The notes below the pieces were generated by a model. That model had not been told where the DNA came from, made no database searches, and was given only the letters and a program-made list of their open reading frames with translations. The translations under genes and the position numbers were made by a program. A stretch of DNA of 64,000 bases from contig JAUIEF010000002.1 of the NCBI GenBank assembly GCA_030428785.1, positions 18,892 to 82,891 on the forward strand, in the 5' to 3' direction. Below are positions 1-64,000 of the stretch, piece after piece. The stretch's first letter is position 1, and the number at the start of each line of letters is the position of its first letter. This DNA comes from a bacterium (GTDB taxonomy: Bacteria; Planctomycetota; B15-G4).

Positions 1-477
1 ATCGGCGTGGGCTCCCACAAGCAGTCGAGCGCCGGCACCGGGGTGAACCCGACGGACCCCGGTTCCGCCAGCTCCTCCGGGGCGGCGTACGTCTTCGACA
101 CGCCCGGCACGTGGACGGACCTGGGCGGCGGGTCGACGGGCGCCGCGAGCACCCCGCTTCTCGCGGGGACGGGGCCGCTGTTCTCCGAGGCGTCCACGAC
201 GATCGCGCTGAGCGACGCGCCCGGACACACCCTGTTCCTCGTGTGGTTCTCGCTCGCACCGACGCCGTTCGCGGCGCTCGGCGGGACGGTCCACGCCTTC
301 CCGTTCGCGAACCAGTTCCTCTTCGCGTCGGACGCGGCCGGCGGGTTCTCGGCGACGCTCGCGTGGCCGTCGTTCATCCCCTCCGGCACCGAGGTGTGGT
401 TCCAGTGCATCGTGCAGGACGCCTCGACCCCCGCGGGTCTCACGCTGTCGAACGGGCTCCGCGCGACCTGCCCGTAG
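1..477 (+). CDS. 3' end of a secreted protein gene that starts upstream of the window; carries the recurrent ~100-aa C-terminal domain
   Basis: Frame 1 is open from nt 1 to the TAG at 475-477. The translation (LFLVWFSLAPTPFAALGGTVHAFPFANQFLF...WFQCIVQD...TLSNGLRATCP) aligns with the C-termini of the genes at 2244-4262, 4414-6426, 32638-33591, 56260-57816 and 60854-61849. Confidence 0.6.
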   Translation: MGVGSHKQSSAGTGVNPTDPGSASSSGAAYVFDTPGTWTDLGGGSTGAASTPLLAGTGPLFSEASTTIALSDAPGHTLFLVWFSLAPTPFAALGGTVHAFPFANQFLFASDAAGGFSATLAWPSFIPSGTEVWFQCIVQDASTPAGLTLSNGLRATCP

Positions 478-549
478 ACACACGGCGCGCTCACCCGACG
501 AGCGCGATCCCCACCCCGAACGCGATGCGCCGCGCCGCGCGCCCCGTCG

Positions 550-1056
<507 letters not shown>

Positions 1057-1243
1057 GGGACGCTCCGGGTGAGGGGACGACGCGACGCGCGGGACGTCCG
1101 CGTGTCGGGGACGGGGACGGCGGGACGTGCGGCGCCGGGAACCGCCCGGCGACCGCGCCCTCGACCGACGGCTGGTATGGTCGCCGACCGGCTGGCCGCC
1201 GGCTTGCCGGATCTTGCGAAACCGCCCGGGAGCCGCGCGAGCC

Positions 1244-2221
1244 ATGACCGTCGACTACGTCGCGGCGGTGAACCGCGCGCTCGACCACGTGCGCGACCAC
1301 CTCGACGGCCCGCTCCGCCTGGACGACGTCGCGCGCACCGCGGGCTTCTCGCCGTTCCACTTCCACCGCGTGTTCCGCGCGCTCGTCGGCGAGACGCTCG
1401 GCGACCACGTGAAGCGCGTCCGGCTCGACCGCGCGCTCTTCCTCATGACGCACGGCGGGGCCGGCGGCGCGCGGCCGCCGCTCACCGAGGTCGCGCTGGC
1501 CTGCGGCTTCTCGTCGTCGTCCGACTTCTCGCGCTGCTTCAAGCAGCGGTTCGGCGTGCCGCCCAGCGTCTTCGACGTGTCGACCTGGCGCGACGCGCGG
1601 CGCGCGGAGCTCGAGGCCGCGACACGTCGCGCGACCGACCCCGTCGACGGGGCGCGCGCCGAGACGCGCGGCGCGGACGCGGCCCGCGCGACCGAGCCGT
1701 CGCCGCGCCGGCTCACGCGCCTCCCTCCCGGCGAGAACCCGGACGGCTTCCGCGTGGAGCTCGTCGAGCTGCCGCCGCGCACCGTCGCCTACCGGCGCGT
1801 CGAGGACCCGTACCGAGGCGGCGACGTCACGGGGACCGTCCGCCGTCACGTCGCCTGGGCGGAGGAGCACGGGCTCGCCGACGGCGCGTGGCTCGCGTAC
1901 CAGTGGGAGGATCCGGAGATCACGCCGCTCGAGCAGTGCCGCTACGACATCGCCGTCGTCGTGCCGCCCGGGCACCCCGTGCTCCGCGTGCCCGGCGAGG
2001 TCGGCCGCCACGACTTCCCGGCGATGACCGTCGCGCGGGTGCGCGTCGACGGCGACGTCGCGCTCGAGCTGCGCGCCCTCGACTGGCTCTTCGGCACCTG
2101 GCTCCCGTCGAGCGGACACGTCCCCGACGACCAGCCGTGCTTCGAGGCCTTCGTCGGCCGCCCCTTCGCGCACGGCACGGAGCGCTTCGTGCTCGATGCG
2201 CTGTTGCCGGTGCGGCGGTAG
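1244..2221 (+). CDS. AraC-family transcriptional regulator with C-terminal GyrI-like effector-binding domain
   Basis: AraC HTH region ([17 protein letters not shown]...[22 protein letters not shown]) plus a GyrI-like C-terminal half. Divergent from the VOC gene across a 187-bp intergenic region. Confidence 0.85.
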
Positions 2222-2243
2222 GCGCGGGGTCCGGCGCGGACCG

Positions 2244-4262
2244 CTACGGCGTGATCGCCGTCACCGCGTTCGTGAGCGTGAGCCCCGCGGGCACGGTGCC
2301 GTCCTGCACGATGAACTGCAGCCAGAACTCCACGCCGGTGCCGACGCTCACGGGCCACGTGAGCGACTGGCTCCACGCGCCCTCGGCGTCCGTCGCGCGC
2401 AGGAGCTGCACCGCGGGCGGGTTCGCGTGGAGCGTGCCGCCGAGCACATCGAGGGGCACGGACGTGAACGACAGCCACGCGAGCATGAGCGCGTTGCCCG
2501 GCGCGTCCGTCACGTGCAGCGTGAGCGGGTCGCCCGCCTCGAGCGTGCCGATCGCGTCGAGCGCGGGCACGCCGCCGACACCCGGCGCGGCGCCGCCCAG
2601 GAAGGTCCACGGCGACGCGAGGCCGACGTTCTCGTACCAGCCGGCACCGACACCGAAGTCCCGCGCGCCGCCCAGCACGTCGAGGTCGCCGTCCCGGTCG
2701 AGGTCGCCCAGACCCAGCGCGTCGTCCCGATCGCCGGCGACGGTGAGCACGGCCTGCGGGGCCGCCGCGAAGCCGCCGAGGCCGTCGGTGTTCTCGAACA
2801 GGAGCAGGTCGAACGACGGCAGGGCCAGCGCGATGACGTCGAGGTCGCCGTCGCGGTCGAGGTCGGCGAGCTCGACCTGCCGGAGCGTCCCCTCGACGAC
2901 CGTCTGCGGCGCGCCGAACGTGCCGAGCCCGTCGAGGTTCTCGAGCCACCCGAGCCGCGCACCGCCGAACACGAGGTCGCGGTCACCGTCGCCGTCGACG
3001 TCGCCCGCGCGCACCGACTGGACGACCTCCGCACCGACGTCCAGGGAGTGCGCCGTCGGGAACGCGCCGGCCCCGTCGTTCGCGAACCACACGAGCCGCT
3101 CGGAGAGGTCGCCGCCGACCACGGCGTCGAGGTCGCCGTCGCCGTCGAGGTCCGCCACGTCGAGACCGTAGGCGTCCTTCGGTCCGCCGTGCCACGGTGT
3201 CTCGGCGCCGAAGCCCGCGCCGTCCGCGAAGTGCACGCGCAGCGACGGCGGCGCGTCGTACGCGAGCACCGCGTCGGCGAGCCCGTCACCGTCCAGGTCG
3301 GCGAGTGTCGTGTCGCGCACCGTCGCCGGGTCGAGCTGCAGCCATTCGACCTCCTGGAACGCCCCCTGGCCGTCGACGTTCTCCGCCCACCACGCGCGGC
3401 CGGCGAACACGTAGAGCAGGTCGAGGTCGCCGTCACCGTCGATGTCGCCGAGGTCCGGGTCGGTCGCGGTCGCGCCGTCGTGGATCGTCTCCGGCTGGCC
3501 GAAGGTCCCCGCCCCGTCGAGGTTGCGGAGGAGATACGCGCCCTCCGGGATCTGCGCCGGCGACGAGGGGGCGTTGGCCGCGACGAGGATGTCGACGTCG
3601 TCGTCACCGTCCACGTCGCCGGTCGCGAACGCCGACGGCGGCAGGATGCCCGGGAGGTCGCGACGCGTGGAGAACTGCGCGGAGATCGACACGAGGCCCG
3701 GCTTGGTGATCGTCGCGGGCTGCGTCCCCGCGAAGGCCGTGAGCGTCACGTCGTAGTCGCCGTATCCGGTGTAGGTGTGCGTCGGGTGCTGCGCCGTCGA
3801 GGTCCCGCCGTCGCCGAAGTCCCAGAGCCAGGACGAGACCGGGTCGCCGGTCGTCGTGTTGGTGAACGACACCTCGACCTGGAGGAAGCCGCTCGTCGGC
3901 GAGGCGACGAAGTCCGGCGTGACGGACGCCGGCGACACGGTGACGAGGCCGGTCTTCACCTCGGAGTCCGCGCCGCCGCCCTGGCCGAGCACGCCGAGCG
4001 ACACGGTGTAGGTGCCCGGCGTGTCGTAGACGTGCACCGGGTGCTGCGCGAAGCCCTGCGTGCCGTCGCCGAAGTCCCACTGCCACGCGACGGGCGTCCC
4101 GCCGGTCGTCTGGTCGGTGAACGACACGACGAGCGGCGGCAGGCCGCTCGTGGGCGTCGCGCCGAAGTCGGCGGTGATCTGCGCGCCCACGGGCGACGCG
4201 ACGAACAGCGCGACCACGAGCGCGGGGACGAGACGGGTCGGACGGACGGCGATCGAGCGCAT
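2244..4262 (-). CDS. secreted protein: 2 PKD domains + FG-GAP/VCBS repeat beta-propeller + recurrent C-terminal domain
   Basis: ATG at 4262 with GGAGGA 6 nt upstream; signal peptide MRSIAVRPTRLVPALVVALFVASPVGAQ. PKD motifs (WDFGDG, HxYxxxGxYxVTL) occur twice. There are about 7 DxDGDGxxD FG-GAP-type repeats. The C-terminus reads LAWLSFTSVPLDVLGGTLHANPP...FWLQFIVQDGTVPAGLTLTNAVTAITP. Confidence 0.85.
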   Translation of the reverse strand: MRSIAVRPTRLVPALVVALFVASPVGAQITADFGATPTSGLPPLVVSFTDQTTGGTPVAWQWDFGDGTQGFAQHPVHVYDTPGTYTVSLGVLGQGGGADSEVKTGLVTVSPASVTPDFVASPTSGFLQVEVSFTNTTTGDPVSSWLWDFGDGGTSTAQHPTHTYTGYGDYDVTLTAFAGTQPATITKPGLVSISAQFSTRRDLPGILPPSAFATGDVDGDDDVDILVAANAPSSPAQIPEGAYLLRNLDGAGTFGQPETIHDGATATDPDLGDIDGDGDLDLLYVFAGRAWWAENVDGQGAFQEVEWLQLDPATVRDTTLADLDGDGLADAVLAYDAPPSLRVHFADGAGFGAETPWHGGPKDAYGLDVADLDGDGDLDAVVGGDLSERLVWFANDGAGAFPTAHSLDVGAEVVQSVRAGDVDGDGDRDLVFGGARLGWLENLDGLGTFGAPQTVVEGTLRQVELADLDRDGDLDVIALALPSFDLLLFENTDGLGGFAAAPQAVLTVAGDRDDALGLGDLDRDGDLDVLGGARDFGVGAGWYENVGLASPWTFLGGAAPGVGGVPALDAIGTLEAGDPLTLHVTDAPGNALMLAWLSFTSVPLDVLGGTLHANPPAVQLLRATDAEGAWSQSLTWPVSVGTGVEFWLQFIVQDGTVPAGLTLTNAVTAITP

Positions 4263-4413
4263 GGCTTCCTCCGCGAGGAGGCGCCCCCCGACGCCTCGGA
4301 GCGCGCAGTCTACCTCGCCCGGGCGGCTCCGGGCGCCGCTCCCGGGATCCTCATGGTCCCCGGGCGTCGCCGACGCAGTGGGACGTCCTCGCACCGATCC
4401 TCGCGGCTGCTCG

Positions 4414-6426
4414 TCAGGGCGTGGTCGCCGTGACCGCGTTCGTGAGCGTGAGTCCCGCGGGCACGCCGCCGTCCTGCACGATGAACTGCAGCCAGAACTC
4501 CACGTCCGCGCCGACGCTCACCGGCCAGGTGATCGACTGGCTCCACGCACCGTCGGTCCCCGTCGCGCGCAGGAGCTGCGTCGCCGGCGGGTTCGCGTGC
4601 AGCGTCCCCCCGAGCACGTCGAGCGGTACGGACGTGAACGACAGCCACGCGAGGATCAACGTGCTCGCCGGCGCGTCCGTCACGCGCAGCGTGAGCGGGT
4701 CGCCCGCCTCGAGCGTGCCGATCGCGTCGAGGAAGGGCTCGCCGGCGACGCCCTGTGCCGCTCCGCCGAGGTACGTCCACGGCGACGCGAGTCCCACGTT
4801 CTCGTACCAGCCGGCGATGGCGCCCGGCGCGCCGCCGCCGCCGAGCACGTCGGGGTCGCCGTCCCGGTCGAGGTCGGCGACGCCGAGCGCCCCGTCCTGC
4901 GAGCCCGCGGCCGTGAGCACGGCCTGCGGCGCGGGCGCGAACGCGCCGAGCCCGTCCGTGTTCGCGTGGTTCAGGAGCTGGAGCGACGCCGCGCGCGAGA
5001 GCACGTCGAGGTCGCCGTCCCGGTCCGTGTCGACGAGCTCGACCTGGTGCACCTGGACGGCCTCGATGGTCACGGCCGCGCCGAACGTCCCGAGCCCGTC
5101 GAGGTTCTCGAGCCACGCCAGGCGATCCGTGGCGCCGAACACGAGGTCCGCGTCGCCGTCGCCGTCCACGTCGCCCGCGCGGATCGCCGCGACCTCCTCG
5201 AGGCCCGCGTCGACCGTGTGCACGACGGAGAGGTCGCCCGCGCCGTCGTTCTCGAACCACGCGAGCCGCTCGACGACGTCGCCGCCCACCACGACGTCGG
5301 GGTCGCCGTCGCCGTCCAGGTCCGCGACGTCGACGCAGCGCCCTTCCGCGGGCCCGCCCGCGAACGTCACGGGACCGCCGAACGCCACGCCGTCCGCGAA
5401 GTGGACGCGCAGGCTCGGCGAGTCGCCGTACGCGAGGACGACGTCATCGAGCCCGTCGTCGTCGAGGTCGCGGAACGCCGTGTCGAACACGGTCGACGTG
5501 AACGTCACGGTGGAGTTGTCCCAGACGGTCCCCGAACCGCTCGAGTTGCGCGCCCACCGGGCCCCGCCGGCGTGGACCCACAGCATGTCGGGGTCCCCGT
5601 CGCCGTCGGCGTCGCCGAACTCGGGCTCGTTGGCCCACGCCGGCGAGGTGATCGTCTGCAGCTGGCCGAGCGTGCCGGCGCCGTCGAGGTTGCGCATGAG
5701 ACGGACGCCCTGGTTCTGCTGGGAGTCGCTCGCGAAGACCACGTCGAGGTCGTCGTCACCGTCCACGTCGGCGAACGCGTAGCCGCCGGACGGGATGGGC
5801 GAGCCGGTCAGCACGCGCCGCGCGGTGAACTGCGCGGAGACGGAGACGAAGCCCGGCTTCGACGCCTGCGTGCTCGACGTGCCGGCCGACGCGGTGAGCG
5901 TCACGTCGTAGCTCCCGTAGGCGGTGTAGACGTGCGTCGGGTGCTTCTCGACGGACGTCGTGCCGTCGCCGAAGTCCCAGAGCCAGGCGGAGACGGGGTC
6001 GCCGGTCGTCGTGTTCGTGAACGACACCTCGAGCGGGATGAAGCCGCTCGTCGGCGCGGCGACGAAGTCCGGCGCGATCGTCGGGACCCCGACGGTCACG
6101 AGCCCGGTCTTGACCTCCGTGGCGACGCCGCCGCCCTGCGCGATGACGCTGAGCGAGACGTCGTAGGTGCCGGGCGTGTCGTAGACGTGCACGGGGTCCT
6201 GCGCGAACCCGAGGGTGCCGTCGCCGAAGTCCCACTGCCACGAGATCGGCGTGCCGCCCGTGGTCTGGTCCGTGAAGGAGACGACCAACGGCGGGAGGCC
6301 GCTCGTCGGGGTCGCGTCGAAGTCGGCGACGACCTGCGCGCCGAGCGGCGACGCGGCGAGCGCGCACGCGAGGAGCGTGGCGGCGGCGGCGCGACGCACG
6401 GGTCCGGTCGGGTTCCTCGCGGACAT
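4414..6426 (-). CDS. paralog of the 2244-4262 gene (PKD x2 + FG-GAP propeller + recurrent C-terminal domain), secreted
   Basis: ATG at 6426 with GAGGAGGAAA upstream; signal peptide. Domain order is the same as the neighbouring gene. Long stretches are near-identical at nucleotide level, for example 2256-2330 versus 4428-4500. Confidence 0.85.
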   Translation of the reverse strand: MSARNPTGPVRRAAAATLLACALAASPLGAQVVADFDATPTSGLPPLVVSFTDQTTGGTPISWQWDFGDGTLGFAQDPVHVYDTPGTYDVSLSVIAQGGGVATEVKTGLVTVGVPTIAPDFVAAPTSGFIPLEVSFTNTTTGDPVSAWLWDFGDGTTSVEKHPTHVYTAYGSYDVTLTASAGTSSTQASKPGFVSVSAQFTARRVLTGSPIPSGGYAFADVDGDDDLDVVFASDSQQNQGVRLMRNLDGAGTLGQLQTITSPAWANEPEFGDADGDGDPDMLWVHAGGARWARNSSGSGTVWDNSTVTFTSTVFDTAFRDLDDDGLDDVVLAYGDSPSLRVHFADGVAFGGPVTFAGGPAEGRCVDVADLDGDGDPDVVVGGDVVERLAWFENDGAGDLSVVHTVDAGLEEVAAIRAGDVDGDGDADLVFGATDRLAWLENLDGLGTFGAAVTIEAVQVHQVELVDTDRDGDLDVLSRAASLQLLNHANTDGLGAFAPAPQAVLTAAGSQDGALGVADLDRDGDPDVLGGGGAPGAIAGWYENVGLASPWTYLGGAAQGVAGEPFLDAIGTLEAGDPLTLRVTDAPASTLILAWLSFTSVPLDVLGGTLHANPPATQLLRATGTDGAWSQSITWPVSVGADVEFWLQFIVQDGGVPAGLTLTNAVTATTP

Positions 6427-6535
6427 GGCTTTCCTCCTCGTGGCGCGGCGACTCGTGCGGCGGTCCGCGCGGTCGTCCGGGTGGTTTCCCGGCTCCAGTC
6501 TAGACCACGTCCGGCGATCGGTGACGGAAGGACGC

Positions 6536-9127
6536 CTACTTCACGTACCCGAGCGCCCGCAGCTGCTCGAGGTCCGCCTCCGAGAGGTCGGCGAGATCGT
6601 CGCCCTCGACGCGCTGCGCCTCGGCCGAGGACTTCCAGCGCTCGAGCTCGGCGGCCAGCCGCTCGACGACCTCGGGGTGCTCGTCCGCGACGTCCTCGAG
6701 GTTGAGCGGGTCGGCGCCGTGGTCGTAGAGCTCGAACTCCGCGCGCCCCTCGGGCCGGATGACGTGACGCACGAGCCGCCAGCGGCCGTTCACGATGGAG
6801 AAGCTCTCCCAGTCCTCCGCCGGATCCGGCACGCGGTCCTCCGCGAGCCGCACCTCCGAGAACGCGGGCTGCGGACGCCAGCCGAGCGCGGCCGGGTCGT
6901 CGGGCGACGCGAGCAGCGGGAGCAGGCTGCGCCCCTGCGCGCGCTCCGGCACGGGCAGCCGGCACAGGTCGAGCAGCGTCGGCGCGAGGTCGAGCGACTG
7001 CGTCGTCTCCTCGACGACGGTCGGCGGCACGACGCCCGGCCACCGCACGATCATCGGCACGTTCGTCATCTCGCCGTACACCGTGTCGCCGTGCCAGTGC
7101 CGCCCGTGCTCGAGGAACTCCTCGCCGTGGTCCGCGACGACCGCGACGACGACGCGGTCCGCGAGCCCGTACTCCTCGAGCCGCTCCATGACGCGTCCGA
7201 TCTCCGCGTCCATGGCGCGGATGGACGCGTCGTACCAGTCCTTCTCCGTGCGCGTGAACGCGTCCGGGTCGACGCCCGCCTCCTGCAGCTCCGTGAGCCA
7301 CGGCAGGCCGCGCGCCTTGCGCGCCGACTCCTCCATGACCTCGCGAGCCTGCTCGACGCGCTCCTCGTGCGCGGCCTTCGCGCCCGGCTCCGCCCAGCGC
7401 GTGTCCCACGGGCGGCGCGGCTCGAACGGGCTGTGCGGATCGAACACGTGCAGCCGCGCGTAGAACGGCACGTCGTGGTGGCGGCCGAGCCAGTCGAGGA
7501 ATCGGTCGACGAACGGCCGCGCCGTCTTGCTGCCGACGTCGCCCTCGAGCGAGCTGCGCTCGTGCATGACCTCGAGGCCCTGGTGCAGGTTCGAGAGCTT
7601 GCCGGTGAACGGCACGGACGAGGTCGCGAAGGTCGCGTACCCCGCGTCGCGGAAGCACTCGGCGAGCGTCTGCACGGACGCGGGCAGCCGGTCCGGCGTG
7701 TCGACCATCCCGTGCGTCGACGGGTAGAGCGACGTGAGGATCGACCCGACGGACACCTTGGTCCACGCGCCCTGGCTGATGTTGTCGGCGAAGCGCGCGC
7801 CCTCGGCGGCGAGGCGCGTGAGCACGGGCGCCGTCTCGCGCTCGTAGCCCCACGCGTCGAGGTGGTCGCGACGCAGCGTGTCCGTGACGATGAGGATGAC
7901 GCCGCGCGGCGCGTCCGGCCCGCCGAGCGCGGCGCGTGAAGGCGACGGCGCGCCGAGGTCCGGCGCCGCGCCGCGCGAGCGCACGACCGGAGAGCCCCAG
8001 AGGCCGATCGCGCCGCTCGACTCCGCGGCGAGCGCGAGCCCGAGCGTCACGCGCTGCCCGGCCCATGGCGCGAGGTCGATCGTCACGGGCTCCCAGCGCC
8101 CGGACGTCGTGAGCGTGCGCAGGAGCAGCGTGCGGTCGACGGGCGCGTCCGTGCCGCCGAGCCTGAGGTCGACGCGGAAGGTCGCGGGCCCCTCCTCCAC
8201 CGTGCCGAGCTCGAGGTCGAGCCACGGTTCGGCGGGCAGGTCCACGGTGAGCAGCACCTCCTCCGGCGAGCGCGCGACGATCGCCTCGCGGTAGATCTCG
8301 GAGCACGGCTGCCACGACACGCCGGACGGGATCGTCGCGAGGTGCTCGCGCCGCGACACGAGGCGCACGGACTCGAGCGCCAGCTCGTCGCCGGGCTCGA
8401 CGTCCCACACGCGCAGCATGACGTGGTGCACGTCGGCCACGGGGATCGACGGCAGGAACGAGGAGTCGGCCGTCGTGAGCGTGTAGGTCCGCACCTCGTC
8501 GCCGGGCTGCAGGTCGACGGTGAGCGCGCCCCGCGAGGAGTCCTCGGCGCGCGCGAGGAAGCGCTCCAGCTCCAGCCGCTCCGCGTCGTCGAAGAGGAAG
8601 CCGAGCTTGCCGCCGGACGGGACGCGCAGCCGCACCTCGACGGCGTGCAGGAGGTCGTCCTCCTCCATGCCCTCGGGGCGCACGGTGTGGAGGATGGGCA
8701 TCTCGCCGACGGTGCCGACGAGCCGGCCGTCACGCACGGCGAGGTCCTCGACGCCGGAGAGCGCGTGCCAGCCGTGCACGGCGACGGGCGGCGCGGCGCC
8801 GTCGGCGAGCTCGAAGAGCGGGTGGGCGTCGTCGGCGGCGTCGTCCGGCGCGTCGTCGGGCGCGTCGACGGCGGGAGGCGCCGGGTCGGTCGGGTCATCC
8901 GCGGACGTGTCGGCGGGAGCGCCGTCGTCGTCCGCGGCGGGCGGCGGGCCGTCGAAGCGCCAGCTCGTCGAGGGCGGGAGCTCGTCGCTCACGGGCGGCG
9001 TGCCGCGCACCTCGGCCGACGCGAAGCGGTCGACGAGGCGGATCGCGGCGGGACCGGACGGCGCGGCCGGGTCGCCGCACGCCGAGAGCAGCAGTCCGAC
9101 GACGAGCGCGGTGGCGAGGCGGTGCAT
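6536..9127 (-). CDS. lipoprotein: ~400-aa N-terminal region of unknown function + alkaline-phosphatase-superfamily (sulfatase-fold) catalytic domain with Thr at the nucleophile position
   Basis: ATG at 9127 with GGAGGAG upstream; lipobox LLSAC. GVILIVTDTLRRDHL...RFADNISQGAWTKVSVGSILTSLYPSTHG aligns with sulfatase RFTDF..C(T)[10 protein letters not shown], but with Thr in place of the formylglycine Cys. There is an acidic Pro/Asp-rich linker near the N-terminus. Confidence 0.75.
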   Translation of the reverse strand: MHRLATALVVGLLLSACGDPAAPSGPAAIRLVDRFASAEVRGTPPVSDELPPSTSWRFDGPPPAADDDGAPADTSADDPTDPAPPAVDAPDDAPDDAADDAHPLFELADGAAPPVAVHGWHALSGVEDLAVRDGRLVGTVGEMPILHTVRPEGMEEDDLLHAVEVRLRVPSGGKLGFLFDDAERLELERFLARAEDSSRGALTVDLQPGDEVRTYTLTTADSSFLPSIPVADVHHVMLRVWDVEPGDELALESVRLVSRREHLATIPSGVSWQPCSEIYREAIVARSPEEVLLTVDLPAEPWLDLELGTVEEGPATFRVDLRLGGTDAPVDRTLLLRTLTTSGRWEPVTIDLAPWAGQRVTLGLALAAESSGAIGLWGSPVVRSRGAAPDLGAPSPSRAALGGPDAPRGVILIVTDTLRRDHLDAWGYERETAPVLTRLAAEGARFADNISQGAWTKVSVGSILTSLYPSTHGMVDTPDRLPASVQTLAECFRDAGYATFATSSVPFTGKLSNLHQGLEVMHERSSLEGDVGSKTARPFVDRFLDWLGRHHDVPFYARLHVFDPHSPFEPRRPWDTRWAEPGAKAAHEERVEQAREVMEESARKARGLPWLTELQEAGVDPDAFTRTEKDWYDASIRAMDAEIGRVMERLEEYGLADRVVVAVVADHGEEFLEHGRHWHGDTVYGEMTNVPMIVRWPGVVPPTVVEETTQSLDLAPTLLDLCRLPVPERAQGRSLLPLLASPDDPAALGWRPQPAFSEVRLAEDRVPDPAEDWESFSIVNGRWRLVRHVIRPEGRAEFELYDHGADPLNLEDVADEHPEVVERLAAELERWKSSAEAQRVEGDDLADLSEADLEQLRALGYVK

Positions 9128-9380
9128 GGACGGCTCCTCCGGGGCACGGGCGCGCGCATGGTACGGCAACGGCCGGTGACGCCGCCCGCGCCGTCGCCGG
9201 GGAGCCGTCGCGGGGCGGGGCGGGCTCGCCCGGGGTCACGCCGCGCGGGTGTCGCGAGGCGGTTCCGGACGTAAGGACCGCCGTCGCCGCGCGACCCAGG
9301 ACACGTCCCCGCGACACCGTCCGCGACGCGATCCGACGCGACGACGGTGCCGCTCCCCCGTGTCCGAGGAGACCGGAACG

Positions 9381-10031
9381 ATGACGAACACCCTGCGCAC
9401 GATCCTCGGCGGGAGCGTCCTGCTCGCCGCCGCCTGCGGCATGCTCGGCGCCGCGCCCGCCGCCCCGCAGTCCGCCATGGGCGCCCGCCCCGCGGCCGCC
9501 GCCGCGCGCCCCGCGGACGCCCTGCTCGCCTTCCGCGACGACGGCAGCCTCGAGCGTCCGCGCGGCTACCGCCGCTGGATCTTCGTCGGCGCGCCGCTCA
9601 CGCCGGACGACATGAACGACGGCCACGCCGCGTTCCCCGAGTTCCACAGCGTCTACATCGACCCCGCGAGCTACGACCACTACAAGCGCACCGGCGACTT
9701 CCGCGACGGCACCGTGCTGCTCAAGGAGCTCAGCAGCGTCGGCACGAAGGCGTCGACGAGCGGCAAGGGGTACTTCATGGGCGAGATCACCGGCCTCGAG
9801 GCGGCGGTGAAGGACAGCGAGCGCTTCCCCGACGAGCCCGGCAACTGGGCGTACTTCCGGTTCACGGACGAGGACGGCGGGCCGATCCACCGCGTCGCCG
9901 AGCCGCTGCCCGCGGCGTCGTGCGCGGCCTGCCACACCGCGTCCGCCGAGCAGGACTCCGTGTTCACGCAGCACTACCCGATGCTGCGCGAGGCGCGCGG
10001 CTACGGCGCCGGCGAGCCCGAGGACCGCTGA
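9381..10031 (+). CDS. cytochrome P460 / cytochrome c'-beta family protein (periplasmic, single CXXCH near C-terminus)
   Basis: ATG at 9381 with GAGGAG upstream; signal peptide. Motifs YRRWIFVG, VYIDPASYDHYKRTGDFRDGTVLLKE, NWAYFRF and CAACHTASAEQDSVFTQHYP fit the P460-family pattern. Confidence 0.7.
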   Translation: MTNTLRTILGGSVLLAAACGMLGAAPAAPQSAMGARPAAAAARPADALLAFRDDGSLERPRGYRRWIFVGAPLTPDDMNDGHAAFPEFHSVYIDPASYDHYKRTGDFRDGTVLLKELSSVGTKASTSGKGYFMGEITGLEAAVKDSERFPDEPGNWAYFRFTDEDGGPIHRVAEPLPAASCAACHTASAEQDSVFTQHYPMLREARGYGAGEPEDR

Positions 10032-10060
10032 CCCGGACGGCGACGAGCCGGAGCCCCGCC

Positions 10061-10936
10061 ATGATCCCCGTCGACCTCGCCGAGGTGCTCGAGTCGCTCG
10101 CCGACCCGCGCATGCGGCACGCGGCCGTCGTGCACCTGCCGGTGGCGGCCGGCGTGCTGGGGCTCCCGCTCGTCACGGCCTGGCTGCTCACGCGCGGCCG
10201 GTCGTCGGCGCTGCGCGGGTGCATCGTCGTCCTCTACGGGTCGACGGTGCTCGCCGCGCTCGTCGCCGCGGACAGCGGCGACGCGGCGCGGGCTCTCGCG
10301 GGCGGCGCGGGCGTCGAGGCGCTCGCGGTCGTCGCGGAGCACGCCGCGTGGGCGCGCTGGGTGTGGGCGACGGCGCTCGTCCCCGTGCTCGGCGCGCTCG
10401 CGTGGCGGTCGTCGCGCTGCCGCCGGTGGTCGAGGCTCGTCGTGGGCGCCGGCGCGCTCGCCTGCGCCGCGCACACGGGGCTCGTCGGGCACCTCGGCGG
10501 GACCGCCGTCTACGCGCACGGTGTCGGCATGCCGCGCGCGCTCGCGGGCGACCTCGACGGTCCCGCGAACCGTGCCGCGGCCGCGGGCGGGTCGCTCGCC
10601 GCGCACGCCGCGACGTCGTCCGTCGACCAGTCGACCGCGGAGACGCCCGTGACGTTCCCGCGCGACGTGCGCCCGATCCTCGAGACGTCGTGCACCGGCT
10701 GCCACGCGCCGCCCGCGCCCGCGAGCGGCCTCGACCTCACGTCGCTCGACGCGCTGCTCCGCGGCGGACGGCGCGGACCGGCCGTCGTCCCGGGCGACGC
10801 GGAGGACAGCCGGCTCTGGCGCGCCGCCGCCTGGACGGACGACGAGCTCCGCATGCCGCCCGAGGGCGACCGGCTCACGGAGGCGCGGCTCGACACGCTG
10901 CGCCGCTGGATCGAGGACGGCGCGCCCGCGGAGTGA
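10061..10936 (+). CDS. membrane-anchored c-type cytochrome with PSCyt1 (planctomycete cytochrome c) C-terminal domain
   Basis: Four predicted N-terminal TM helices with His residues. C-terminal CTGCHAPPAPASGLDLTSLDALLRGGRRGPAVVPGDAEDSRLW...MPPEGDRLTEARLDTLRRWIEDGAP matches the PSCyt1 signature. Confidence 0.75.
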   Translation: MIPVDLAEVLESLADPRMRHAAVVHLPVAAGVLGLPLVTAWLLTRGRSSALRGCIVVLYGSTVLAALVAADSGDAARALAGGAGVEALAVVAEHAAWARWVWATALVPVLGALAWRSSRCRRWSRLVVGAGALACAAHTGLVGHLGGTAVYAHGVGMPRALAGDLDGPANRAAAAGGSLAAHAATSSVDQSTAETPVTFPRDVRPILETSCTGCHAPPAPASGLDLTSLDALLRGGRRGPAVVPGDAEDSRLWRAAAWTDDELRMPPEGDRLTEARLDTLRRWIEDGAPAE

Positions 10937-11093
10937 GCGCGGGGGAGCGGCGCTCGTGGTCCGACGCGGGCCGACGTCGGTGCGGGCCGCGGCACCGCCC
11001 GCCGGGAGGTCGTCCGGTCCGCCCCAACAGACGCCGGGCCTCCTCGTAACCCGGGCCGCGCCCCGGGGGGCGCCGACCCGGAGGAGGACCCGC

Positions 11094-11441
11094 ATGATCC
11101 CGTCGCCGAACCGACCCGCGGTGCGCCGCGCGTTCACCGCCCTCGCCCTGTCCGCGCTCGTCGCGCTCCCGGCCTGCGCGCTCGGCGCGTCCGGCGAGCG
11201 CGCGATGACCGACGCCGAGCTCCGCACGCACGACGAGCGGATCTGCCCGTCGCTCCAGGCGTCCACCATGTGCGAGGGCGTGTTCGCCGTGCCGTCCGAG
11301 GACGACCCGTCGCGGCACCGCCTGCGCTTCGTCGACGGCCAGGTCTCGCGCAACGACTCCTGCATGATCCGGCTCGGCAACCGGCTCAACCCGAAGGTCC
11401 CGCCGATGTACGTGAACGGCGAGCCCGTCGGCTTCTGCTGA
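11094..11441 (+). CDS. small lipoprotein whose YHS-like domain is cut by an in-frame TGA
   Basis: ATG at 11094 with GGAGGAGG upstream; lipobox ALPAC. C-terminal DSCMIRLGNRLNPKVPPMYVNGEPVGFC fits the first half of a YHS motif (DPVCGM...YkGktYYFC), then TGA. Confidence 0.55.
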   Translation: MIPSPNRPAVRRAFTALALSALVALPACALGASGERAMTDAELRTHDERICPSLQASTMCEGVFAVPSEDDPSRHRLRFVDGQVSRNDSCMIRLGNRLNPKVPPMYVNGEPVGFC

Positions 11442-11807
11442 GTGCCCTGCCCCGACGTCTTCGTGCAGGACGTCCCCGCCTCGCTCGCCCGCAAGGGCAT
11501 GACCTGGGCCTGCTACATGGACCCGTCGCGCCCGGCCGCCCTCGACCCGGCGCTCGCCGTGCGCGTGAACCACGAGACCTACCTCTTCGCCGACTCCGCC
11601 GCGCGCGAGCGCTTCCGCGAGGACGTCGTGCGCTACTGCGGCCTGCTCACCGACCCCGTGTCCAAGCGTCGCTTCCGGCCGACGCAGGACTCGCCCGGCG
11701 CGACGGACCCCGAGACGGACGTCGACTACTGGTTCGAGGACGAGGAGACGCGCGACGCCTTCGTCGCGGACCCCGCGGCGTACCGGCTGCCGGGGTGGCG
11801 GATGTAG
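11442..11807 (+). CDS. in-frame continuation of the lipoprotein after the TGA: rest of YHS motif 1 plus a second, Cys-less YHS-like domain
   Basis: Same reading frame as 11094-11441. VPCPDVFVQDVP completes F-C-[TGA]-x-x-C-x-x-x-F (canonical FCSEECKEKF). A second YHS-like unit follows: ACYMDPS...NHETYLFADSAARERFREDVVRY. Confidence 0.5.
   Translation: MPCPDVFVQDVPASLARKGMTWACYMDPSRPAALDPALAVRVNHETYLFADSAARERFREDVVRYCGLLTDPVSKRRFRPTQDSPGATDPETDVDYWFEDEETRDAFVADPAAYRLPGWRM
11454..11474 (+). other. stem-loop beginning 12 nt downstream of the in-frame TGA (SECIS-like position)
   Basis: GACGUC-uucgugcag-GACGUC gives a 6-bp perfect stem with a 9-nt loop containing GU. Spacing to the UGA resembles bacterial SECIS elements. 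Confidence 0.3.
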
Positions 11808-11808
11808 C

Positions 11809-12606
11809 TCACCTCTCTCGCGCGAGCGCGCCGAGGTGGGTCTCCCACGCGACGTCGTCGTCGTGCGAGTGCGTGAAGCCGATCGAGCGCTCGTAGGCGA
11901 CGGTCGCCGCCGTGCGGAACGCGATCACGTAGGTCCGGCGCCAGCGGTCGGTCGCGTTGCCGGGCGAGCCGTGAACGATGCGCTCGTCGTGCACGGTCAC
12001 GTCGCCGCGGCGCACGGGGAGCGGGACGACCTCGTCGGCGTCAGTGAGCTCGGCGGCGAGCACGTGCGAGCGGTCGCGCGACGCGTGCGCGGGCCGGTGC
12101 GGCCGGAGCGTCGGCTCGCGCTGCGACCCCGGCACGACGCGCAGGCAGCCCGTCGCCTCGTCGGCGTCGTCGAGCGCGAGCGAGAAGGTCGCCGTCGTCG
12201 TGTCGGGCGTGCCCGTCGGCCAGTAGCCGAGGTCCTGGTGCCACGCGAAGACGGCGTCCGTGCGCCCCGGCTTCTTCACGAGGAACTGGTCGTAGTCGAG
12301 CGTCGCCGTCTCCCCGACGAGCCGCCGCGCCCAGCCGGCCGCGCGCGTCTCGTAGCCGTTGCCCTGCAGCGACGGCAGGTAGCGCCGCGGCAGCATCGCG
12401 TTGACGATCGCGAACTCCTCGAACGGCCGGTCGTAGGGCCCGCTCATGTCGCAGAGGTCGCGCCCCATGTCCGGGACCTCGTTCCGCAGGAAGCGCTGGA
12501 CCGCATCGTCGAGCACCGCGAGCACGTCCTCCGGCACGGCGTCGCGCAGCACGAGGTACCCGTCGCGACGGAAGGCGGCGACGTCGGCGTCGGTGAGGTC
12601 GGTCAC
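11809..12606 (-). CDS. phytanoyl-CoA dioxygenase (PhyH) family Fe(II)/2-oxoglutarate oxygenase
   Basis: Motifs FAWHQDLGYW (HxD) and RIVHGSPGN (distal His). The first 48 codons of the ORF are R/P-rich. The proposed GTG start at 12606 overlaps the stop of the upstream gene (GTGA). Confidence 0.7.
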   Translation of the reverse strand: MTDLTDADVAAFRRDGYLVLRDAVPEDVLAVLDDAVQRFLRNEVPDMGRDLCDMSGPYDRPFEEFAIVNAMLPRRYLPSLQGNGYETRAAGWARRLVGETATLDYDQFLVKKPGRTDAVFAWHQDLGYWPTGTPDTTTATFSLALDDADEATGCLRVVPGSQREPTLRPHRPAHASRDRSHVLAAELTDADEVVPLPVRRGDVTVHDERIVHGSPGNATDRWRRTYVIAFRTAATVAYERSIGFTHSHDDDVAWETHLGALARER

Positions 12607-13061
12607 GGGGGGCCGTCCGACTCTCCGAGGGCGTCCAGGTCGGCGAGGTCCTTCGGCCGGCCGCTCGCCCGCTTGTTCCGGACGAGCTCGTCGCGGCCGA
12701 GGAACGGGACCTCCAGACCGTCGACGTCGTGCGAGGTCCTCGACTCCCACGCCGCGGCGAACGACAGCCCGCTCACCTCGGTGAGGACGTCGATCCTCCG
12801 CGGCGGGAGCCCGATCTGGACGACCACCCCCGGCGCCTGCAGGTCGTCGACGGAGACGCCCAGCTGCTCGACCGGGGCGCCGAACCGTCGCAGCGCCGCG
12901 AGGACCCGCTCGGCGTTCGATGCGTCCCGGTCGACCCAGACGTCCAGGTCTCCCGTCGCCCGCGGCACGCCGTGCACGGCCAAGGCATGCGCGCCGACGA
13001 CGAGGAACCGGACGCCCTCGCCGAGGAGGGCCGCCAGCAGGTCGCGGAAGTCCTCGTTCAA
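12603..13061 (-). CDS. minimal nucleotidyltransferase-fold protein (MNT-like; hG[GS]x9-13Dh[DE]h)
   Basis: FLVVGAHALAVHGVPRATGDLDVWV (G-x(11)-D-x-D) plus a downstream acidic RRIDVL. About 150 aa, typical of toxin-antitoxin or defence-type NTases. Confidence 0.65.
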   Translation of the reverse strand: MNEDFRDLLAALLGEGVRFLVVGAHALAVHGVPRATGDLDVWVDRDASNAERVLAALRRFGAPVEQLGVSVDDLQAPGVVVQIGLPPRRIDVLTEVSGLSFAAAWESRTSHDVDGLEVPFLGRDELVRNKRASGRPKDLADLDALGESDGPP

Positions 13062-13068
13062 GGGCGGC

Positions 13069-13323
13069 TCAGGAGACCCGGCGCAGGAGCTTGCGGACGG
13101 GCGCCTCCGATCGGGGGTAGTCCGGCAGGCGGTCGCCGGTGAGCGTCCAGAGTTCGCGCGTCAGCTCCGCCACCATGGCGAGCCGCTCCTCCGCCGTCGT
13201 CGTGGCGCTCAGGTCGTCGGACGGTTCTTCGCCGAGCGCAAAGCTCCGGACGGGCCACATCCGGCGCCGGGACGCCCGGCGATCCGCGTCGTCACGAGGC
13301 GTCTCTCCCGGGCCGTGCGGCAT
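13069..13323 (-). CDS. small hypothetical protein, possible partner of the NTase
   Basis: 84-aa ORF 7 nt upstream of the NTase start on the same strand. No recognisable domain. Start uncertain (13323 or 13260). Confidence 0.4.
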   Translation of the reverse strand: MPHGPGETPRDDADRRASRRRMWPVRSFALGEEPSDDLSATTTAEERLAMVAELTRELWTLTGDRLPDYPRSEAPVRKLLRRVS

Positions 13324-13399
13324 GGGACGAGTCTAGCATCCGTGACGTGTTCCCAGGTCGCTCGCGCCGGCACATCGAACCCGGGGATCGCCGCGGCCC

Positions 13400-14740
13400 C
13401 TACCCCGCGAACGCGTCCGCCAGCGCCTGCGCGATGCCGATCGACAGCAGCCGGTTGCCCTCCGCCCCGAAGTGGCAGCAGACGTCGGCGTAGAGCGGCT
13501 CCTCGACGTCGGCGAACACGCCGCTCAGGTCGCGGAAGACGACGCCGTCCGCGACGAGTCGCTCGCCGGCCTCGCGCAGCAGCGGGTAGCCCCGCTCGAC
13601 CGCCGGCTTGTACGGCGACTCCTCCTGGTACGCGACCTCGCGCTCGGCGTCCGAGAGCGGCTTGCTGCCCGGGTCGTACTGGTTGGGCTGCAGCACGTGC
13701 ACGTAGCGGATGCCGTGCGCGCGGCAGACGGCGTCGAGCTGGCGCGAGGCGCGCTCCCAGACGCGCGCGCCCTCGTCGACGAGCTCCTCCATCGGCGCGT
13801 GGTCGCGCTCCGGGCCGCGCACGAACCACGGCACCTCGTCGGGGACGCTCACCTCCGCGAGCTCCGCCTCGTAGGCGGCGAGCCGGTCGGTCGCCGCACG
13901 ATCACGGCGCTCGGCGAGCAGCCGCGCGAGCGGCGACCACGTCCACGACGACCCGACGAAGGCCGCCGCCGCCTCGCGCCGCTCGCGCGTCACGTGCTCG
14001 ATCGCACCGACGAGCCGCCGCACGCGGAGGTCCGGCACGTCGAGCGCGACCATGCTCCAGTTCATGGGGTAGAGCGGGTGCGTGCCACGCGGCGCGTTGA
14101 GCACGGGCCCGACGGCGATCTCGTTGAAGCCGTCGAGGTTCACGAAGGCGTCGAACTCCGCGCCCTGCGCGAGGAGCCAGTTGAGCAGCAGCGCCTGCTG
14201 CGGCTGGTGGTAGCCGGGCATGCCGAGCCACACGAACTCGAGCTCCTTCTCGGCGAACGCCTCGTGCGCGCGGAGCGCCGTCTCGAGGAACGCGCCGTGG
14301 AAGCTGCCGAGCTGTCCGGCGACCGACCCGCCCGTGAGCCCGATGACGAGCTTGCCAGGGCTGCGCTCGCGGAACACCGAGCCCGCGCAGAGGAAGCCCT
14401 CCTCCGAGATGGGCAGCATGGTCGGCGTCCCGTCCGCCGGCGGCACGTACACGAACCCCAGATAAGGATGCACCGTCTGCCCCGGGTCGCGGAACCCGAG
14501 CCCGGCCTGCTCGCGCGCGGCGCGCAGCTCCTCGGCGGGCATCTCGCGCGCCGCCTCCTCGAAGGGCTGCACGACCTCCGGCGACCACGCGAGCTGCACG
14601 ACGAGCTCGAGCAGCCCGTACGCGACGGCCAGGGCGACGAGCGCGAGGAGCGGCGTGCGCGCGGAGCGGGTCGACGCGACGGGGCGGACCGCGGTCGGCC
14701 CGGCGGACGGGGAGGCGGAGGCGTCGTGCGCGGTGTCCAT
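13400..14740 (-). CDS. membrane-anchored SGNH/GDSL-like hydrolase or acyltransferase (DltD/AlgJ-like)
   Basis: N-terminal signal-anchor helix; LVIGLTGGSVAG block. C-terminal ADVCCHFGAEGNRLL resembles the SGNH DxxH block. ATG at 14740 chosen after R/P-rich leader. Confidence 0.5.
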   Translation of the reverse strand: MDTAHDASASPSAGPTAVRPVASTRSARTPLLALVALAVAYGLLELVVQLAWSPEVVQPFEEAAREMPAEELRAAREQAGLGFRDPGQTVHPYLGFVYVPPADGTPTMLPISEEGFLCAGSVFRERSPGKLVIGLTGGSVAGQLGSFHGAFLETALRAHEAFAEKELEFVWLGMPGYHQPQQALLLNWLLAQGAEFDAFVNLDGFNEIAVGPVLNAPRGTHPLYPMNWSMVALDVPDLRVRRLVGAIEHVTRERREAAAAFVGSSWTWSPLARLLAERRDRAATDRLAAYEAELAEVSVPDEVPWFVRGPERDHAPMEELVDEGARVWERASRQLDAVCRAHGIRYVHVLQPNQYDPGSKPLSDAEREVAYQEESPYKPAVERGYPLLREAGERLVADGVVFRDLSGVFADVEEPLYADVCCHFGAEGNRLLSIGIAQALADAFAG

Positions 14741-14941
14741 GGGTCGGTCCTCGCGGGAGGCGGATCGGTGCGGCGCGCGGCGGTCTGCGCGGGTGTCGGC
14801 GTCGCGCGTCGCCTCCACGCGCCGCGCCGTCGCCGAGGCGCGTCACTCTAGGCGACGGCCCGCGCGGCGGGGCGCCGTCCACTCTCTCGTCAAAGGTGGA
14901 CGGCTCCCCGGCACAATGGGCGCCCCGTCCCGGAGACCGCC

Positions 14942-16258
14942 ATGTCGCGCACCCCGACCGCCCTCGTCCTCGCGCTCGTCGCGCTCACGACCCTCGCGCC
15001 CGACGCCGCGCCGCAGGAGGCGCGCCGCCGCTGGGAGCGGCTCAACCAGATCCGGCGCGACAAGTTCGACCACGTGCTGCCGGCCGTCATGCGCGAGCAC
15101 GGCGTCGACATGTGGATCACGATGATCCGCGAGGCGAACCACGGCAGCTTCCGCCTCGACCTCGGCGAGGGCTACGCGGCGACGGACGGCTTCTACGTGT
15201 TCACGGACCGCGGCGGGGACCGCATCGAGCGCGCGGCGCTCGGGATCGACGGGCCGCTCATGGAGCGCAACGGCGCGTACGACCTCTTCCTCCCCGCCGA
15301 CGCGCTCGCGGGGTTCGTCGCGGAGCGTGACCCAGCGACGATCGCCGTGAACACCTCGCGCGCGATCGGCCCGGCGGACGACCTCTCGCACACGGGCTGG
15401 GAGCAGCTCGTCGAGACGCTCGGCGAGACCTACGCCGCGCGGCTCGTGTCGGGCGAGGCGTTCCTCTCCGATTTCCGCGGGCGGCGCACGGCGTCGGAGA
15501 TCGCGGCCTTCGCGGAGGCGGGCGAGATCTCGCGCGAGCTCGCCGAGCGCGCGCTGTCGAACGAGGTCATCACGCCGGACGTCACGACGCTCGAGGACGT
15601 CGCGTGGTGGCTGCTCGACCGGCTGCTCGAGCGCGGGCTCGGCAGCAGCTTCGGCATGCCGAGCATCTACGTCACCGGGCCGGACGGCATCGTGGCCGTG
15701 TCGACGGACCGCGTCATCCGCCGCGGCGACGTGCTCATGATCGACTGGGGCGTCGGGCACCTCGGGTTCTTCACGGACATGAAGCGCATCGCCTACGTGC
15801 TGCGCGAGGGCGAGGAGCGGGCGCCGGCGTCGTTCCGGCACGCGTTCGAGCGGGCCGTCGCGGCGCGCGACGTCATCACGCGCACGCTGCGACCCGGCCG
15901 CACCGCCGCGGAGGCCGAGGCCGAGGTGCACGCCGCGCTCGAGGCCGCGGGCTTCGTGAACATCCCGTTCAACGAGCCGACGCGCGACCCGGACACGACG
16001 GACGTCGTCATCGGCTGCCACTCGGTCGGCAACACGGGGCACGGCATCGGCCCGTCGGTCGCGTTCTTCAACCCGGTGCGCCGCGGCTACCCGTTGCGCG
16101 CGACGAACCTGCTCTCCATCGAGCTCTTCGCGTACACGTCGATCCCCGAGTGGGGCGGCAACAAGCTGCGCGTCCCGCTCGAGGACGACGCCGTCGTCAC
16201 GGAGCGCGGCGTCGAGTGGCTCTACCCGGCGAACGAACGGCTGCTGCTCGTGCGGTGA
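14942..16258 (+). CDS. secreted M24-family Xaa-Pro aminopeptidase/prolidase
   Basis: Signal peptide; creatinase-like N-domain. M24 metal ligands: DVLMIDWGVGHLGFFTDMKR, GCHSVGNTGHGIG, LLSIELF. Confidence 0.85.
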   Translation: MSRTPTALVLALVALTTLAPDAAPQEARRRWERLNQIRRDKFDHVLPAVMREHGVDMWITMIREANHGSFRLDLGEGYAATDGFYVFTDRGGDRIERAALGIDGPLMERNGAYDLFLPADALAGFVAERDPATIAVNTSRAIGPADDLSHTGWEQLVETLGETYAARLVSGEAFLSDFRGRRTASEIAAFAEAGEISRELAERALSNEVITPDVTTLEDVAWWLLDRLLERGLGSSFGMPSIYVTGPDGIVAVSTDRVIRRGDVLMIDWGVGHLGFFTDMKRIAYVLREGEERAPASFRHAFERAVAARDVITRTLRPGRTAAEAEAEVHAALEAAGFVNIPFNEPTRDPDTTDVVIGCHSVGNTGHGIGPSVAFFNPVRRGYPLRATNLLSIELFAYTSIPEWGGNKLRVPLEDDAVVTERGVEWLYPANERLLLVR

Positions 16259-16301
16259 GCGCGGTCAGGAGCCCGACGCCGCGGCGTCGTCCCGGGCCAC
16301 G

Positions 16302-16577
16302 TCAGTCGTCCGGCGACCAGCCGTAGGCCGCGCGGGTCAGCTCCGGACCCAGCTTCAGCGCGAGCAGGCGCATGCGCCGCTCCTCCTCGTCGGCGTCCGG
16401 ATACCGTTCCGCGATACCCGCCAGCGCGAAGGCGTCCGCCCTCCGGTTGAGCGTCCGGACGATCTCGAGCTTCCGCGCCGGCGTCATGCGGCGGTAGCAG
16501 GCCGTCTGGACGGCGAGCGCCTCGGCGCTCGTATCGCGCGCGTGCGGGTCGGCGGGGTCTGCGGACAGGGCGTCCAT
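16302..16577 (-). CDS. small hypothetical protein
   Basis: 91-aa ORF with protein-like composition, located downstream of the kinase on the same strand. No domain recognised. Confidence 0.3.
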   Translation of the reverse strand: MDALSADPADPHARDTSAEALAVQTACYRRMTPARKLEIVRTLNRRADAFALAGIAERYPDADEEERRMRLLALKLGPELTRAAYGWSPDD

Positions 16578-16652
16578 GCGCGCATCGTATCAGCCCGACG
16601 AACGGCCGCCATCGGACGGGATGTGACGGCCCGCGGGAGCGCGACGTCGACG

Positions 16653-19331
16653 TCAGGGAGTCGCCGCGCTCGCGAGGCGCGCCCGCGCCCGACGCGTGCG
16701 CGGGTCGCCCGCGCCGAGCGACTCCTCGAGCTGCGCCGCGGCCCGCTCCATGAGCGCGCGGCCCTCCGCGAGTCGCGTGTCGTCACCCGCGTCGGTCGCG
16801 CGCCGCACGAGGCACAGCCCGAGCAGGCTGCGGGACTCCGCCGTGTCGTGGTGCGCGTCGCCGAGCAGCGACACGCGCATCGCGAGCGACTCGCGCAGCA
16901 TGGGCGCCGCCTCGTCGAGGCGGCCGGCGTCGACGAGGAAGCCGCCGAGCCCCGCGAGGCTCATCGCCGTGTGCGGGTGCTCCGACGGCAGCTCCGCGCG
17001 ACGCAGCGCGAGCGCCTCGCGGAAGAGCGCTTCCGCCTCCTCGTCGGCGCCCTGCGCGTGGAGCGCGCGCGCGAGCTCGTGCAGGCTCACCGCGACGTAC
17101 GGGTGGTCCTCGCCGAGCTGCGCGCGTCGGATGGCCAGCGCCTCGCGGAAGGACGCCTCCGCGGCGTCCGGCTGCTCGAGGTTCTCGAGCTGCAGCATGC
17201 CGAGCTGCCCGTGCGTGTTCGCCACGCTCGCGTCGTCGGGCCCGAGCAGCCGCAGCTTGACGTCGAGCGCCTCGCGCACCTGGGCGACGGCCTCGTCGTA
17301 GCGGCCGGTGTCGCGCAACGCCCGCGCGTGGTTGCCCAGCGCGACGGCGGTGAACCCGTGCTCGTCGCCGTACTCGCCGCGGAACACCTCGAGCGCCTCG
17401 CGCAGCAGCGGCTCGGCCTCGGCGGGCCGGCCCTGCTTCCAGAGCAGGATGCCGAGGTCGTTCGCGGCGACGCCGATGGACATGGAGTCCTCGGCGACCA
17501 GCGGGCGCAGGCCCTCGAGCGACGAGCGGAACAGCGGCAGCGCCCGGTCGAGCTCGCCGTTCTCGGAGTAGATGCTCGCGAGGAGGTTCTCCGTCTGCAC
17601 GACGGCCATGGAGCCCGGCCCGTCGTGCTCGACGCGCAGCGCGAGCGCCTCCTCCATGAGCCCGGCGGCCAGCGCGTACTCGCCGAGCGTGCGGTAGGTG
17701 CCCGCGAAGGTCTCGAGCAGCGACGCGCGCACGTCGGGCTCGTCGAGGAGCTCCTCGCGGATGCGCGCCACGCCGCGCTCGAGGAGCTGCCCCGCCGTGA
17801 CGTCCAGCCCTTGCGGCGCGTCCGACGGCACGAGGTCCAGCACGTCCGGCGCCGAGAACGTCGAGCGCAGGAAGTCGGCGACCTTGCCCGCCTTGAGCGC
17901 CTCGCGCTCGGCGCGGTCGCGCTCGTCGCGCAGCTCGAGCGTGTAGTAGGTGACGGTCGTCACGAGCGTCGCGAGGACGAGCGCCGCCGCGACGAGGCCG
18001 CCCGCGTTGCGTCGCGCGAACTTGGTCGCGCGGTAGCCGAGCGTGTCGCGCCGCGCGAGCACCGGGAAGCCGTCGAGGTGCCGCCGCACGTCGTCGCGCA
18101 ACCGGTCGACGGACGCGTAGCGCCGCTCGGGCTCCTTGCGCAGCGCCGCGAGCACGATCGTGTCGAGGTCGCCGACGAGCCGCCGCGCGCGGGCGGGATC
18201 CGTCGCGCGGCACGCGGTGCTCGGCGGCGGCGGCTCCGCCTCGCACACGAGGCGCTCGACCTCGGCGGCGCTCGGGCGCGACGAGGCGCGGCCCCCGCGC
18301 CCCGCGCGCGGCGACCCGACGGATGCCTCGTCGCCGATCCCGCGTGACCCGCGGCTCCCCGCGGCGCTCGTCGCGCCGTCACGCCCGTCGCCGCCCGCCG
18401 CGGGCGCACCCAGGAACGGATGCACGTCCGCGAGCAGCTCGTAGAGCAGCACGCCCAGCGCGAAGACGTCGCTCGCCGTCGTGACCGCCTCGCCGCGCAC
18501 CTGCTCGGGCGACGCGTAGCCCGGCGTCATCGGCCGCTGCCCCGCCTGCGTGAGCGTCGGCTGCCCGTCGGACCCGTCGAGCACCTTGGCGACGCCGAAG
18601 TCGAGCAGCTTCACGGAGCCCTCGCGCGTCACGAGGATGTTCGACGGCTTGAGGTCGCGGTGCACGACGAGCCGCCGGTGCGCGTGGCTCACGACCTCGC
18701 ACACCTCCGCGAAGAGGCGCAGCCGAGCCGCGACGTCGAGCCGCCGCTCGCGACAGGAGGCGTCGATCGGCGCGCCGTCGACGTGCTCCATGACGAGGTA
18801 CGGCAGGCCGTCCGCCGTCTCGCCGCCGCCGAGCACGCGCGCCACGCCCGGGTGCTCGAGCGACGCGAGGATGCGCCGCTCCTCGCGGAACCGCCGCAGC
18901 ACCTGCTCGGTGTCCATGCCGCGCTTGACGACCTTGATCGCGACGCGCTGCTCGAAGTCGCCGCCCGTGCGCTCCGCGAGGTAGACGGACCCCATGCCGC
19001 CCTGGCCCAGCAGCGCGACGACGCGGTGCTCGCCGATCGTCTCGCCCACCCGGTCGCGCGCGAGGTCGCCGACGAGCGCGGCGACGCCGGAGGCCGCCCG
19101 GTCGAGGAGCGGCGCGGAGCGCGGCGCCAGGGCGTCGGACGCGCGCGCGTCGGTCGCGTCACCCGCACCGGACGAGGCGTCCGCGTCCGCCGCGAGCATC
19201 CCGTCCACGAGCACGCGCACCGCCGGCGCATCGCCGCAGGCGCGCTCCACGAAGGCCGCGCGCTCGTCCGCCGCGAGCTCGACCGCCTCCTCGAAGATCG
19301 GGCGGGCGCGGCTCCAGTCAGCGGGGTCCAT
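16653..19331 (-). CDS. Ser/Thr protein kinase with one TM segment and C-terminal TPR repeats
   Basis: Kinase motifs GQGGMGSVY, AIK, HRDLKPSNIL, DFG, SPE. A TM helix follows the kinase domain, then about 10 TPR-like repeats. Confidence 0.9.
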   Translation of the reverse strand: MDPADWSRARPIFEEAVELAADERAAFVERACGDAPAVRVLVDGMLAADADASSGAGDATDARASDALAPRSAPLLDRAASGVAALVGDLARDRVGETIGEHRVVALLGQGGMGSVYLAERTGGDFEQRVAIKVVKRGMDTEQVLRRFREERRILASLEHPGVARVLGGGETADGLPYLVMEHVDGAPIDASCRERRLDVAARLRLFAEVCEVVSHAHRRLVVHRDLKPSNILVTREGSVKLLDFGVAKVLDGSDGQPTLTQAGQRPMTPGYASPEQVRGEAVTTASDVFALGVLLYELLADVHPFLGAPAAGGDGRDGATSAAGSRGSRGIGDEASVGSPRAGRGGRASSRPSAAEVERLVCEAEPPPPSTACRATDPARARRLVGDLDTIVLAALRKEPERRYASVDRLRDDVRRHLDGFPVLARRDTLGYRATKFARRNAGGLVAAALVLATLVTTVTYYTLELRDERDRAEREALKAGKVADFLRSTFSAPDVLDLVPSDAPQGLDVTAGQLLERGVARIREELLDEPDVRASLLETFAGTYRTLGEYALAAGLMEEALALRVEHDGPGSMAVVQTENLLASIYSENGELDRALPLFRSSLEGLRPLVAEDSMSIGVAANDLGILLWKQGRPAEAEPLLREALEVFRGEYGDEHGFTAVALGNHARALRDTGRYDEAVAQVREALDVKLRLLGPDDASVANTHGQLGMLQLENLEQPDAAEASFREALAIRRAQLGEDHPYVAVSLHELARALHAQGADEEAEALFREALALRRAELPSEHPHTAMSLAGLGGFLVDAGRLDEAAPMLRESLAMRVSLLGDAHHDTAESRSLLGLCLVRRATDAGDDTRLAEGRALMERAAAQLEESLGAGDPRTRRARARLASAATP

Positions 19332-19422
19332 GGGCGTCAGCGTACGGAACGCGACGGACCCCGCGCGCTCCCTCCGGCCGCCCCGTCCCCGACGCGGACG
19401 TCCTCGCCGCGCCGGCGCGCCC

Positions 19423-21027
19423 TCAGCGCACCGCGACCCACCCCTTGCCGCCGCACGCGCCGCACACGCCGTCGTAGTGCGGGCGCGTCGTGGTGATCGA
19501 CGTGCGGCTCGTGAACTGCAGGCCGTTGCGGTTCGTCACGACGGGCGTGTACCAGGTCGTGTAGTCCCGCATGGAGACCAGGAAGCCCTTGCCTCCGCAG
19601 CGACCGCAGTCGACCTGACGCGGCGCCGCGGGGGGGGCGACGGTCATGGCGGTCGACGCGACCCCCTCCGAACCGGGCACGATCTCCGAGCTGGCCGCCA
19701 GCGCGCGCTGCGCGTCGATGCGCTCCTCGTCCTCGAGCACCGCGAGCTCGCGCTGCTGCAGCTCCGCGCCGAGAGCCTCGCGCGTCGGCCACGTGCGGTC
19801 GCCGAGCGCCGTGGGCCACGTGCAGTCGGCGTCGCGGTACGCGCGCCAGACGCGCTCGCCGGACCCCGTCTCCTCCGCCACCTGGAGCACCCAGCTCCGC
19901 GTGCTGTGCGGCAGGAACTGGGTCCACGCGATCTCCCAGTCCACCCAGCGCGCGCGCTCGGAGGACGCGGCGAGGTCCTCGACGGCCGGGTGTCCGGTAT
20001 CGGAGAACGACAGCCGCACGCCCGCGGGCGTGTCCCAGTACGCGACCCAGGTCCGCGAGCCGAGGTAGGCGGCGCCGAAGCAGTACTCGGGCTGCGGCAC
20101 GAACTCCCCCGACAGCGCGACCGGCCAGTAGAGCTTGCCGTCGAGCTTCGCGCGGACGGCGCTCGCGACCTCCGGCGGCGGGTCGGTCGGCATGAGGTAG
20201 GTCGTCTGATACGACATGGAGGGATCGGCCTGGTCCTTGACCGGCGGCGGCGAGTACCACGCGAGCCTCGAGAAGGGCTCGGCGAGGGGCGCGCCCGCGT
20301 CGTCGACGATGTGGTGCAGGCGCTCGCCGTCCGCTTCGGTCGTGAAGAGGTAGCCGTCGAAGCCGAGGCGCACGACCGACTCCGGGTCGACGTGCTCGAC
20401 GCGCGCGACGACCCGGTGGTCGTCGTCGAGCAAGCCGACGGTGAGAGAGGACCCCTCGCTGAGCACGGCGAAGGGACGATCGCGGTACGGGGACGGCTTG
20501 TCGCCGAAGCGCGCGACGCCGAGGCGCAGGATGTCGGTGGGCTCCTCGTCGACGACGCCGCCCGGGCTCAACGCCAGGCGCGTGAGCGTCGCCGCGCCGG
20601 GCGCGCGCGCGAGGGCGAGGTCGGTGCGCAGGACGTCGAGCTCCGCCCACTCGGGCTCGACCCACCAGCGCCGGTGGCGCCAGGCGCCGATGCGCAGCGG
20701 CGCCTCGCGGTCCGGCGTCGACCGGTCCGCGGCCGAAGGCGGCGCGTACGCCGCGTACTTGATGTGCGCGTGCCTCCAGTTGAGCTCCGCGTACATCTCC
20801 TCGTCCCAGTCGTTGATGAGGAAGCCGTCGCGGTCGGGGTCGCGCTTCCAGCCGGGCCTGCAGAGGGCCTTCGGCCACTGCTCCTCCGAGAGGCGGACGT
20901 CGGTGCGCAGGAGCAGGCCGCGGTACGTGGCGGGCGGCTGGACGCCGTCGGACGAGCGGCCGGAGGAGGCGCAGCCGACGAGCGCGGCGGCGGCGGACGC
21001 GAGGACCAGCGGGCGGAGGAGTCGCAT
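19423..21027 (-). CDS. lipoprotein with two C-terminal CxxCGGKG (DnaJ-CR-like zinc-finger) motifs
   Basis: Lipobox AALVGC. C-terminus CGRCGGKGF...CGACGGKGW. Directly upstream of the STK on the same strand. Confidence 0.65.
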   Translation of the reverse strand: MRLLRPLVLASAAAALVGCASSGRSSDGVQPPATYRGLLLRTDVRLSEEQWPKALCRPGWKRDPDRDGFLINDWDEEMYAELNWRHAHIKYAAYAPPSAADRSTPDREAPLRIGAWRHRRWWVEPEWAELDVLRTDLALARAPGAATLTRLALSPGGVVDEEPTDILRLGVARFGDKPSPYRDRPFAVLSEGSSLTVGLLDDDHRVVARVEHVDPESVVRLGFDGYLFTTEADGERLHHIVDDAGAPLAEPFSRLAWYSPPPVKDQADPSMSYQTTYLMPTDPPPEVASAVRAKLDGKLYWPVALSGEFVPQPEYCFGAAYLGSRTWVAYWDTPAGVRLSFSDTGHPAVEDLAASSERARWVDWEIAWTQFLPHSTRSWVLQVAEETGSGERVWRAYRDADCTWPTALGDRTWPTREALGAELQQRELAVLEDEERIDAQRALAASSEIVPGSEGVASTAMTVAPPAAPRQVDCGRCGGKGFLVSMRDYTTWYTPVVTNRNGLQFTSRTSITTTRPHYDGVCGACGGKGWVAVR

Positions 21028-21237
21028 GACGGCACTATCGGCCGCCGGGCGGGATCTCCCGAGCGGAATCGGCGTGATCCGACGCGAGCCGCCCCGTGTG
21101 GGACACCCGCCCGCGCGTCGCCCCACCGCGCCGGACTTGCGGGGCCGGTCCGTCCGCGCCCGTGGACGGCCGCGCGTTGCGGAGCCTCACCCGGTTCGGC
21201 ATGGTCGTCTGCCCTCCGACGCCCTCGCGACCCCGCC

Positions 21238-21606
21238 ATGCCGACCCGTGACCACCGCTGCCCCGTGTGCTCGCGGGACGTCCTCGCGGACGTCGCGGCG
21301 CCCGGCGGTCCGGATGCGGCCGTCGCGGACACCGCACGCGACGGCGGGCCGCCCCCGCTCTGCGCCGACTGCGCGTGCGGCGCGACGCGCTCGCCGTGCG
21401 TCGACGTCTGCCGGCTCGACCGCGCGATGACGCGCTGCACCTCCTGCCTGCGCACGATGGACGAGGTCGTGGGCTGGGCGCGGCTCGACGCGGCCGGTCG
21501 CGCGACCGTCTACCGCGCGCTGCGCGAGCGCCGCCGGTCGCAGGCGGCCGGCGCGGACGCGACGGACGGCGCCCCGACGCGCCCCGCCCGGCCGACATGG
21601 AGCTGA
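21238..21606 (+). CDS. DUF1289-family Cys-rich small protein with N-terminal extra Cys cluster
   Basis: SPCVDVCRLDRAMTRCTSCLRTMDEVVGWARLDAAGRATVYRAL matches the DUF1289 signature. Extra CPVC and CADCAC motifs lie upstream. Its stop overlaps the SNF2 start (ATGGAGCTGA). Confidence 0.7.
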   Translation: MPTRDHRCPVCSRDVLADVAAPGGPDAAVADTARDGGPPPLCADCACGATRSPCVDVCRLDRAMTRCTSCLRTMDEVVGWARLDAAGRATVYRALRERRRSQAAGADATDGAPTRPARPTWS

Positions 21607-23378
21607 CGGAGCCCGTCGACGGCCTCTTCGTCCTGCGGTCGGAGTACGAGGAGCGCGCGACGCCGAAGGCCGCGGGCTTCCGCTGGCACGGCGAGCGGTG
21701 CCGTCGCGAGCCGTGCGAGCTGTGCGAGCACGAGGTCGGTGCCGCGTGGTGGACCGACGACGTCCTCAAGGCCCTCGAGCTCAGCGACCACGCCGACGAC
21801 GCGCTGCGCGAGCGCATCCGCGAGGGCGCGGGCCCCGCGACCGAGGCGCGCGACCGCGAGCAGGAGGCCGCGCGCCGCGAGGAGCAGAAGCGCAAGCTCG
21901 CGCGGGCGCGCACCCTGAAGGCGAGCCGCGCGAAGGACGCCGACCTCGACGTGCCGCGCCCGCCGGGCGCCGACTACCTGCCCTACCAGCGCGCGGCCAT
22001 CGCCTTCGCGCTCGACCGCGAGCACACGCTGCTCGCCGACGAGATGGGCCTCGGCAAGACGGTCGAGGCGCTGGGCGTCGTGAACGCCGACGAGACCGCG
22101 CGCCGCGTGCTCGTCGTGTGTCCCGCGAGCCTCAAGCTCAACTGGGCGCGCGAGTGCGAGCGCTGGCTCGTCGGCGACCGCGTCGTCGGCGTGGCCGGGC
22201 GCACGTACCCCGAGGACGCGGACGTCGTCATCGTCAACTACGAGATCCTCGGCAAGTGGCGCGCGCAGCTGCGCGAGCCGTGGGACGTGCTCGTCGTCGA
22301 CGAGTGCCACTACGTCAAGAACAAGCAGGCCAAGCGCAGCAAGCGGCTCTACGCGCTCGAGGCGCGGCGCAAGCTGTTCCTCACCGGCACGCCGATCCTC
22401 AACCGGCCGGTCGAGCTGTGGGCGATCGTGAACTACCTGGCGCCGGAGGAGTTCCCGGCGTTCTGGCCGTTCGCGAAGCGCTACTGCAAGCCGTGCAAGA
22501 ATCGCTACGGCTGGGACTTCGGCGGCGCGGACAACCTCGACGAGCTGCACGAGCGGCTGTGCGGCACGATCATGGTGCGGCGCACGAAGGCGCAGGTCCT
22601 CGACGACCTGCCGCCCAAGCGCCGCCAGGTCATCGAGCTCGCGTCGGACGGCGTCTCGGGGCTCATCGCCGTCGAGACGGAGGCGTGGGAGGAGCACCGG
22701 CGGCGGCTCGCGGAGCTGCGCGCGATCGGGCGCGGCAAGCGCGGCGCGAGCGACGCGGAGGTCGCCGCGCTGCGCGCGGGCGTGAACATGGCGTTCGGCG
22801 AGCTCGCCAAGCTGCGGCAGGCGACGGCGCTCGCGAAGGTGCCGCTCGTGCTCGAGCACATCCGCGCCGTGCTCGACGACACGGGCGGCAAGGTCGTCGT
22901 GTTCGCGCACCACCGGGCGGTCGTCGCGGAGCTCGCCGAGCCCTTCGACGACGTCGCCGTCACGCTCACGGGCGACGACGACGTCGCGACGCGGCAGGCG
23001 GCCGTCGACCGCTTCCAGGAGGACCCGTCGTGCCGCGTGTTCGTCGGCTCGATCACCGCGGCGGGCTTCGGCCTCACGCTCACGGCGTCGTCCAACGTCG
23101 TCTTCGCCGAGCTCGACTGGGTGCCTGCGCACCTCACGCAGGCCGAGGACCGCACGCACCGCATCGGCCAGCGCGAGAGCGTCCTCGTGCAGCACCTCGT
23201 GCTCCAGGACTCCCTCGACGCGCGCATGGTCGGCGCGCTCCTCCGCAAGCAGCGCGTCATCGACGAGGTCGTCGACGGCAGCCCGCAGCTCGGGCTCTTC
23301 GACGGCGACTTCGCGGACGCCCTGCTCGAGGCGGAGGGGGCGAACGCCCCGGAGGTGGAGGACGACGACGGGGCGTGA
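21597..23378 (+). CDS. SNF2-family helicase/ATPase with N-terminal Cys/His cluster
   Basis: Motifs DEMGLGKT, DECHYVKN, a helicase C-domain and QAEDRTHRIGQ. N-terminal FRWHGERCRREPCELCEH. Confidence 0.85.
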   Translation: MELTEPVDGLFVLRSEYEERATPKAAGFRWHGERCRREPCELCEHEVGAAWWTDDVLKALELSDHADDALRERIREGAGPATEARDREQEAARREEQKRKLARARTLKASRAKDADLDVPRPPGADYLPYQRAAIAFALDREHTLLADEMGLGKTVEALGVVNADETARRVLVVCPASLKLNWARECERWLVGDRVVGVAGRTYPEDADVVIVNYEILGKWRAQLREPWDVLVVDECHYVKNKQAKRSKRLYALEARRKLFLTGTPILNRPVELWAIVNYLAPEEFPAFWPFAKRYCKPCKNRYGWDFGGADNLDELHERLCGTIMVRRTKAQVLDDLPPKRRQVIELASDGVSGLIAVETEAWEEHRRRLAELRAIGRGKRGASDAEVAALRAGVNMAFGELAKLRQATALAKVPLVLEHIRAVLDDTGGKVVVFAHHRAVVAELAEPFDDVAVTLTGDDDVATRQAAVDRFQEDPSCRVFVGSITAAGFGLTLTASSNVVFAELDWVPAHLTQAEDRTHRIGQRESVLVQHLVLQDSLDARMVGALLRKQRVIDEVVDGSPQLGLFDGDFADALLEAEGANAPEVEDDDGA

Positions 23379-23481
23379 TGCCCCGGCGCACGCGGGGCGG
23401 CGCCCGGCGATGACGCTCGCCGCCGACCCGACGCGACCTCCGCGCGCGACACGCTCCGCCCCGCTGCGCTACCGTGGCCCC

Positions 23482-24435
23482 ATGCCCGCCCTCCCGTTCA
23501 CCGCGCCCGCGCTGCTCGCGCCCATGGACGGGGTCACGGACCCGTGCTTCCGCGACCTCGTGCTCGAACGCAATCCGGCGACCGCGCTCGGCGGCGCGTT
23601 CACGGAGTTCGCGCGGGTGAACCGCGGCGCGCTCACGCGGCGCATGCTCCGCAAGCAGCTCGGGCCGACGCGGCACGCGGCGCCCGTCGGGCTGCAGCTG
23701 CTCGGCGCGGACGTCGAGGCCGTCGCGCTCACGGCCGCACGCGCGGAGGAGGCGGGCGCACCCGTCGTCGACCTGAACTTCGGCTGCCCGGCGAAGGGCG
23801 CGCTGCGGACGTGCGCCGGCAGCGCGCTGCTCGACGAGCCGCGCAAGATCGAGGCGCTCGTCCGCGCGTGCTTCGACGCCGTGCACCGAGTGCCGGTCAC
23901 CGCGAAGATCCGCGCCGGCGGCGACGACGACTCCGCGCTCGAGGACATCGCGCGCGCGGCCGAGGCGGGCGGCGCCTCGCTGCTCACCGTGCACTGCCGC
24001 ACGCGCGCCGAGGGCTACGCGGACACCGCCGACTGGGAGCGCCTGCGCCGCGCGGTCGACGCCGTCGACATCCCGGTCTGCGGCAACGGCGGCGTCGACC
24101 GCCACGAGGACCTCGCGCGCGTCCGCGACGAGACGGGCTGCGCCTACGCGATGGTCGGCCGCGGCGCGATGGCCGACCCCTGGATCTTCTCCGGCCGCGA
24201 GGTCGACGCGCTCGAGGCCGCGCGCTTCCTCCAGGAGTACGCCGAGCAGATGGAGCGCAACGGCGCGCCGCGCGCCGCGCTCGCGGGCCGGCTCAAGCAG
24301 CTCCTCCGCCACTGGCGCGCGGGCGGGCTCGTCGACGACCGCCGCGGCGCGTGGCTCGCGGCGGACGCGGAAACTCTGCTCCGGTCGGTGGCGGATGCGG
24401 CCGACGCCCCGGTCGTGCTCGGCGCCGACGCCTGA
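23482..24435 (+). CDS. tRNA-dihydrouridine synthase (Dus family)
   Basis: LAPMDGVTD motif, FGCPAKG, TVHCRTR TIM-barrel flavoenzyme signature. Confidence 0.85.
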   Translation: MPALPFTAPALLAPMDGVTDPCFRDLVLERNPATALGGAFTEFARVNRGALTRRMLRKQLGPTRHAAPVGLQLLGADVEAVALTAARAEEAGAPVVDLNFGCPAKGALRTCAGSALLDEPRKIEALVRACFDAVHRVPVTAKIRAGGDDDSALEDIARAAEAGGASLLTVHCRTRAEGYADTADWERLRRAVDAVDIPVCGNGGVDRHEDLARVRDETGCAYAMVGRGAMADPWIFSGREVDALEAARFLQEYAEQMERNGAPRAALAGRLKQLLRHWRAGGLVDDRRGAWLAADAETLLRSVADAADAPVVLGADA

Positions 24436-24464
24436 CGCGGACCGCGCCCGCCGAGCTCACGTCT

Positions 24465-24497
24465 CCGGCCGGGCGTCGGGCGACACCGCCCCGGCCG
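24465..24497. terminator. imperfect GC hairpin between convergent dus and MBL genes
   Basis: CCGGCCGGGCG...CGCCCCGGCCG; approximately 10-bp stem with one bulge. Confidence 0.2.
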
Positions 24498-24522
24498 ACG
24501 GCACCCGGTCCGTCGCGCCCCC

Positions 24523-25881
24523 TCACCCGCTCGGCTGGATGATGAAGTCGTCGTGCACCTCGACCTGCGGGTTGGCGCCCATCGCCTGCACGGCGGCGTT
24601 GAGCTCGAGCAGGTGCGCGCGGAGCAGCTGCGGGTCGCGCTCGTTCGGTTGGTTGCTCGTGCCGTACGGGTAGGCGACGCCCGGCGTGCTCGTCATCTCG
24701 ACGTGCGTGCCGAAGACCCACTGCACGGGCTTGTCGGCGGTGAAGTCCACGAGCCGCTGGATGCTCGCCCGGTACTTGGCGAAGTTGTCCTGGCTCACCG
24801 CGCCGAAGATGAACAGGAAGCCCGGGTAGAGCGTGTCGCCCGTGAGCAGCAACGCCGTCTCGTGGTCGTAGATCGCGATGTGCGCCGCCTGGTGACCGGG
24901 GATCGCGAGGACGTCGAGCACGCGCCCGCCGAGGTCGCGCTGCACGGTGTCGTTCGGCCAGTCCTGGAAGCCCCAGAAGTTCATGACCGCCGTCGCCGAC
25001 GTGCCGACGACCGTCGTGTCCGGCATGCCCTGGAACTGACCGTCGCCCGCGACGTGGTCGCCGTGGCTGTGCGTGTGCGCGACGAGCAGGTCGAGCGACG
25101 GGTTCCCGTGCGCGGCCTTCCAGTCCGCGATGACGGCGTTGACCACGTTCGCGATCGGGATGCCGCCCGCGCCCGTGTCGTAGAGCAGCACCTCGTCCTG
25201 CCCGAAGAGCAGGAACATGAACGGCCCCTCGAAGTCCGTGCACATCGACTGGCGCAGGATGTAGGTGTTCTCGTCGTACTGCTGCACCTGGATCTCGGGC
25301 TCGTTGCCGCAGTCGCTGCCGTTCACCCAGTCGGCGGGGAACGCGCCGGGCGGCGGGTCCTCCGGGCCGAGGCCGGACACGCCGTTGCTCGCCGCGTAGC
25401 CGAACGGACCGACGGGGTCCTCGATCCACGCCTGGAGCACGACCTCCGTGCCGGCGGGCACGCCGGGCCACGTCACCGCGAAGCCGAGGCGACCGTTGCC
25501 GTCCGTCACGAACAACCGGATGACGTCGGGCTGCGGCACGAGCACGCCGCCTTGGAAGGGCACGCCGATCTGGCCGAAGCCGAGGATCAGGTACGTGGGC
25601 GCGAGCTCGAGCGCGTTCTCCATGTCGAGCGTCACGACCGTGCCGGGCGCCATCGACCCGGACAGCTCGAGCAGCGGCGCGCCGTGCGTCCCGGGCAACG
25701 CACCTCCGACGTCGACCCACGGGTTGCAGCAGGTGAACTGCGCGGCCGCGGTCGGCGCGAGCGCCAGCGACGCGAGCACCGCGAACGCGAACGCCGCGCG
25801 GGCGAGCAGCGCGGAGGCGCGGGGCGCGGGCGAGCGGCGGGCGACGGCCCTCCCGGGGACGACGGACGGGCGGATCCTCAT
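24523..25881 (-). CDS. secreted metallo-beta-lactamase-fold hydrolase with N-terminal copy of the recurrent domain
   Basis: Signal peptide; N-terminal LELSGSMAPGTVVTLDMENALELAPTYLILGFGQIGVPFQGGVLVPQPDVIRLFVTDGNGRLGFAVTWPGVPAGTEVVLQAWIEDP is homologous to the C-terminal domains elsewhere in the window. MBL motif LLVAHTHSHGDHVAG. Confidence 0.8.
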   Translation of the reverse strand: MRIRPSVVPGRAVARRSPAPRASALLARAAFAFAVLASLALAPTAAAQFTCCNPWVDVGGALPGTHGAPLLELSGSMAPGTVVTLDMENALELAPTYLILGFGQIGVPFQGGVLVPQPDVIRLFVTDGNGRLGFAVTWPGVPAGTEVVLQAWIEDPVGPFGYAASNGVSGLGPEDPPPGAFPADWVNGSDCGNEPEIQVQQYDENTYILRQSMCTDFEGPFMFLLFGQDEVLLYDTGAGGIPIANVVNAVIADWKAAHGNPSLDLLVAHTHSHGDHVAGDGQFQGMPDTTVVGTSATAVMNFWGFQDWPNDTVQRDLGGRVLDVLAIPGHQAAHIAIYDHETALLLTGDTLYPGFLFIFGAVSQDNFAKYRASIQRLVDFTADKPVQWVFGTHVEMTSTPGVAYPYGTSNQPNERDPQLLRAHLLELNAAVQAMGANPQVEVHDDFIIQPSG

Positions 25882-25928
25882 GGCGCGCTCCTCGCGGGGT
25901 GCGCGCATGGTACCGCGCGGCGCGGACC

Positions 25929-27020
25929 TCAGTAGGACACGACCCCCGTCTTCGACTTGTTCGCGAGGAAGGTGTTCTGCGCCGGCAGGTCCGACGCGAT
26001 GTCGGCGTCGGCGCTCTTCTTCACCTTGTTGAAGGAGATCGTGTTGCCCGTGCCGATCACGGAGATGCCCTCGTCGCCGGCTTTGCTCACGGCGTTGGCG
26101 GTCACGAGCGTGTCCGCGCTCACGACCTCGATGCCGTCGCCGCCGGTCGCCTTGATCGTGTTGCCCTGGACGACGCCGTCCGACGCGCCGATGCGGATGC
26201 CGAACTGCTCGACCTTGCTCACCTTGTTGCCGGCGACGAGCGCCCGGTCGCCCACGATCTCGATGCCCGACAGGCACTTCTTGATCGAGTTGCGGAGCAC
26301 GTGCGTGTCGGCCGCGAGGGACCGGACGGCGGCGGCCGACGACTCGACCTCGTTGTCGACGATGAGGTTGTTGGACCCCGAGGCGACGTCGAAGGCGCGG
26401 AACGTGCCGCCGTCGACCTCGTTCTCCGTCGCGGAGCAGGCCGTCGCGCCGAGGAAGAAGACCGACCGCGTGCAGTTCTCGAACTCGTTACGCGCGGCGA
26501 CGCCGCCCGTCGTGTCGTCGAGGTACACGCCGGTCGTGCACTGCACGAAGGAGCTCTCCGTGACGGCGGCCGCGCTGCCGCCGTCGACGTGGACGCCGAT
26601 GCCGACGCGCGTGAAGCGGCAGTCGTGCACGTGCACGGCCCGGCTCGAGAGGGCGGTCACGCCCGTCGGGCTCCCGATGCCCGGCGGGTCGTCGCCGCCG
26701 ACGAAGCGCAGGTCGACGAGCCGGATGCCCGTGCTGCCGACCACGAGCACGACCTCGTCGACACCGAGGGGCGCGCGCAGCACGACCTTGCCCTTGCCGC
26801 GGAGCGTGAGGTCGACGCGGCTCGTGATGTTCACGGTCTCCTCGTAGGTGCCCGAGGAGATGAGCACGACGTCGCCGGTGCCGGCGAGGTTCACGGCGGC
26901 CTGGATGGTCGCGGCGTCCTGCGGGACGCGGACCACGCCGGCGGCGGCGGGCAGCGCGGCGAGGGCCAGGACGAGCGCCGGCAACGCGGCGCGGAGGGAG
27001 CGGAGGCGGGAGGACGGCAT
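25929..27020 (-). CDS. secreted right-handed parallel beta-helix repeat protein
   Basis: Signal peptide; repeated GNxI/V beta-helix turns (VQGNTIKATGGDGIEV, VTANAVSKAGDEGISV). Confidence 0.75.
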   Translation of the reverse strand: MPSSRLRSLRAALPALVLALAALPAAAGVVRVPQDAATIQAAVNLAGTGDVVLISSGTYEETVNITSRVDLTLRGKGKVVLRAPLGVDEVVLVVGSTGIRLVDLRFVGGDDPPGIGSPTGVTALSSRAVHVHDCRFTRVGIGVHVDGGSAAAVTESSFVQCTTGVYLDDTTGGVAARNEFENCTRSVFFLGATACSATENEVDGGTFRAFDVASGSNNLIVDNEVESSAAAVRSLAADTHVLRNSIKKCLSGIEIVGDRALVAGNKVSKVEQFGIRIGASDGVVQGNTIKATGGDGIEVVSADTLVTANAVSKAGDEGISVIGTGNTISFNKVKKSADADIASDLPAQNTFLANKSKTGVVSY

Positions 27021-27180
27021 GGGGATCGTTCCTTTGCGGGGGTGGTCACCCGGGAGGAACGACCTCGCGCCCGGGACCCCGACAGGAATTCCCGGGAGCC
27101 CGCCGACGGGGCGGATCGCGCCCGCGGACGGCCCCCGGTCACGCGATCGGCCGGCTCCCGCGCGGAGGCCGGCCCGCCGC

Positions 27181-27891
27181 TCAGTCGCGGCTCAGGAAGA
27201 TCTGCAGCACGTACCAGAACATGAGCGCGATCGAGGCGAAGAGCTCGAGCGCGGCGCCCACGTGCCGGTCCTCGGGGAAGTGGTGCAGGACGTTCGAGGT
27301 GTCGTGGAGCACCGCGCCGCCGGCGAGCGCGACCATGACGAGCGAGAAGCCCGTGCCGAGGTGGAAGCCGAAGATCGCGCCGGAGACGATCGCGACGAGC
27401 GCGACGATGAAGCCCCAACGCAACAGCCCGCGGAGGAACGTGAAGTCCTTGCGCGTCCAGAGGACGACGCCGGTCAGCCCGCCGAAGCCCAGCAGCGTCA
27501 CGGTCGCGGCGCTCTCGATGGCGCCCGGCGCGTAGGCCTGCGCGATGTAGAGGATCGGGATGAAGATGAGCGCCTCGGCCACGACGAAGCCGGCGAGCGC
27601 CGCGTACTGCACCGCGGGCGACGTCGCCGTGTGCGCGGCGCGGCTCGCGATCCACGAGACGACGATGAAGCCGCCGAGCACGAGCAGCCAGCTCGTGCCG
27701 AGCATGGCCGACGCGAGGCGCTCCGCGATGCCGGTCGAGAACAGGAGCACCTCGAGCCCGGTGAACGCGAGGATCGCGCCGAACAGGTGCCAGTACGTGC
27801 GCACGATGAACGCGGAGCGGGCGCCCACGTCGAGCGCGCCGACGGGCGTGAAGGTCGTGGGGTAGGCGGTGGCGCGGGTGTTCGCGGGCAT
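27181..27891 (-). CDS. Bax inhibitor-1/YccA (TMBIM) family membrane protein
   Basis: Seven predicted TM helices. The long antisense-like N-terminal leader of the ORF is discarded; ATG at 27891 chosen. Confidence 0.8.
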   Translation of the reverse strand: MPANTRATAYPTTFTPVGALDVGARSAFIVRTYWHLFGAILAFTGLEVLLFSTGIAERLASAMLGTSWLLVLGGFIVVSWIASRAAHTATSPAVQYAALAGFVVAEALIFIPILYIAQAYAPGAIESAATVTLLGFGGLTGVVLWTRKDFTFLRGLLRWGFIVALVAIVSGAIFGFHLGTGFSLVMVALAGGAVLHDTSNVLHHFPEDRHVGAALELFASIALMFWYVLQIFLSRD

Positions 27892-28048
27892 GGGTCGGTC
27901 TCCGTCGCGGGCTCCCCTCCGCGGGCCGAGGGTAGCGGCCGGCCGGCCGGCGCACCACAACGGTCCGCCGGACCCGGGGTAGGATGGCGCGGCCGGGAGC
28001 AGGGAGGAGACCGCCTCCCGCCGGACGCACCACCGAGGGAGCAGGACC

Positions 28049-29353
28049 ATGACGCAGACCTCCACGCCGCGGATCCGCGCCGCGACGGCGCTGCTCGCGC
28101 TGCTGACCGTGTCCGCCGCGACGAGCGCGCAGACGACCTGGGTCGTCGACGACGACGGCGGCGTCGGCGTCGACTTCACGGACATCCAGGCCGCGATCGA
28201 CTCGGCGGCTCCCGCGGACCTCGTCGTGGTGCGCGACGGCACGTACGCCGGCTTCACGCTCGACTTCGGGCTGCGCATCGTCGCCGACACGGGGCACGCG
28301 CCGGAGGTCGGCGGACCGGGCATCGACATCGGAACGGTCCCCGCGAACCAGTACGTCGTGCTGTCCGGGATCGACGTCGAGCAGGCGGCCCTGTACGTGC
28401 ACGACAACACGGGCAGCGTGCTCCTCGACGACGGCACGTTCCGCGGCGCGGTGGGGCTCTCGGAGCTCGTGCTGGTCGACAACGCGGCGGTCGTCATCAG
28501 CCGCAGCACCGTCTCGGGTCGCAGCGGCAACGAGTGGTCGCCCGGCGTCCCCAGCTACTCCGCCCGCTCGGCCGTCGAGGCCGTCCGGTCCACGGTCGTG
28601 ATCTCCGGGAGCACGGTGAGCGGGGGTCGCGGCGCCACCCAGTACAAGTCGGACGGACTCCCCGGCGCGACCGCGATCGACGCGACGGACTCGGACGTCT
28701 TCGTGCAGACGTCGACCGTGCAGGGCGGCTCCGGCGGCGACTACTGGGGCCCGGACCCGTTCGAGTTCGACTGCGACGGCGGCGACGGCGCGCCCGCGAT
28801 GCAGCTGGACGGGTGCACCGTGGTGATCACCGGACGCGGCACGGACGTCGTCCGCGGCGGCGACACGGGCACGCCGAGCTGGCTCGGGTCCCCCGGCGTC
28901 CCCGCCCCGACGATCGTCACCGACTCCAGCACCATCCGTTACTCGGGCCCCGCGCTGCTCACCTACGGCGGCGCGCCGGTGCTCGACGCGACGGCGACCC
29001 TGTTCACCGCCTATCCGTTCGCGGTGCCGGCCTTCAGTGTCGGCGGCGACACGCTGCTCGGCGGCTCGCTCACGATCGACCTCGACTCGGCGCCCGACGC
29101 GCTCTTCGCGATCCTCGTGTCGCCGCTGCCCGGGGTGGCGCCGGTGGGCGCGCCACCCACGTACCTCCTGCTCGACCCGGGCGTGTTCACGGTCCCGCTC
29201 ATCGCCACGACCGACGGCGCCGGCTCGTTCGACGCGGCGCTGGGCGTGCCGGCGGACCCGTCGCTGCAGGGCATTCCGGTCCACAGCCAGGCGTTCGTGC
29301 AACTGCCGGGCCGCGACGTCCTGAGCACGTCGGCCAGCTTCGTCCTGCGCTGA
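28049..29353 (+). CDS. secreted beta-helix-like protein with divergent copy of the recurrent C-terminal domain
   Basis: Signal peptide; GxxG/DGxxxG-rich beta-helix segments. C-terminal ~100 aa (LTIDLDSAPDALFAILVSPLPG...HSQAFVQLPGRDVLSTSASFVLR) follows the same spacing pattern as the recurrent domain. Confidence 0.7.
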   Translation: MTQTSTPRIRAATALLALLTVSAATSAQTTWVVDDDGGVGVDFTDIQAAIDSAAPADLVVVRDGTYAGFTLDFGLRIVADTGHAPEVGGPGIDIGTVPANQYVVLSGIDVEQAALYVHDNTGSVLLDDGTFRGAVGLSELVLVDNAAVVISRSTVSGRSGNEWSPGVPSYSARSAVEAVRSTVVISGSTVSGGRGATQYKSDGLPGATAIDATDSDVFVQTSTVQGGSGGDYWGPDPFEFDCDGGDGAPAMQLDGCTVVITGRGTDVVRGGDTGTPSWLGSPGVPAPTIVTDSSTIRYSGPALLTYGGAPVLDATATLFTAYPFAVPAFSVGGDTLLGGSLTIDLDSAPDALFAILVSPLPGVAPVGAPPTYLLLDPGVFTVPLIATTDGAGSFDAALGVPADPSLQGIPVHSQAFVQLPGRDVLSTSASFVLR

Positions 29354-29372
29354 TCGACCGCGCGGCGGCGGG

Positions 29373-29394
29373 CCGGGGACCGCGCGCTCCCCGG
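29373..29394 (+). terminator. GC-rich hairpin 20 nt after the stop of the 28049-29353 gene
   Basis: CCGGGGA-ccgcgcgc-TCCCCGG, a 7-bp stem; no U-tract. Confidence 0.3.
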
Positions 29395-29475
29395 GGCGCG
29401 CGCGTGCCGCGGTCGCTCACCGCTCCGTCGGGCCGATGCGCGGCACCGGTCCCGCCGCCTGCTAGCATCGCGGGC

Positions 29476-30042
29476 ATGGCCGACGCCGCGCTCACCACGC
29501 AGCTCCTCTCCCGCGCGACGCGCGGCGACGGCGCGGCCGCGGAGCAGCTCTTCCCGCTGGTCTACGACGAGCTGCGCCGCCTCGCCGGCGCGTACATGGC
29601 GAAGCAGGCGGCGGCGCACACGCTCCAGCCGACGGCGCTCGTGCACGAGGCGTGGGTGAAGCTCGTCGACGTCGAGCGGAGCGACGTCGAGGACCGCGCG
29701 CACTTCTTCCGGCTCGCGGCGTCGGCGATGCGCTCGGTGCTCGTCGACCACGCACGCGGCAAGGCGCGGAGCAAGCGCGGCGGCGACCGCGAGCGCGTGC
29801 CGCTCACGGACCTCGACCCGGCGGACCGTCCGGACGTCGCCGTCGAGGACCTGCTCGACCTCGACGCGTCGCTGCGCGAGCTCGAGTTGGTCGACGAGCC
29901 CCTCGCGCGCCTCGTCGAGCTGCGCTTCTTCGGCGGGCTCACGAACGACGAGACGGCCGAGGTGCTCGGTGTCTCGACGCGCACCGTCGAGCGCGGCTGG
30001 CGCACGGCCCGCGCGTGGCTGGGCACCGCGCTCGGCGGCTGA
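29476..30042 (+). CDS. ECF sigma factor (TIGR02999-like subgroup)
   Basis: FPLVYDELRRLA region 2 and C-terminal region 4 HTH (TAEVLGVSTRTVERGWRTARAWL). Confidence 0.85.
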   Translation: MADAALTTQLLSRATRGDGAAAEQLFPLVYDELRRLAGAYMAKQAAAHTLQPTALVHEAWVKLVDVERSDVEDRAHFFRLAASAMRSVLVDHARGKARSKRGGDRERVPLTDLDPADRPDVAVEDLLDLDASLRELELVDEPLARLVELRFFGGLTNDETAEVLGVSTRTVERGWRTARAWLGTALGG

Positions 30043-30145
30043 CGCGCGCCGACCGACGCGGCGCGGCGCCGCACCGTGATGCCGACGCACCGGTGATCCG
30101 ACGCGGCGTTGGGCGTATCCTCGGTGCTCCGGAGAGAGGAGCACC

Positions 30146-31474
30146 ATGACGCACACGACCGACGGACCCGGGCCCACGCCCGACGCGGAGTGCAGTACGC
30201 GACGGCACGCGCCCGACGAGCGAGGCCGCCTCACGCGACGGCACGCCGCGCGAAGGCCAGCGCTCGCCGAAGCGGCGCGCTCCCTCGCGACGATCCTCGC
30301 GTGTTCCGCATCCCTCGCGGCGCAGGAGGCGCCGGCTCCCCCGACGGTCCTCGTGCCGGCGCCCGCGGCGGTCGGCGCGTCAGTCGGCCACGCGGTCGCG
30401 CTCGACGGCGACACGCTCGTGCTCGGCGCGATCGACGACGACGGCGCGGCGCCCTCGTCCGGCGCCGCCTACGTCTACGGCCGCGACCGCCACGACGGAC
30501 ACTGGACGCTCGAGGCGCAGCTCACGGGCACGCCGGACTTCGCGTGGTTCGGGCGCGCGGTCGACGTGGACGGCGACACGGTCGTCGTCGGCGCGCCCTT
30601 CGACGACCACGCGGGGGCGTCGAGCGGCGCGGTGCACCTCTTCGCGCGCGACGGGGCCGGCTGGCGCGCGGACGGCCCGCTGCTCCCCGACGACGCGACG
30701 GCCGGTCAGCACCTCGGCGACGCCCTCGCGCTCGACCGCGACGTGCTGCTCGTCGGCGCGCCCTTCGACGACGGCGCGGGCACGGACGCCGGCGCGGCCT
30801 ACGTCTTCCGGCGCGTCGGCGGCGCGTGGGTCCAGGAGGCGCGGCTGCTCGCCCCGACGCCCGCGGCGTTCACGTTCTTCGGCGAGTCCGTCGCGCTCGA
30901 CGGTGACGTCGCCGCCGTGGGCAGCCCCGTGGGCGAGGCCGTCGACGTCTACACGCGTCGCGGCGGCGCGTGGTCGCACGTGCAGCGGCTCGCCGCGCCG
31001 GCGCCCGGCTTCCGCGAGTTCGGCCGCTCGCTCGCGCTCGAGCACCGCACGCTCGCCGTGGGCGCGCCCATGGACGACCGGCAGGCGCACAAGGCGGGCG
31101 CCGCGTTCGTGTTCCGGCACGCGTCCGGCGGGTGGTCGCTCGAGCAGACGCTCCGCGCGAGCGACTACGACGTGGAGGAGGAGTTCGGGCACGCCGTCGC
31201 GCTGCGGCGTCGGACGATCCTCGTCGGCGCGCCCTTCGCGGAGGACTCGGCCCAGGGCGCGGTCTACCGCTTCCATCGCACGGGCGGCGCGTGGTCCGAG
31301 CGCGACATCCTCCGGCCGACGGTCTCCCCCACCGCGTTCTTCGGCTACGCCGTCGACCTGGACGGCGACCACGTGCTCATCGGCGCGCCGTCGTTCGAGG
31401 ACTTCACGGGGACGTGCTGCCCGGGCGCGGGACACGTCGTCCCGACGGCCGGCTTCGCGGCGGGGCTGCCGTAG
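30146..31474 (+). CDS. FG-GAP repeat (integrin-alpha-like beta-propeller) protein
   Basis: Seven repeats of the form xLDGDxLxxGAPxDDxxGxxSGAAYVF. RBS GGAGAGAGGAG. N-terminal region possibly Tat/Sec signal; start uncertain. Confidence 0.7.
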   Translation: MTHTTDGPGPTPDAECSTRRHAPDERGRLTRRHAARRPALAEAARSLATILACSASLAAQEAPAPPTVLVPAPAAVGASVGHAVALDGDTLVLGAIDDDGAAPSSGAAYVYGRDRHDGHWTLEAQLTGTPDFAWFGRAVDVDGDTVVVGAPFDDHAGASSGAVHLFARDGAGWRADGPLLPDDATAGQHLGDALALDRDVLLVGAPFDDGAGTDAGAAYVFRRVGGAWVQEARLLAPTPAAFTFFGESVALDGDVAAVGSPVGEAVDVYTRRGGAWSHVQRLAAPAPGFREFGRSLALEHRTLAVGAPMDDRQAHKAGAAFVFRHASGGWSLEQTLRASDYDVEEEFGHAVALRRRTILVGAPFAEDSAQGAVYRFHRTGGAWSERDILRPTVSPTAFFGYAVDLDGDHVLIGAPSFEDFTGTCCPGAGHVVPTAGFAAGLP

Positions 31475-31586
31475 GAACCACGGCCCGGGAGCGTGCCGCA
31501 GGTCGTCGAGGGCGGCGGCCCCCACGGTCACCGATCCGCGCGCCCACGCGCGCGACCTCGGCCGCCCGCCGCGGTTCCCGCGCGCC

Positions 31587-32606
31587 GTGAACACCGCGTG
31601 CCGGGTCGCCGTCGTCGTCGGGATGCTCGCGGGCGGCGCGTCGCTCCTCGCGTTCGGCGCGGACCACGTGTGGTGCTTCGACACGCTCGCGGCGTTCCGG
31701 GTGCAGGGGTTCGTGCTCACCGTCGGCGCCGCCGCCGTGCTGTGGGCGGGCCGGTGCCGCCGGTCCGCGTGCGCGACGACCGCGCTCGCCGTGGTCGCGG
31801 CGGTGCCGCTCGCGATGCTCGTGCGCGACGACGCGCCACCCGCCGACCGGAGCCTCGGGACGCTGCGGCTGCTCACCTACAACCAGCGTCGCGGGAACCC
31901 GCGCCTCGAGGTCGCCGCCGAGGTGCTCGCGCGACACCCGGCCGACCTGCTCCTCGTGCAGGAGGTGGAGCCGGAGCTGCTCGCCCTGCTCACGGGGCCG
32001 GAGGGCGCGTGGCGCATCGTGGCCGCGTCGCTGCGGGAGACCGTCGCGGACGCCGCGCTGCTCGCGGCACGCGACCTGCCGGGTCACCTGACGGTCGTCG
32101 ACTCCGGCGTGCTCGGCCGGGAGCACGGCCTCCCGTTCCTCCCGGCACCCTGGCTGCGCCTGCGGTGGTCCGGCCGGGAGCTCACGCTGCTCGGCTTCCG
32201 CGCGCCGCCGCCGCGGGGACCGACCGAGTCGGCCCGCGCGCGCGAGGCCGTCGACGCCGCGCTCGCGTGGCTGCGCGGTCGCACGGACCCGCTCGTCGTG
32301 CTCGGCGACCTGAACGCCACGCCGTGGAACCGCACGCACCGTCGCCTCGTCGCGGCGTGCGATCTCGTCGATTCGTTGCAGGGCCGCGGGCTGCAGCCGA
32401 CCTTCCCCGTCGACCGGCTCTACCGCTGGCCGGCGCGCATCCCCATCGACCACTGCCTCCACGCACGGTCGCTCGTCACGCTGGAGCGCCGCGTCATCAC
32501 CGACGACACGGGCTCCGACCACGCCCCGGTCCTCGTCGAGCTCGCGTGGCGGCGCACCGACGACGGGACCGCGCCCTCGGCCGACCCGCCCGTCGGCGCG
32601 CGGTGA
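31587..32606 (+). CDS. membrane-anchored endonuclease/exonuclease/phosphatase (EEP) family protein
   Basis: N-terminal TM helices; motifs LLLVQEV, VVLGDLNATPWN, IDHCLHA, SDHAPVLVEL. Start is either GTG 31587 or ATG 31623. Confidence 0.7.
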   Translation: MNTACRVAVVVGMLAGGASLLAFGADHVWCFDTLAAFRVQGFVLTVGAAAVLWAGRCRRSACATTALAVVAAVPLAMLVRDDAPPADRSLGTLRLLTYNQRRGNPRLEVAAEVLARHPADLLLVQEVEPELLALLTGPEGAWRIVAASLRETVADAALLAARDLPGHLTVVDSGVLGREHGLPFLPAPWLRLRWSGRELTLLGFRAPPPRGPTESARAREAVDAALAWLRGRTDPLVVLGDLNATPWNRTHRRLVAACDLVDSLQGRGLQPTFPVDRLYRWPARIPIDHCLHARSLVTLERRVITDDTGSDHAPVLVELAWRRTDDGTAPSADPPVGAR

Positions 32607-32637
32607 ACGCGCGTCGGCCGCGAGCGCGCCTCGCCCG

Positions 32638-33591
32638 CTAGAACGCCGTCCCCACGACCGCGCCGCTCAGCGACGCGCCGTGGATCGGGACGGTGCCGTC
32701 GACGACGCCCACCTGGAACGTGAAGGGCGTGCCCGACGGCGCGCCGCTGAAGGTCGTGCTGCCGGAGAGCGCGCCGGCCGCGTCGGTGAACGCGAGCACC
32801 TGCGCCGTCACGGGGAACGCGTGGAGCGTGCCGCCGAGGAACGGCGCGGGCACGGAGTTCACGTTCATGAACACGACGGCGAGCGAGCTCGGCGCGGCCT
32901 GCGTGAGCGCGAGCGACACGGTCGTGCCCGGCTTCAGCACACCGGACATCGAGAGCCGCGGCACGCCGTTCACCCCGCTCGTCCCGCCGCCGAGCGGCTT
33001 CCACACGCGCTCGATCTGGATGCCGCTGAACGCGCCCGTGTCGCCGAAGCCCGTCCCGAACGGGTTGGCCCAGCTCACGGTGAACGACCCGGTCGAGAAG
33101 AGCGCGCGCACGCGCACGTGCGTGAAGCCGAGCTGGAACTGGCCGAGCCAGAGGCTGTTCGTGATCTGCTGGCCGCCGGGGCCGAGGAACCAGGTCTCCC
33201 AGCCGCCCATGTTCGGCAGGAAGCCGTACATGAGGAGGTCGTACTCGCCGGGGCGCAGCCCGTCGACGGTGAGGAACTCGGGGAGGTCGCCCGCCCAGAT
33301 GCCGTCCTTGAGCAGCTCGTTCACGTCCGTCGGGAGATCCGGGTCGTCGAACGAGATGACGCCGCCGCCGAACTGCGGGACCGTGACGGTGACGCCGGTC
33401 GGCGCGCCGCTCACGTCGACGAGCGGCACGGGGATGTCCGGCTGCGGGTCGATGCCGTTCCACGTGCCGGTCTGACCGGCGGCGCCGAAGGTCGACGGTG
33501 GGACCTCGCCGGGCGTCTGCGAGAAGTCGACGTTGATGTCCTGGGCGGCGACGGGCGCGGCGAGCAGGAACGCGAGCAGCAGGGTGCGCAT
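32638..33591 (-). CDS. secreted protein with recurrent C-terminal domain
   Basis: ATG at 33591 with AGGAGGAG upstream; signal peptide. C-terminus LAVVFMNVNSVPAPFLGGTLHAFPVTAQVLAFTDAAGALSGS...FTFQVGVVDGTVP. Confidence 0.75.
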   Translation of the reverse strand: MRTLLLAFLLAAPVAAQDINVDFSQTPGEVPPSTFGAAGQTGTWNGIDPQPDIPVPLVDVSGAPTGVTVTVPQFGGGVISFDDPDLPTDVNELLKDGIWAGDLPEFLTVDGLRPGEYDLLMYGFLPNMGGWETWFLGPGGQQITNSLWLGQFQLGFTHVRVRALFSTGSFTVSWANPFGTGFGDTGAFSGIQIERVWKPLGGGTSGVNGVPRLSMSGVLKPGTTVSLALTQAAPSSLAVVFMNVNSVPAPFLGGTLHAFPVTAQVLAFTDAAGALSGSTTFSGAPSGTPFTFQVGVVDGTVPIHGASLSGAVVGTAF

Positions 33592-33657
33592 GGGGATCTC
33601 CTCCTGCGCCCCAGCCTACCGCGTCCCCGGCGATCCGGTCGTGACGCCTCGCGGGGA

Positions 33658-35235
33658 TCAGTCGTACGCCACGAGCAGCTCCCACCCCAGCAGGCGCCCC
33701 GCGAGCCCCGCGAAGTCGTCGTCGACGAGGAGCTGCCACTCGCCCGACGCGTCGAGACCGTCGAAGACCGCGAGCTGCGCGGCGCCCTGCGGGTTGAACG
33801 TGCCGTCGACCGGGCGGTCGTTGGGGTCGTCCGGGTGGTCGCCGATGTCCGGGCCGAACTCGTCGCCGAGCCGGACGTAGAAGCCGTCGTCGTTGTGGCC
33901 CGCGTCGGCGAAGAGCGGGAGCTCGGTCGCGCTCGGCACGTGGCGCAGCCGCACCTCGAGGTCCGCGGCGAAGGTGTGCTGGATCGCGAGCGACACGTCG
34001 AGGTCGCGCACGGTGCCGGCCGTCGCGGGCACGTGGACGGACGAGACGAGCACAGCGCCGCCGGGGCCGTCGTCCGGGACGTCCGCGATCGCGCCGGACG
34101 CGAAGACCTCCGCGTTCACGCGACCCGTCGCGAGGAACAGCCCGCGCTTCGGCTTCGCACCGAACGGCAGGAACGCGTCGGCCGGCGTGTCGTCGAAGCC
34201 GGCGCCCGGCGCGTCGGCGTCGTCGCGCACGCGCACCTCCGGCGGACGGCCGCGACCCGGCGCGGTGACGAGCTCGACGAACGGACCGTCGTCGTCCGTG
34301 TCCCCGGCCGCGACGCGCACGCCGCCCTTGATCGCCTTGCCCTCGTACGCGACGAGCGTCTGGAGCCGCGGGTCGTCGGCGAGCAGGCCGTCGCCGTCCT
34401 GGTCCCCGAACACCGCCACCTCGGTGAGCTTGCGCGCGGCCGACACGAAGAGCTCGGCGCCGCCCGACGTGCCGAGCCCCTCCACCGGGCCGGCCGCGAG
34501 GAACACGCCGCCCTTCTGCTTGCCGTCGAAGGCGGTGAACGCCTCGAGCGACGCCTCGTCGGAGAGCAGGCCGTCGAGATCCGTGTCACGCAGCACGACG
34601 ACGTCGGTGCGTCCCTTCGGCCCCGGCCCGTGCCCGACGAAGAGCTCGTCCCGGCCGTCGCCGTCCGTGTCGCCCGCGGCGAGCGTCACGCCCGCGCGGA
34701 ACGGGTCGCCGAACGGCGCGAGCTCCTCGAGCAGGTCGTCGCCGACGAGGCCGTCGCCGTCCGCGTCGCCGTACACGCGCACGAGCCCGTCGGACTTGGC
34801 GCCCCCGCCGACGAAGAGCTCGTCGCGCCCGTCGCCGTCGAGGTCGCCCGCCGCGACAAACACGCCCTCCTTCGTGTCGACCCCGAACGCGCTGAACGTC
34901 TCGAGCCGCGCGCCGAGCGAGCCGTCGGACGTCACGTCGTACACGTCGACGCGCGAGCCGCTCTTGCGACCGCCGCCCAGCACGAGCTCCGTGTTGCCGT
35001 CGCCGTCGAGGTCCGCCGTCGCGACGCGCACGCCGCCCGTGTCCTTCCCGAACGGCTGGAGCTCCTGGACGAGCGTCTCGAACACCCCGTCCTGGTCGAC
35101 GTCCGCGTAGACGCGCAGCGTCGTGAGCGGTCCCTTGTCCGTGCCCACGTAGAGGAACTGGGTCGCGGCGGCCTCGGGCGCGAGGAGGAGCAGCGCGAGC
35201 GCCGCGGCGCGGACGGGACACGCGGGGGAGGACAT
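33658..35235 (-). CDS. secreted FG-GAP/VCBS repeat protein with C-terminal proprotein-convertase P-domain
   Basis: Signal peptide; about 7 DLDGDGxxEL repeats. C-terminal VRDLDVSLAIQHTFAADLEVRLRHVPSATELPLF...GEWQLLVDDDFAGLAGRLLGWELLVAY matches the P-domain pattern. No subtilase domain present. Confidence 0.75.
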   Translation of the reverse strand: MSSPACPVRAAALALLLLAPEAAATQFLYVGTDKGPLTTLRVYADVDQDGVFETLVQELQPFGKDTGGVRVATADLDGDGNTELVLGGGRKSGSRVDVYDVTSDGSLGARLETFSAFGVDTKEGVFVAAGDLDGDGRDELFVGGGAKSDGLVRVYGDADGDGLVGDDLLEELAPFGDPFRAGVTLAAGDTDGDGRDELFVGHGPGPKGRTDVVVLRDTDLDGLLSDEASLEAFTAFDGKQKGGVFLAAGPVEGLGTSGGAELFVSAARKLTEVAVFGDQDGDGLLADDPRLQTLVAYEGKAIKGGVRVAAGDTDDDGPFVELVTAPGRGRPPEVRVRDDADAPGAGFDDTPADAFLPFGAKPKRGLFLATGRVNAEVFASGAIADVPDDGPGGAVLVSSVHVPATAGTVRDLDVSLAIQHTFAADLEVRLRHVPSATELPLFADAGHNDDGFYVRLGDEFGPDIGDHPDDPNDRPVDGTFNPQGAAQLAVFDGLDASGEWQLLVDDDFAGLAGRLLGWELLVAYD

Positions 35236-35290
35236 GGCGGGGCTCCGGTCGGGGCGACCGCCCACGATAGAGGATGGCGGCGCGCGGCCG

Positions 35291-36154
35291 TCAGGCGCGC
35301 GGGTCGACCGCGCGCGGACCGTCGTCGCCGACCACCCGCGGGAAGCCGTCCGCGGCCCAGCGCGCCTTCGCCGCCTCGATGCGCTCGACGCTCGACGCGA
35401 CGTAGTTCCAGTGCATGTGCAGCGGCGCCTCGCGTCGCGCGCCGCCGAGGAGCAGGACGCGCGCGCCGGCCTCCGCGGCGACCGTCGCGGGCTCCCCGTC
35501 GTCGAGCACGACGAGCGCGCCGGGCTCCCGGACCTCCCCGCCCACGCGACACGCGCCCGCGAGCGGCCAGAGCGCGCGCTCGCCGAGCGCCGCGTCGAGC
35601 ACGACCTCGCCGGGCGCCGACCAGACGGCGTCCACGTAGAAGAGCGGCGTGTGCACGGGCACCGGCGACTCCGCGCCGAACGCCTCGCCGACGAGCACGC
35701 GCAACGACACGCCGTCGACCTCGACGACCGGCAGGCTCGCGGCCTCCTGGTGCCGGAACGCCGGCTCGGCGTCCTCGGACTCCGGCGGCAGCGCGACCCA
35801 CGCCTGCACGCCGTGCATGACGAACTCGCGCGCGCGTGCCGCGTCGCCGGTGCGCTCGCTGTGCGTCACGCCGCGGCCGGCGGTCATCCAGTTCACGTCG
35901 CCGGGGACGATCGTCTGCGTGCAGCCCAGCGAGTCGCGGTGCACGAGCTCGCCGGACAGCAGGTACGTGAGCGTCGCGAGGCCGATGTGCGGGTGCGGCC
36001 GCACGTCCATGCCCTCGCCGGCGGCGAGCGTCACCGGTCCCATCTCGTCGAGGAAGCAGAACGGGCCCACGCACCGACGCTCGCGACGCGGCAGCACGCG
36101 CTTCACGGGGAGCCCGTCGACGTCGGCGGCGCGGGGGATGACGAGCTGGGGCAC
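35291..36154 (-). CDS. pirin-family cupin protein
   Basis: VKRVLP, PHPHIGLATLTYLLSGE, HRDSLG and VNWMTAGRGVTHSE motifs. Start set to GTG 36154 (GGAG 7 nt upstream) because the in-frame ATG at 36298 abuts the divergent SDR gene. Confidence 0.7.
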   Translation of the reverse strand: MPQLVIPRAADVDGLPVKRVLPRRERRCVGPFCFLDEMGPVTLAAGEGMDVRPHPHIGLATLTYLLSGELVHRDSLGCTQTIVPGDVNWMTAGRGVTHSERTGDAARAREFVMHGVQAWVALPPESEDAEPAFRHQEAASLPVVEVDGVSLRVLVGEAFGAESPVPVHTPLFYVDAVWSAPGEVVLDAALGERALWPLAGACRVGGEVREPGALVVLDDGEPATVAAEAGARVLLLGGARREAPLHMHWNYVASSVERIEAAKARWAADGFPRVVGDDGPRAVDPRA

Positions 36155-36301
36155 GGGAGTCTCCGGGAGGCGGTGACGCGGGACACCCCCATGATGCACG
36201 GCGGAGCGGCCCGCGTCCTCGGCGCGTCGCCCCCCTCGCCGCGGCCGGACGGTGATACACTCGCGCCGGGAGGGGTCGTCGGAGCCCGGGAGACTCATCG
36301 C

Positions 36302-37366
36302 GTGAAGGTGCTCGTCACCGGCGCCACGGGATTCCTCGGCGGCTACGTCGTGCGCGAGCTGCTCCGTCGGGGACACACCGTGCGCGCGCTCGTGCGGGCC
36401 GGCCGCCCCGTGCCCGCCGCGCTCGTCGCGCGCGGCGTCGACCTCGCGACGGGCGACCTGCTCGATCCCGCGTCGCTCGTCCGGGCGTGCGCGGGCGTCG
36501 ACGGGCTCGTGCACGCCGCGATCCACAGCGGCTACTGCTCCCGACAGGACGCGCTGCAGCACCGCACGAACGAGGGCGGCGCCCGCGCGCTGTTCGACGC
36601 CGCCCGGCGCGCCGACTTGCGTCGCGTCGTCCACGTGTCGACGGTCGCGACGATCGGACCGACGCGCGACGGCCGGCTCCTCGACGAGACGGCGCCGTGG
36701 AAGGGCCGTCACTTCGGGATGCAGTACGTGCACGACAAGCTCGCGACCGAGTCCCTCGCGATGCGCGCCGCGGCGGACGGCCTGCCGGTCACCGTCGTGA
36801 ATCCCGGATCGCTCATCGGCCCGCGCCTCGACGGGAAGCCGCCCGCGTGGCACCTGCGGCGGGTCGTGCTGTCGGACACGCGCTGGGCGCCGCCCGGCGG
36901 CATCTCGGTCGTCGACGCCGCGGACGTCGCCGCGGGGGTCGCCGCGGCGCTCGAGCGCGGGCGCGCCGGTGAACGCTACCTGCTCACGGGTCACAACCTC
37001 ACGAACCGCGCCTTCTACGAGCGGCTCGCCGCGCACGTCGGGCGCCCCCGTCGCTTCCGGGAGATCCCCCGCACGGTGAAGCACGCGGCGGTCGCCGCCA
37101 CGACAGCGCTCGACCGCGTCTTCGGCTGGAGCCGTCCGCCGTACACGCCCGAGTACTTCCGGCTCTGGGGCTGGTACGGCTTCTTCGACGCGTCCAAGGC
37201 CGCGACGGAGCTCGGCTTCGCGGTGCGACCGCTCGAGCGGACGCTCGACCGCTACGACTGGAGCGATGACCGCTGCGCGTCCGCCGGAACCGCCCTCGAC
37301 CCGGACCGCGTCCGCGTGCACGTGCCGGCGCGCGACGGAACCGCGGCGGACCGCCTCGCGTCCTGA
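36302..37366 (+). CDS. NAD-dependent epimerase/dehydratase (extended SDR) family protein
   Basis: N-terminal VKVLVTGATGFLGGYVVRELLRRGH Rossmann motif; GTG start with GGGAG upstream. Confidence 0.8.
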   Translation: MKVLVTGATGFLGGYVVRELLRRGHTVRALVRAGRPVPAALVARGVDLATGDLLDPASLVRACAGVDGLVHAAIHSGYCSRQDALQHRTNEGGARALFDAARRADLRRVVHVSTVATIGPTRDGRLLDETAPWKGRHFGMQYVHDKLATESLAMRAAADGLPVTVVNPGSLIGPRLDGKPPAWHLRRVVLSDTRWAPPGGISVVDAADVAAGVAAALERGRAGERYLLTGHNLTNRAFYERLAAHVGRPRRFREIPRTVKHAAVAATTALDRVFGWSRPPYTPEYFRLWGWYGFFDASKAATELGFAVRPLERTLDRYDWSDDRCASAGTALDPDRVRVHVPARDGTAADRLAS

Positions 37367-37542
37367 AGCGTGCGGCACACCGGACCGCGAGGCGCGCGGC
37401 GCCGCGGCATCACGGAACCGCCGCTTGTCCGTCGCGTCGGACGCATGCTCCACTCGGGCTCGGGCGACGTGACCTCCCGCGGCGGCGCGTGTCGCCCGAC
37501 GGCCCGCCTCGCCCGCGACCGCCGAACCCGACGGGATCCCCC

Positions 37543-39408
37543 ATGCGCCTCGCCCCCATCACCTGCGCGCTGCTGCTCCTCGCGCCGCTCGCCCTCGCCG
37601 GCGACCGCGTCCCCGGCGAACGCTGGATGCGCTACGCCGATCCCGCCGACGCGGGCTTCGACGCCGCCGCGCTCGAGGCGGCGCGCGAGACCTGGGAGTC
37701 GCTGCCCTCGTCCGCGTTCCTCGTCGTCGCGGACGGCGCCGTCGTCGCGGCCTGGGGCGACGTCGAGCGACGCTTCATGTGCCACTCGGTGCGCAAGAGC
37801 TTCCTCTCCGCGCTCTACGGCGTCGCGTGGGACCGCGGCGACCTCGAGCTCAACAAGACGCTCGAGCAGCTCGGCATCGACGACGCGCCGGACCCGCTGC
37901 TGCCCATCGAGAAGCAGGCGCGCATCCTCGACCTGTTGAAGGCGCGCTCCGGCGTGTACCACCCGGCCGCGTACGCGGGGCGCACGGACTCGGCGCCGCG
38001 CGGCAGCGTCCCGCCGGGCCAGGCGTTCGGCTACAACAACTGGGACTTCAACACGCTCGCCACGATCTTCATCGCGGAGACGGGCGAGGACGTCTTCGAG
38101 TCCTTCGACGCGCACTTCGGCCGGCCGCTCGGCATGCAGGACTGGCGCGTGCGCGACGGGTACTACCACCACGAGCCGGACAAGTCGATCCACCCGGCGT
38201 ACCCGTTCCGCCTGTCGGCGCGCGACGCCGCGCGCTTCGGCCTGCTCTTCGCGCGGGACGGCACGTGGGGCGACGAGCGCATCCTGTCGAAGCACTGGGT
38301 CGAGCGCAGCACGGCGCTCTATTCCATCGACAACGACGTCATGGGGTACGGCTTCATGTGGTGGGTGCTGCGGCAGCCGCCGTTCGTCGACCACGGCATG
38401 GTCGCGGCGCTCGGCGTCGGCAACCAGATGATCGCGTCGCTGCCGGAGAGCGACCTCGTCATCGTGAACCGCGCGGACACCTACCGCGGCGAGTCGACGC
38501 CCACGCGCGCGCTGCTCGACCTCGTGCGGCAGGTGCTCGCGGCGCGCACGGGCGAGCCGACGGACGCGCCGGAGCTCGTGCCGCTCGAGGACGCCGCGCG
38601 GCGGTTCCGCGCGCCGGTCGACCGGGAGGACGTCGCCGAGCTGCTCGGCACCTGGCCGCACCCGCCGGCGGGCCTCGGCCGCGAGGGACGCCCGGTGACG
38701 ACGCTCACCCTCGCGCTCGAGGACGACGCCCTCCTCATGCACGTCCCCGTGCGCGGGTCGTTCGAGCTGTTCCCGCAGCCCGACGGGTCGTTCGAGTGCG
38801 AGGACTCGGGCGAACGCATCTTCGTCGTGCGCGACGAGGCGGGCGCCGTCGCGGGGCTCGCCGACGCCGGGCTCCTCGTGGGCGCCGCGCTGCTCGACGT
38901 GGCGGCCGGCGCACTCGACCGCGCCGAGTCGAGGCTCGACGGCCTCGTCGGCGGGCCGCCCCTCGAGGCGACCGTGTGCCGCGCCGCCGTGCGGCTCGCG
39001 CGCGGCGACGCCGACGGCGCGGTCGGGTCGCTGCGGCCGCTCGTCTCCGCGGACTCCGGCGGCGCGCTCGAGATGACGGTCAACCGCCTGGGCTACGGCC
39101 TGCTCCAGGCTGACGCGAAGGAGCTCGCGCGCGAGCTCTTCGAGGTGAACGTGCGGCTGCACCCCCACGCGCCGAACGTCTGGGACAGCCTGGGCGAGGC
39201 GCTCGCGGAGCTGGGACGCTTCGAGGAGTCGCTCGAGGCCTACGACACCGCGCTCGCGCTCGACCCGGGCAACGAGAACGCGTCCGTGCGTTCCCTGGCG
39301 ATCCGCGCGATGGTCGCGCGCGAGGTCGGGGCGGGCGTCACGGGCGACCGGCCCGCGGACAACGCCGCGCCGGACGAGGAGCCCGTGCCCGGTCGGAACG
39401 ACGGTTGA
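37543..39408 (+). CDS. secreted class-C beta-lactamase-fold serine hydrolase/transpeptidase-like protein with C-terminal TPR-like tail
   Basis: Signal peptide; SxxK motif MCHSVRKSF, YHP, and an HxG-type downstream motif. Confidence 0.8.
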   Translation: MRLAPITCALLLLAPLALAGDRVPGERWMRYADPADAGFDAAALEAARETWESLPSSAFLVVADGAVVAAWGDVERRFMCHSVRKSFLSALYGVAWDRGDLELNKTLEQLGIDDAPDPLLPIEKQARILDLLKARSGVYHPAAYAGRTDSAPRGSVPPGQAFGYNNWDFNTLATIFIAETGEDVFESFDAHFGRPLGMQDWRVRDGYYHHEPDKSIHPAYPFRLSARDAARFGLLFARDGTWGDERILSKHWVERSTALYSIDNDVMGYGFMWWVLRQPPFVDHGMVAALGVGNQMIASLPESDLVIVNRADTYRGESTPTRALLDLVRQVLAARTGEPTDAPELVPLEDAARRFRAPVDREDVAELLGTWPHPPAGLGREGRPVTTLTLALEDDALLMHVPVRGSFELFPQPDGSFECEDSGERIFVVRDEAGAVAGLADAGLLVGAALLDVAAGALDRAESRLDGLVGGPPLEATVCRAAVRLARGDADGAVGSLRPLVSADSGGALEMTVNRLGYGLLQADAKELARELFEVNVRLHPHAPNVWDSLGEALAELGRFEESLEAYDTALALDPGNENASVRSLAIRAMVAREVGAGVTGDRPADNAAPDEEPVPGRNDG

Positions 39409-40229
39409 CGGCACGCGTCTCGTTCGTCGTCCCCGCCTGGAACGAGGAGCGCCTGATCGGCGGCACGCTCGACGCGCTCCACGCCGCGGCGCACGAGGCC
39501 GGCGTCCCCTACGAGCTCGTGGTGGCGGACGACGCCTCCACGGACGGCACGGCGGAAATCGCGCGCGAGCGCGGCGCGGTCGTCGTCCCGTGCGACAACC
39601 GGCAGATCGCGGCGACGCGCAACGCCGGCGCGCGGGTCGCGGACGGGGACCTCCTCGTGTTCGTCGACGCCGACACGCGCGTCGGCGCGGCGGTCGTGCG
39701 CTCGACCCTCGACGCCGTGGAGGACGGCGCCGTCTACGGCGGCGCGGACGTCACCTGGGACGGCGCGATCCCCCTCTGGTCGCGGGCGCTGCTGCGCGCG
39801 ACGCTCCTCGCGTACCGTTGCGCGCGGCTGACGCCGGGCGCGTACATGTTCTGCACGCGCGAGGCGTTCGACCGGGTCGGCGGCTTCGACGAGTCGTTCT
39901 ACGCCGCCGAGGAGTTCCACTTCGCGCGGTCGCTGCGCCGCGTCGGGCGGCACGGTTGGGTGCGGGAGCGCGTCGTGACCTCGGGGCGCAAGCTGCGGAC
40001 GCACTCCGCCGGGCGACTGCTCGGGGACCTGGCCCGCATCGCGGTCGGCGGACCCCGCGCGATCCGGTCGCGCGAGCGCCTCGACCTCTGGTACGCGGAC
40101 CGCCCCGTCGACCCCGGATCCGTCGAGGGCCGCGAGGCCGACCGCGACCTCCGGGACGCCGCCGCGCGGTCGCGCGAGGCGGCGCCCCGGGAAGACGTCA
40201 GCGGACGTCGCCCGCCACGCGGGCGGTGA
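39405..40229 (+). CDS. family-2 glycosyltransferase
   Basis: SFVVPAWNEE...ELVVADDASTDGT...VFVDADT (DxD) motifs. TTG start overlaps the upstream stop (TTGA). Confidence 0.7.
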   Translation: MTARVSFVVPAWNEERLIGGTLDALHAAAHEAGVPYELVVADDASTDGTAEIARERGAVVVPCDNRQIAATRNAGARVADGDLLVFVDADTRVGAAVVRSTLDAVEDGAVYGGADVTWDGAIPLWSRALLRATLLAYRCARLTPGAYMFCTREAFDRVGGFDESFYAAEEFHFARSLRRVGRHGWVRERVVTSGRKLRTHSAGRLLGDLARIAVGGPRAIRSRERLDLWYADRPVDPGSVEGREADRDLRDAAARSREAAPREDVSGRRPPRGR

Positions 40230-40545
40230 TCGGCGTCACGATGAACGAGAAGGGCGGGAAGACCCACCACCACGTCGTCGTGTCGCTGCTGCTGATGCGC
40301 GACTGCTTGCGGCCGTCGGCGGCCGCCGCCGAGGTGAACTCGTTCACGGCGTTCTCGAAGGACGCGTCCTCGACGATCGGGTCGCCGATGCCGAAGAACC
40401 AGTGCAGGGCGACGACCTTCGTCTCCTGGTGGACGAAGTCCTTGCCGTCGTTGTCCTTGAGGCCGTTCACGTTCGAGCCGACGTTCGTCGACACGCAGGC
40501 CGCGGCGAGGCTGAGCAGTGCGATGAGGCTGAGGGTACGGATCAT
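40198..40545 (-). CDS. Bor/Iss-family outer-membrane lipoprotein
   Basis: Lipobox LAAAC. ETKVVALHWFFGIGD and FSFIVTPITARVAGD align with lambda Bor (ETITHHFFVSGIGQ...GIYTPLEARVYC). AGGAG RBS. 3' end overlaps the GT2 gene convergently by 32 nt. Confidence 0.6.
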   Translation of the reverse strand: MIRTLSLIALLSLAAACVSTNVGSNVNGLKDNDGKDFVHQETKVVALHWFFGIGDPIVEDASFENAVNEFTSAAAADGRKQSRISSSDTTTWWWVFPPFSFIVTPITARVAGDVR

Positions 40546-40678
40546 CGGGAGAACTCCTGGTGAGGTGTCTGCCGGTCTCTTCCCGGCGCGTTCGGCGGGA
40601 GCGTAGCAAGCGGGCCCCCTCGCGCGGGAGGGGGCGCGCGCACCGGGCCGCGAGCGGCGGCGCGCGGCCCGCGGCGCT

Positions 40679-42754
40679 TCACGGCTGCGTGAGCCGGACC
40701 TCGATCGGGCGCTCCTCGCTCGTGTCGCCGGCGCGGACGTCGGCGGCCGTCCACGAGGCGTAGCCGTCGGCGTGCACGCCCAGCTCGCGCGGGTCGCTCC
40801 CGTCGACGAGGTCGTCGAAGCGGCCCTCGTCGGACTCGACCGTGTGCATGACCGAGGCGCCCGCCGCGTTCATGACGAGCAGGTAGCGCCGCAGCGGCGC
40901 GCCGGTCGCCGCGTCGACGACCCGGACGTGCAGGCGCTCGCGCGGCTCGACGACGAGGTCGAGCGGCTCGTCGCCCGGCTCGGCCCAGCCCGACCAGGAG
41001 CGGTACTCCGGGTGGTCGCCGTCGAGGTACACGCGCTCGTCGGGGAGGCCGCTCAGCTCGAAGCGGCCGTCGGCGTCGGTCGCCGCCTCGGCGTCCGGGC
41101 GTCCGTCGAGGAAGGCCTCCAGGCGGTAGCCCGCGACGGGCAGCCCGCCGGCGTCGCGCACCGTGCCGCGCACCGTCGCGCCGGAGAGCAGCACGAGGTC
41201 GACGACGACCGGCGCGCCGCCTTCCGGCACGAGGACGTCACGCGCGGGCGGTGCGCGCAGCCGCTCGTCGGGGACGGCCCCCACGCCGAACCGCAGGAGG
41301 CCGGGGAGCACGCGGTCGACGCGCCACTCGCCGTCGGCGTCGGTGACGGTCTCCGCGAGGTCCGTGCGCCGCTCGCGGAAGAGCCGCCGCGCGCCGTCGG
41401 GGCCCGTCTCCCAGTGCCGGTGCGAGGTGCGCTCCCAGCCGTCCGGCGTCTCGAGGGTCACGTCGCCGCCCGTGTCGTCCGGGTCGGCGGGCCAGCGCGC
41501 GACGCGCTCGAGCTCGAGCAGGACGCCCTCGACCGGGCGGCCCGTCTCGTCGGTGACGCGACCGCCGACGCGGCTGCCGGTGACGAACACGACGTCGAGC
41601 CACGTCGTCTCGCCGGCGTGCACGAGCACGTCGGGCACCTGGCGCGCGGCCCCGTCGTCGGGCTCGCGCGCGCTCACGAGCAGGCGGCCGGGCGGCGCGA
41701 CGTCGATGCGGTAGCGGCCGTCGGCGTCGCTCCACGCGGGCTCCACCCAGCGGTCCCACGGCTCGAAGACGCCGGACATGCGCCCGACGACGGAGAGCCC
41801 CGCGCCGGCGACGGGCGCGCCGCGCGCATCGGTGACGCGTCCCTCGATCGCGCCCGCGGTCGCGAGCACGAGGTGCACGGGCCCCGCGACCGCCGGCTCG
41901 CCGGGCACGAGGAGCTCCTCGACGTCGGGCACGTGGCCGGGCGCGCTCGCGCGGCACCACGCCTTGCGCGCGTCGTCGGGGAGCATGACGTCGCGCAGCA
42001 GGAACGTGCCGTCCTCGGCGGTCGTCGTGCCGAAGCCGTGGAGCTCGACCTCCGCGTCCGCGACGGGCGTGCCGTAGCCGTCGGTGACGAGCCCGCGGAG
42101 CGCCCAGCCCGTGTCGAGGCGCACGACGAGCCCGTGGACGTCGTCCTCGCCGACCGGGATGTCGACCACCGCCTCGCCGGGCCGCTGCGTCACGAAGCCC
42201 TCGGAGCGGGTCGCGTACGCGGGCACGCGGAGCCGGTCGGCGTCGGGGGGCACGTGGTCGAGCACGAAGCGCCCGCCGGAGGTCGTCGTGCGGAACGGCC
42301 GCGGCGCCCACGAGGGCGAGCCCGACGTCCACGGCTTGTCGAGGTCGACCTCGTCCGCTCCGAGCGACTCCGCCCACGCGCTCGCGCGCCGCGACGCGTC
42401 GCCCTCCTCGCAGAAGTCCGGGAAGTGGTACGAGACGCGGACCGGCGCGACGAACGGGCTGCCGTCCGACGCGCGGACGACGCGTCCGGAGACGCGGCGG
42501 CCGACGCGCGTCGCGGGGGATGCCGGGTCGCCGCGCGCGGCGAGCGGCGCGAGCGGCTCGACGGTGCTCGTCGGCAGGGGCGCCGGTCTCGAGACGCCCT
42601 CGGGCGCCGTCATGCCCGCGCCGTCGGCGCGCGTCCCGCCGCGCACGACCGGCGGCGCCGCGTCGCCGGTCGGCGCCTCCAGCCACCAGGCCACGCCGCC
42701 GACGACGACGGCGAGCACGGCGAGGAGCACGAGCGGTCGGCGCATGCCGCCCAT
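40679..42754 (-). CDS. membrane-anchored protein with multiple carboxypeptidase-regulatory-like (CarbopepD_reg) beta-sandwich repeats
   Basis: N-terminal TM helix. Repeats such as GRVTDARGAPVAGAGLSVVG, GRVTDETGRPVEGVLLELE and GTVRDAGGLPVAGYRLEAF. Confidence 0.65.
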   Translation of the reverse strand: MGGMRRPLVLLAVLAVVVGGVAWWLEAPTGDAAPPVVRGGTRADGAGMTAPEGVSRPAPLPTSTVEPLAPLAARGDPASPATRVGRRVSGRVVRASDGSPFVAPVRVSYHFPDFCEEGDASRRASAWAESLGADEVDLDKPWTSGSPSWAPRPFRTTTSGGRFVLDHVPPDADRLRVPAYATRSEGFVTQRPGEAVVDIPVGEDDVHGLVVRLDTGWALRGLVTDGYGTPVADAEVELHGFGTTTAEDGTFLLRDVMLPDDARKAWCRASAPGHVPDVEELLVPGEPAVAGPVHLVLATAGAIEGRVTDARGAPVAGAGLSVVGRMSGVFEPWDRWVEPAWSDADGRYRIDVAPPGRLLVSAREPDDGAARQVPDVLVHAGETTWLDVVFVTGSRVGGRVTDETGRPVEGVLLELERVARWPADPDDTGGDVTLETPDGWERTSHRHWETGPDGARRLFRERRTDLAETVTDADGEWRVDRVLPGLLRFGVGAVPDERLRAPPARDVLVPEGGAPVVVDLVLLSGATVRGTVRDAGGLPVAGYRLEAFLDGRPDAEAATDADGRFELSGLPDERVYLDGDHPEYRSWSGWAEPGDEPLDLVVEPRERLHVRVVDAATGAPLRRYLLVMNAAGASVMHTVESDEGRFDDLVDGSDPRELGVHADGYASWTAADVRAGDTSEERPIEVRLTQP

Positions 42755-42814
42755 GCTACGCGCGGCCGGGCCGCCGCCCCACCGGATCGGCGGGGCGGCG
42801 GTCCCGAGCGCGTG

Positions 42815-44275
42815 TCAGAACGTGAGCTGCGCCCGCGCGTAGACGATGTCGAGGCCGTCGGCGTCGTTCGTGGCCGCCGTGCCGCCGTGGGTCTCGAGGA
42901 TGGAGGACACGCCGAACATGAAGCGCGAGAAGTTGTTCGGGTACCAGTTCACCTCGACCGTGGCCACGTCCTCCTCGCCGCCGCGGAGGCCGTTGTCGTT
43001 GGCGTCGAGGTTCGCGAGGCGGGCGGACAGCTCCCAGGCGCCGCCGCTCGTCACGTCCATGCCGCGCGCCTTCTTGTCCGGACGGAGCCGCTTGAACTCG
43101 CCGCTGCCGATGGCGTACGCCTTCGCGCGCGATTCGCCGGTGAGGGAGTACGCGGTCTCGAGCGACCAGCTGTTGAAGGTGTAGTCGGGGCCACCGCGCT
43201 GGATCTGCGCCTGGTCGATCTCGCCGACCACCGAGAACGGCCCCTCGACCACGGCGAACTCCGCGCCGATGAGCCGCGTGTTGTCCACGTCGGGGATGAA
43301 GCCCGTGTTGACAACGCGGAAGTTCGACATGTTTGTCGTCTCGTCGCGGATGCGCACCGACTTCGTGCTGCTCATGGGCTTGCGCCATGCGCCGCGGACG
43401 CCGAAGTGGACGATGCGGTCGTCCTCCATGACGGGCGCGTGGACGAAGCGGCCCGCGCCGCCCCAGCCCTCGTCGTCCACGAGGTTGCCGGACACGCTCT
43501 CGCCGAAGAGGCCGAAGGCCGCGAACCAGTCGTCCGCGGGCACGTCCATGCGGACGCCGACCGCGCGGTCGATGAACGGCGCGAGGAGCGCGATGTTCAC
43601 GCCGCGCTCCACGAACGGGATGTCGTTCGAGCTCATCTCGACCGAGAGGCTGTACGGCTGCTTCTGGTGACCGATCATCACGCGGTTGCCGTCGTCGGTC
43701 TTCACGCCGACCCAGAAGTCCTTGACGCTCGTGGCGTCGTTGGCGAAGTCGTTCTCCGCCGCCCAGATCCAGACCTCGTCGAACGTGCCCTTGAGCTCGA
43801 AGCGTGCGCGCCGCAGCTCCGTGCCGTCCGTGATGTCGACGCCGGCCTGCGAGTTGCGCGAGTGCGCGCTCGCGTCCACCTGCACGCGGCCGCCGATGTC
43901 GATGCGCGTCTTGCCGTCCGCCGAGCGGATGGAGAGCCCCGACTCGTCGAGGATGAGCTTCGGCTGACCGGCGCCCTGGTCGACGCTCGTCGACGGGGCG
44001 GCGACCGGGACGACGTCCGGCTTCGCGCGGAGCTGGTCGTACTGCTCCTGCGTGATCGCGCCGTTGGCGAGCAGGAAGTCGAGCAGGTCGTCACCGTCCT
44101 CGTCGGCGACCAGCAGCTCGGGCTCCGCCTCGACCGCCGGGGCCTCGGGGGCGAGCAGCGCGTCGAAGGTCCCGCGCCGGGAGTTCCGCACCAGGGGGCC
44201 CGCGGGCGTCGAGCAGGCGCCGGCGAGCAGGGCGACGGCGATCAGCGGAGCGGAACGTGAAGGCGTCTTGAGCAT
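42815..44275 (-). CDS. phosphate-selective porin O/P (OprO/OprP family)
   Basis: Signal peptide; porin-like beta-strand periodicity and aromatic C-terminal F. ATG at 44275 chosen after a 210-codon junk leader. Confidence 0.7.
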   Translation of the reverse strand: MLKTPSRSAPLIAVALLAGACSTPAGPLVRNSRRGTFDALLAPEAPAVEAEPELLVADEDGDDLLDFLLANGAITQEQYDQLRAKPDVVPVAAPSTSVDQGAGQPKLILDESGLSIRSADGKTRIDIGGRVQVDASAHSRNSQAGVDITDGTELRRARFELKGTFDEVWIWAAENDFANDATSVKDFWVGVKTDDGNRVMIGHQKQPYSLSVEMSSNDIPFVERGVNIALLAPFIDRAVGVRMDVPADDWFAAFGLFGESVSGNLVDDEGWGGAGRFVHAPVMEDDRIVHFGVRGAWRKPMSSTKSVRIRDETTNMSNFRVVNTGFIPDVDNTRLIGAEFAVVEGPFSVVGEIDQAQIQRGGPDYTFNSWSLETAYSLTGESRAKAYAIGSGEFKRLRPDKKARGMDVTSGGAWELSARLANLDANDNGLRGGEEDVATVEVNWYPNNFSRFMFGVSSILETHGGTAATNDADGLDIVYARAQLTF

Positions 44276-44384
44276 TGCGCGATCTCTCTGTGGGCAAGTG
44301 AGAGCAACGGATGAGTGTTCCGAGAAGAGCGGCGCGGAGCATGTCAGCCGAGCCCGGGTGCGGCAATCCGGACCCGCGGGTCTT

Positions 44385-44425
44385 AACCGAATCCACACGC
44401 GCTTCACGAAAGCTTTACACGGCGT
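44385..44425 (-). promoter_or_regulatory. Pho-box-like direct repeats upstream of the OprO/P porin gene
   Basis: On the minus strand GTGTAAA-gctt-TCGTGAA-gcgc-GTGTGGA gives 7-mers at roughly 11-bp periodicity, about 110-150 nt upstream of the ATG. Lies in a locally lower-GC intergenic stretch. Confidence 0.3.
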
Positions 44426-44544
44426 CGCGCGGACCTCGGATGGCGGGATCCTGCCCGGAACCGCGCCTGAGCGGCGGACGACGGCGTGAACGGAACGCGG
44501 ACCGGAGCGGGCATCGACGATCGCCCATGGGATCCCCGGCGAGC

Positions 44545-45483
44545 TCATGAGCCGCGACGGCCCGATCGCGGCGGCGCGGGTCGCTCCTCGATCGCGCGCT
44601 CGAGCAGCAGCTTCACGGCGCGGTGGGACTCCCCGGCGTCCGTCGTGAGCGCGAAGACGCGCGCGCGCACGTCCGGGGCCGCGCCGATCGTGCGCACCTC
44701 GTACTGGCGCTCGACCTCGTCGGCGACCACGGCGGGCATCGCGAACACGCCGCGCCCCTCCTGACCGAACGCCTTGAGCAGGCCGCTGTCCTCGATCTCC
44801 GCGACGACGTGCGGGACGACGCGCTGCTCGCCCAGCCAGCGGTCGAGCTCGCGCCGCTTGCGCGTCGTGCCCATCGGCAACAGGAAGGGCGCGCCGTCGA
44901 GGCACGCGGGGAAGTCACCCTCCAACCGGTCCGCGAGCGACGGCGCCGCGAAGAACGCCATGTCGCTGCTCGCGAGCAGCCGGCCGTGCACGCCTTCGCC
45001 GGAGACCTGCGCGGGCGTGTCGCTCAGGACCACGTCGAGTCGACGCGACCGGAGCTGCGCGACGAGGCTCTCGCGCTCGTCCTCCGTGCAGCGCAGGCGC
45101 AGCGCCGGACCGAGCGCGTCGATGACCGGCGAGAGCAGCTGACGAACGAGCAGCTTCGCGAGCACGCTGTCGATGCCGACGCGCGCGAGCACCGTGCGCC
45201 CGCTGCGCCGCGCCTCGACGACGTCGGCGAGCGCGGCGCCGATGTCGAACATCTCGCGCGCGTAGGCGTGCACCTCCGCGCCGTGCTCCGTGAGGTGCAG
45301 CCGCCGCCCGCGGCGCTCGAAGAGCGTGAGCCCGAGGCGCTCCTCGAGCTTCTTGACCTGCTCGCTGATCGTCGGGTGCGAGACGCCCAGGCGCCGCGCC
45401 GCCGGCACGAGCCCGCCCTCCTCGACGACCGTGGAGAAGTAGAGGAGGTGGTGGTAGTTGAGGCTGTGCGCCATGTCGGCCAT
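44545..45483 (-). CDS. LysR-family transcriptional regulator (NhaR-like)
   Basis: N-terminal HTH MAHSLNYHHLLYFSTVVEEGGLVPAARRLGVSHPTISEQVKKLEERLG. Divergent from the IDH gene. Confidence 0.8.
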   Translation of the reverse strand: MADMAHSLNYHHLLYFSTVVEEGGLVPAARRLGVSHPTISEQVKKLEERLGLTLFERRGRRLHLTEHGAEVHAYAREMFDIGAALADVVEARRSGRTVLARVGIDSVLAKLLVRQLLSPVIDALGPALRLRCTEDERESLVAQLRSRRLDVVLSDTPAQVSGEGVHGRLLASSDMAFFAAPSLADRLEGDFPACLDGAPFLLPMGTTRKRRELDRWLGEQRVVPHVVAEIEDSGLLKAFGQEGRGVFAMPAVVADEVERQYEVRTIGAAPDVRARVFALTTDAGESHRAVKLLLERAIEERPAPPRSGRRGS

Positions 45484-45604
45484 GCCTACATGGTAGTCGG
45501 AAAGTCGTTGATGACCGACAGGTTCTCCGGAGGCATATCTGGGCACCCGTCGGGGCCGGAACCGCGCCCCGCACCCCATCCCCCCGCTCTGGAGCCCCCC
45601 CCCG

Positions 45605-47029
45605 ATGAAGATCACCGTCGCCCCGGGAGACGGCATCGGCCCCGAGATCATGGACGTCGTCCTCGACGTCTTCCGGGCCGCCCGCGTCCCCCTCGAGTTC
45701 GACCTCGTCGCCATGGGCAAGGACGTCGCCCTGGCCGGCGACCGCACCGGCATCAGCCCGGAGGCCCGCGCCTCGGTGGAGGAGACCGGCGTCCTCTTCA
45801 AGGGCCCGATGGAGACGCCGAAGGGCGGCGGGCACAAGAGCGTCAACGTGACCGCGCGCAAGCTCTGGGGCGCCTTCGCGAACAAGCGCGTCTACCGGAT
45901 GCTGCCCGGCGTGCCGTCGCCGCTGGGCCTCACCGAGCTCGACCTCACGATGGTCCGCGAGAACATCGAGGACACCTACGGCGCCGTCGAGCACATGCAG
46001 ACGCACGACGTCGCGCAGTGCCGCCGCTTCATCACGCGCCCCGGCAGCGAGCAGGTCCACCGCTACACCTTCGAGATGGCCGCGCGCAAGGGCGCCCGCC
46101 GCGTGACCTGCGCGCACAAGGCCAACATCATGAAGCTCACGGACGGGCTGTTCCTCGAGACCTTCTACGAGGTCGCCAAGGAGTACCCGCACCTGAAGGC
46201 CGACGACGTCATCGTCGACGCGCTCGCGATGAAGCTCGTGACCGAGCCGAACAGCTTCGACGTGATCGTCATGCCCAACTTCCAGGGCGACATCCTCACG
46301 GACCTCGCCGCGGGCCTCGTCGGCGGCCTCGCCTACGCGCCCTCCGCGAACATCGGCGAGTCGGTCTGCATCTTCGAGGCGGTCCACGGCACGGCGCCGG
46401 ACATCGTCGGGATGGACAAGGCCAACCCGACCGCGCTCCTGCTGAGCGGCACGATGATGCTGCGGCACCTCGAGCTCGTGGAGCACGCGCAGCTCATCGA
46501 GGGCGCGCTCGAGCGGACGCTCGACCAGATGAACCACCGCGAGGACATCTCGGAGTTCGTCTCGGACTTCCGCACGTCGATCTTCCGCTACCTCATGCTC
46601 GAGCAGCTCCGCGCGGGGCGGGTCGATCGGCGCCGGACGGACGTGCAGGCTCCGCGCCTGCCGCGCCGCTCCGAGCCGCGCATGCTCGTGAGCCCCACGC
46701 CCGGAGCGACCTCGCTGCGCGGGGTGGACGTGTTCCTCGAGTCGCCGCTCACGCCGGACGCCGTCGCCCACCAGCTCACCGGGCTGAGCGACGAGCTGCG
46801 CCTCACGATGATCTCGAACCGCGGCACGCAGGTGTGGCCCACCGGGTCGACCTTCACCGACTGCGTGAACCACTACCGCGTGCGCTTCGAGGGCGACCGC
46901 GCGGTCTCGCAGCAGGTGCTCGTGACGCTCCTCGCCCAGGTCGCCGAGTGCTTCCCGCTGTGCAGCGCCGAGTGGCTCCGCGAGGTCGACGGCAAGCCGG
47001 CCTACTCGCTCGCGCAGGGCCAGGCCTGA
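45605..47029 (+). CDS. isocitrate/isopropylmalate dehydrogenase family protein (NAD-IDH-like) with ~130-aa C-terminal extension
   Basis: MKITVAPGDGIGPEI, NFQGDILTDLAAGLVGGL and GSAPDIxG-like motifs. Confidence 0.8.
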   Translation: MKITVAPGDGIGPEIMDVVLDVFRAARVPLEFDLVAMGKDVALAGDRTGISPEARASVEETGVLFKGPMETPKGGGHKSVNVTARKLWGAFANKRVYRMLPGVPSPLGLTELDLTMVRENIEDTYGAVEHMQTHDVAQCRRFITRPGSEQVHRYTFEMAARKGARRVTCAHKANIMKLTDGLFLETFYEVAKEYPHLKADDVIVDALAMKLVTEPNSFDVIVMPNFQGDILTDLAAGLVGGLAYAPSANIGESVCIFEAVHGTAPDIVGMDKANPTALLLSGTMMLRHLELVEHAQLIEGALERTLDQMNHREDISEFVSDFRTSIFRYLMLEQLRAGRVDRRRTDVQAPRLPRRSEPRMLVSPTPGATSLRGVDVFLESPLTPDAVAHQLTGLSDELRLTMISNRGTQVWPTGSTFTDCVNHYRVRFEGDRAVSQQVLVTLLAQVAECFPLCSAEWLREVDGKPAYSLAQGQA

Positions 47030-47423
47030 TGAGCACGACGACGACCGCCGAGCCGCCGCGGCACGCGCCCCGGCGCCACGTCCCCGAGCCCCGACGCTCC
47101 GCCCGCTCGCCGTACCGCCAAGTCCACATGCTGCTCTCCAACCACGCGAACGTCCTCGCCGTCCTCGCCTCGGACCCCGCGGTCCGCGTCCGTGAGATCG
47201 CCCAGCGTGTCGACCTCACGGAGCGCGCGGTGCAGGGCATCCTCGGCGACCTGGTGGACGCGGGCCTCGTCACGCGGGTCCGTCGCGGCCGCCGCAACAC
47301 CTACCGCCTGCACCTCGACCGGCGGATCCCCGGGCCGATCGAAGCGCGCGCCACGGTGCGCGAGCTCGTGGAGCTCGTGACGGGGCGCTCGCTCGACCGC
47401 GCCGGCGCACGGGAGGACGAGCG

Positions 47424-47427
<4 letters not shown>
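47029..47427 (+). CDS. winged-helix transcriptional regulator (MarR/ArsR-like)
   Basis: [49 protein letters not shown] overlaps the IDH stop (TGATG). The true start could be the internal ATG at 47128. Confidence 0.55.
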
Positions 47428-47935
<508 letters not shown>

Positions 47936-47939
<4 letters not shown>

Positions 47940-49147
47940 ACACCGACACCTCTCCCGTCCTCCCCGGCGCGACGCTCGGCGTCCTCGGGGGCGGCCAGCT
48001 CGGCCGCATGTTCGTCCTCGCGGCGCGGCGCCTCGGCTACCGCACCGTCGTCTTCGCGCCGGAGCAGGACCCGCCCGCCGGCCAGGCCGCCGACCGCACC
48101 GTGCGCGCGCCCTACGCCGACCTCGACGCCGTCGAGCGGTTCGCGCGCGAGGTGGACGTCGTGACGTTCGAGTTCGAGAACGTCCCCGTCACCGCGGTGC
48201 GCGCCGCGGAACGGCACGCGCCCGTCCGCCCGTCGCGCGCCCTGCTCCACGCGACCCAGGACCGGCTGCGGGAGAAGCGCGCGCTCTCGTCGCTGGGGCT
48301 GCCGGTCGCGCCCTTCGCCCCGGTGCGGGAGGAGTCGGATCTCCGCCCCGCGCTGCTCGCGACGCGCGCGCCCGCGGTGCTCAAGACCTCGGGCTCGGGC
48401 TACGACGGGCACGGGCAGCGCCGCGTCGGGACCGACGAGGGTCTCGCCGCGGCCTGGGACGAGCTCGACCGCGCGCCCTGCGTGCTCGAGGCGCTCGTCG
48501 ACTTCCGCGACGAGCTCTCGGTCGTCGGCGCGCGCGGACTCGACGGCGAGGTCGCGCTCTACGAACCCTTCATGAACCGGCACGCGAACCACGTGCTCGA
48601 CGTGACCCTCTCGCCGGCACCCGTGCCGGGGGTCGTGCGCGACGCCGCCCACGAGATGACCCGCGCGGTGCTCGAGGCCTTCGACGTCGTCGGCGTCCTC
48701 TGCGTCGAGTTCTTCCTGCTCCACGACGACTCGCTCGTCGTCAACGAGGTCGCGCCGCGCCCGCACAACTCGGGACACGTCACGATCGACGCGCACCGCT
48801 GCGACCAGTTCGAGCAGCAGGTCCGCGCGGTGTGCGGGCTGCCGCTCGGCTCGACGCGCCAGGTCGTGCGGCACGCCGCGACGGCCAACCTTCTGGGCGA
48901 CCTCTGGGAGGACGGCACGCCGGACTGGCCGGCGCTGCTCGCCGACCCCGACGTCGCGCTGCACCTCTACGGGAAGTCCGCCGCGCGGCCGGGCCGCAAG
49001 ATGGGGCACCTGACCGTCACCGGCCGGACGATCGACGACGCCGAGCGACGCGCCCGCGCCGCGCGTGCCGTCCTCCGGGAGGGTGTCGCCCGCTCCGCGT
49101 CCTCGACGGGTCGCCTCAGCGCCGTGTCAGCACGAAGCGCGCGTTGA
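47936..49147 (+). CDS. purK: N5-carboxyaminoimidazole ribonucleotide synthase PurK (ATP-grasp)
   Basis: [12 protein letters not shown] and an ATP-grasp core. GTG start overlaps the purE stop (GTGA). Confidence 0.85.
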
Positions 49148-49892
49148 GCGGCTGCACCGGCCGGTTGTTGCTGTAGTACACCGAGTCGATGCGCTCGATC
49201 TGCTCGCGCGTGAGGTGCAGCGGCTGCGCGAGCACGAACCAGCGCACGCCCTCGCTCGCGGGCGGCGTCGTGAGCGAGCCGTCGTAGGTGTAGTAGTCCA
49301 GCGACTCCGGCAGCAGCTGCGACACGTCGACGGGGAGGAACTCGGCGACGAGCTCGTCGTCCGGGTGGCCCACGAGCTCGACCGCGAGGAGGCTCTCGAG
49401 CCCGGCGCGCTCGTTCTCGCCCTCGACGAAGAGCACGGCGACCACCGCGAGGTGCCCCTGCCCGTCCGCGTGCACGAAGTGCAGCTCGAGCTCCGCGTGC
49501 TCGCCGTCGACGGTGTGCTCGCTCGGCGCGTGGAAGTGGAGCTGACGCAGCTCGTACGCGTGGTCGCCGAAACCCAGCACGGCGCCGCCGGGCGCGATGG
49601 CCTCGACCGTGTGGCCGTTGTTCAGCAGGTGCGCCGGGACGAGGTGCGTCTCGATGCGCAACGGCGGGAGGTCGGCGCCGATGACGTCACCGGTCGCGAT
49701 GTCGATCGGCGACTGGGACCCGCCGATCTTGGCGAGCACGTACGCGGGGTCGAGGTCGCCCCAGGTCGCGGGGCCGTGGGTCGCGTAGTCCCACTCGGCC
49801 TCCGCGGCGTCGTCGCGGGGCGCCGCGCACCCGACGAGCACGGTGAGCGCGAGGAGCGTGACGAGGAAGGACGGCTTCCGTGGACGAGGCAT
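49116..49892 (-). CDS. alpha-class carbonic anhydrase, lipoprotein/secreted
   Basis: QSPIDI, LHFHAPSEHTVDG and ELHFVH zinc-ligand motifs. Lipobox LVGC; AAGGAGGA RBS. Confidence 0.85.
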   Translation of the reverse strand: MPRPRKPSFLVTLLALTVLVGCAAPRDDAAEAEWDYATHGPATWGDLDPAYVLAKIGGSQSPIDIATGDVIGADLPPLRIETHLVPAHLLNNGHTVEAIAPGGAVLGFGDHAYELRQLHFHAPSEHTVDGEHAELELHFVHADGQGHLAVVAVLFVEGENERAGLESLLAVELVGHPDDELVAEFLPVDVSQLLPESLDYYTYDGSLTTPPASEGVRWFVLAQPLHLTREQIERIDSVYYSNNRPVQPLNARFVLTRR

Positions 49893-50037
49893 CCGCGAAT
49901 CCTCCTTGCAGCGGTCCGGAGGCACGACGGTATCACCGGACCGCCGCGCCCCGACTCCGCACAAGGGCGGTCGTCGGCACGGTGGAGAGCGGACGCGACG
50001 GGCCGGCCGCCGCCGACACTCCGCGCCTCGCGGGACC

Positions 50038-50400
50038 TCAGAGGGTCACGACCGTCAGGCAGCCGAGCAGCATGAGGAAGGCGGGCAGCGAGCGGCGCGG
50101 CGGGTCCGTCACCTTCACGTGCATGAACACGGCCCCCAGCATGAGCGCGGCGAGCAGCGCGGCGGCGGGCTCCACGAGCGCCGGGATCCAGATGCCGGCG
50201 ACGAGCGCGAGCGCGCAGAGGAGCTTGAGCGCGCCGATCACGGCGACGGACCAGGCGGGCAGGCCGTAGGCGGCGAACTCCTCCTTCATGTTCGACGCGG
50301 CGCCGCCGCGCCAGGCGCTGGGCCGGCCGAAGCGGAGGATCCAGACGTTCACGATGCCGAGGGCGATCAACACCTGGAGGACGGGGAGGAGGTCTTGCAT
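50038..50400 (-). CDS. DoxX-family small membrane protein
   Basis: 120 aa with 3-4 TM helices and a DoxX-like pattern. Confidence 0.7.
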
Positions 50401-50968
50401 GACGGGGGGGAGCGCGGGCGCTCGCGGTCGGGGATCGGGGACGGGTGTCGCGGCGGGTTCGCGGTCCGACGTCACGCGGATTCGCGCGTCTCCTCTCCGC
50501 CGCGGCGTTCCTCGGGTCCGGCGAACCGTGGCCGGAGAAGCGGCGGCGTCCGCCCGCTGCGTCGACGTCGCAGGCGGAGGCGACGAGCGCCTCGCGAAAC
50601 TCGAATCCGCGGCCGGAGCGGCCACGAAGCCTCGGACGTTCCCCACCGAGATCTCCCCATGCACTGCTCCCTGAACACCGCGACCCTCACTCCTCCCGGT
50701 CAACTCGTCCAGGCGATCGCCGAGGAGCTCTCCCGCATCTCGGGCGACCCGCTCGCCCGGCTCCTCCCCGCGGCCCGCCGGCTCCTCGCCGACGCGCTCG
50801 CGGAGACCGAGATCCGCGCGCCGCGGACGGCAGGTCGTCGACCGTCGCGGCGCCGCGAGCCCGCGGCGGCCTGAAGCGCTCGACTCCCCGGCAGCCCGGC
50901 GTCGCACCTTCCGCCCGGCACCGGCCCCACATCGAACCTCCTCGCGAACCCGAACCCAGGAGCCTCCC

Positions 50969-51400
50969 GTGAACACGTCCTTGCTCTTCCGCCCCGCCGT
51001 GCGCTCCGCCGAGACCCACCGCGCGCGCTTCGAGGTCAACACCCTGCTCTGCACGGCGCTCGGCGCGCTCTTCCTCGGCACCGGCATCGCGAAGATCGTC
51101 GCCGCCGACTTCGTCATCGAGACCTTCCGCGGCTTCGAGCTCGCGCCCTCGCTCCTCGTCGCGATCGGCTTCGTCGAGCTGGCGGCCGCGGTGCTCACGA
51201 TCATCCCGACGACCCGCCTGCTCGGGACGGGCACGCTCGCGACGCTCATGCTCGGGGCGCTCGGCTACCACGTGATGCGCGGCGAGGCGCTCATGTCGAT
51301 CCTGCCCGCCAGCGTGTTCCTCGCGGCGGTCGCATCGCTGCTCATCGAGGTGAGCCTGCGCGTCGCGGAGCCCGTCACGGAGCGCGTGCGCTCGAACTGA
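50969..51400 (+). CDS. DoxX-family membrane protein
   Basis: GTG start with AGGAG upstream; TM helices; GTGIAKI...[10 protein letters not shown] pattern. Confidence 0.7.
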
Positions 51401-51474
51401 CCGGCGCCCGCCCGGGTCGACGACGACGCGCCCCCCGTCGTCGTCCGGCCCCGTGACGCCGGCCCGATCATCCG

Positions 51475-51816
51475 ATGACGAACACGTTCATCGAGGGGGC
51501 ACGCCTGCTGTCCGCCGTCGCGTTCCTCGGCTTCGGGACGGCCTGCCTCGTCACCCGCCGCATGCGTGAGGAGTTCGAGCGCTACGGCCTCGCGCGGTGG
51601 CGGCTGCTCGTCGGCCGGCTCGAGCTCGCGGGAGCGGTCGGGCTCCTCGCGGGACCCTGGTGGCCGCGCGTCGCCGTCGCCGCGGCCGCCGGCCTGGCGC
51701 TCCTCATGGCGCTGGGCGTCGCGACCCGCGTGCGCATCCGCGACTCGCTCGCGCAGACGCTCCCCGCCGCGCTCCTGTTCGTGACGAACGTGATCGTCGC
51801 GCTCGGCACGTCGTAG
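51475..51816 (+). CDS. DoxX-like membrane protein
   Basis: 113 aa with 4 TM helices; similar composition to its neighbour. Confidence 0.6.
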   Translation: MTNTFIEGARLLSAVAFLGFGTACLVTRRMREEFERYGLARWRLLVGRLELAGAVGLLAGPWWPRVAVAAAAGLALLMALGVATRVRIRDSLAQTLPAALLFVTNVIVALGTS

Positions 51817-51868
51817 CACCCCACCTGCTACGATCCTCCCGCGCCCCCGGCGGTGCGCGCGCGCGAGG

Positions 51869-52525
51869 ATGTCCCCGTTGTCCGACACCGACCCCGGATC
51901 CCGCCCCGCCCGTGAGCCGGACTCGGGCGCCGCCGCGCCGTCCGTGACCTGTCGCCTGGCGATCGCCGCGCGCGCGGCCCGCCCCGGCGGGTTCGAGGCG
52001 CTCCACGCGCGGTTGAGCCCGTCGATCCTCGCGTGGGCGCGCATGCCCCGTCACCGGCACCTGCGCGCCGTCATGGACCCGGACGACCTCGTGCAGGAGG
52101 TGTGGATCCGCGCGTCGGACCACCTCGCGTCCTTCGACCCCGCGCGCGGGACGTTCCGTCAGTGGATCTTCAAGATCGCGAAGAACCTGTCGATCGACCT
52201 GCTGCGCGCCTACGCGCGGTCGCGCGACCGCGGCGCCCCCGAGCCGCGCGGCGGGAGCTCGACGCAGGGGCTCGCGGCGCTGCCCGGCGCGCCGTCCGCG
52301 TGGCGCGACGTCGCGCGCAGCGAGGCGTTCGAGGCCTTCCTCGCGCGGGTCGCCGCGCTCCCGGACGACGACCAGACGCTCCTCGTGGGCGTCGGCATCG
52401 AGGACCTGCCCGTCGCGCGCGTCGCGCAGCGGCTCGACATCTCGGAGGCCGCTGCGCACAAGCGCTGGCAGCGGCTGCGCGCGCGGCTCGTCGCCGAGGG
52501 CCTGCCCGAGGGCGTCATCGAGTAG
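51869..52525 (+). CDS. ECF sigma factor
   Basis: Region 2 DLVQEVWIRA...FRQWIFKIAKN; region 4 LPVARVAQRLDISEAAAHKRWQRL. Confidence 0.8.
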   Translation: MSPLSDTDPGSRPAREPDSGAAAPSVTCRLAIAARAARPGGFEALHARLSPSILAWARMPRHRHLRAVMDPDDLVQEVWIRASDHLASFDPARGTFRQWIFKIAKNLSIDLLRAYARSRDRGAPEPRGGSSTQGLAALPGAPSAWRDVARSEAFEAFLARVAALPDDDQTLLVGVGIEDLPVARVAQRLDISEAAAHKRWQRLRARLVAEGLPEGVIE

Positions 52526-55500
52526 CGGCGTCGAGCCCCAGCGCCTCGCGCTCGATCGACGTGAGCGCGCGCGGCGGCGGGCCGGACGTCGCCGGGTCCG
52601 TCGGCCAGAGGCGCGCCGTGCCGTCGAGGCTCGCGGTGATCACGAGCCGGCCGTCCGGGTCGAAGCCGCCGTGCGTCACCTGGCGCTCGTGCCCGACGAG
52701 CCGCATGTGCGGCACGAGCCGCCCGTCCTCGGGGCGCATGAGGAACGCCGTCCCGTCGTCGGAGGTCGTGAGCACGAAGCCCGCCGACGACACGGCGAGG
52801 TGCGTCACGAGGCTCGTGTGGTTCTCGTGCACGGTCACCTGCGCGCCGAAGCCGTCGGGCCACTCCATGACCTGTCCCATCCAGCGGCGCGCGCCGATGA
52901 CGCGGCCGTCCGGCAGGAACCCGAGCCGCCCGATGCGCGAGATGGGCGCGCACGGCTCGACGGTCCCGTCGGAGAGGTCGAGCCGTCGGATCCAGGTGTC
53001 GTCCGCCGCCGTGAACAGGGACCGTCCGTCCGGCGCGAAGCGCACGTCGAACACGCGCGACTGGCTGTGGTCCGCGTACCGGTGGTCCCAGTCGTCCACG
53101 ACGTGCACCGGCTCCGCGCGGTCGGGCGACCACACGCGTGCCGTGCGGTCGCTCCCGGCCGACGCCATGAGCGCGGCGTCCGGCGCGACGCGCAGCTCCT
53201 GGAGCGCGCCCAAGTGCCCGACCCAGTCGTGCAGCAGCCGCCCCGTGTCGTCCCAGAGCCGGAGCTCCCCGCGGTCGCTCGCCGTGACGACACGCGACGC
53301 GTCGACGAACCGCCCGTGCGTCACGGCGCCCGCGTGCGGGCCGAGCGCCACGGGCTCCCGGCCGTCGTGCCACAGCCGCGCCCAGCCGTCGTCGCCGCCC
53401 GTGAGCACCGCCTCGCCCGTCGGTGCCCACGTCGCCACGCGCACGACCGCGCCGTGCGGCAGCACGTCGAGGCACGCGCCGTCCGCGACGCTCCACACGC
53501 GCGCGGTCCCGTCCGACGACCCCGTGAGCGCGCGCGCGCCGTCCGGCGAGAAGCTCGCGCGCAGCACCGGCCCCTCGTGCCCGAGCAGCGGGCGCGGCGG
53601 GCGGCGCGCGAGCCGCCACACGAGCACCTCGCGCTGCGAGAAGAGCACGACCTGCGTCCCGTCGTCGCCCCACCGCAGTCCGTCGAGCCGCGACGCCGGG
53701 CGGCACCGGTCGAGCTCCGCGCCGGTGCGCGCGTCCCACAGGATCGCCGTGCCGTCGAGGCTCGCCGTCGCGAGCCGCGCGCCGTCCGGCGAGTACGCGA
53801 CGGACCACGTCGAGCGCCCGCCGCTCTGCGGCAGCGCGAAGAGCGGCGCGTCGGGCGAGGTCCGCCAGTCCCACACGAACGCGCTGTCGCCGGACGACAC
53901 GGCCAGGTCGCCGGGATCGCAGGACGTCGCGAGCCGCTCGCCGCGCGCGTCGAAGCACACGTCGAGCACCTTGCCGGGGTGACGCAGCACGGCCGCGCAC
54001 GCGCCGCCGCGCGCGAGGTCCCAGACGCGCACGGTGCCGTCGCGGCTCGCCGTCGCCGCGAGGGCGGCGTCCGGCGAGAAGGTCGCCGTGATGATCGGGC
54101 CGACGTGGCCGCGCAGCGTCGCGACGAGCCGCCCGTCCGCGGTGTCCCAGACGTGCGCGACCGGCTCCGCGGGGCGGTCGCCGCCCAGGCTCGCGAAGGA
54201 GACGAGGCGCGACCCGTCGTCGCTCGGCCCGCCGTTCGAGGACACGAGCGTCCCGTAGTCGTGGAGCGGCGTCGGCGCCTCGCCCGGCCGCCACGTGGTC
54301 AGCCGACCGCGACGGTCGCCCGCGAAGATCCGCCCCGTCCCCGGCAGGCGCGCGAGCGACGCGATCGCGACGTCGCTCGGCTCGGCGACCTCGAGCGCCT
54401 GTCCCGTCCCCGTGTCCCACACGACGACGCGGCCCGCGTCGTCGCCCGTCGCGACGGTCCGCCCGTCCGGCGCGAGCTCGACCCGGCGCACGCGCTCGCC
54501 CGGGTCGATCGAGGACGTCACCTCCCAGCGGCGCGCGTCGTACAGATCGACCGTCGCGCCGCGCGAGACGGCGGCGACGTCGCCCTCCTGGTCGAAGGAC
54601 GTGAACGTGCCGAGCCCGCGGTGGTCCCGGTGGTGGAGGAGCGCGCGCAGCAGGGCGTCGTTCGTCGCGAGGACGCCCGGCGCGCGCCGGTGCGCCTCGC
54701 TCGCGACGGCGTACGCGTAGCCCGGGTCGCGCGGCGCCTGCTCGACGGCCGTCCGCGCGAGCAGCTCGACGAGCCGCTCCGAGCCGCGCCGCTCCGCCTC
54801 GAGGTACAGCCCGCCGACGAGCGCGAGCAGCGCGCTCAGCAGCACGAGCACCGCCGCGGCGCGCGGGCTCCGCTGCGCCCACCGCACGAGCCGCGTCCAC
54901 GCGCCCGGCGGCGAGGCCTCCACGGGCCGGCGCTCGGCGACGCGGCGCAGGTCGTCGGCCAGCGCCTCCGCGGTCGCGTACCGTCGGCGCGGGTCCTTGT
55001 CGAGCGCGACGCGGAGCACGGCGTCGAGCTCGCGCGGCACGTCGCGGTTGCGGGCGGTGGGCCGGACGACCTCGTCGTGCAGCACCGCGCGCTCGATCGC
55101 CGAACGCGACGCGCCGTCGAACGGCTTGCACAGCGTGAGGCATTCGTAGAGCGTGACGCCCAGCGAGTAGACGTCGGTGGTCCGGTCGACGCGCCGCTCG
55201 CCGCGAACCTGCTCGGGTGACATGTACGCGGGCGTGCCGAGCGCCTCGCCCGTGGCGGTGAGCGAGGGGTCCTCCTCCTCGTCGACGCGCGCGAGCCCGA
55301 AGTCGAGCACGACGGGCCGACCGGCCGGCGTGATGACGATGTTCCCGGGCTTGATGTCGCGGTGCACGATGCCCGCCTCGTGCGCCGCGTGGAGCGCGCG
55401 CGCCGTCCGTTCCACCGCAAGGACCACCGCGCGCGCCTCCGCCGCGTCGCGCGGGCCGACGGGCAACGGCGAGCCGGCGACGTCCCCGCCGCGTCGCCCC

Positions 55501-55988
55501 TCCCGCGCCCGGGCGAGCACGCGGGACAGCGGCTCGCCCTCGACGTACCGCATCGCGACGTACGGCGGCGCGTGGTCGAAGTCCGCCTCGTAGAGCGCGC
55601 AGATGTCGGGGTGCTCGAGCGAGCTCGCGATCCCGGCCTCGCGCCGCAGCCGGTCGAGCCGCCGGCCGAACACCTCGATGGTCTTGAGCGCGACCGGGCG
55701 GTCGAGCAGCGTGTCGCGCGCCAGCGAGACGACGCCCTGCCCGCCGCGCCCGAGCTCGCGCACGATCTCGTACCGGCCCGCGAACAACGTCGCCTTCGAC
55801 CGCGGCCGCGCCGCGGCGTCCTCGAGAGCGAGGAATTCGCGCGCGATGCGCTCCTCGTCGCCGGGGAACCGCGACAGGTACCAGCCGAGGTCGCGCGTCC
55901 CGCCGGATTCCCGGTGCTCGACGTAGAGGCTCAGGAAGTCGTAGAGCTCCGCCGTCTCGTCGAGCCTCCAGTCGGACGTGTCGGACAT
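52515..55988 (-). CDS. Ser/Thr protein kinase with TM segment and C-terminal WD40 beta-propeller repeats
   Basis: Kinase motifs GRGGQGVV, ALK, HRDIKPGNIV, DFG, SPE. TM helix; more than 14 WD40-like repeats. 3' end overlaps the ECF sigma gene convergently by 11 nt. Confidence 0.9.
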   Translation of the reverse strand: MSDTSDWRLDETAELYDFLSLYVEHRESGGTRDLGWYLSRFPGDEERIAREFLALEDAAARPRSKATLFAGRYEIVRELGRGGQGVVSLARDTLLDRPVALKTIEVFGRRLDRLRREAGIASSLEHPDICALYEADFDHAPPYVAMRYVEGEPLSRVLARAREGRRGGDVAGSPLPVGPRDAAEARAVVLAVERTARALHAAHEAGIVHRDIKPGNIVITPAGRPVVLDFGLARVDEEEDPSLTATGEALGTPAYMSPEQVRGERRVDRTTDVYSLGVTLYECLTLCKPFDGASRSAIERAVLHDEVVRPTARNRDVPRELDAVLRVALDKDPRRRYATAEALADDLRRVAERRPVEASPPGAWTRLVRWAQRSPRAAAVLVLLSALLALVGGLYLEAERRGSERLVELLARTAVEQAPRDPGYAYAVASEAHRRAPGVLATNDALLRALLHHRDHRGLGTFTSFDQEGDVAAVSRGATVDLYDARRWEVTSSIDPGERVRRVELAPDGRTVATGDDAGRVVVWDTGTGQALEVAEPSDVAIASLARLPGTGRIFAGDRRGRLTTWRPGEAPTPLHDYGTLVSSNGGPSDDGSRLVSFASLGGDRPAEPVAHVWDTADGRLVATLRGHVGPIITATFSPDAALAATASRDGTVRVWDLARGGACAAVLRHPGKVLDVCFDARGERLATSCDPGDLAVSSGDSAFVWDWRTSPDAPLFALPQSGGRSTWSVAYSPDGARLATASLDGTAILWDARTGAELDRCRPASRLDGLRWGDDGTQVVLFSQREVLVWRLARRPPRPLLGHEGPVLRASFSPDGARALTGSSDGTARVWSVADGACLDVLPHGAVVRVATWAPTGEAVLTGGDDGWARLWHDGREPVALGPHAGAVTHGRFVDASRVVTASDRGELRLWDDTGRLLHDWVGHLGALQELRVAPDAALMASAGSDRTARVWSPDRAEPVHVVDDWDHRYADHSQSRVFDVRFAPDGRSLFTAADDTWIRRLDLSDGTVEPCAPISRIGRLGFLPDGRVIGARRWMGQVMEWPDGFGAQVTVHENHTSLVTHLAVSSAGFVLTTSDDGTAFLMRPEDGRLVPHMRLVGHERQVTHGGFDPDGRLVITASLDGTARLWPTDPATSGPPPRALTSIEREALGLDAATR

Positions 55989-56090
55989 CGCTGCGCTCCC
56001 GCCTCGGTCCCGCCCCGGGGTCTCGCGGCCATCCTCGTCCGGCGACCGCGATCCGTCGAGCCTCCCGTCCCTACGTCGGCGGGCCGCGCG

Positions 56091-56156
56091 CTGGACAGGC
56101 GTTCTGAGTGCGCGCCGGGAGCGCGCGCGGATGGCGCCGCGGAATCGGCTGTCCAG
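56091..56156. promoter_or_regulatory. 8-bp inverted repeat pair CTGGACAG...CTGTCCAG spaced ~50 bp apart, in a divergent intergenic region
   Basis: Perfect reverse-complement 8-mers at 56091-56098 and 56149-56156, between the STK-WD40 gene and the secreted gene at 56260. Confidence 0.25.
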
Positions 56157-56259
56157 TCGGCACGCGCCCCGTCGTAGGGACCGTCATCGACGCCCGCGCC
56201 GCGCGGCGCGACGGCGATCGCGGAACACGACGACCACCTCTGCACACACAGGAGCTCCC

Positions 56260-57816
56260 ATGGTCACGCTCTACCCGTTCGTCCACGACGACCCCCGGCC
56301 GCTTCGCGCCGGACTCCACGGCTTCACGCACGGCCTGCGCCTGGCGCTCGCCGCCACGCTCCTCGCCGGCACCGCCGCGGCCGGCGGCCAGTACGTCCAG
56401 ATCCTCGCGGACGACGGCTTCGAGCCGGGCAGCCAACCGCTGCTGCCGTACACGCAGCTCACGCTCGACCGCTGGATGCACGAGAACGCCGCGCTCGTCT
56501 CGGGCACCCAGAACGGGGTGACCCCGCGCACGGGCACGGGCATGATCGCCGTCGCGCAGGCGAACCTCACGGCCTCGGAGGTCCGGCAGCGCCTCGACGT
56601 CTCGGACCTCGCGCCCCAGGTCGACGCGGGGATCGTCGCGATCGAGACGAGCGCGTGGCTCAACCCGACCGTCGCCGGCGTGAACGCGCGGGTGTTCGCC
56701 ACCGCGTTCGACGCCGGGCAGTCGAACATCGGGTTCATCGGCAGCACGTGCACGTCCCCCGACGGCGACACGGGCACCTGGGAGCAGTTCGTCGCGACCT
56801 TCACGCTCCCGGCGGGCACGCGCTACGTCGAGATGCGCTTCTCCGCCACGAACAGCACGCTGCCGATCGGCGAGTTCCTGTACGTCGACGACGCGTCCTG
56901 CGCGCTCTACGAGGTGCTCGGCCAGCTGCTCACGGACCCCGGCCTCGACTCGGGCTCGCAGCCCCTGCTGCCGTTCACCCAGCTCACGAACGACCGCTGG
57001 ATGGACGAGAACGCCGCGCTCGTCGTCGGCCCGGAGGGCGGCGCGACGCCGATCGGCGACGGCATGCTGCGCCTCGACCCCGCGGGCGGCAGCGCCTCCG
57101 AGGTGCGCCAGCGCGTCGACGTCTCGGCGTTCGCGTCCGACATCGACGCCGGCACGATGAGCATCCAGGCCAAGGGGCTCGTCAACCCGACGGTCGGCGG
57201 CACGAACACGCGCGTCCACGCGCACGCCTACGCCGCCAACCAGTCGTCACTCGGCGTCCTCACGAGCCCGTGTCGCACGCCCGACGCGGACACGTCGACC
57301 TGGCAGCTCTGGACCGCGACCCTGCGGCTCCCCGCGGGGACGCGCTACGTGCAGTTCCGCTGGTCGGTGAACAACGTGGACATCGCGCCGACCGACGCGC
57401 TCTACGCCGACGAGGCCGAGCTGCTCCTGCTGCGCGACGTCTGCGGACCGTGGTTGAACCTCGGCGGCGGCACCGTCGGCACGGCGGGCGCCGTGACGCT
57501 CGAGGGCTCCGGCCCGCTCACCGGCAACTCGACCGCGACGCTCGACCTCACGAACACGCCGCCGAGCGCGCTCACGCTCGCGTGGCTCTCGTTCGCGCCC
57601 GTGCCCTTCCCGGCGCTGGGCGGGACGGTCCACGCCTTCCCGTACGCGAACCAGTTCCTGTTCGTCACGAACCCCTCGGGCGCGCTGTCGCTCTCGACGA
57701 CCTGGCCCGTGGGCGTGCCGCCCGGCTTCAACGTGTACTTCCAGTTCCTGGTCGACGACCCGCCGACCGTGCACGACATCACGCTGAGCAACGGGCTGCG
57801 GGGCACCGCGCAGTAG
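56260..57816 (+). CDS. secreted protein with two ~190-aa internal repeats and recurrent C-terminal domain
   Basis: ATG with AGGAG upstream; signal peptide. Repeats begin GFEPGSQPLLPYTQLTLDRWMHENAALV and GLDSGSQPLLPFTQLTNDRWMDENAALV. C-terminus LAWLSFAPVPFPALGGTVHAFPYANQFLFV...YFQFLVDDPP..TLSNGLRGTAQ. Confidence 0.75.
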   Translation: MVTLYPFVHDDPRPLRAGLHGFTHGLRLALAATLLAGTAAAGGQYVQILADDGFEPGSQPLLPYTQLTLDRWMHENAALVSGTQNGVTPRTGTGMIAVAQANLTASEVRQRLDVSDLAPQVDAGIVAIETSAWLNPTVAGVNARVFATAFDAGQSNIGFIGSTCTSPDGDTGTWEQFVATFTLPAGTRYVEMRFSATNSTLPIGEFLYVDDASCALYEVLGQLLTDPGLDSGSQPLLPFTQLTNDRWMDENAALVVGPEGGATPIGDGMLRLDPAGGSASEVRQRVDVSAFASDIDAGTMSIQAKGLVNPTVGGTNTRVHAHAYAANQSSLGVLTSPCRTPDADTSTWQLWTATLRLPAGTRYVQFRWSVNNVDIAPTDALYADEAELLLLRDVCGPWLNLGGGTVGTAGAVTLEGSGPLTGNSTATLDLTNTPPSALTLAWLSFAPVPFPALGGTVHAFPYANQFLFVTNPSGALSLSTTWPVGVPPGFNVYFQFLVDDPPTVHDITLSNGLRGTAQ

Positions 57817-57839
57817 GAGGACCGCGAGGAGAGGGACGA

Positions 57840-57873
57840 CGGCCCGGTCACCCCGCGCGGGGCGGCCGGGCCG
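57840..57873. terminator. 34-nt near-perfect GC palindrome between convergent genes
   Basis: CGGCCCGGTCACCCCGCGCGGGGCGGCCGGGCCG is self-complementary except for one U-G wobble position and one mismatch, giving an approximately 14-bp stem. It lies 24 nt after the stop at 57816. Confidence 0.4.
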
Positions 57874-58019
57874 TCGCTTCGTCCGGGGGGGGGCGACCGC
57901 GCGCGACGCGGCGGTCCGGCGGGCGCCGAAAAGGACCGCGAGGAGACCGCCGCCGGAATCCGGGGGACCGGCTCCCGGGGGCTGCCGCATTTCCGGCGGC
58001 GGACGCGGCGCGCGCCGAC

Positions 58020-59666
58020 TCAGCGCTCCTCGCGACCGGGCCCCAGCTCCGCGCGCAGCTCCGCGACACAGCGCGCGCCGTCGACGTGGCGCGGCTCGAG
58101 GCGCACCGACTCCTCGTAGGCGGCGAGCGCCTCCTCGAGCCGGCCCGTCGCGCGGAGCCCCTCGCCGAGGCTGTCGTGCACGCTCCACGACTCCGGGTAG
58201 GCCTCGGCGTTGAGGCGGAAGAGCTCGACCGCCGTGTCGGGACGGTCGTCGAGGATGAGCGCCTCGTACGCGAGCTCGTTGAGCGAGTCCTCGCGGAACG
58301 GGACGAGCGACGGGTCGTCGGCCAGGCTCGACGCGAGCAACGCAGCGGCCGCCTCGGGTCCGCCGTCACGCAGCGCGACGAGGAACGCCTCCTCCCGGCG
58401 CGACTGCTCCGCGATGCGCGCGAGCATCCCGTCGAGCTCCGCCTCCGGCAGCCACCGGCCGCGCACCATGACGCCCGCGCGCAGCGTCGTGTTCGTCGGG
58501 TCGGCGAGCGGGTCGCCCTTCACGAGCAGGAGGTCGGCGCGCTTGCCCGCCTCGATCGTGCCGACCTCGTCGAGCACGCCGAGCAGCCGCGCGGCCTCGC
58601 GCGTGCCCGCCGCGAGCGCCTCCTCCGCGGTGAGCCCGCACGCGACGAGCTGCGGGAGCTCGTCGTGCGCGGACGCCCCCGGGATCATGAACGGCACGCC
58701 GTCGCCGCCGGAGTCCGTGCCGAGCAGCAGCGGCACGCCCGCCTCGTGGAACGCGCGCAGGAAGTCCTTCTGCAGCACGAGGAGGTCGCGGAGCTGCGGC
58801 ACGGCGTCGGGCGGGAAGCCGCGGTAGCGGTTCTCGTCCGGTCCCCACGTGCGCCGGCTGTACGCGGACGCGTAGCGCACGGGGCCGCGGTCGAACGCGC
58901 GCTCGAAGCTCGCCGCCTGCCGACCGATGTGGTCGTAGCAGGTGAGCGTCGCGACGACCGACGTGCCCGACGCGGCGACGAGCTCCGCGAGCTCGGGGAT
59001 GGAGCCGCGTCCGTGACGCCCGCCGTCGAACCACCCGTACAGGAACTCCTCGGCGTGGTCGATCGAGTCGGGCGGCGTCTCGAGCACCTGCTCGACGGTC
59101 AGGTTGCGCGGGACGTGGCCGCACGGCCGCATGCCCAGCTCGCGCGCGGCGCCGACGAGCGCGCCGTAGGCATCGGGCGCGATGTCGCCGTAGATCTTGA
59201 GCCACGTGAAGCCGCGCTCCGCCTGCTCCGCGACGAGCGCGCGCGCCGCCTCCGCGTCGTGCACTCCCGTGACCTTCGGGCCGGCAAGGTGCAGCGTCGG
59301 CCCGAGTCGCCGACCGGACGCGACGCGATCGCGCACACCGAGGTGCCACAGGCCGCCGCCCAGGTCGCGCACCGTCGTCACGCCGTGCGCGACGTAGAGG
59401 TCGAGGTCCACCTCGTCGCCGACGTGCACGTGGAGGTCGATGAGCCCGGGCACGAGCGTGAAGCCGTGACCCGGGACGCGCCGCGCGTCGTCCGGGAGCT
59501 CGACCTCGTCGGGCGTGCCCACCGCGCGGATGCGGTCGCCCTCGACGACGACGACGCCGCGCTCGAGCGTGCCGGCGGGACCGAGCGTGACGACGCGCAC
59601 GTCGTCGAACACGGTGACGTCCCCCGGCGCGAGCGCCAGGAGGGCGAGGAGCAGGGCGTGCGTCAT
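58020..59666 (-). CDS. secreted metal-dependent amidohydrolase with C-terminal TPR-like region
   Basis: Signal peptide; motifs GLIDLHVHV, HxH and a later HAEEF; amidohydrolase fold pattern. Confidence 0.8.
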   Translation of the reverse strand: MTHALLLALLALAPGDVTVFDDVRVVTLGPAGTLERGVVVVEGDRIRAVGTPDEVELPDDARRVPGHGFTLVPGLIDLHVHVGDEVDLDLYVAHGVTTVRDLGGGLWHLGVRDRVASGRRLGPTLHLAGPKVTGVHDAEAARALVAEQAERGFTWLKIYGDIAPDAYGALVGAARELGMRPCGHVPRNLTVEQVLETPPDSIDHAEEFLYGWFDGGRHGRGSIPELAELVAASGTSVVATLTCYDHIGRQAASFERAFDRGPVRYASAYSRRTWGPDENRYRGFPPDAVPQLRDLLVLQKDFLRAFHEAGVPLLLGTDSGGDGVPFMIPGASAHDELPQLVACGLTAEEALAAGTREAARLLGVLDEVGTIEAGKRADLLLVKGDPLADPTNTTLRAGVMVRGRWLPEAELDGMLARIAEQSRREEAFLVALRDGGPEAAAALLASSLADDPSLVPFREDSLNELAYEALILDDRPDTAVELFRLNAEAYPESWSVHDSLGEGLRATGRLEEALAAYEESVRLEPRHVDGARCVAELRAELGPGREER

Positions 59667-59783
59667 CGGGCGGTCCCGGCGGGTCGGCGAGCGCGCGCCC
59701 GGCGCCCGGACGCGAGCGCCCAGCCTAGTGCGCGGCGGCCGCGCGCGGTCCGCGGTCACCGATGCGTCAGCGGTCGGCGCGCC

Positions 59784-60764
59784 TCAGCCGTCCCCGGGCG
59801 CGAGGCCGCGCACGACCCAGCGGTCGCCGCGCAGGGACCAGTGCACGACGAGCGTGCCGTCGCCGCAGGTCCAGGTCGTGCGGCCGGCGTCGTCGCGGAA
59901 GTCGTCGGTGCGCGCGCCGAGCGTCGGGAAGTCGTCCGTCCAGCCGCGCCGCTCGACGAGCCGCTCGAAGGAGCGCCCCATCGACACGCGCGAGGACTCC
60001 GCGAAGCCCGCGGTGACGCCCTCGACGGAGGACGCGGCCCACGCCTCCTCGAACGCGCGCAGCGCCGGCGCGACGGACGGCGGCCGCAGCCACAGGAACC
60101 ACGCCGCGACGGCGAGCACGACGGCTCCTCCCGCGGCGAGACCGACGCGCACGAGGCTCCCGCGGTCGGCGCGCCGGCGGCCGCGGCCCTTCGCGCGCGC
60201 GGTGAGCTGCCCCTCCTCCATCTCGTCGCGACGCCGGTGGTGCCGCAGCGCGTCCCAGAGGTCGGGATGCTCGGCGACGAGCGACGCCGCGCGCTTCGCG
60301 CGGAACGCGACGAACCAGAGCCCGGCCGTCAGCAGGCCGGCGTAGCCGTACACCCACCCGGCGGCGCCCGTCACCGCGACGAGCAGGAGCAGCACGAGCG
60401 TCCGCAACGACGCGAGGAGCGCGCACCACAGGAACGGCTCCCGGAACACGCGGACGGCCGCCACGACCCACAGCGCGATGAACCCGCCGGTGAACGCGAC
60501 GACCGGCGTCTCCGCCTCCCCCGACGCGACGTCGACCCAGAGCAGGAGCGCGTCCGCGACGGCGCCCACCGCGAAGATGAGCCGGATCGCTCGGAGGTCC
60601 CGGCGCACGTTCGTGAGCTCGCGGCCCACCGTGAGCCGACGCCGGCTCAGCTCCGCGTCCCGCGGCTCGCCGCACGCCCCGCACTCCCGGTCGCGGTTCG
60701 GGTTGAGCGCGCTGCACCCCGCGCACGTCCACATGCTCGCCGGGATCGTGCCTGTCTCGGTCAT
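59784..60764 (-). CDS. membrane protein with N-terminal RanBP2-like zinc ribbon
   Basis: WTCAGCSALNPNRDRECGACGEP, followed by about 4 TM helices and a C-terminal soluble domain. Confidence 0.55.
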   Translation of the reverse strand: MTETGTIPASMWTCAGCSALNPNRDRECGACGEPRDAELSRRRLTVGRELTNVRRDLRAIRLIFAVGAVADALLLWVDVASGEAETPVVAFTGGFIALWVVAAVRVFREPFLWCALLASLRTLVLLLLVAVTGAAGWVYGYAGLLTAGLWFVAFRAKRAASLVAEHPDLWDALRHHRRRDEMEEGQLTARAKGRGRRRADRGSLVRVGLAAGGAVVLAVAAWFLWLRPPSVAPALRAFEEAWAASSVEGVTAGFAESSRVSMGRSFERLVERRGWTDDFPTLGARTDDFRDDAGRTTWTCGDGTLVVHWSLRGDRWVVRGLAPGDG

Positions 60765-60853
60765 GGTCGGGTCATCCTCGGGCCCTCGCTCGGTGCTCCC
60801 CGAGGAGAAGCGACAACCGACGCGGAGGGAGGAGCGGAAAATCCGCCGACCCG

Positions 60854-61849
60854 TCAGTTCCCGATGACGACGTCCAGCGCGTTCGTGTAGTACCCCGTGA
60901 TCGTCGGGTCGACGGTGACGACCTGCAGGCAGAAGCGCACGTCCACGAGGATGCAGAGCGGCGGCACGTAGAGGTGCAGGCTGTCGGGCGGCGTCCGGAT
61001 CTGGTTGAGGAAGGCCGGCGGCTGGCAGAGCAGCGTGCCGGCCGGCGGCGCGGGCACGTTCGCGGGCAGCGCCGTGAAAAGGTAGATGTCCGCGATGGCG
61101 TTCGGCACGAAGGTCGTGTGGTCGACCCACGGGTCCCAGACGACGCCGAGCGCGGGCGGGCCGGTCGTCGACGGCATGAGCACGAGCGGGTTGGGCGGCG
61201 TGCCCGCGCGCACGAACTCGAAGCCGGCGATCGGCGGGACGGTGCACTGCGGCACGAGGCTCACCGTGTCGATGCCGAGCTCGGACCGCCAGTTCGTCGG
61301 GTTCGGCGCGGTGACGCTCATGGCCGTGAGGCGCAGCGTCTGCGTCGGCGCCGTCGCGGTGAACGTCATGCTGTGGAACTGCCACGTCGCGGGCACGCCG
61401 ATCGCCGGCGGCAGCATGACCGGCGAGTCCTGCACCGCGGCGCCGAACTGGATGCGCCACCAGCCGCCCGCCGGGTCCATGCTGCCGAGCAGCGTCGCGG
61501 ACAACGCCTGCTCGAAGGTGATCGTGTACGTCGCGCCGGGCGTGAGGCCGCTGATGTCCTGCTCGACCCACTCGGCCGGGTTGAGCAGGCCGACGCCGTG
61601 CACGAAGGTGCCGCCGCCGAGGCTCGTCGACCACGCGGTGCCCGCGGCGGTCGTCGTGCTGTTCCAGAGGTCCGTGCCGCCGAAGCCGACGCCGGTCCAC
61701 CCGGCGGGCACGACGCCGTTGTAGGTGGTGAAGTCGGCGGTGCCGTTCATCGCGCCGTTCACGACGGACTGCGCGGCGGCGAGCGGCACGAGCGCGAGGA
61801 GGCAGGCGGCGAGGGCGAGCGGCCGGACGAGCGGGGGGCGGGTGTTCAT
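60854..61849 (-). CDS. secreted protein with Cys-containing variant of the recurrent C-terminal domain
   Basis: Signal peptide MNTRPPLVRPLALAACLLALVPLAAAQ. C-terminus GTLLCQPPAFLNQIR...FCLQVVTVDP...TNALDVVIGN. Confidence 0.7.
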   Translation of the reverse strand: MNTRPPLVRPLALAACLLALVPLAAAQSVVNGAMNGTADFTTYNGVVPAGWTGVGFGGTDLWNSTTTAAGTAWSTSLGGGTFVHGVGLLNPAEWVEQDISGLTPGATYTITFEQALSATLLGSMDPAGGWWRIQFGAAVQDSPVMLPPAIGVPATWQFHSMTFTATAPTQTLRLTAMSVTAPNPTNWRSELGIDTVSLVPQCTVPPIAGFEFVRAGTPPNPLVLMPSTTGPPALGVVWDPWVDHTTFVPNAIADIYLFTALPANVPAPPAGTLLCQPPAFLNQIRTPPDSLHLYVPPLCILVDVRFCLQVVTVDPTITGYYTNALDVVIGN

Positions 61850-61970
61850 GCGCACGAGTCTACTCGCGGTCCGGGGCTCGCGGCGCGGCTCCCCGTCCGG
61901 TGCGTCGCGCGCGAGGAGCGGATCCGGACGCCTGACACCGGGACAGGGCGCTCCGGGTAGACTGCCCGCC

Positions 61971-62768
61971 ATGCCGCCGCGCGCCGACCTCGTCCGGGAA
62001 GCCGTCGACAGCCTCGTCGACGCGTGGTCGGTCATGGCGCGCCGGTTCCCGACGGGGCGCGTCGAGCGCATCGACGGCGTGACGCTCCCGTGGGCGGACG
62101 TGCCGCTGCCGTTCCTGAACTTCGGCGTCGTCGACTCGCCCTGCGCCGACGCCTCGGAGCTGCGTCGCCGCCTCGACGCGCTCCGGGCGCACCTCGCCGG
62201 AGCGGAGCACCCGTGGTTCGGCGCGGTCTGCGAGCCGTGGGCGCCGGGCGACTGGCGCGACGTCGTCGCCGACGCGGGGCTCCACGTCGCGATAACCATC
62301 ACCGGCATGGTCGCCGAGCGCCTCCTCCCGCCGCGTCGCCCGCCGCCGCCCCTCGCGCTGCGCCGGGTCGACGACGCCCGCGGACGTCGCGCCGTCGCCG
62401 AGCTCAACAACCTCGCGTACGAGCTGCCCGACGGGATGTGCGACGCCGTCGCCGACGCGTCGTTCTGGCCCGACGACATGGTCGGCGCCGTCGGCGCGGT
62501 CGACGGCGTCGACGTGTGCACGGCGAGCGTCTTCCCCGCCGCCGGCACGCGCTACGTGGCGCTCGTCGCGACGCACCCGGACCACCACCGCAAGGGCTAC
62601 GCGGCGCACGTCATGCGTCACGCGCTGCAGGAGGCGCACGCGGTGCTGGGCCTGGAGCGCTCGATCCTCCACGCGACGGACGCGGGCCGCCCGGTCTACG
62701 CGGCGATGGGCTACGAGGACACGGCGCGCATCGCGCTCCTGTCGACGGAGCCGCCGGAGGCGCACTGA
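61971..62768 (+). CDS. GNAT-family N-acetyltransferase
   Basis: VALVATHPDHHRKGYAAHVMRHAL acetyl-CoA binding motif. Confidence 0.8.
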   Translation: MPPRADLVREAVDSLVDAWSVMARRFPTGRVERIDGVTLPWADVPLPFLNFGVVDSPCADASELRRRLDALRAHLAGAEHPWFGAVCEPWAPGDWRDVVADAGLHVAITITGMVAERLLPPRRPPPPLALRRVDDARGRRAVAELNNLAYELPDGMCDAVADASFWPDDMVGAVGAVDGVDVCTASVFPAAGTRYVALVATHPDHHRKGYAAHVMRHALQEAHAVLGLERSILHATDAGRPVYAAMGYEDTARIALLSTEPPEAH

Positions 62769-62859
62769 GGGAGCGCGGCCCCCGGGCCTCGAGCGGCTCG
62801 CCGTCCGGCGCGACCCGACGTCCCGCTCACGCGGCGCGCACCGTGGACGTCCGCGCCGG

Positions 62860-63798
62860 TCACCCCGCGGATCCGAGCGCCTTTCCGCAGTGCGGACACG
62901 TCCCCGTCGCCGCCGCCTCCTCCCGCGCGCTCGCCACGAGCCGGGCCGCCTCGTCCTCGCCGAGGCCGAGGTCGGTGCGCATCGCCTCGAGCTCGCGCGC
63001 CTCGGCGGCCGAGATGGCGCCGTCGCTCGCCGCCTCGCCGACCTGCTCCGCGAAGGACTCGCGGCGGCGACGCAGGTGGTCGGAGAACGCGCTCGCGAGG
63101 ATGCCCGCCGGGAGCGCGACCATGCCGATGCCGACGATCGTGACGATCGCGCCGAAGACCTTGCCGCCCGCCGTGATCGGCGTGACGTCGCCGTAGCCCA
63201 CGGTCGTGAGCGTCGCGACCGCCCACCACATCGCGGCCGGGATGCTGCCGAAGGCCTCCGGCTGCACGTCCGACTCGACCAGGTAGATGCCGCTCGCCGC
63301 GAGGATCAGGATGACCATGAGGATGAAGAGCGCCGCGCCGAAGCTCCGCGCCTCGTCGCGCAGCACGCCGAGCAGGATGGACATCGCCGCCGAGTAGCGC
63401 GTGAGCTTGAAGATGCGGAAGAGGCGCAGCACGCGCAGGAAGCGCAGGTCCACGGGCAGGAGCGCCTCGAGGTAGAACGGCGCGATGGCGGCGAGGTCGA
63501 CGAGCGCCATGGGCGTGAGCGCGAAGCGCAGGCGGCCGCGCACGGGTTCGCCGAAGCGGCCGGACGGGTGCGCGGTGCAGGTCGCGAGACGCAGCACGTA
63601 CTCGATGGTGAACACGACCACCGAGAAGACGTCGAACGCGTGGAGCTCCGCGCCGAAGCGTTCGCGGACGGACGGCACCGTCTCGAGGATCGCGGCGCAC
63701 ACCGCGAGCACGATGAGCGCGAGCAGCGAGACGTCGAGCGTGCGCACGAGCGCCGGTCGGCCGCGCAGGGCCTGGAACATCACGGATCGTCGCTGCAT
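62860..63798 (-). CDS. voltage-gated K+ channel (6TM, Kv-like) with C-terminal CxxC tail
   Basis: S4 helix with Arg every third residue (LRFLRVLRLFRIFKLTRY). TTVGYGD selectivity filter; C-terminal TCPHCGK. Confidence 0.85.
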   Translation of the reverse strand: MQRRSVMFQALRGRPALVRTLDVSLLALIVLAVCAAILETVPSVRERFGAELHAFDVFSVVVFTIEYVLRLATCTAHPSGRFGEPVRGRLRFALTPMALVDLAAIAPFYLEALLPVDLRFLRVLRLFRIFKLTRYSAAMSILLGVLRDEARSFGAALFILMVILILAASGIYLVESDVQPEAFGSIPAAMWWAVATLTTVGYGDVTPITAGGKVFGAIVTIVGIGMVALPAGILASAFSDHLRRRRESFAEQVGEAASDGAISAAEARELEAMRTDLGLGEDEAARLVASAREEAAATGTCPHCGKALGSAG

Positions 63799-64000
63799 GC
63801 CGCGGCTCCCGGGGTCGCCGACGCGCAGCCGGCGGTGGGACGAAGGTATCAGGCCGCCGACGCCCCACGAGCGGGCGCAGAACGACCGTTCCGCGCCTGT
63901 CACCCCGGACGACGGCCGCGGTATCGCCGGGCGCCCGGCTCCACCTTTGAATTGACGCTCCCCCGGGGGCCCCCTAGCATCGGGCCCGGCCGAGCAACCG

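Follow-up and report, generated by a model that had tools for sequence, protein, structure and literature searches.

Bacterial selenoproteins with a YHS domain have been known since 2007, when Zhang & Gladyshev described one from the symbionts of Olavius algarvensis (PMC1976440). The family is represented in NCBIfam by NF041384, YHS domain-containing (seleno)protein, with its Sec motif listed as GxU (PMC13188914); an earlier note on the DNA analyzed here had supposed that YHS domains with Sec were not described, which on this account was wrong. Sec is also found directly after Cys, at a predicted metal-ligand position, in several metal- or organometal-handling selenoproteins with a C-U dyad: HgcA, SaoL, SaoC, MbdU and a Csac_0668-type 2Fe-2S protein (PMC13188914, Table 1). 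The bacterial SECIS, with that of E. coli fdhF as prototype, is a hairpin within the coding region directly 3' of the UGA. Here, we compare with these systems a locus in a stretch of bacterial DNA of 64,000 nucleotides, the whole of which is called the window. We consider it highly likely that positions 11094-11807 form one gene, encoding a 237-residue exported lipoprotein in which the UGA at 11439-11441 is decoded as selenocysteine. The features of this gene are as follows.

11080..11087, + strand: Shine-Dalgarno-like GGAGGAGG, 6 nt 5' of the ATG, read from the sequence
11094..11807, + strand: candidate selenoprotein gene, complete; 237 codons including UGA-Sec, with a TAG stop at 11805-11807
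11094..11177, + strand: predicted signal peptide and lipobox L-P-A-C (aa 25-28; Cys28 at 11175-11177), read from the sequence
11439..11441, + strand: candidate UGA read as selenocysteine, residue 116, from codon recurrence at the aligned column and Cys homologues

The ORF at 11094-11441 and a GTG-initiated ORF at 11442-11807 lie in the same + strand frame, and the TGA at 11439-11441 (…TTC TGC TGA GTG CCC TGC…) is the sole break between them. The ORF list, the frame and the read-through translation across the TGA (…YVNGEPVGFC-stop-VPCPDVFVQD…) thus bear out the initial description of two in-frame ORFs parted by nothing else. A single frame runs through the TGA, and homologues span both halves of 11094-11807. 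GC3 is 1.00 both 5' and 3' of the TGA, with GC2 at about 0.5. Across the six frames of the window (64 kb), no other in-frame TGA has a coding signature on both flanks, indicating that this one is more than a chance occurrence. Values of dN/dS on each side of the TGA (0.15-1.27) are uninformative because a GC3 near 100% depresses dS. At the N-terminus, a positively charged N-region and a hydrophobic core, recognized by eye, precede the L-P-A-C, and L-[TAP]-A-C or P-L-A-C occurs at the equivalent place in 9 Planctomycete-type homologues. This agrees with the predicted lipoprotein that had been called at the outset; export and lipidation at Cys28 would place the protein on the outer face of the membrane.

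If one sequence is seen, a lone in-frame stop in an otherwise intact frame mimics a recent mutation, and the window genome could then have a nonsense change, a pseudogene of recent origin or a misassembly at this site. However, another 54 distinct sequences, with independent samples, assemblers and phyla behind them, share TGA at the identical column (…PVGFC-TGA-xxC…). It occurs in 8 metagenome or MAG contigs and, across at least 8 phyla, in 47 of the 54 species-representative genomes taken from GTDB, the other 7 having TGC. The lineages sampled include Planctomycetota, Eisenbacteria, Krumholzibacteriota, Latescibacterota, Zixibacteria and Gemmatimonadota, among others. Sec-form contigs are 35-69% identical and so are not copies of one erroneous sequence, and both halves stay conserved as protein, 5' and 3' of the TGA alike. 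The recurrence of the TGA refutes mutation, fresh pseudogene and assembly error, for which the probability is negligible. Uninterrupted homologues have Cys at column 116 (F-C-C-x-x-C) in about 80% of cases, with a few Ser or Arg. In 15/15 aligned sequences C90, C115 and C119 are invariant, and at column 116 stands Sec or Cys, with Ser in one sequence. The C-U-x-x-C reading offered by the earlier note is borne out as C115-U116-x2-C119 with a conserved TGA/Cys column.

Gene callers, GenBank and IMG annotate two ORFs per locus, and homologue matches appear as split products ending …GFC or beginning MPCPDV…. When 1.84 billion representatives were searched with a profile, most of the best 150 matches were fragments of 85-150 aa, and the fragments among these 150 start at most 8 codons past the Sec column. 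Such annotation, and a GTG directly after the TGA in the window and several relatives, would suit a true stop, with a 115-aa lipoprotein translationally coupled to a YHS protein of 121 aa restarted from the adjoining GTG, and with the split itself conserved. However, the codon after the TGA in most relatives is no start (ACG, ACC, AGC, CGC, GGC and others), the second product would be without a signal peptide, and the invariant Cys triad would be parted between two polypeptides. Moreover, uninterrupted homologues carry Cys exactly at the TGA column. Two separate genes are therefore very improbable, and the hairpin downstream of the UGA bears on them as well.

11454..11474, + strand: SECIS-type hairpin; stem 11454-11461 / 11467-11474 (8 bp), loop CGUGC at 11462-11466, from folding and covariation

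This candidate hairpin begins 12 nt 3' of the UGA, with a UGA-to-loop spacing of 20 nt. Positions 2 and 3 of its loop are G and U, it folds at -8.7 kcal/mol in isolation, and it agrees with the published bSECIS consensus on all four counts (the bSECISearch model as summarized in PMC13188914, with an energy cut-off of -7.5 kcal/mol). Stability alone is not telling in DNA of 75% GC: that of the window hairpin is ordinary for such sequence (z = -0.75), z-scores of whole-segment MFE gave no separation of Sec from Cys forms, and 21 of the 54 family hairpins (about 40%) are, in isolation, weaker than the cut-off. The case for the hairpin rests for this reason on covariation. The six inner pairs are intact in 51/54 Sec forms, with double-sided changes at 5 of the 6 (GC/CG 11, GC/AU 10, UA/CG 12, among others). 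Covariation is scored at 0.353 versus 0.199 for shuffled controls, none of 500 shuffles reaching 0.353, and slid controls gave 0.035-0.137. By contrast, the stem is kept in none of the 7 Cys forms, in which mean pairing is 48%. A hairpin that covaries in TGA forms only argues further against a true stop between two genes. Like the SECIS of fdhF, it lies within the coding region directly 3' of the UGA, but its sequence is unrelated, and compared with the prototype the family element is very compact (6-8 bp, with a loop CGUGC or a GGN triloop). By analogy with characterized bacterial SECIS elements, the hairpin may recruit SelB·GTP·Sec-tRNA(Sec) as the ribosome reaches the UGA, and Sec would then be inserted at 11439-11441 in place of termination, as in the standard bacterial mechanism.

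Neither the window (64 kb) nor the related loci examined (about 0.9 Mb) yielded selA, selB, selD or tRNA-Sec. In tblastn with E. coli SelA, SelB and SelD against both sets, only one weak GTPase match was obtained, and ARAGORN reported tRNA-Leu alone in the related loci and no tRNA at all in the window, for which Rfam at gathering thresholds gave no match either. That Sec machinery was not seen in the window counts in favor of two genes parted by a true stop. It may also be asked whether a host that has lost its Sec machinery reads through the UGA with near-cognate Trp or Cys in place of Sec. However, the window keeps its SECIS-type hairpin intact, in a form no different from that of the closest relatives, and related contigs carry other selenoprotein genes: a split ResA-like WAxxUGC gene on Sec-form contig L001 (NF041054, 290 bits) and a split gene for a YciW-related (seleno)protein on Sec-form contig L010 (NF053654, 305 bits). 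In addition, TGC would be the expected codon in Sec-less lineages, and it is what the seven Cys-form genomes have. Read-through of this kind thus appears hardly credible. Some Planctomycetes possess full sets of Sec-insertion genes (PMC4807772). Global reassignment of UGA was considered separately and rejected, because TGA is the normal stop for 16/22 confident ORFs in the window, indicating a standard genetic code.

Cumulatively, the locus and its relatives carry the signature of recoding: a conserved UGA, a Sec/Cys column, a covarying hairpin, and Sec use in related genomes. The selenocysteine option raised for this gene is strongly supported by the recurrent TGA, the Cys in uninterrupted homologues and the hairpin of the TGA forms, and the UGA at 11439-11441 is very probably a Sec codon. 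The family is widespread, the Sec form predominates among the genomes recovered, and public annotation cuts the genes into two ORFs.

With Sec at residue 116, the TRASH/YHS-like knuckle of the product would hold the cluster C90-x24-C115-U116-x2-C119, and two YHS units devoid of Cys would come after the knuckle.

11319..11477, + strand: unit 1, Cys-rich TRASH/YHS-like knuckle (aa 76-128; C90, C115, U116, C119)
11361-11363, 11436-11438 and 11448-11450, + strand: codons of the unit 1 cysteines C90, C115 and C119, respectively
11541..11642, + strand: unit 2, degenerate Cys-less YHS/TRASH-like (aa 150-183, …VNHETYLFADSAARERF…), aligned to the corresponding unit of distant homologues
11646..11795, + strand: unit 3, Cys-less YHS domain (aa 185-234, LTDPVSKRRFRP…DYWFEDEETRDAFVADPAAYRLPG)

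The TRASH name and its signature C-x19-22-C-x3-C reportedly go back to Ettema et al. in 2003. Unit 1 possesses the C…C-x3-C triad of TRASH (PF24273, PF08394; eL24 fold), but its spacer of 24 residues is longer than the 19-22 said to define the signature. It differs from TRASH and YHS modules also in the extra Sec/Cys beside the second Cys, and units 2 and 3 differ from them in being Cys-less. Against Pfam YHS PF04945, the window protein was unmatched at E<=1 and its three units, taken singly, at E<=10. Against TRASH PF24273 and PF08394 (cut-off 27 bits), the best scores of the homologues were 16-24 bits and the window sequence was unmatched. Cys-form homologues score 31.6-48.3 bits with PF04945 (cut-off 30.3) through unit 3, and unit 1 of the homologues gives YHS and TRASH Pfam matches that are all below threshold. 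Membership of the window protein in YHS/TRASH rests on these homologues because it has no direct Pfam match. As to the YHS motif that the earlier note had placed at the TGA, the flanking residues are as it described them, but a canonical YHS is only remotely recognizable in the Sec-bearing unit. Support was found for its second YHS-like unit, in which the note has both Cys replaced: the second unit of the distant homologues P0110, P0138, P0139 and P0156 reads F-C-C-x-x-C where the window has F-A-D-S-A-A. A structure model was made on the Cys-form homologue P0008. In it, the Cys-rich unit is of moderate confidence (pLDDT 65-73) and unit 2 is a high-confidence strand-strand-helix element, and PDB sequence and fold searches gave weak matches to eL24, the copper chaperone NosL and YHS modules.

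Both the window family and NF041384 consist of bacterial YHS selenoproteins with Cys-containing homologues and a downstream SECIS hairpin. However, with U replaced by C the window protein scores 18.8 bits with the NF041384 model (cut-off 70 bits), and four Cys-form homologues score 12.7-30.6. The weak match is confined to the Cys-less C-terminal YHS unit (aa 208-231), away from the Sec site. In the window motif G-F-C-U-V-P-C, Gly stands three residues before Sec and not two as in the G-x-U listed for NF041384, and the window protein has a lipoprotein signal and then three tandem units. From these sequence comparisons, it is not an NF041384 member and appears to have Sec at a different site. 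The Cys-form homologues (e.g. P0006, P0008, P0009, P0011 and P0019) share length, three-unit architecture, the invariant Cys triad and export with the window protein, to which they are 35-44% identical across the whole mature protein. They differ in having TGC for TGA at column 116, no downstream hairpin, and an ordinary signal peptide instead of a lipobox; IMG names them 'YHS domain-containing protein'. HgcA, SaoL, SaoC, MbdU and the Csac_0668-type protein share with the window protein the Sec directly after Cys, but are related to it in neither sequence nor fold, and their NCBIfam models left it unmatched at E<=10. As far as found, the family is absent from the 119-family selenoprotein catalogue of May 2026, and NCBIfam has no model that covers it.

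The U-x-x-C of this family is also a classic redox motif, and metal binding is for that reason a proposal and not an established function. We see roughly even chances that the Cys3-Sec cluster binds a soft metal ion such as Cu, Zn, Cd or Hg, so as to traffic, buffer or sense it, and that Sec serves as an extra soft ligand beside the three canonical TRASH cysteines. We count in its favor the invariant Cys triad, the sub-threshold TRASH/YHS matches and the weak fold matches to eL24, NosL and YHS modules, together with the recurrence of C-U dyads in metal- and organometal-handling selenoproteins (PMC13188914). A genuine selenoprotein could instead use U116-V-P-C119 as an extracytoplasmic selenenylsulfide/selenol redox centre and not as a metal site, which we judge rather unlikely. 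Redox proteins that have UxxC or CxxU make up the majority of bacterial selenoproteins (PMC13188914), U-V-P-C resembles the CxxC of thioredoxin type, and the protein would be exported like DsbA/TlpA-type selenoproteins, a gene for one of which is on the related contig L001. However, the fold appears not to be thioredoxin-like, its weak matches being to zinc-knuckle-like modules of YHS, TRASH and eL24. Moreover, the invariant feature is the three-Cys TRASH triad with an extra Sec/Cys and not a lone dithiol, and there is no conserved redox partner gene nearby. The gene had also been assigned to a periplasmic redox cluster. Its P460 and PSCyt1 neighbors are confirmed in the window (Cytochrome_P460, E 8.7e-28; PSCyt1, E 3.1e-17), but homologues of either are absent from the fetched flanks (up to 10 kb on each side) of all other loci. 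Clustering of neighbors over about 55 loci revealed lineage-specific synteny only, with no neighbor conserved across lineages, and the cluster idea was dropped.

Returning to metal binding, we tentatively suggest, at somewhat lower confidence than for binding itself, that this is an uncatalogued selenoprotein family of Planctomycetota and candidate phyla around Gemmatimonadota/Latescibacterota, in which Sec is the direct fourth ligand of a TRASH-type Cys3 site. The protein might then act in the periplasm as a metal chaperone or sensor tuned by selenium, with the Sec form as the norm. For annotation, public gene calls halve a whole gene family and name the pieces 'hypothetical protein' or 'YHS domain-containing protein', and one profile combined with the hairpin could mend hundreds of entries. 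For the selenoproteome, Sec use would reach phyla that have received little study, and a metal-knuckle fold other than that of thioredoxin. The putative extracytoplasmic Cys3-Sec site would offer a testable case of selenium tuning metal affinity or oxidation resistance and not catalysis, for which the natural Sec/Cys pairs in the family are ready controls for the role of Sec.

The earlier note had described two ORFs in one frame separated by a TGA alone, and the sequence is as it described.

11094 (ATG) to 11805-11807 (TAG), forward strand: read-through gene, one frame with a single interruption by TGA
11439-11441, forward strand: the in-frame TGA, context …GGC TTC TGC TGA GTG CCC TGC CCC…

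Translation across the TGA gives a product of 237 residues that reads …YVNGEPVGFC-U-VPCPDVFVQD… and starts with a signal peptide carrying a lipobox (L-P-A-C, residues 25-28). A six-frame scan of the window for a TGA with at least 50 stop-free codons on each side, GC3 > 0.85 and GC2 < 0.62 returned this site only, with a GC3 of 1.00 on both sides. Because TGA is otherwise an ordinary stop in the window, where it ends 16 of 22 confident ORFs, the genetic code is standard.

Next, the read-through protein was used as a query, and three kinds of match were found. Uninterrupted proteins of ~190-206 aa possess Cys at the TGA column (…PVGFC-C-TTCP…; P0006, P0008, P0009, P0011, P0012 and P0017) or, in P0004, Ser; downstream-half proteins of ~130-177 aa begin exactly with MPCPDVFVQD…; and one upstream-half protein stops exactly at …PPMYVNGEPVGFC. 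When contigs were translated through, the same in-frame TGA appeared in 8 further distinct sequences, all with a lipoprotein signal and the conserved N-terminal part; one of these contigs, L011, has an additional homopolymer indel and a name tagged '2x'. Scanning a single genome from each GTDB species with a sequence pattern recovered 54 loci, 47 with TGA and 7 with TGC, which is not an unbiased ratio since the pattern (…PVGFC) preferentially picks up sequences close to the query. The ortholog comparison proposed in the earlier note yielded TGA, Cys and Ser at this column. A nonsense mutation, an assembly error and the fresh pseudogene that the note had offered as an alternative are excluded, because the same TGA recurs across relatives (54 other distinct sequences).

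The nearest relatives (51-69% identity) are Planctomycetota MAGs, and the rest belong to Eisenbacteria, Krumholzibacteriota, Latescibacterota, Zixibacteria, Gemmatimonadota, Acidobacteriota, Ignavibacteriales and Ca. Udaeobacter. When 1.84 billion cluster representatives were searched with a profile, 1786 relatives came up at E<=1e-3. The best 150 are mostly fragments of 85-150 aa starting no more than 8 codons past the Sec column, which are downstream halves of split gene calls; in the source databases the fragments are labelled 'hypothetical protein' (e.g. MBL8805008.1) or 'YHS domain-containing protein', and in no case selenoprotein. About 80% of the ~30 uninterrupted representatives read have Cys at the column, and a few have Ser or Arg. 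The family is widespread, its Sec form is predominant among the genomes recovered, and current annotation splits it systematically. Departures at the Sec/Cys column are rare: P0163 (otherwise Planctomycete-type, GFC-S-VPCPDVFVQDVP), P0004, P0032 and P0037 have Ser and P0029 has Arg. In the Sec-form contig L021 (position 1488) the motif ends without its final Cys (U-S-S-H-V). Decay of the copies or errors in sequencing could account for these cases.

We then examined the RNA downstream of the TGA for a SECIS-type hairpin.

11454-11474, forward strand: hairpin GACGUCUU-CGUGC-AGGACGUC, 8 bp stem, 5 nt loop, starting 12 nt past the UGA

The bacterial SECIS consensus comprises an apical loop of 3-9 nt with G at position 1 or 2, usually followed by G/U, a stem of 4-16 bp, a UGA-to-loop distance of 16-37 nt and an MFE <= -7.5 kcal/mol (PMC13188914). 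The window hairpin agrees with all four (loop C-G-U-G-C, 8 bp, 20 nt and -8.7 kcal/mol); its stability is unremarkable for a 75% GC sequence (z = -0.75), and support for this predicted element is comparative, not thermodynamic. When 54 distinct Sec-form sequences were aligned, which needed no gaps, the six inner stem pairs were complete in 51 rows, with double-sided changes at five of the six (GC/CG 11, GC/AU 10, UA/CG 12, CG/UA 2, UA/CG 2). The covariation score was 0.353 against 0.199 for shuffled alignments, none of 500 shuffles reached it, and it fell to 0.035-0.137 when the partner was slid by 1-3 columns. The compensatory changes amount to coordinated protein changes, V…D (GUC…GAC), A…G (GCC…GGC) and T…G (ACC…GGU), as selection on the RNA would produce. 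Among the 7 Cys-form genes examined, no stem was complete (mean 48% paired), and a G-U or G-G loop was absent. In the same alignment, the 3' arm of the usual hairpin is broken in L057 (10190-10243; CAGCAACC), and both L057 and L061 (10142-10195) could form an alternative 8-10 bp stem (…UUGCGCGAAG / CUUCGUGCAA…) a few nt upstream, possibly a shifted SECIS. The TGA at 11439-11441 bears a recoding signature, and, if the hairpin works like the bacterial SECIS elements already characterised, Sec insertion would be SelB-dependent. We are highly confident that the feature is real and a genuine selenoprotein gene.

Genes for tRNA-Sec, selA, selB and selD were found neither in the window nor in ~0.9 Mb of related loci, which is unsurprising as such genes are unlinked. 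Sec decoding gains indirect support from several Planctomycetes reported to have full sets of Sec-insertion genes (PMC4807772) and from the related loci, where a scan for in-frame TGA revealed, on Sec-form contigs, further split genes that belong to known selenoprotein families.

L001 (closest relative; Planctomycetota MAG OFTM9, JAJDER010000031.1), TGA at 2921, reverse strand: split gene, called as separate genes at 2283-2849 and 2919-3404
L010, TGA at 2611, forward strand: split gene annotated as ORFs 2371-2613 and 2632-2910, read-through NF053654
L061 (Krumholzibacteriia MAG), TGA at 13083, reverse strand: candidate AhpC/TSA-type exported selenoprotein

The L001 gene reads …LLLSWASW-U-GCRADL… and encodes a ResA-like WAxxUGC protein (Pfam AhpC-TSA and TPR) that scores 290 bits on NF041054, slightly short of the 300 required. 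That of L010 reads …ALNGCVF-U-QDINA… and encodes a YciW-related (seleno)protein (Pfam CMD) that scores 305 bits on NF053654, where the cut-off is 310. Both are further miscalled selenoprotein genes. The L061 candidate (…NIMGYG-U-AQC…, a UxxC motif, U-A-Q-C; Pfam AhpC-TSA, E 4.9e-9) matched no NCBIfam selenoprotein model. Directly upstream of the family member on another contig, L008, lies an uninterrupted DUF3179 gene (1792-2676); Sec forms of DUF3179 are known (PMC13188914).

The encoded protein consists of a lipoprotein signal, a TRASH/YHS-like knuckle with three Cys and Sec (unit 1), and two Cys-less YHS units. In an alignment of 8 Sec forms with 7 Cys or Ser forms, C90, C115 and C119 are invariant among the 15 sequences and column 116 is Sec, Cys or, once, Ser, giving C-x24-C-[U/C]-x2-C. 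The window protein matched neither the Pfam YHS nor the TRASH models. In Cys forms, the C-terminal unit exceeds the Pfam YHS cut-off of 30.3 bits, with scores of 31.6-48.3, and their unit 1 gives below-threshold matches to YHS (to E = 3e-6) and two TRASH models (to E = 4e-5). The earlier note's second YHS-like unit with replaced Cys gains support: distant homologues carry F-C-C-x-x-C in units 1 and 2, so that unit 2 of the window protein (…YLFADSAARERF…) is a Cys-less copy. P0110, P0138, P0139 and P0156 form a more distant subfamily of ~170-180 aa with F-C-C-x-x-C in two consecutive units. Sequence comparison suggests an ancestral protein with two Cys-rich knuckles, the second lost in the window's family. 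An AlphaFold model of the Cys homologue P0008 had pLDDT > 90 for units 2-3 and a moderate 65-73 for unit 1, and weakly matched YHS-like repeats of adenylate kinase 9.

The earlier note held Sec-containing YHS domains to be undescribed; one family of YHS-domain selenoproteins was, however, reported as early as 2007 (PMC1976440) and was also found in GOS data (PMC2398784). That family is modelled as NF041384 in NCBIfam, with the Sec motif GxU (PMC13188914). By contrast, the window protein reads G-F-C-U and fails the model (18.8 bits against 70), the match being confined to the Cys-less C-terminal unit; other NCBIfam models gave no match at E<=10. A C-U-x-x-C YHS/TRASH lipoprotein is absent from the 119 families/subfamilies of the May 2026 catalogue and may be listed elsewhere, e.g. 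in BSepDB. The family appears distinct from the sole known YHS selenoprotein family.

Neighbours of the family member differ between lineages, and none is conserved across them, so that genomic context gives no clue to function. The 'periplasmic redox cluster' proposed in the earlier note is most probably a chance arrangement in this genome, as the flanks retrieved for all other family loci (up to 10 kb on each side) contained no P460 or PSCyt1 homologue.

9249-10031, forward strand: Cytochrome_P460 gene, within 9249-10936

Close behind it, within 9249-10936 (forward strand), is a gene for a membrane protein that carries a PSCyt1 haem domain at its C-terminus and weakly matches DUF2231; the two genes appear to make up a separate pair. 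A sulfatase-like gene lies less than 2 kb from the family member in the window (6536-9169, reverse strand) and in the Planctomycetota MAG locus L013 (8226-9461), with 30% identity over 449 aa; this appears to be local synteny, and no functional connection is evident. A tRNA-Leu(UAA) gene a few kb upstream of the family member in seven loci, mostly Eisenbacteria (L027, L035, L039, L046, L049, L055 and L059), is lineage-specific synteny only.

The three invariant Cys correspond to the TRASH metal triad, with Sec/Cys as an extra neighbour of the second Cys, and C-U dyads are found repeatedly in selenoproteins that handle metals or organometals (Table 1, PMC13188914). Because of this correspondence, the recurrence of such dyads and the export of the protein, we favour, with middling confidence, a soft-metal-binding site. 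The main rival, in which U-x-x-C acts as a redox centre, is consistent with the motif and seems rather unlikely to us. The finding matters to specialists in selenoproteomes and in metal homeostasis, the metal role being one that we infer.
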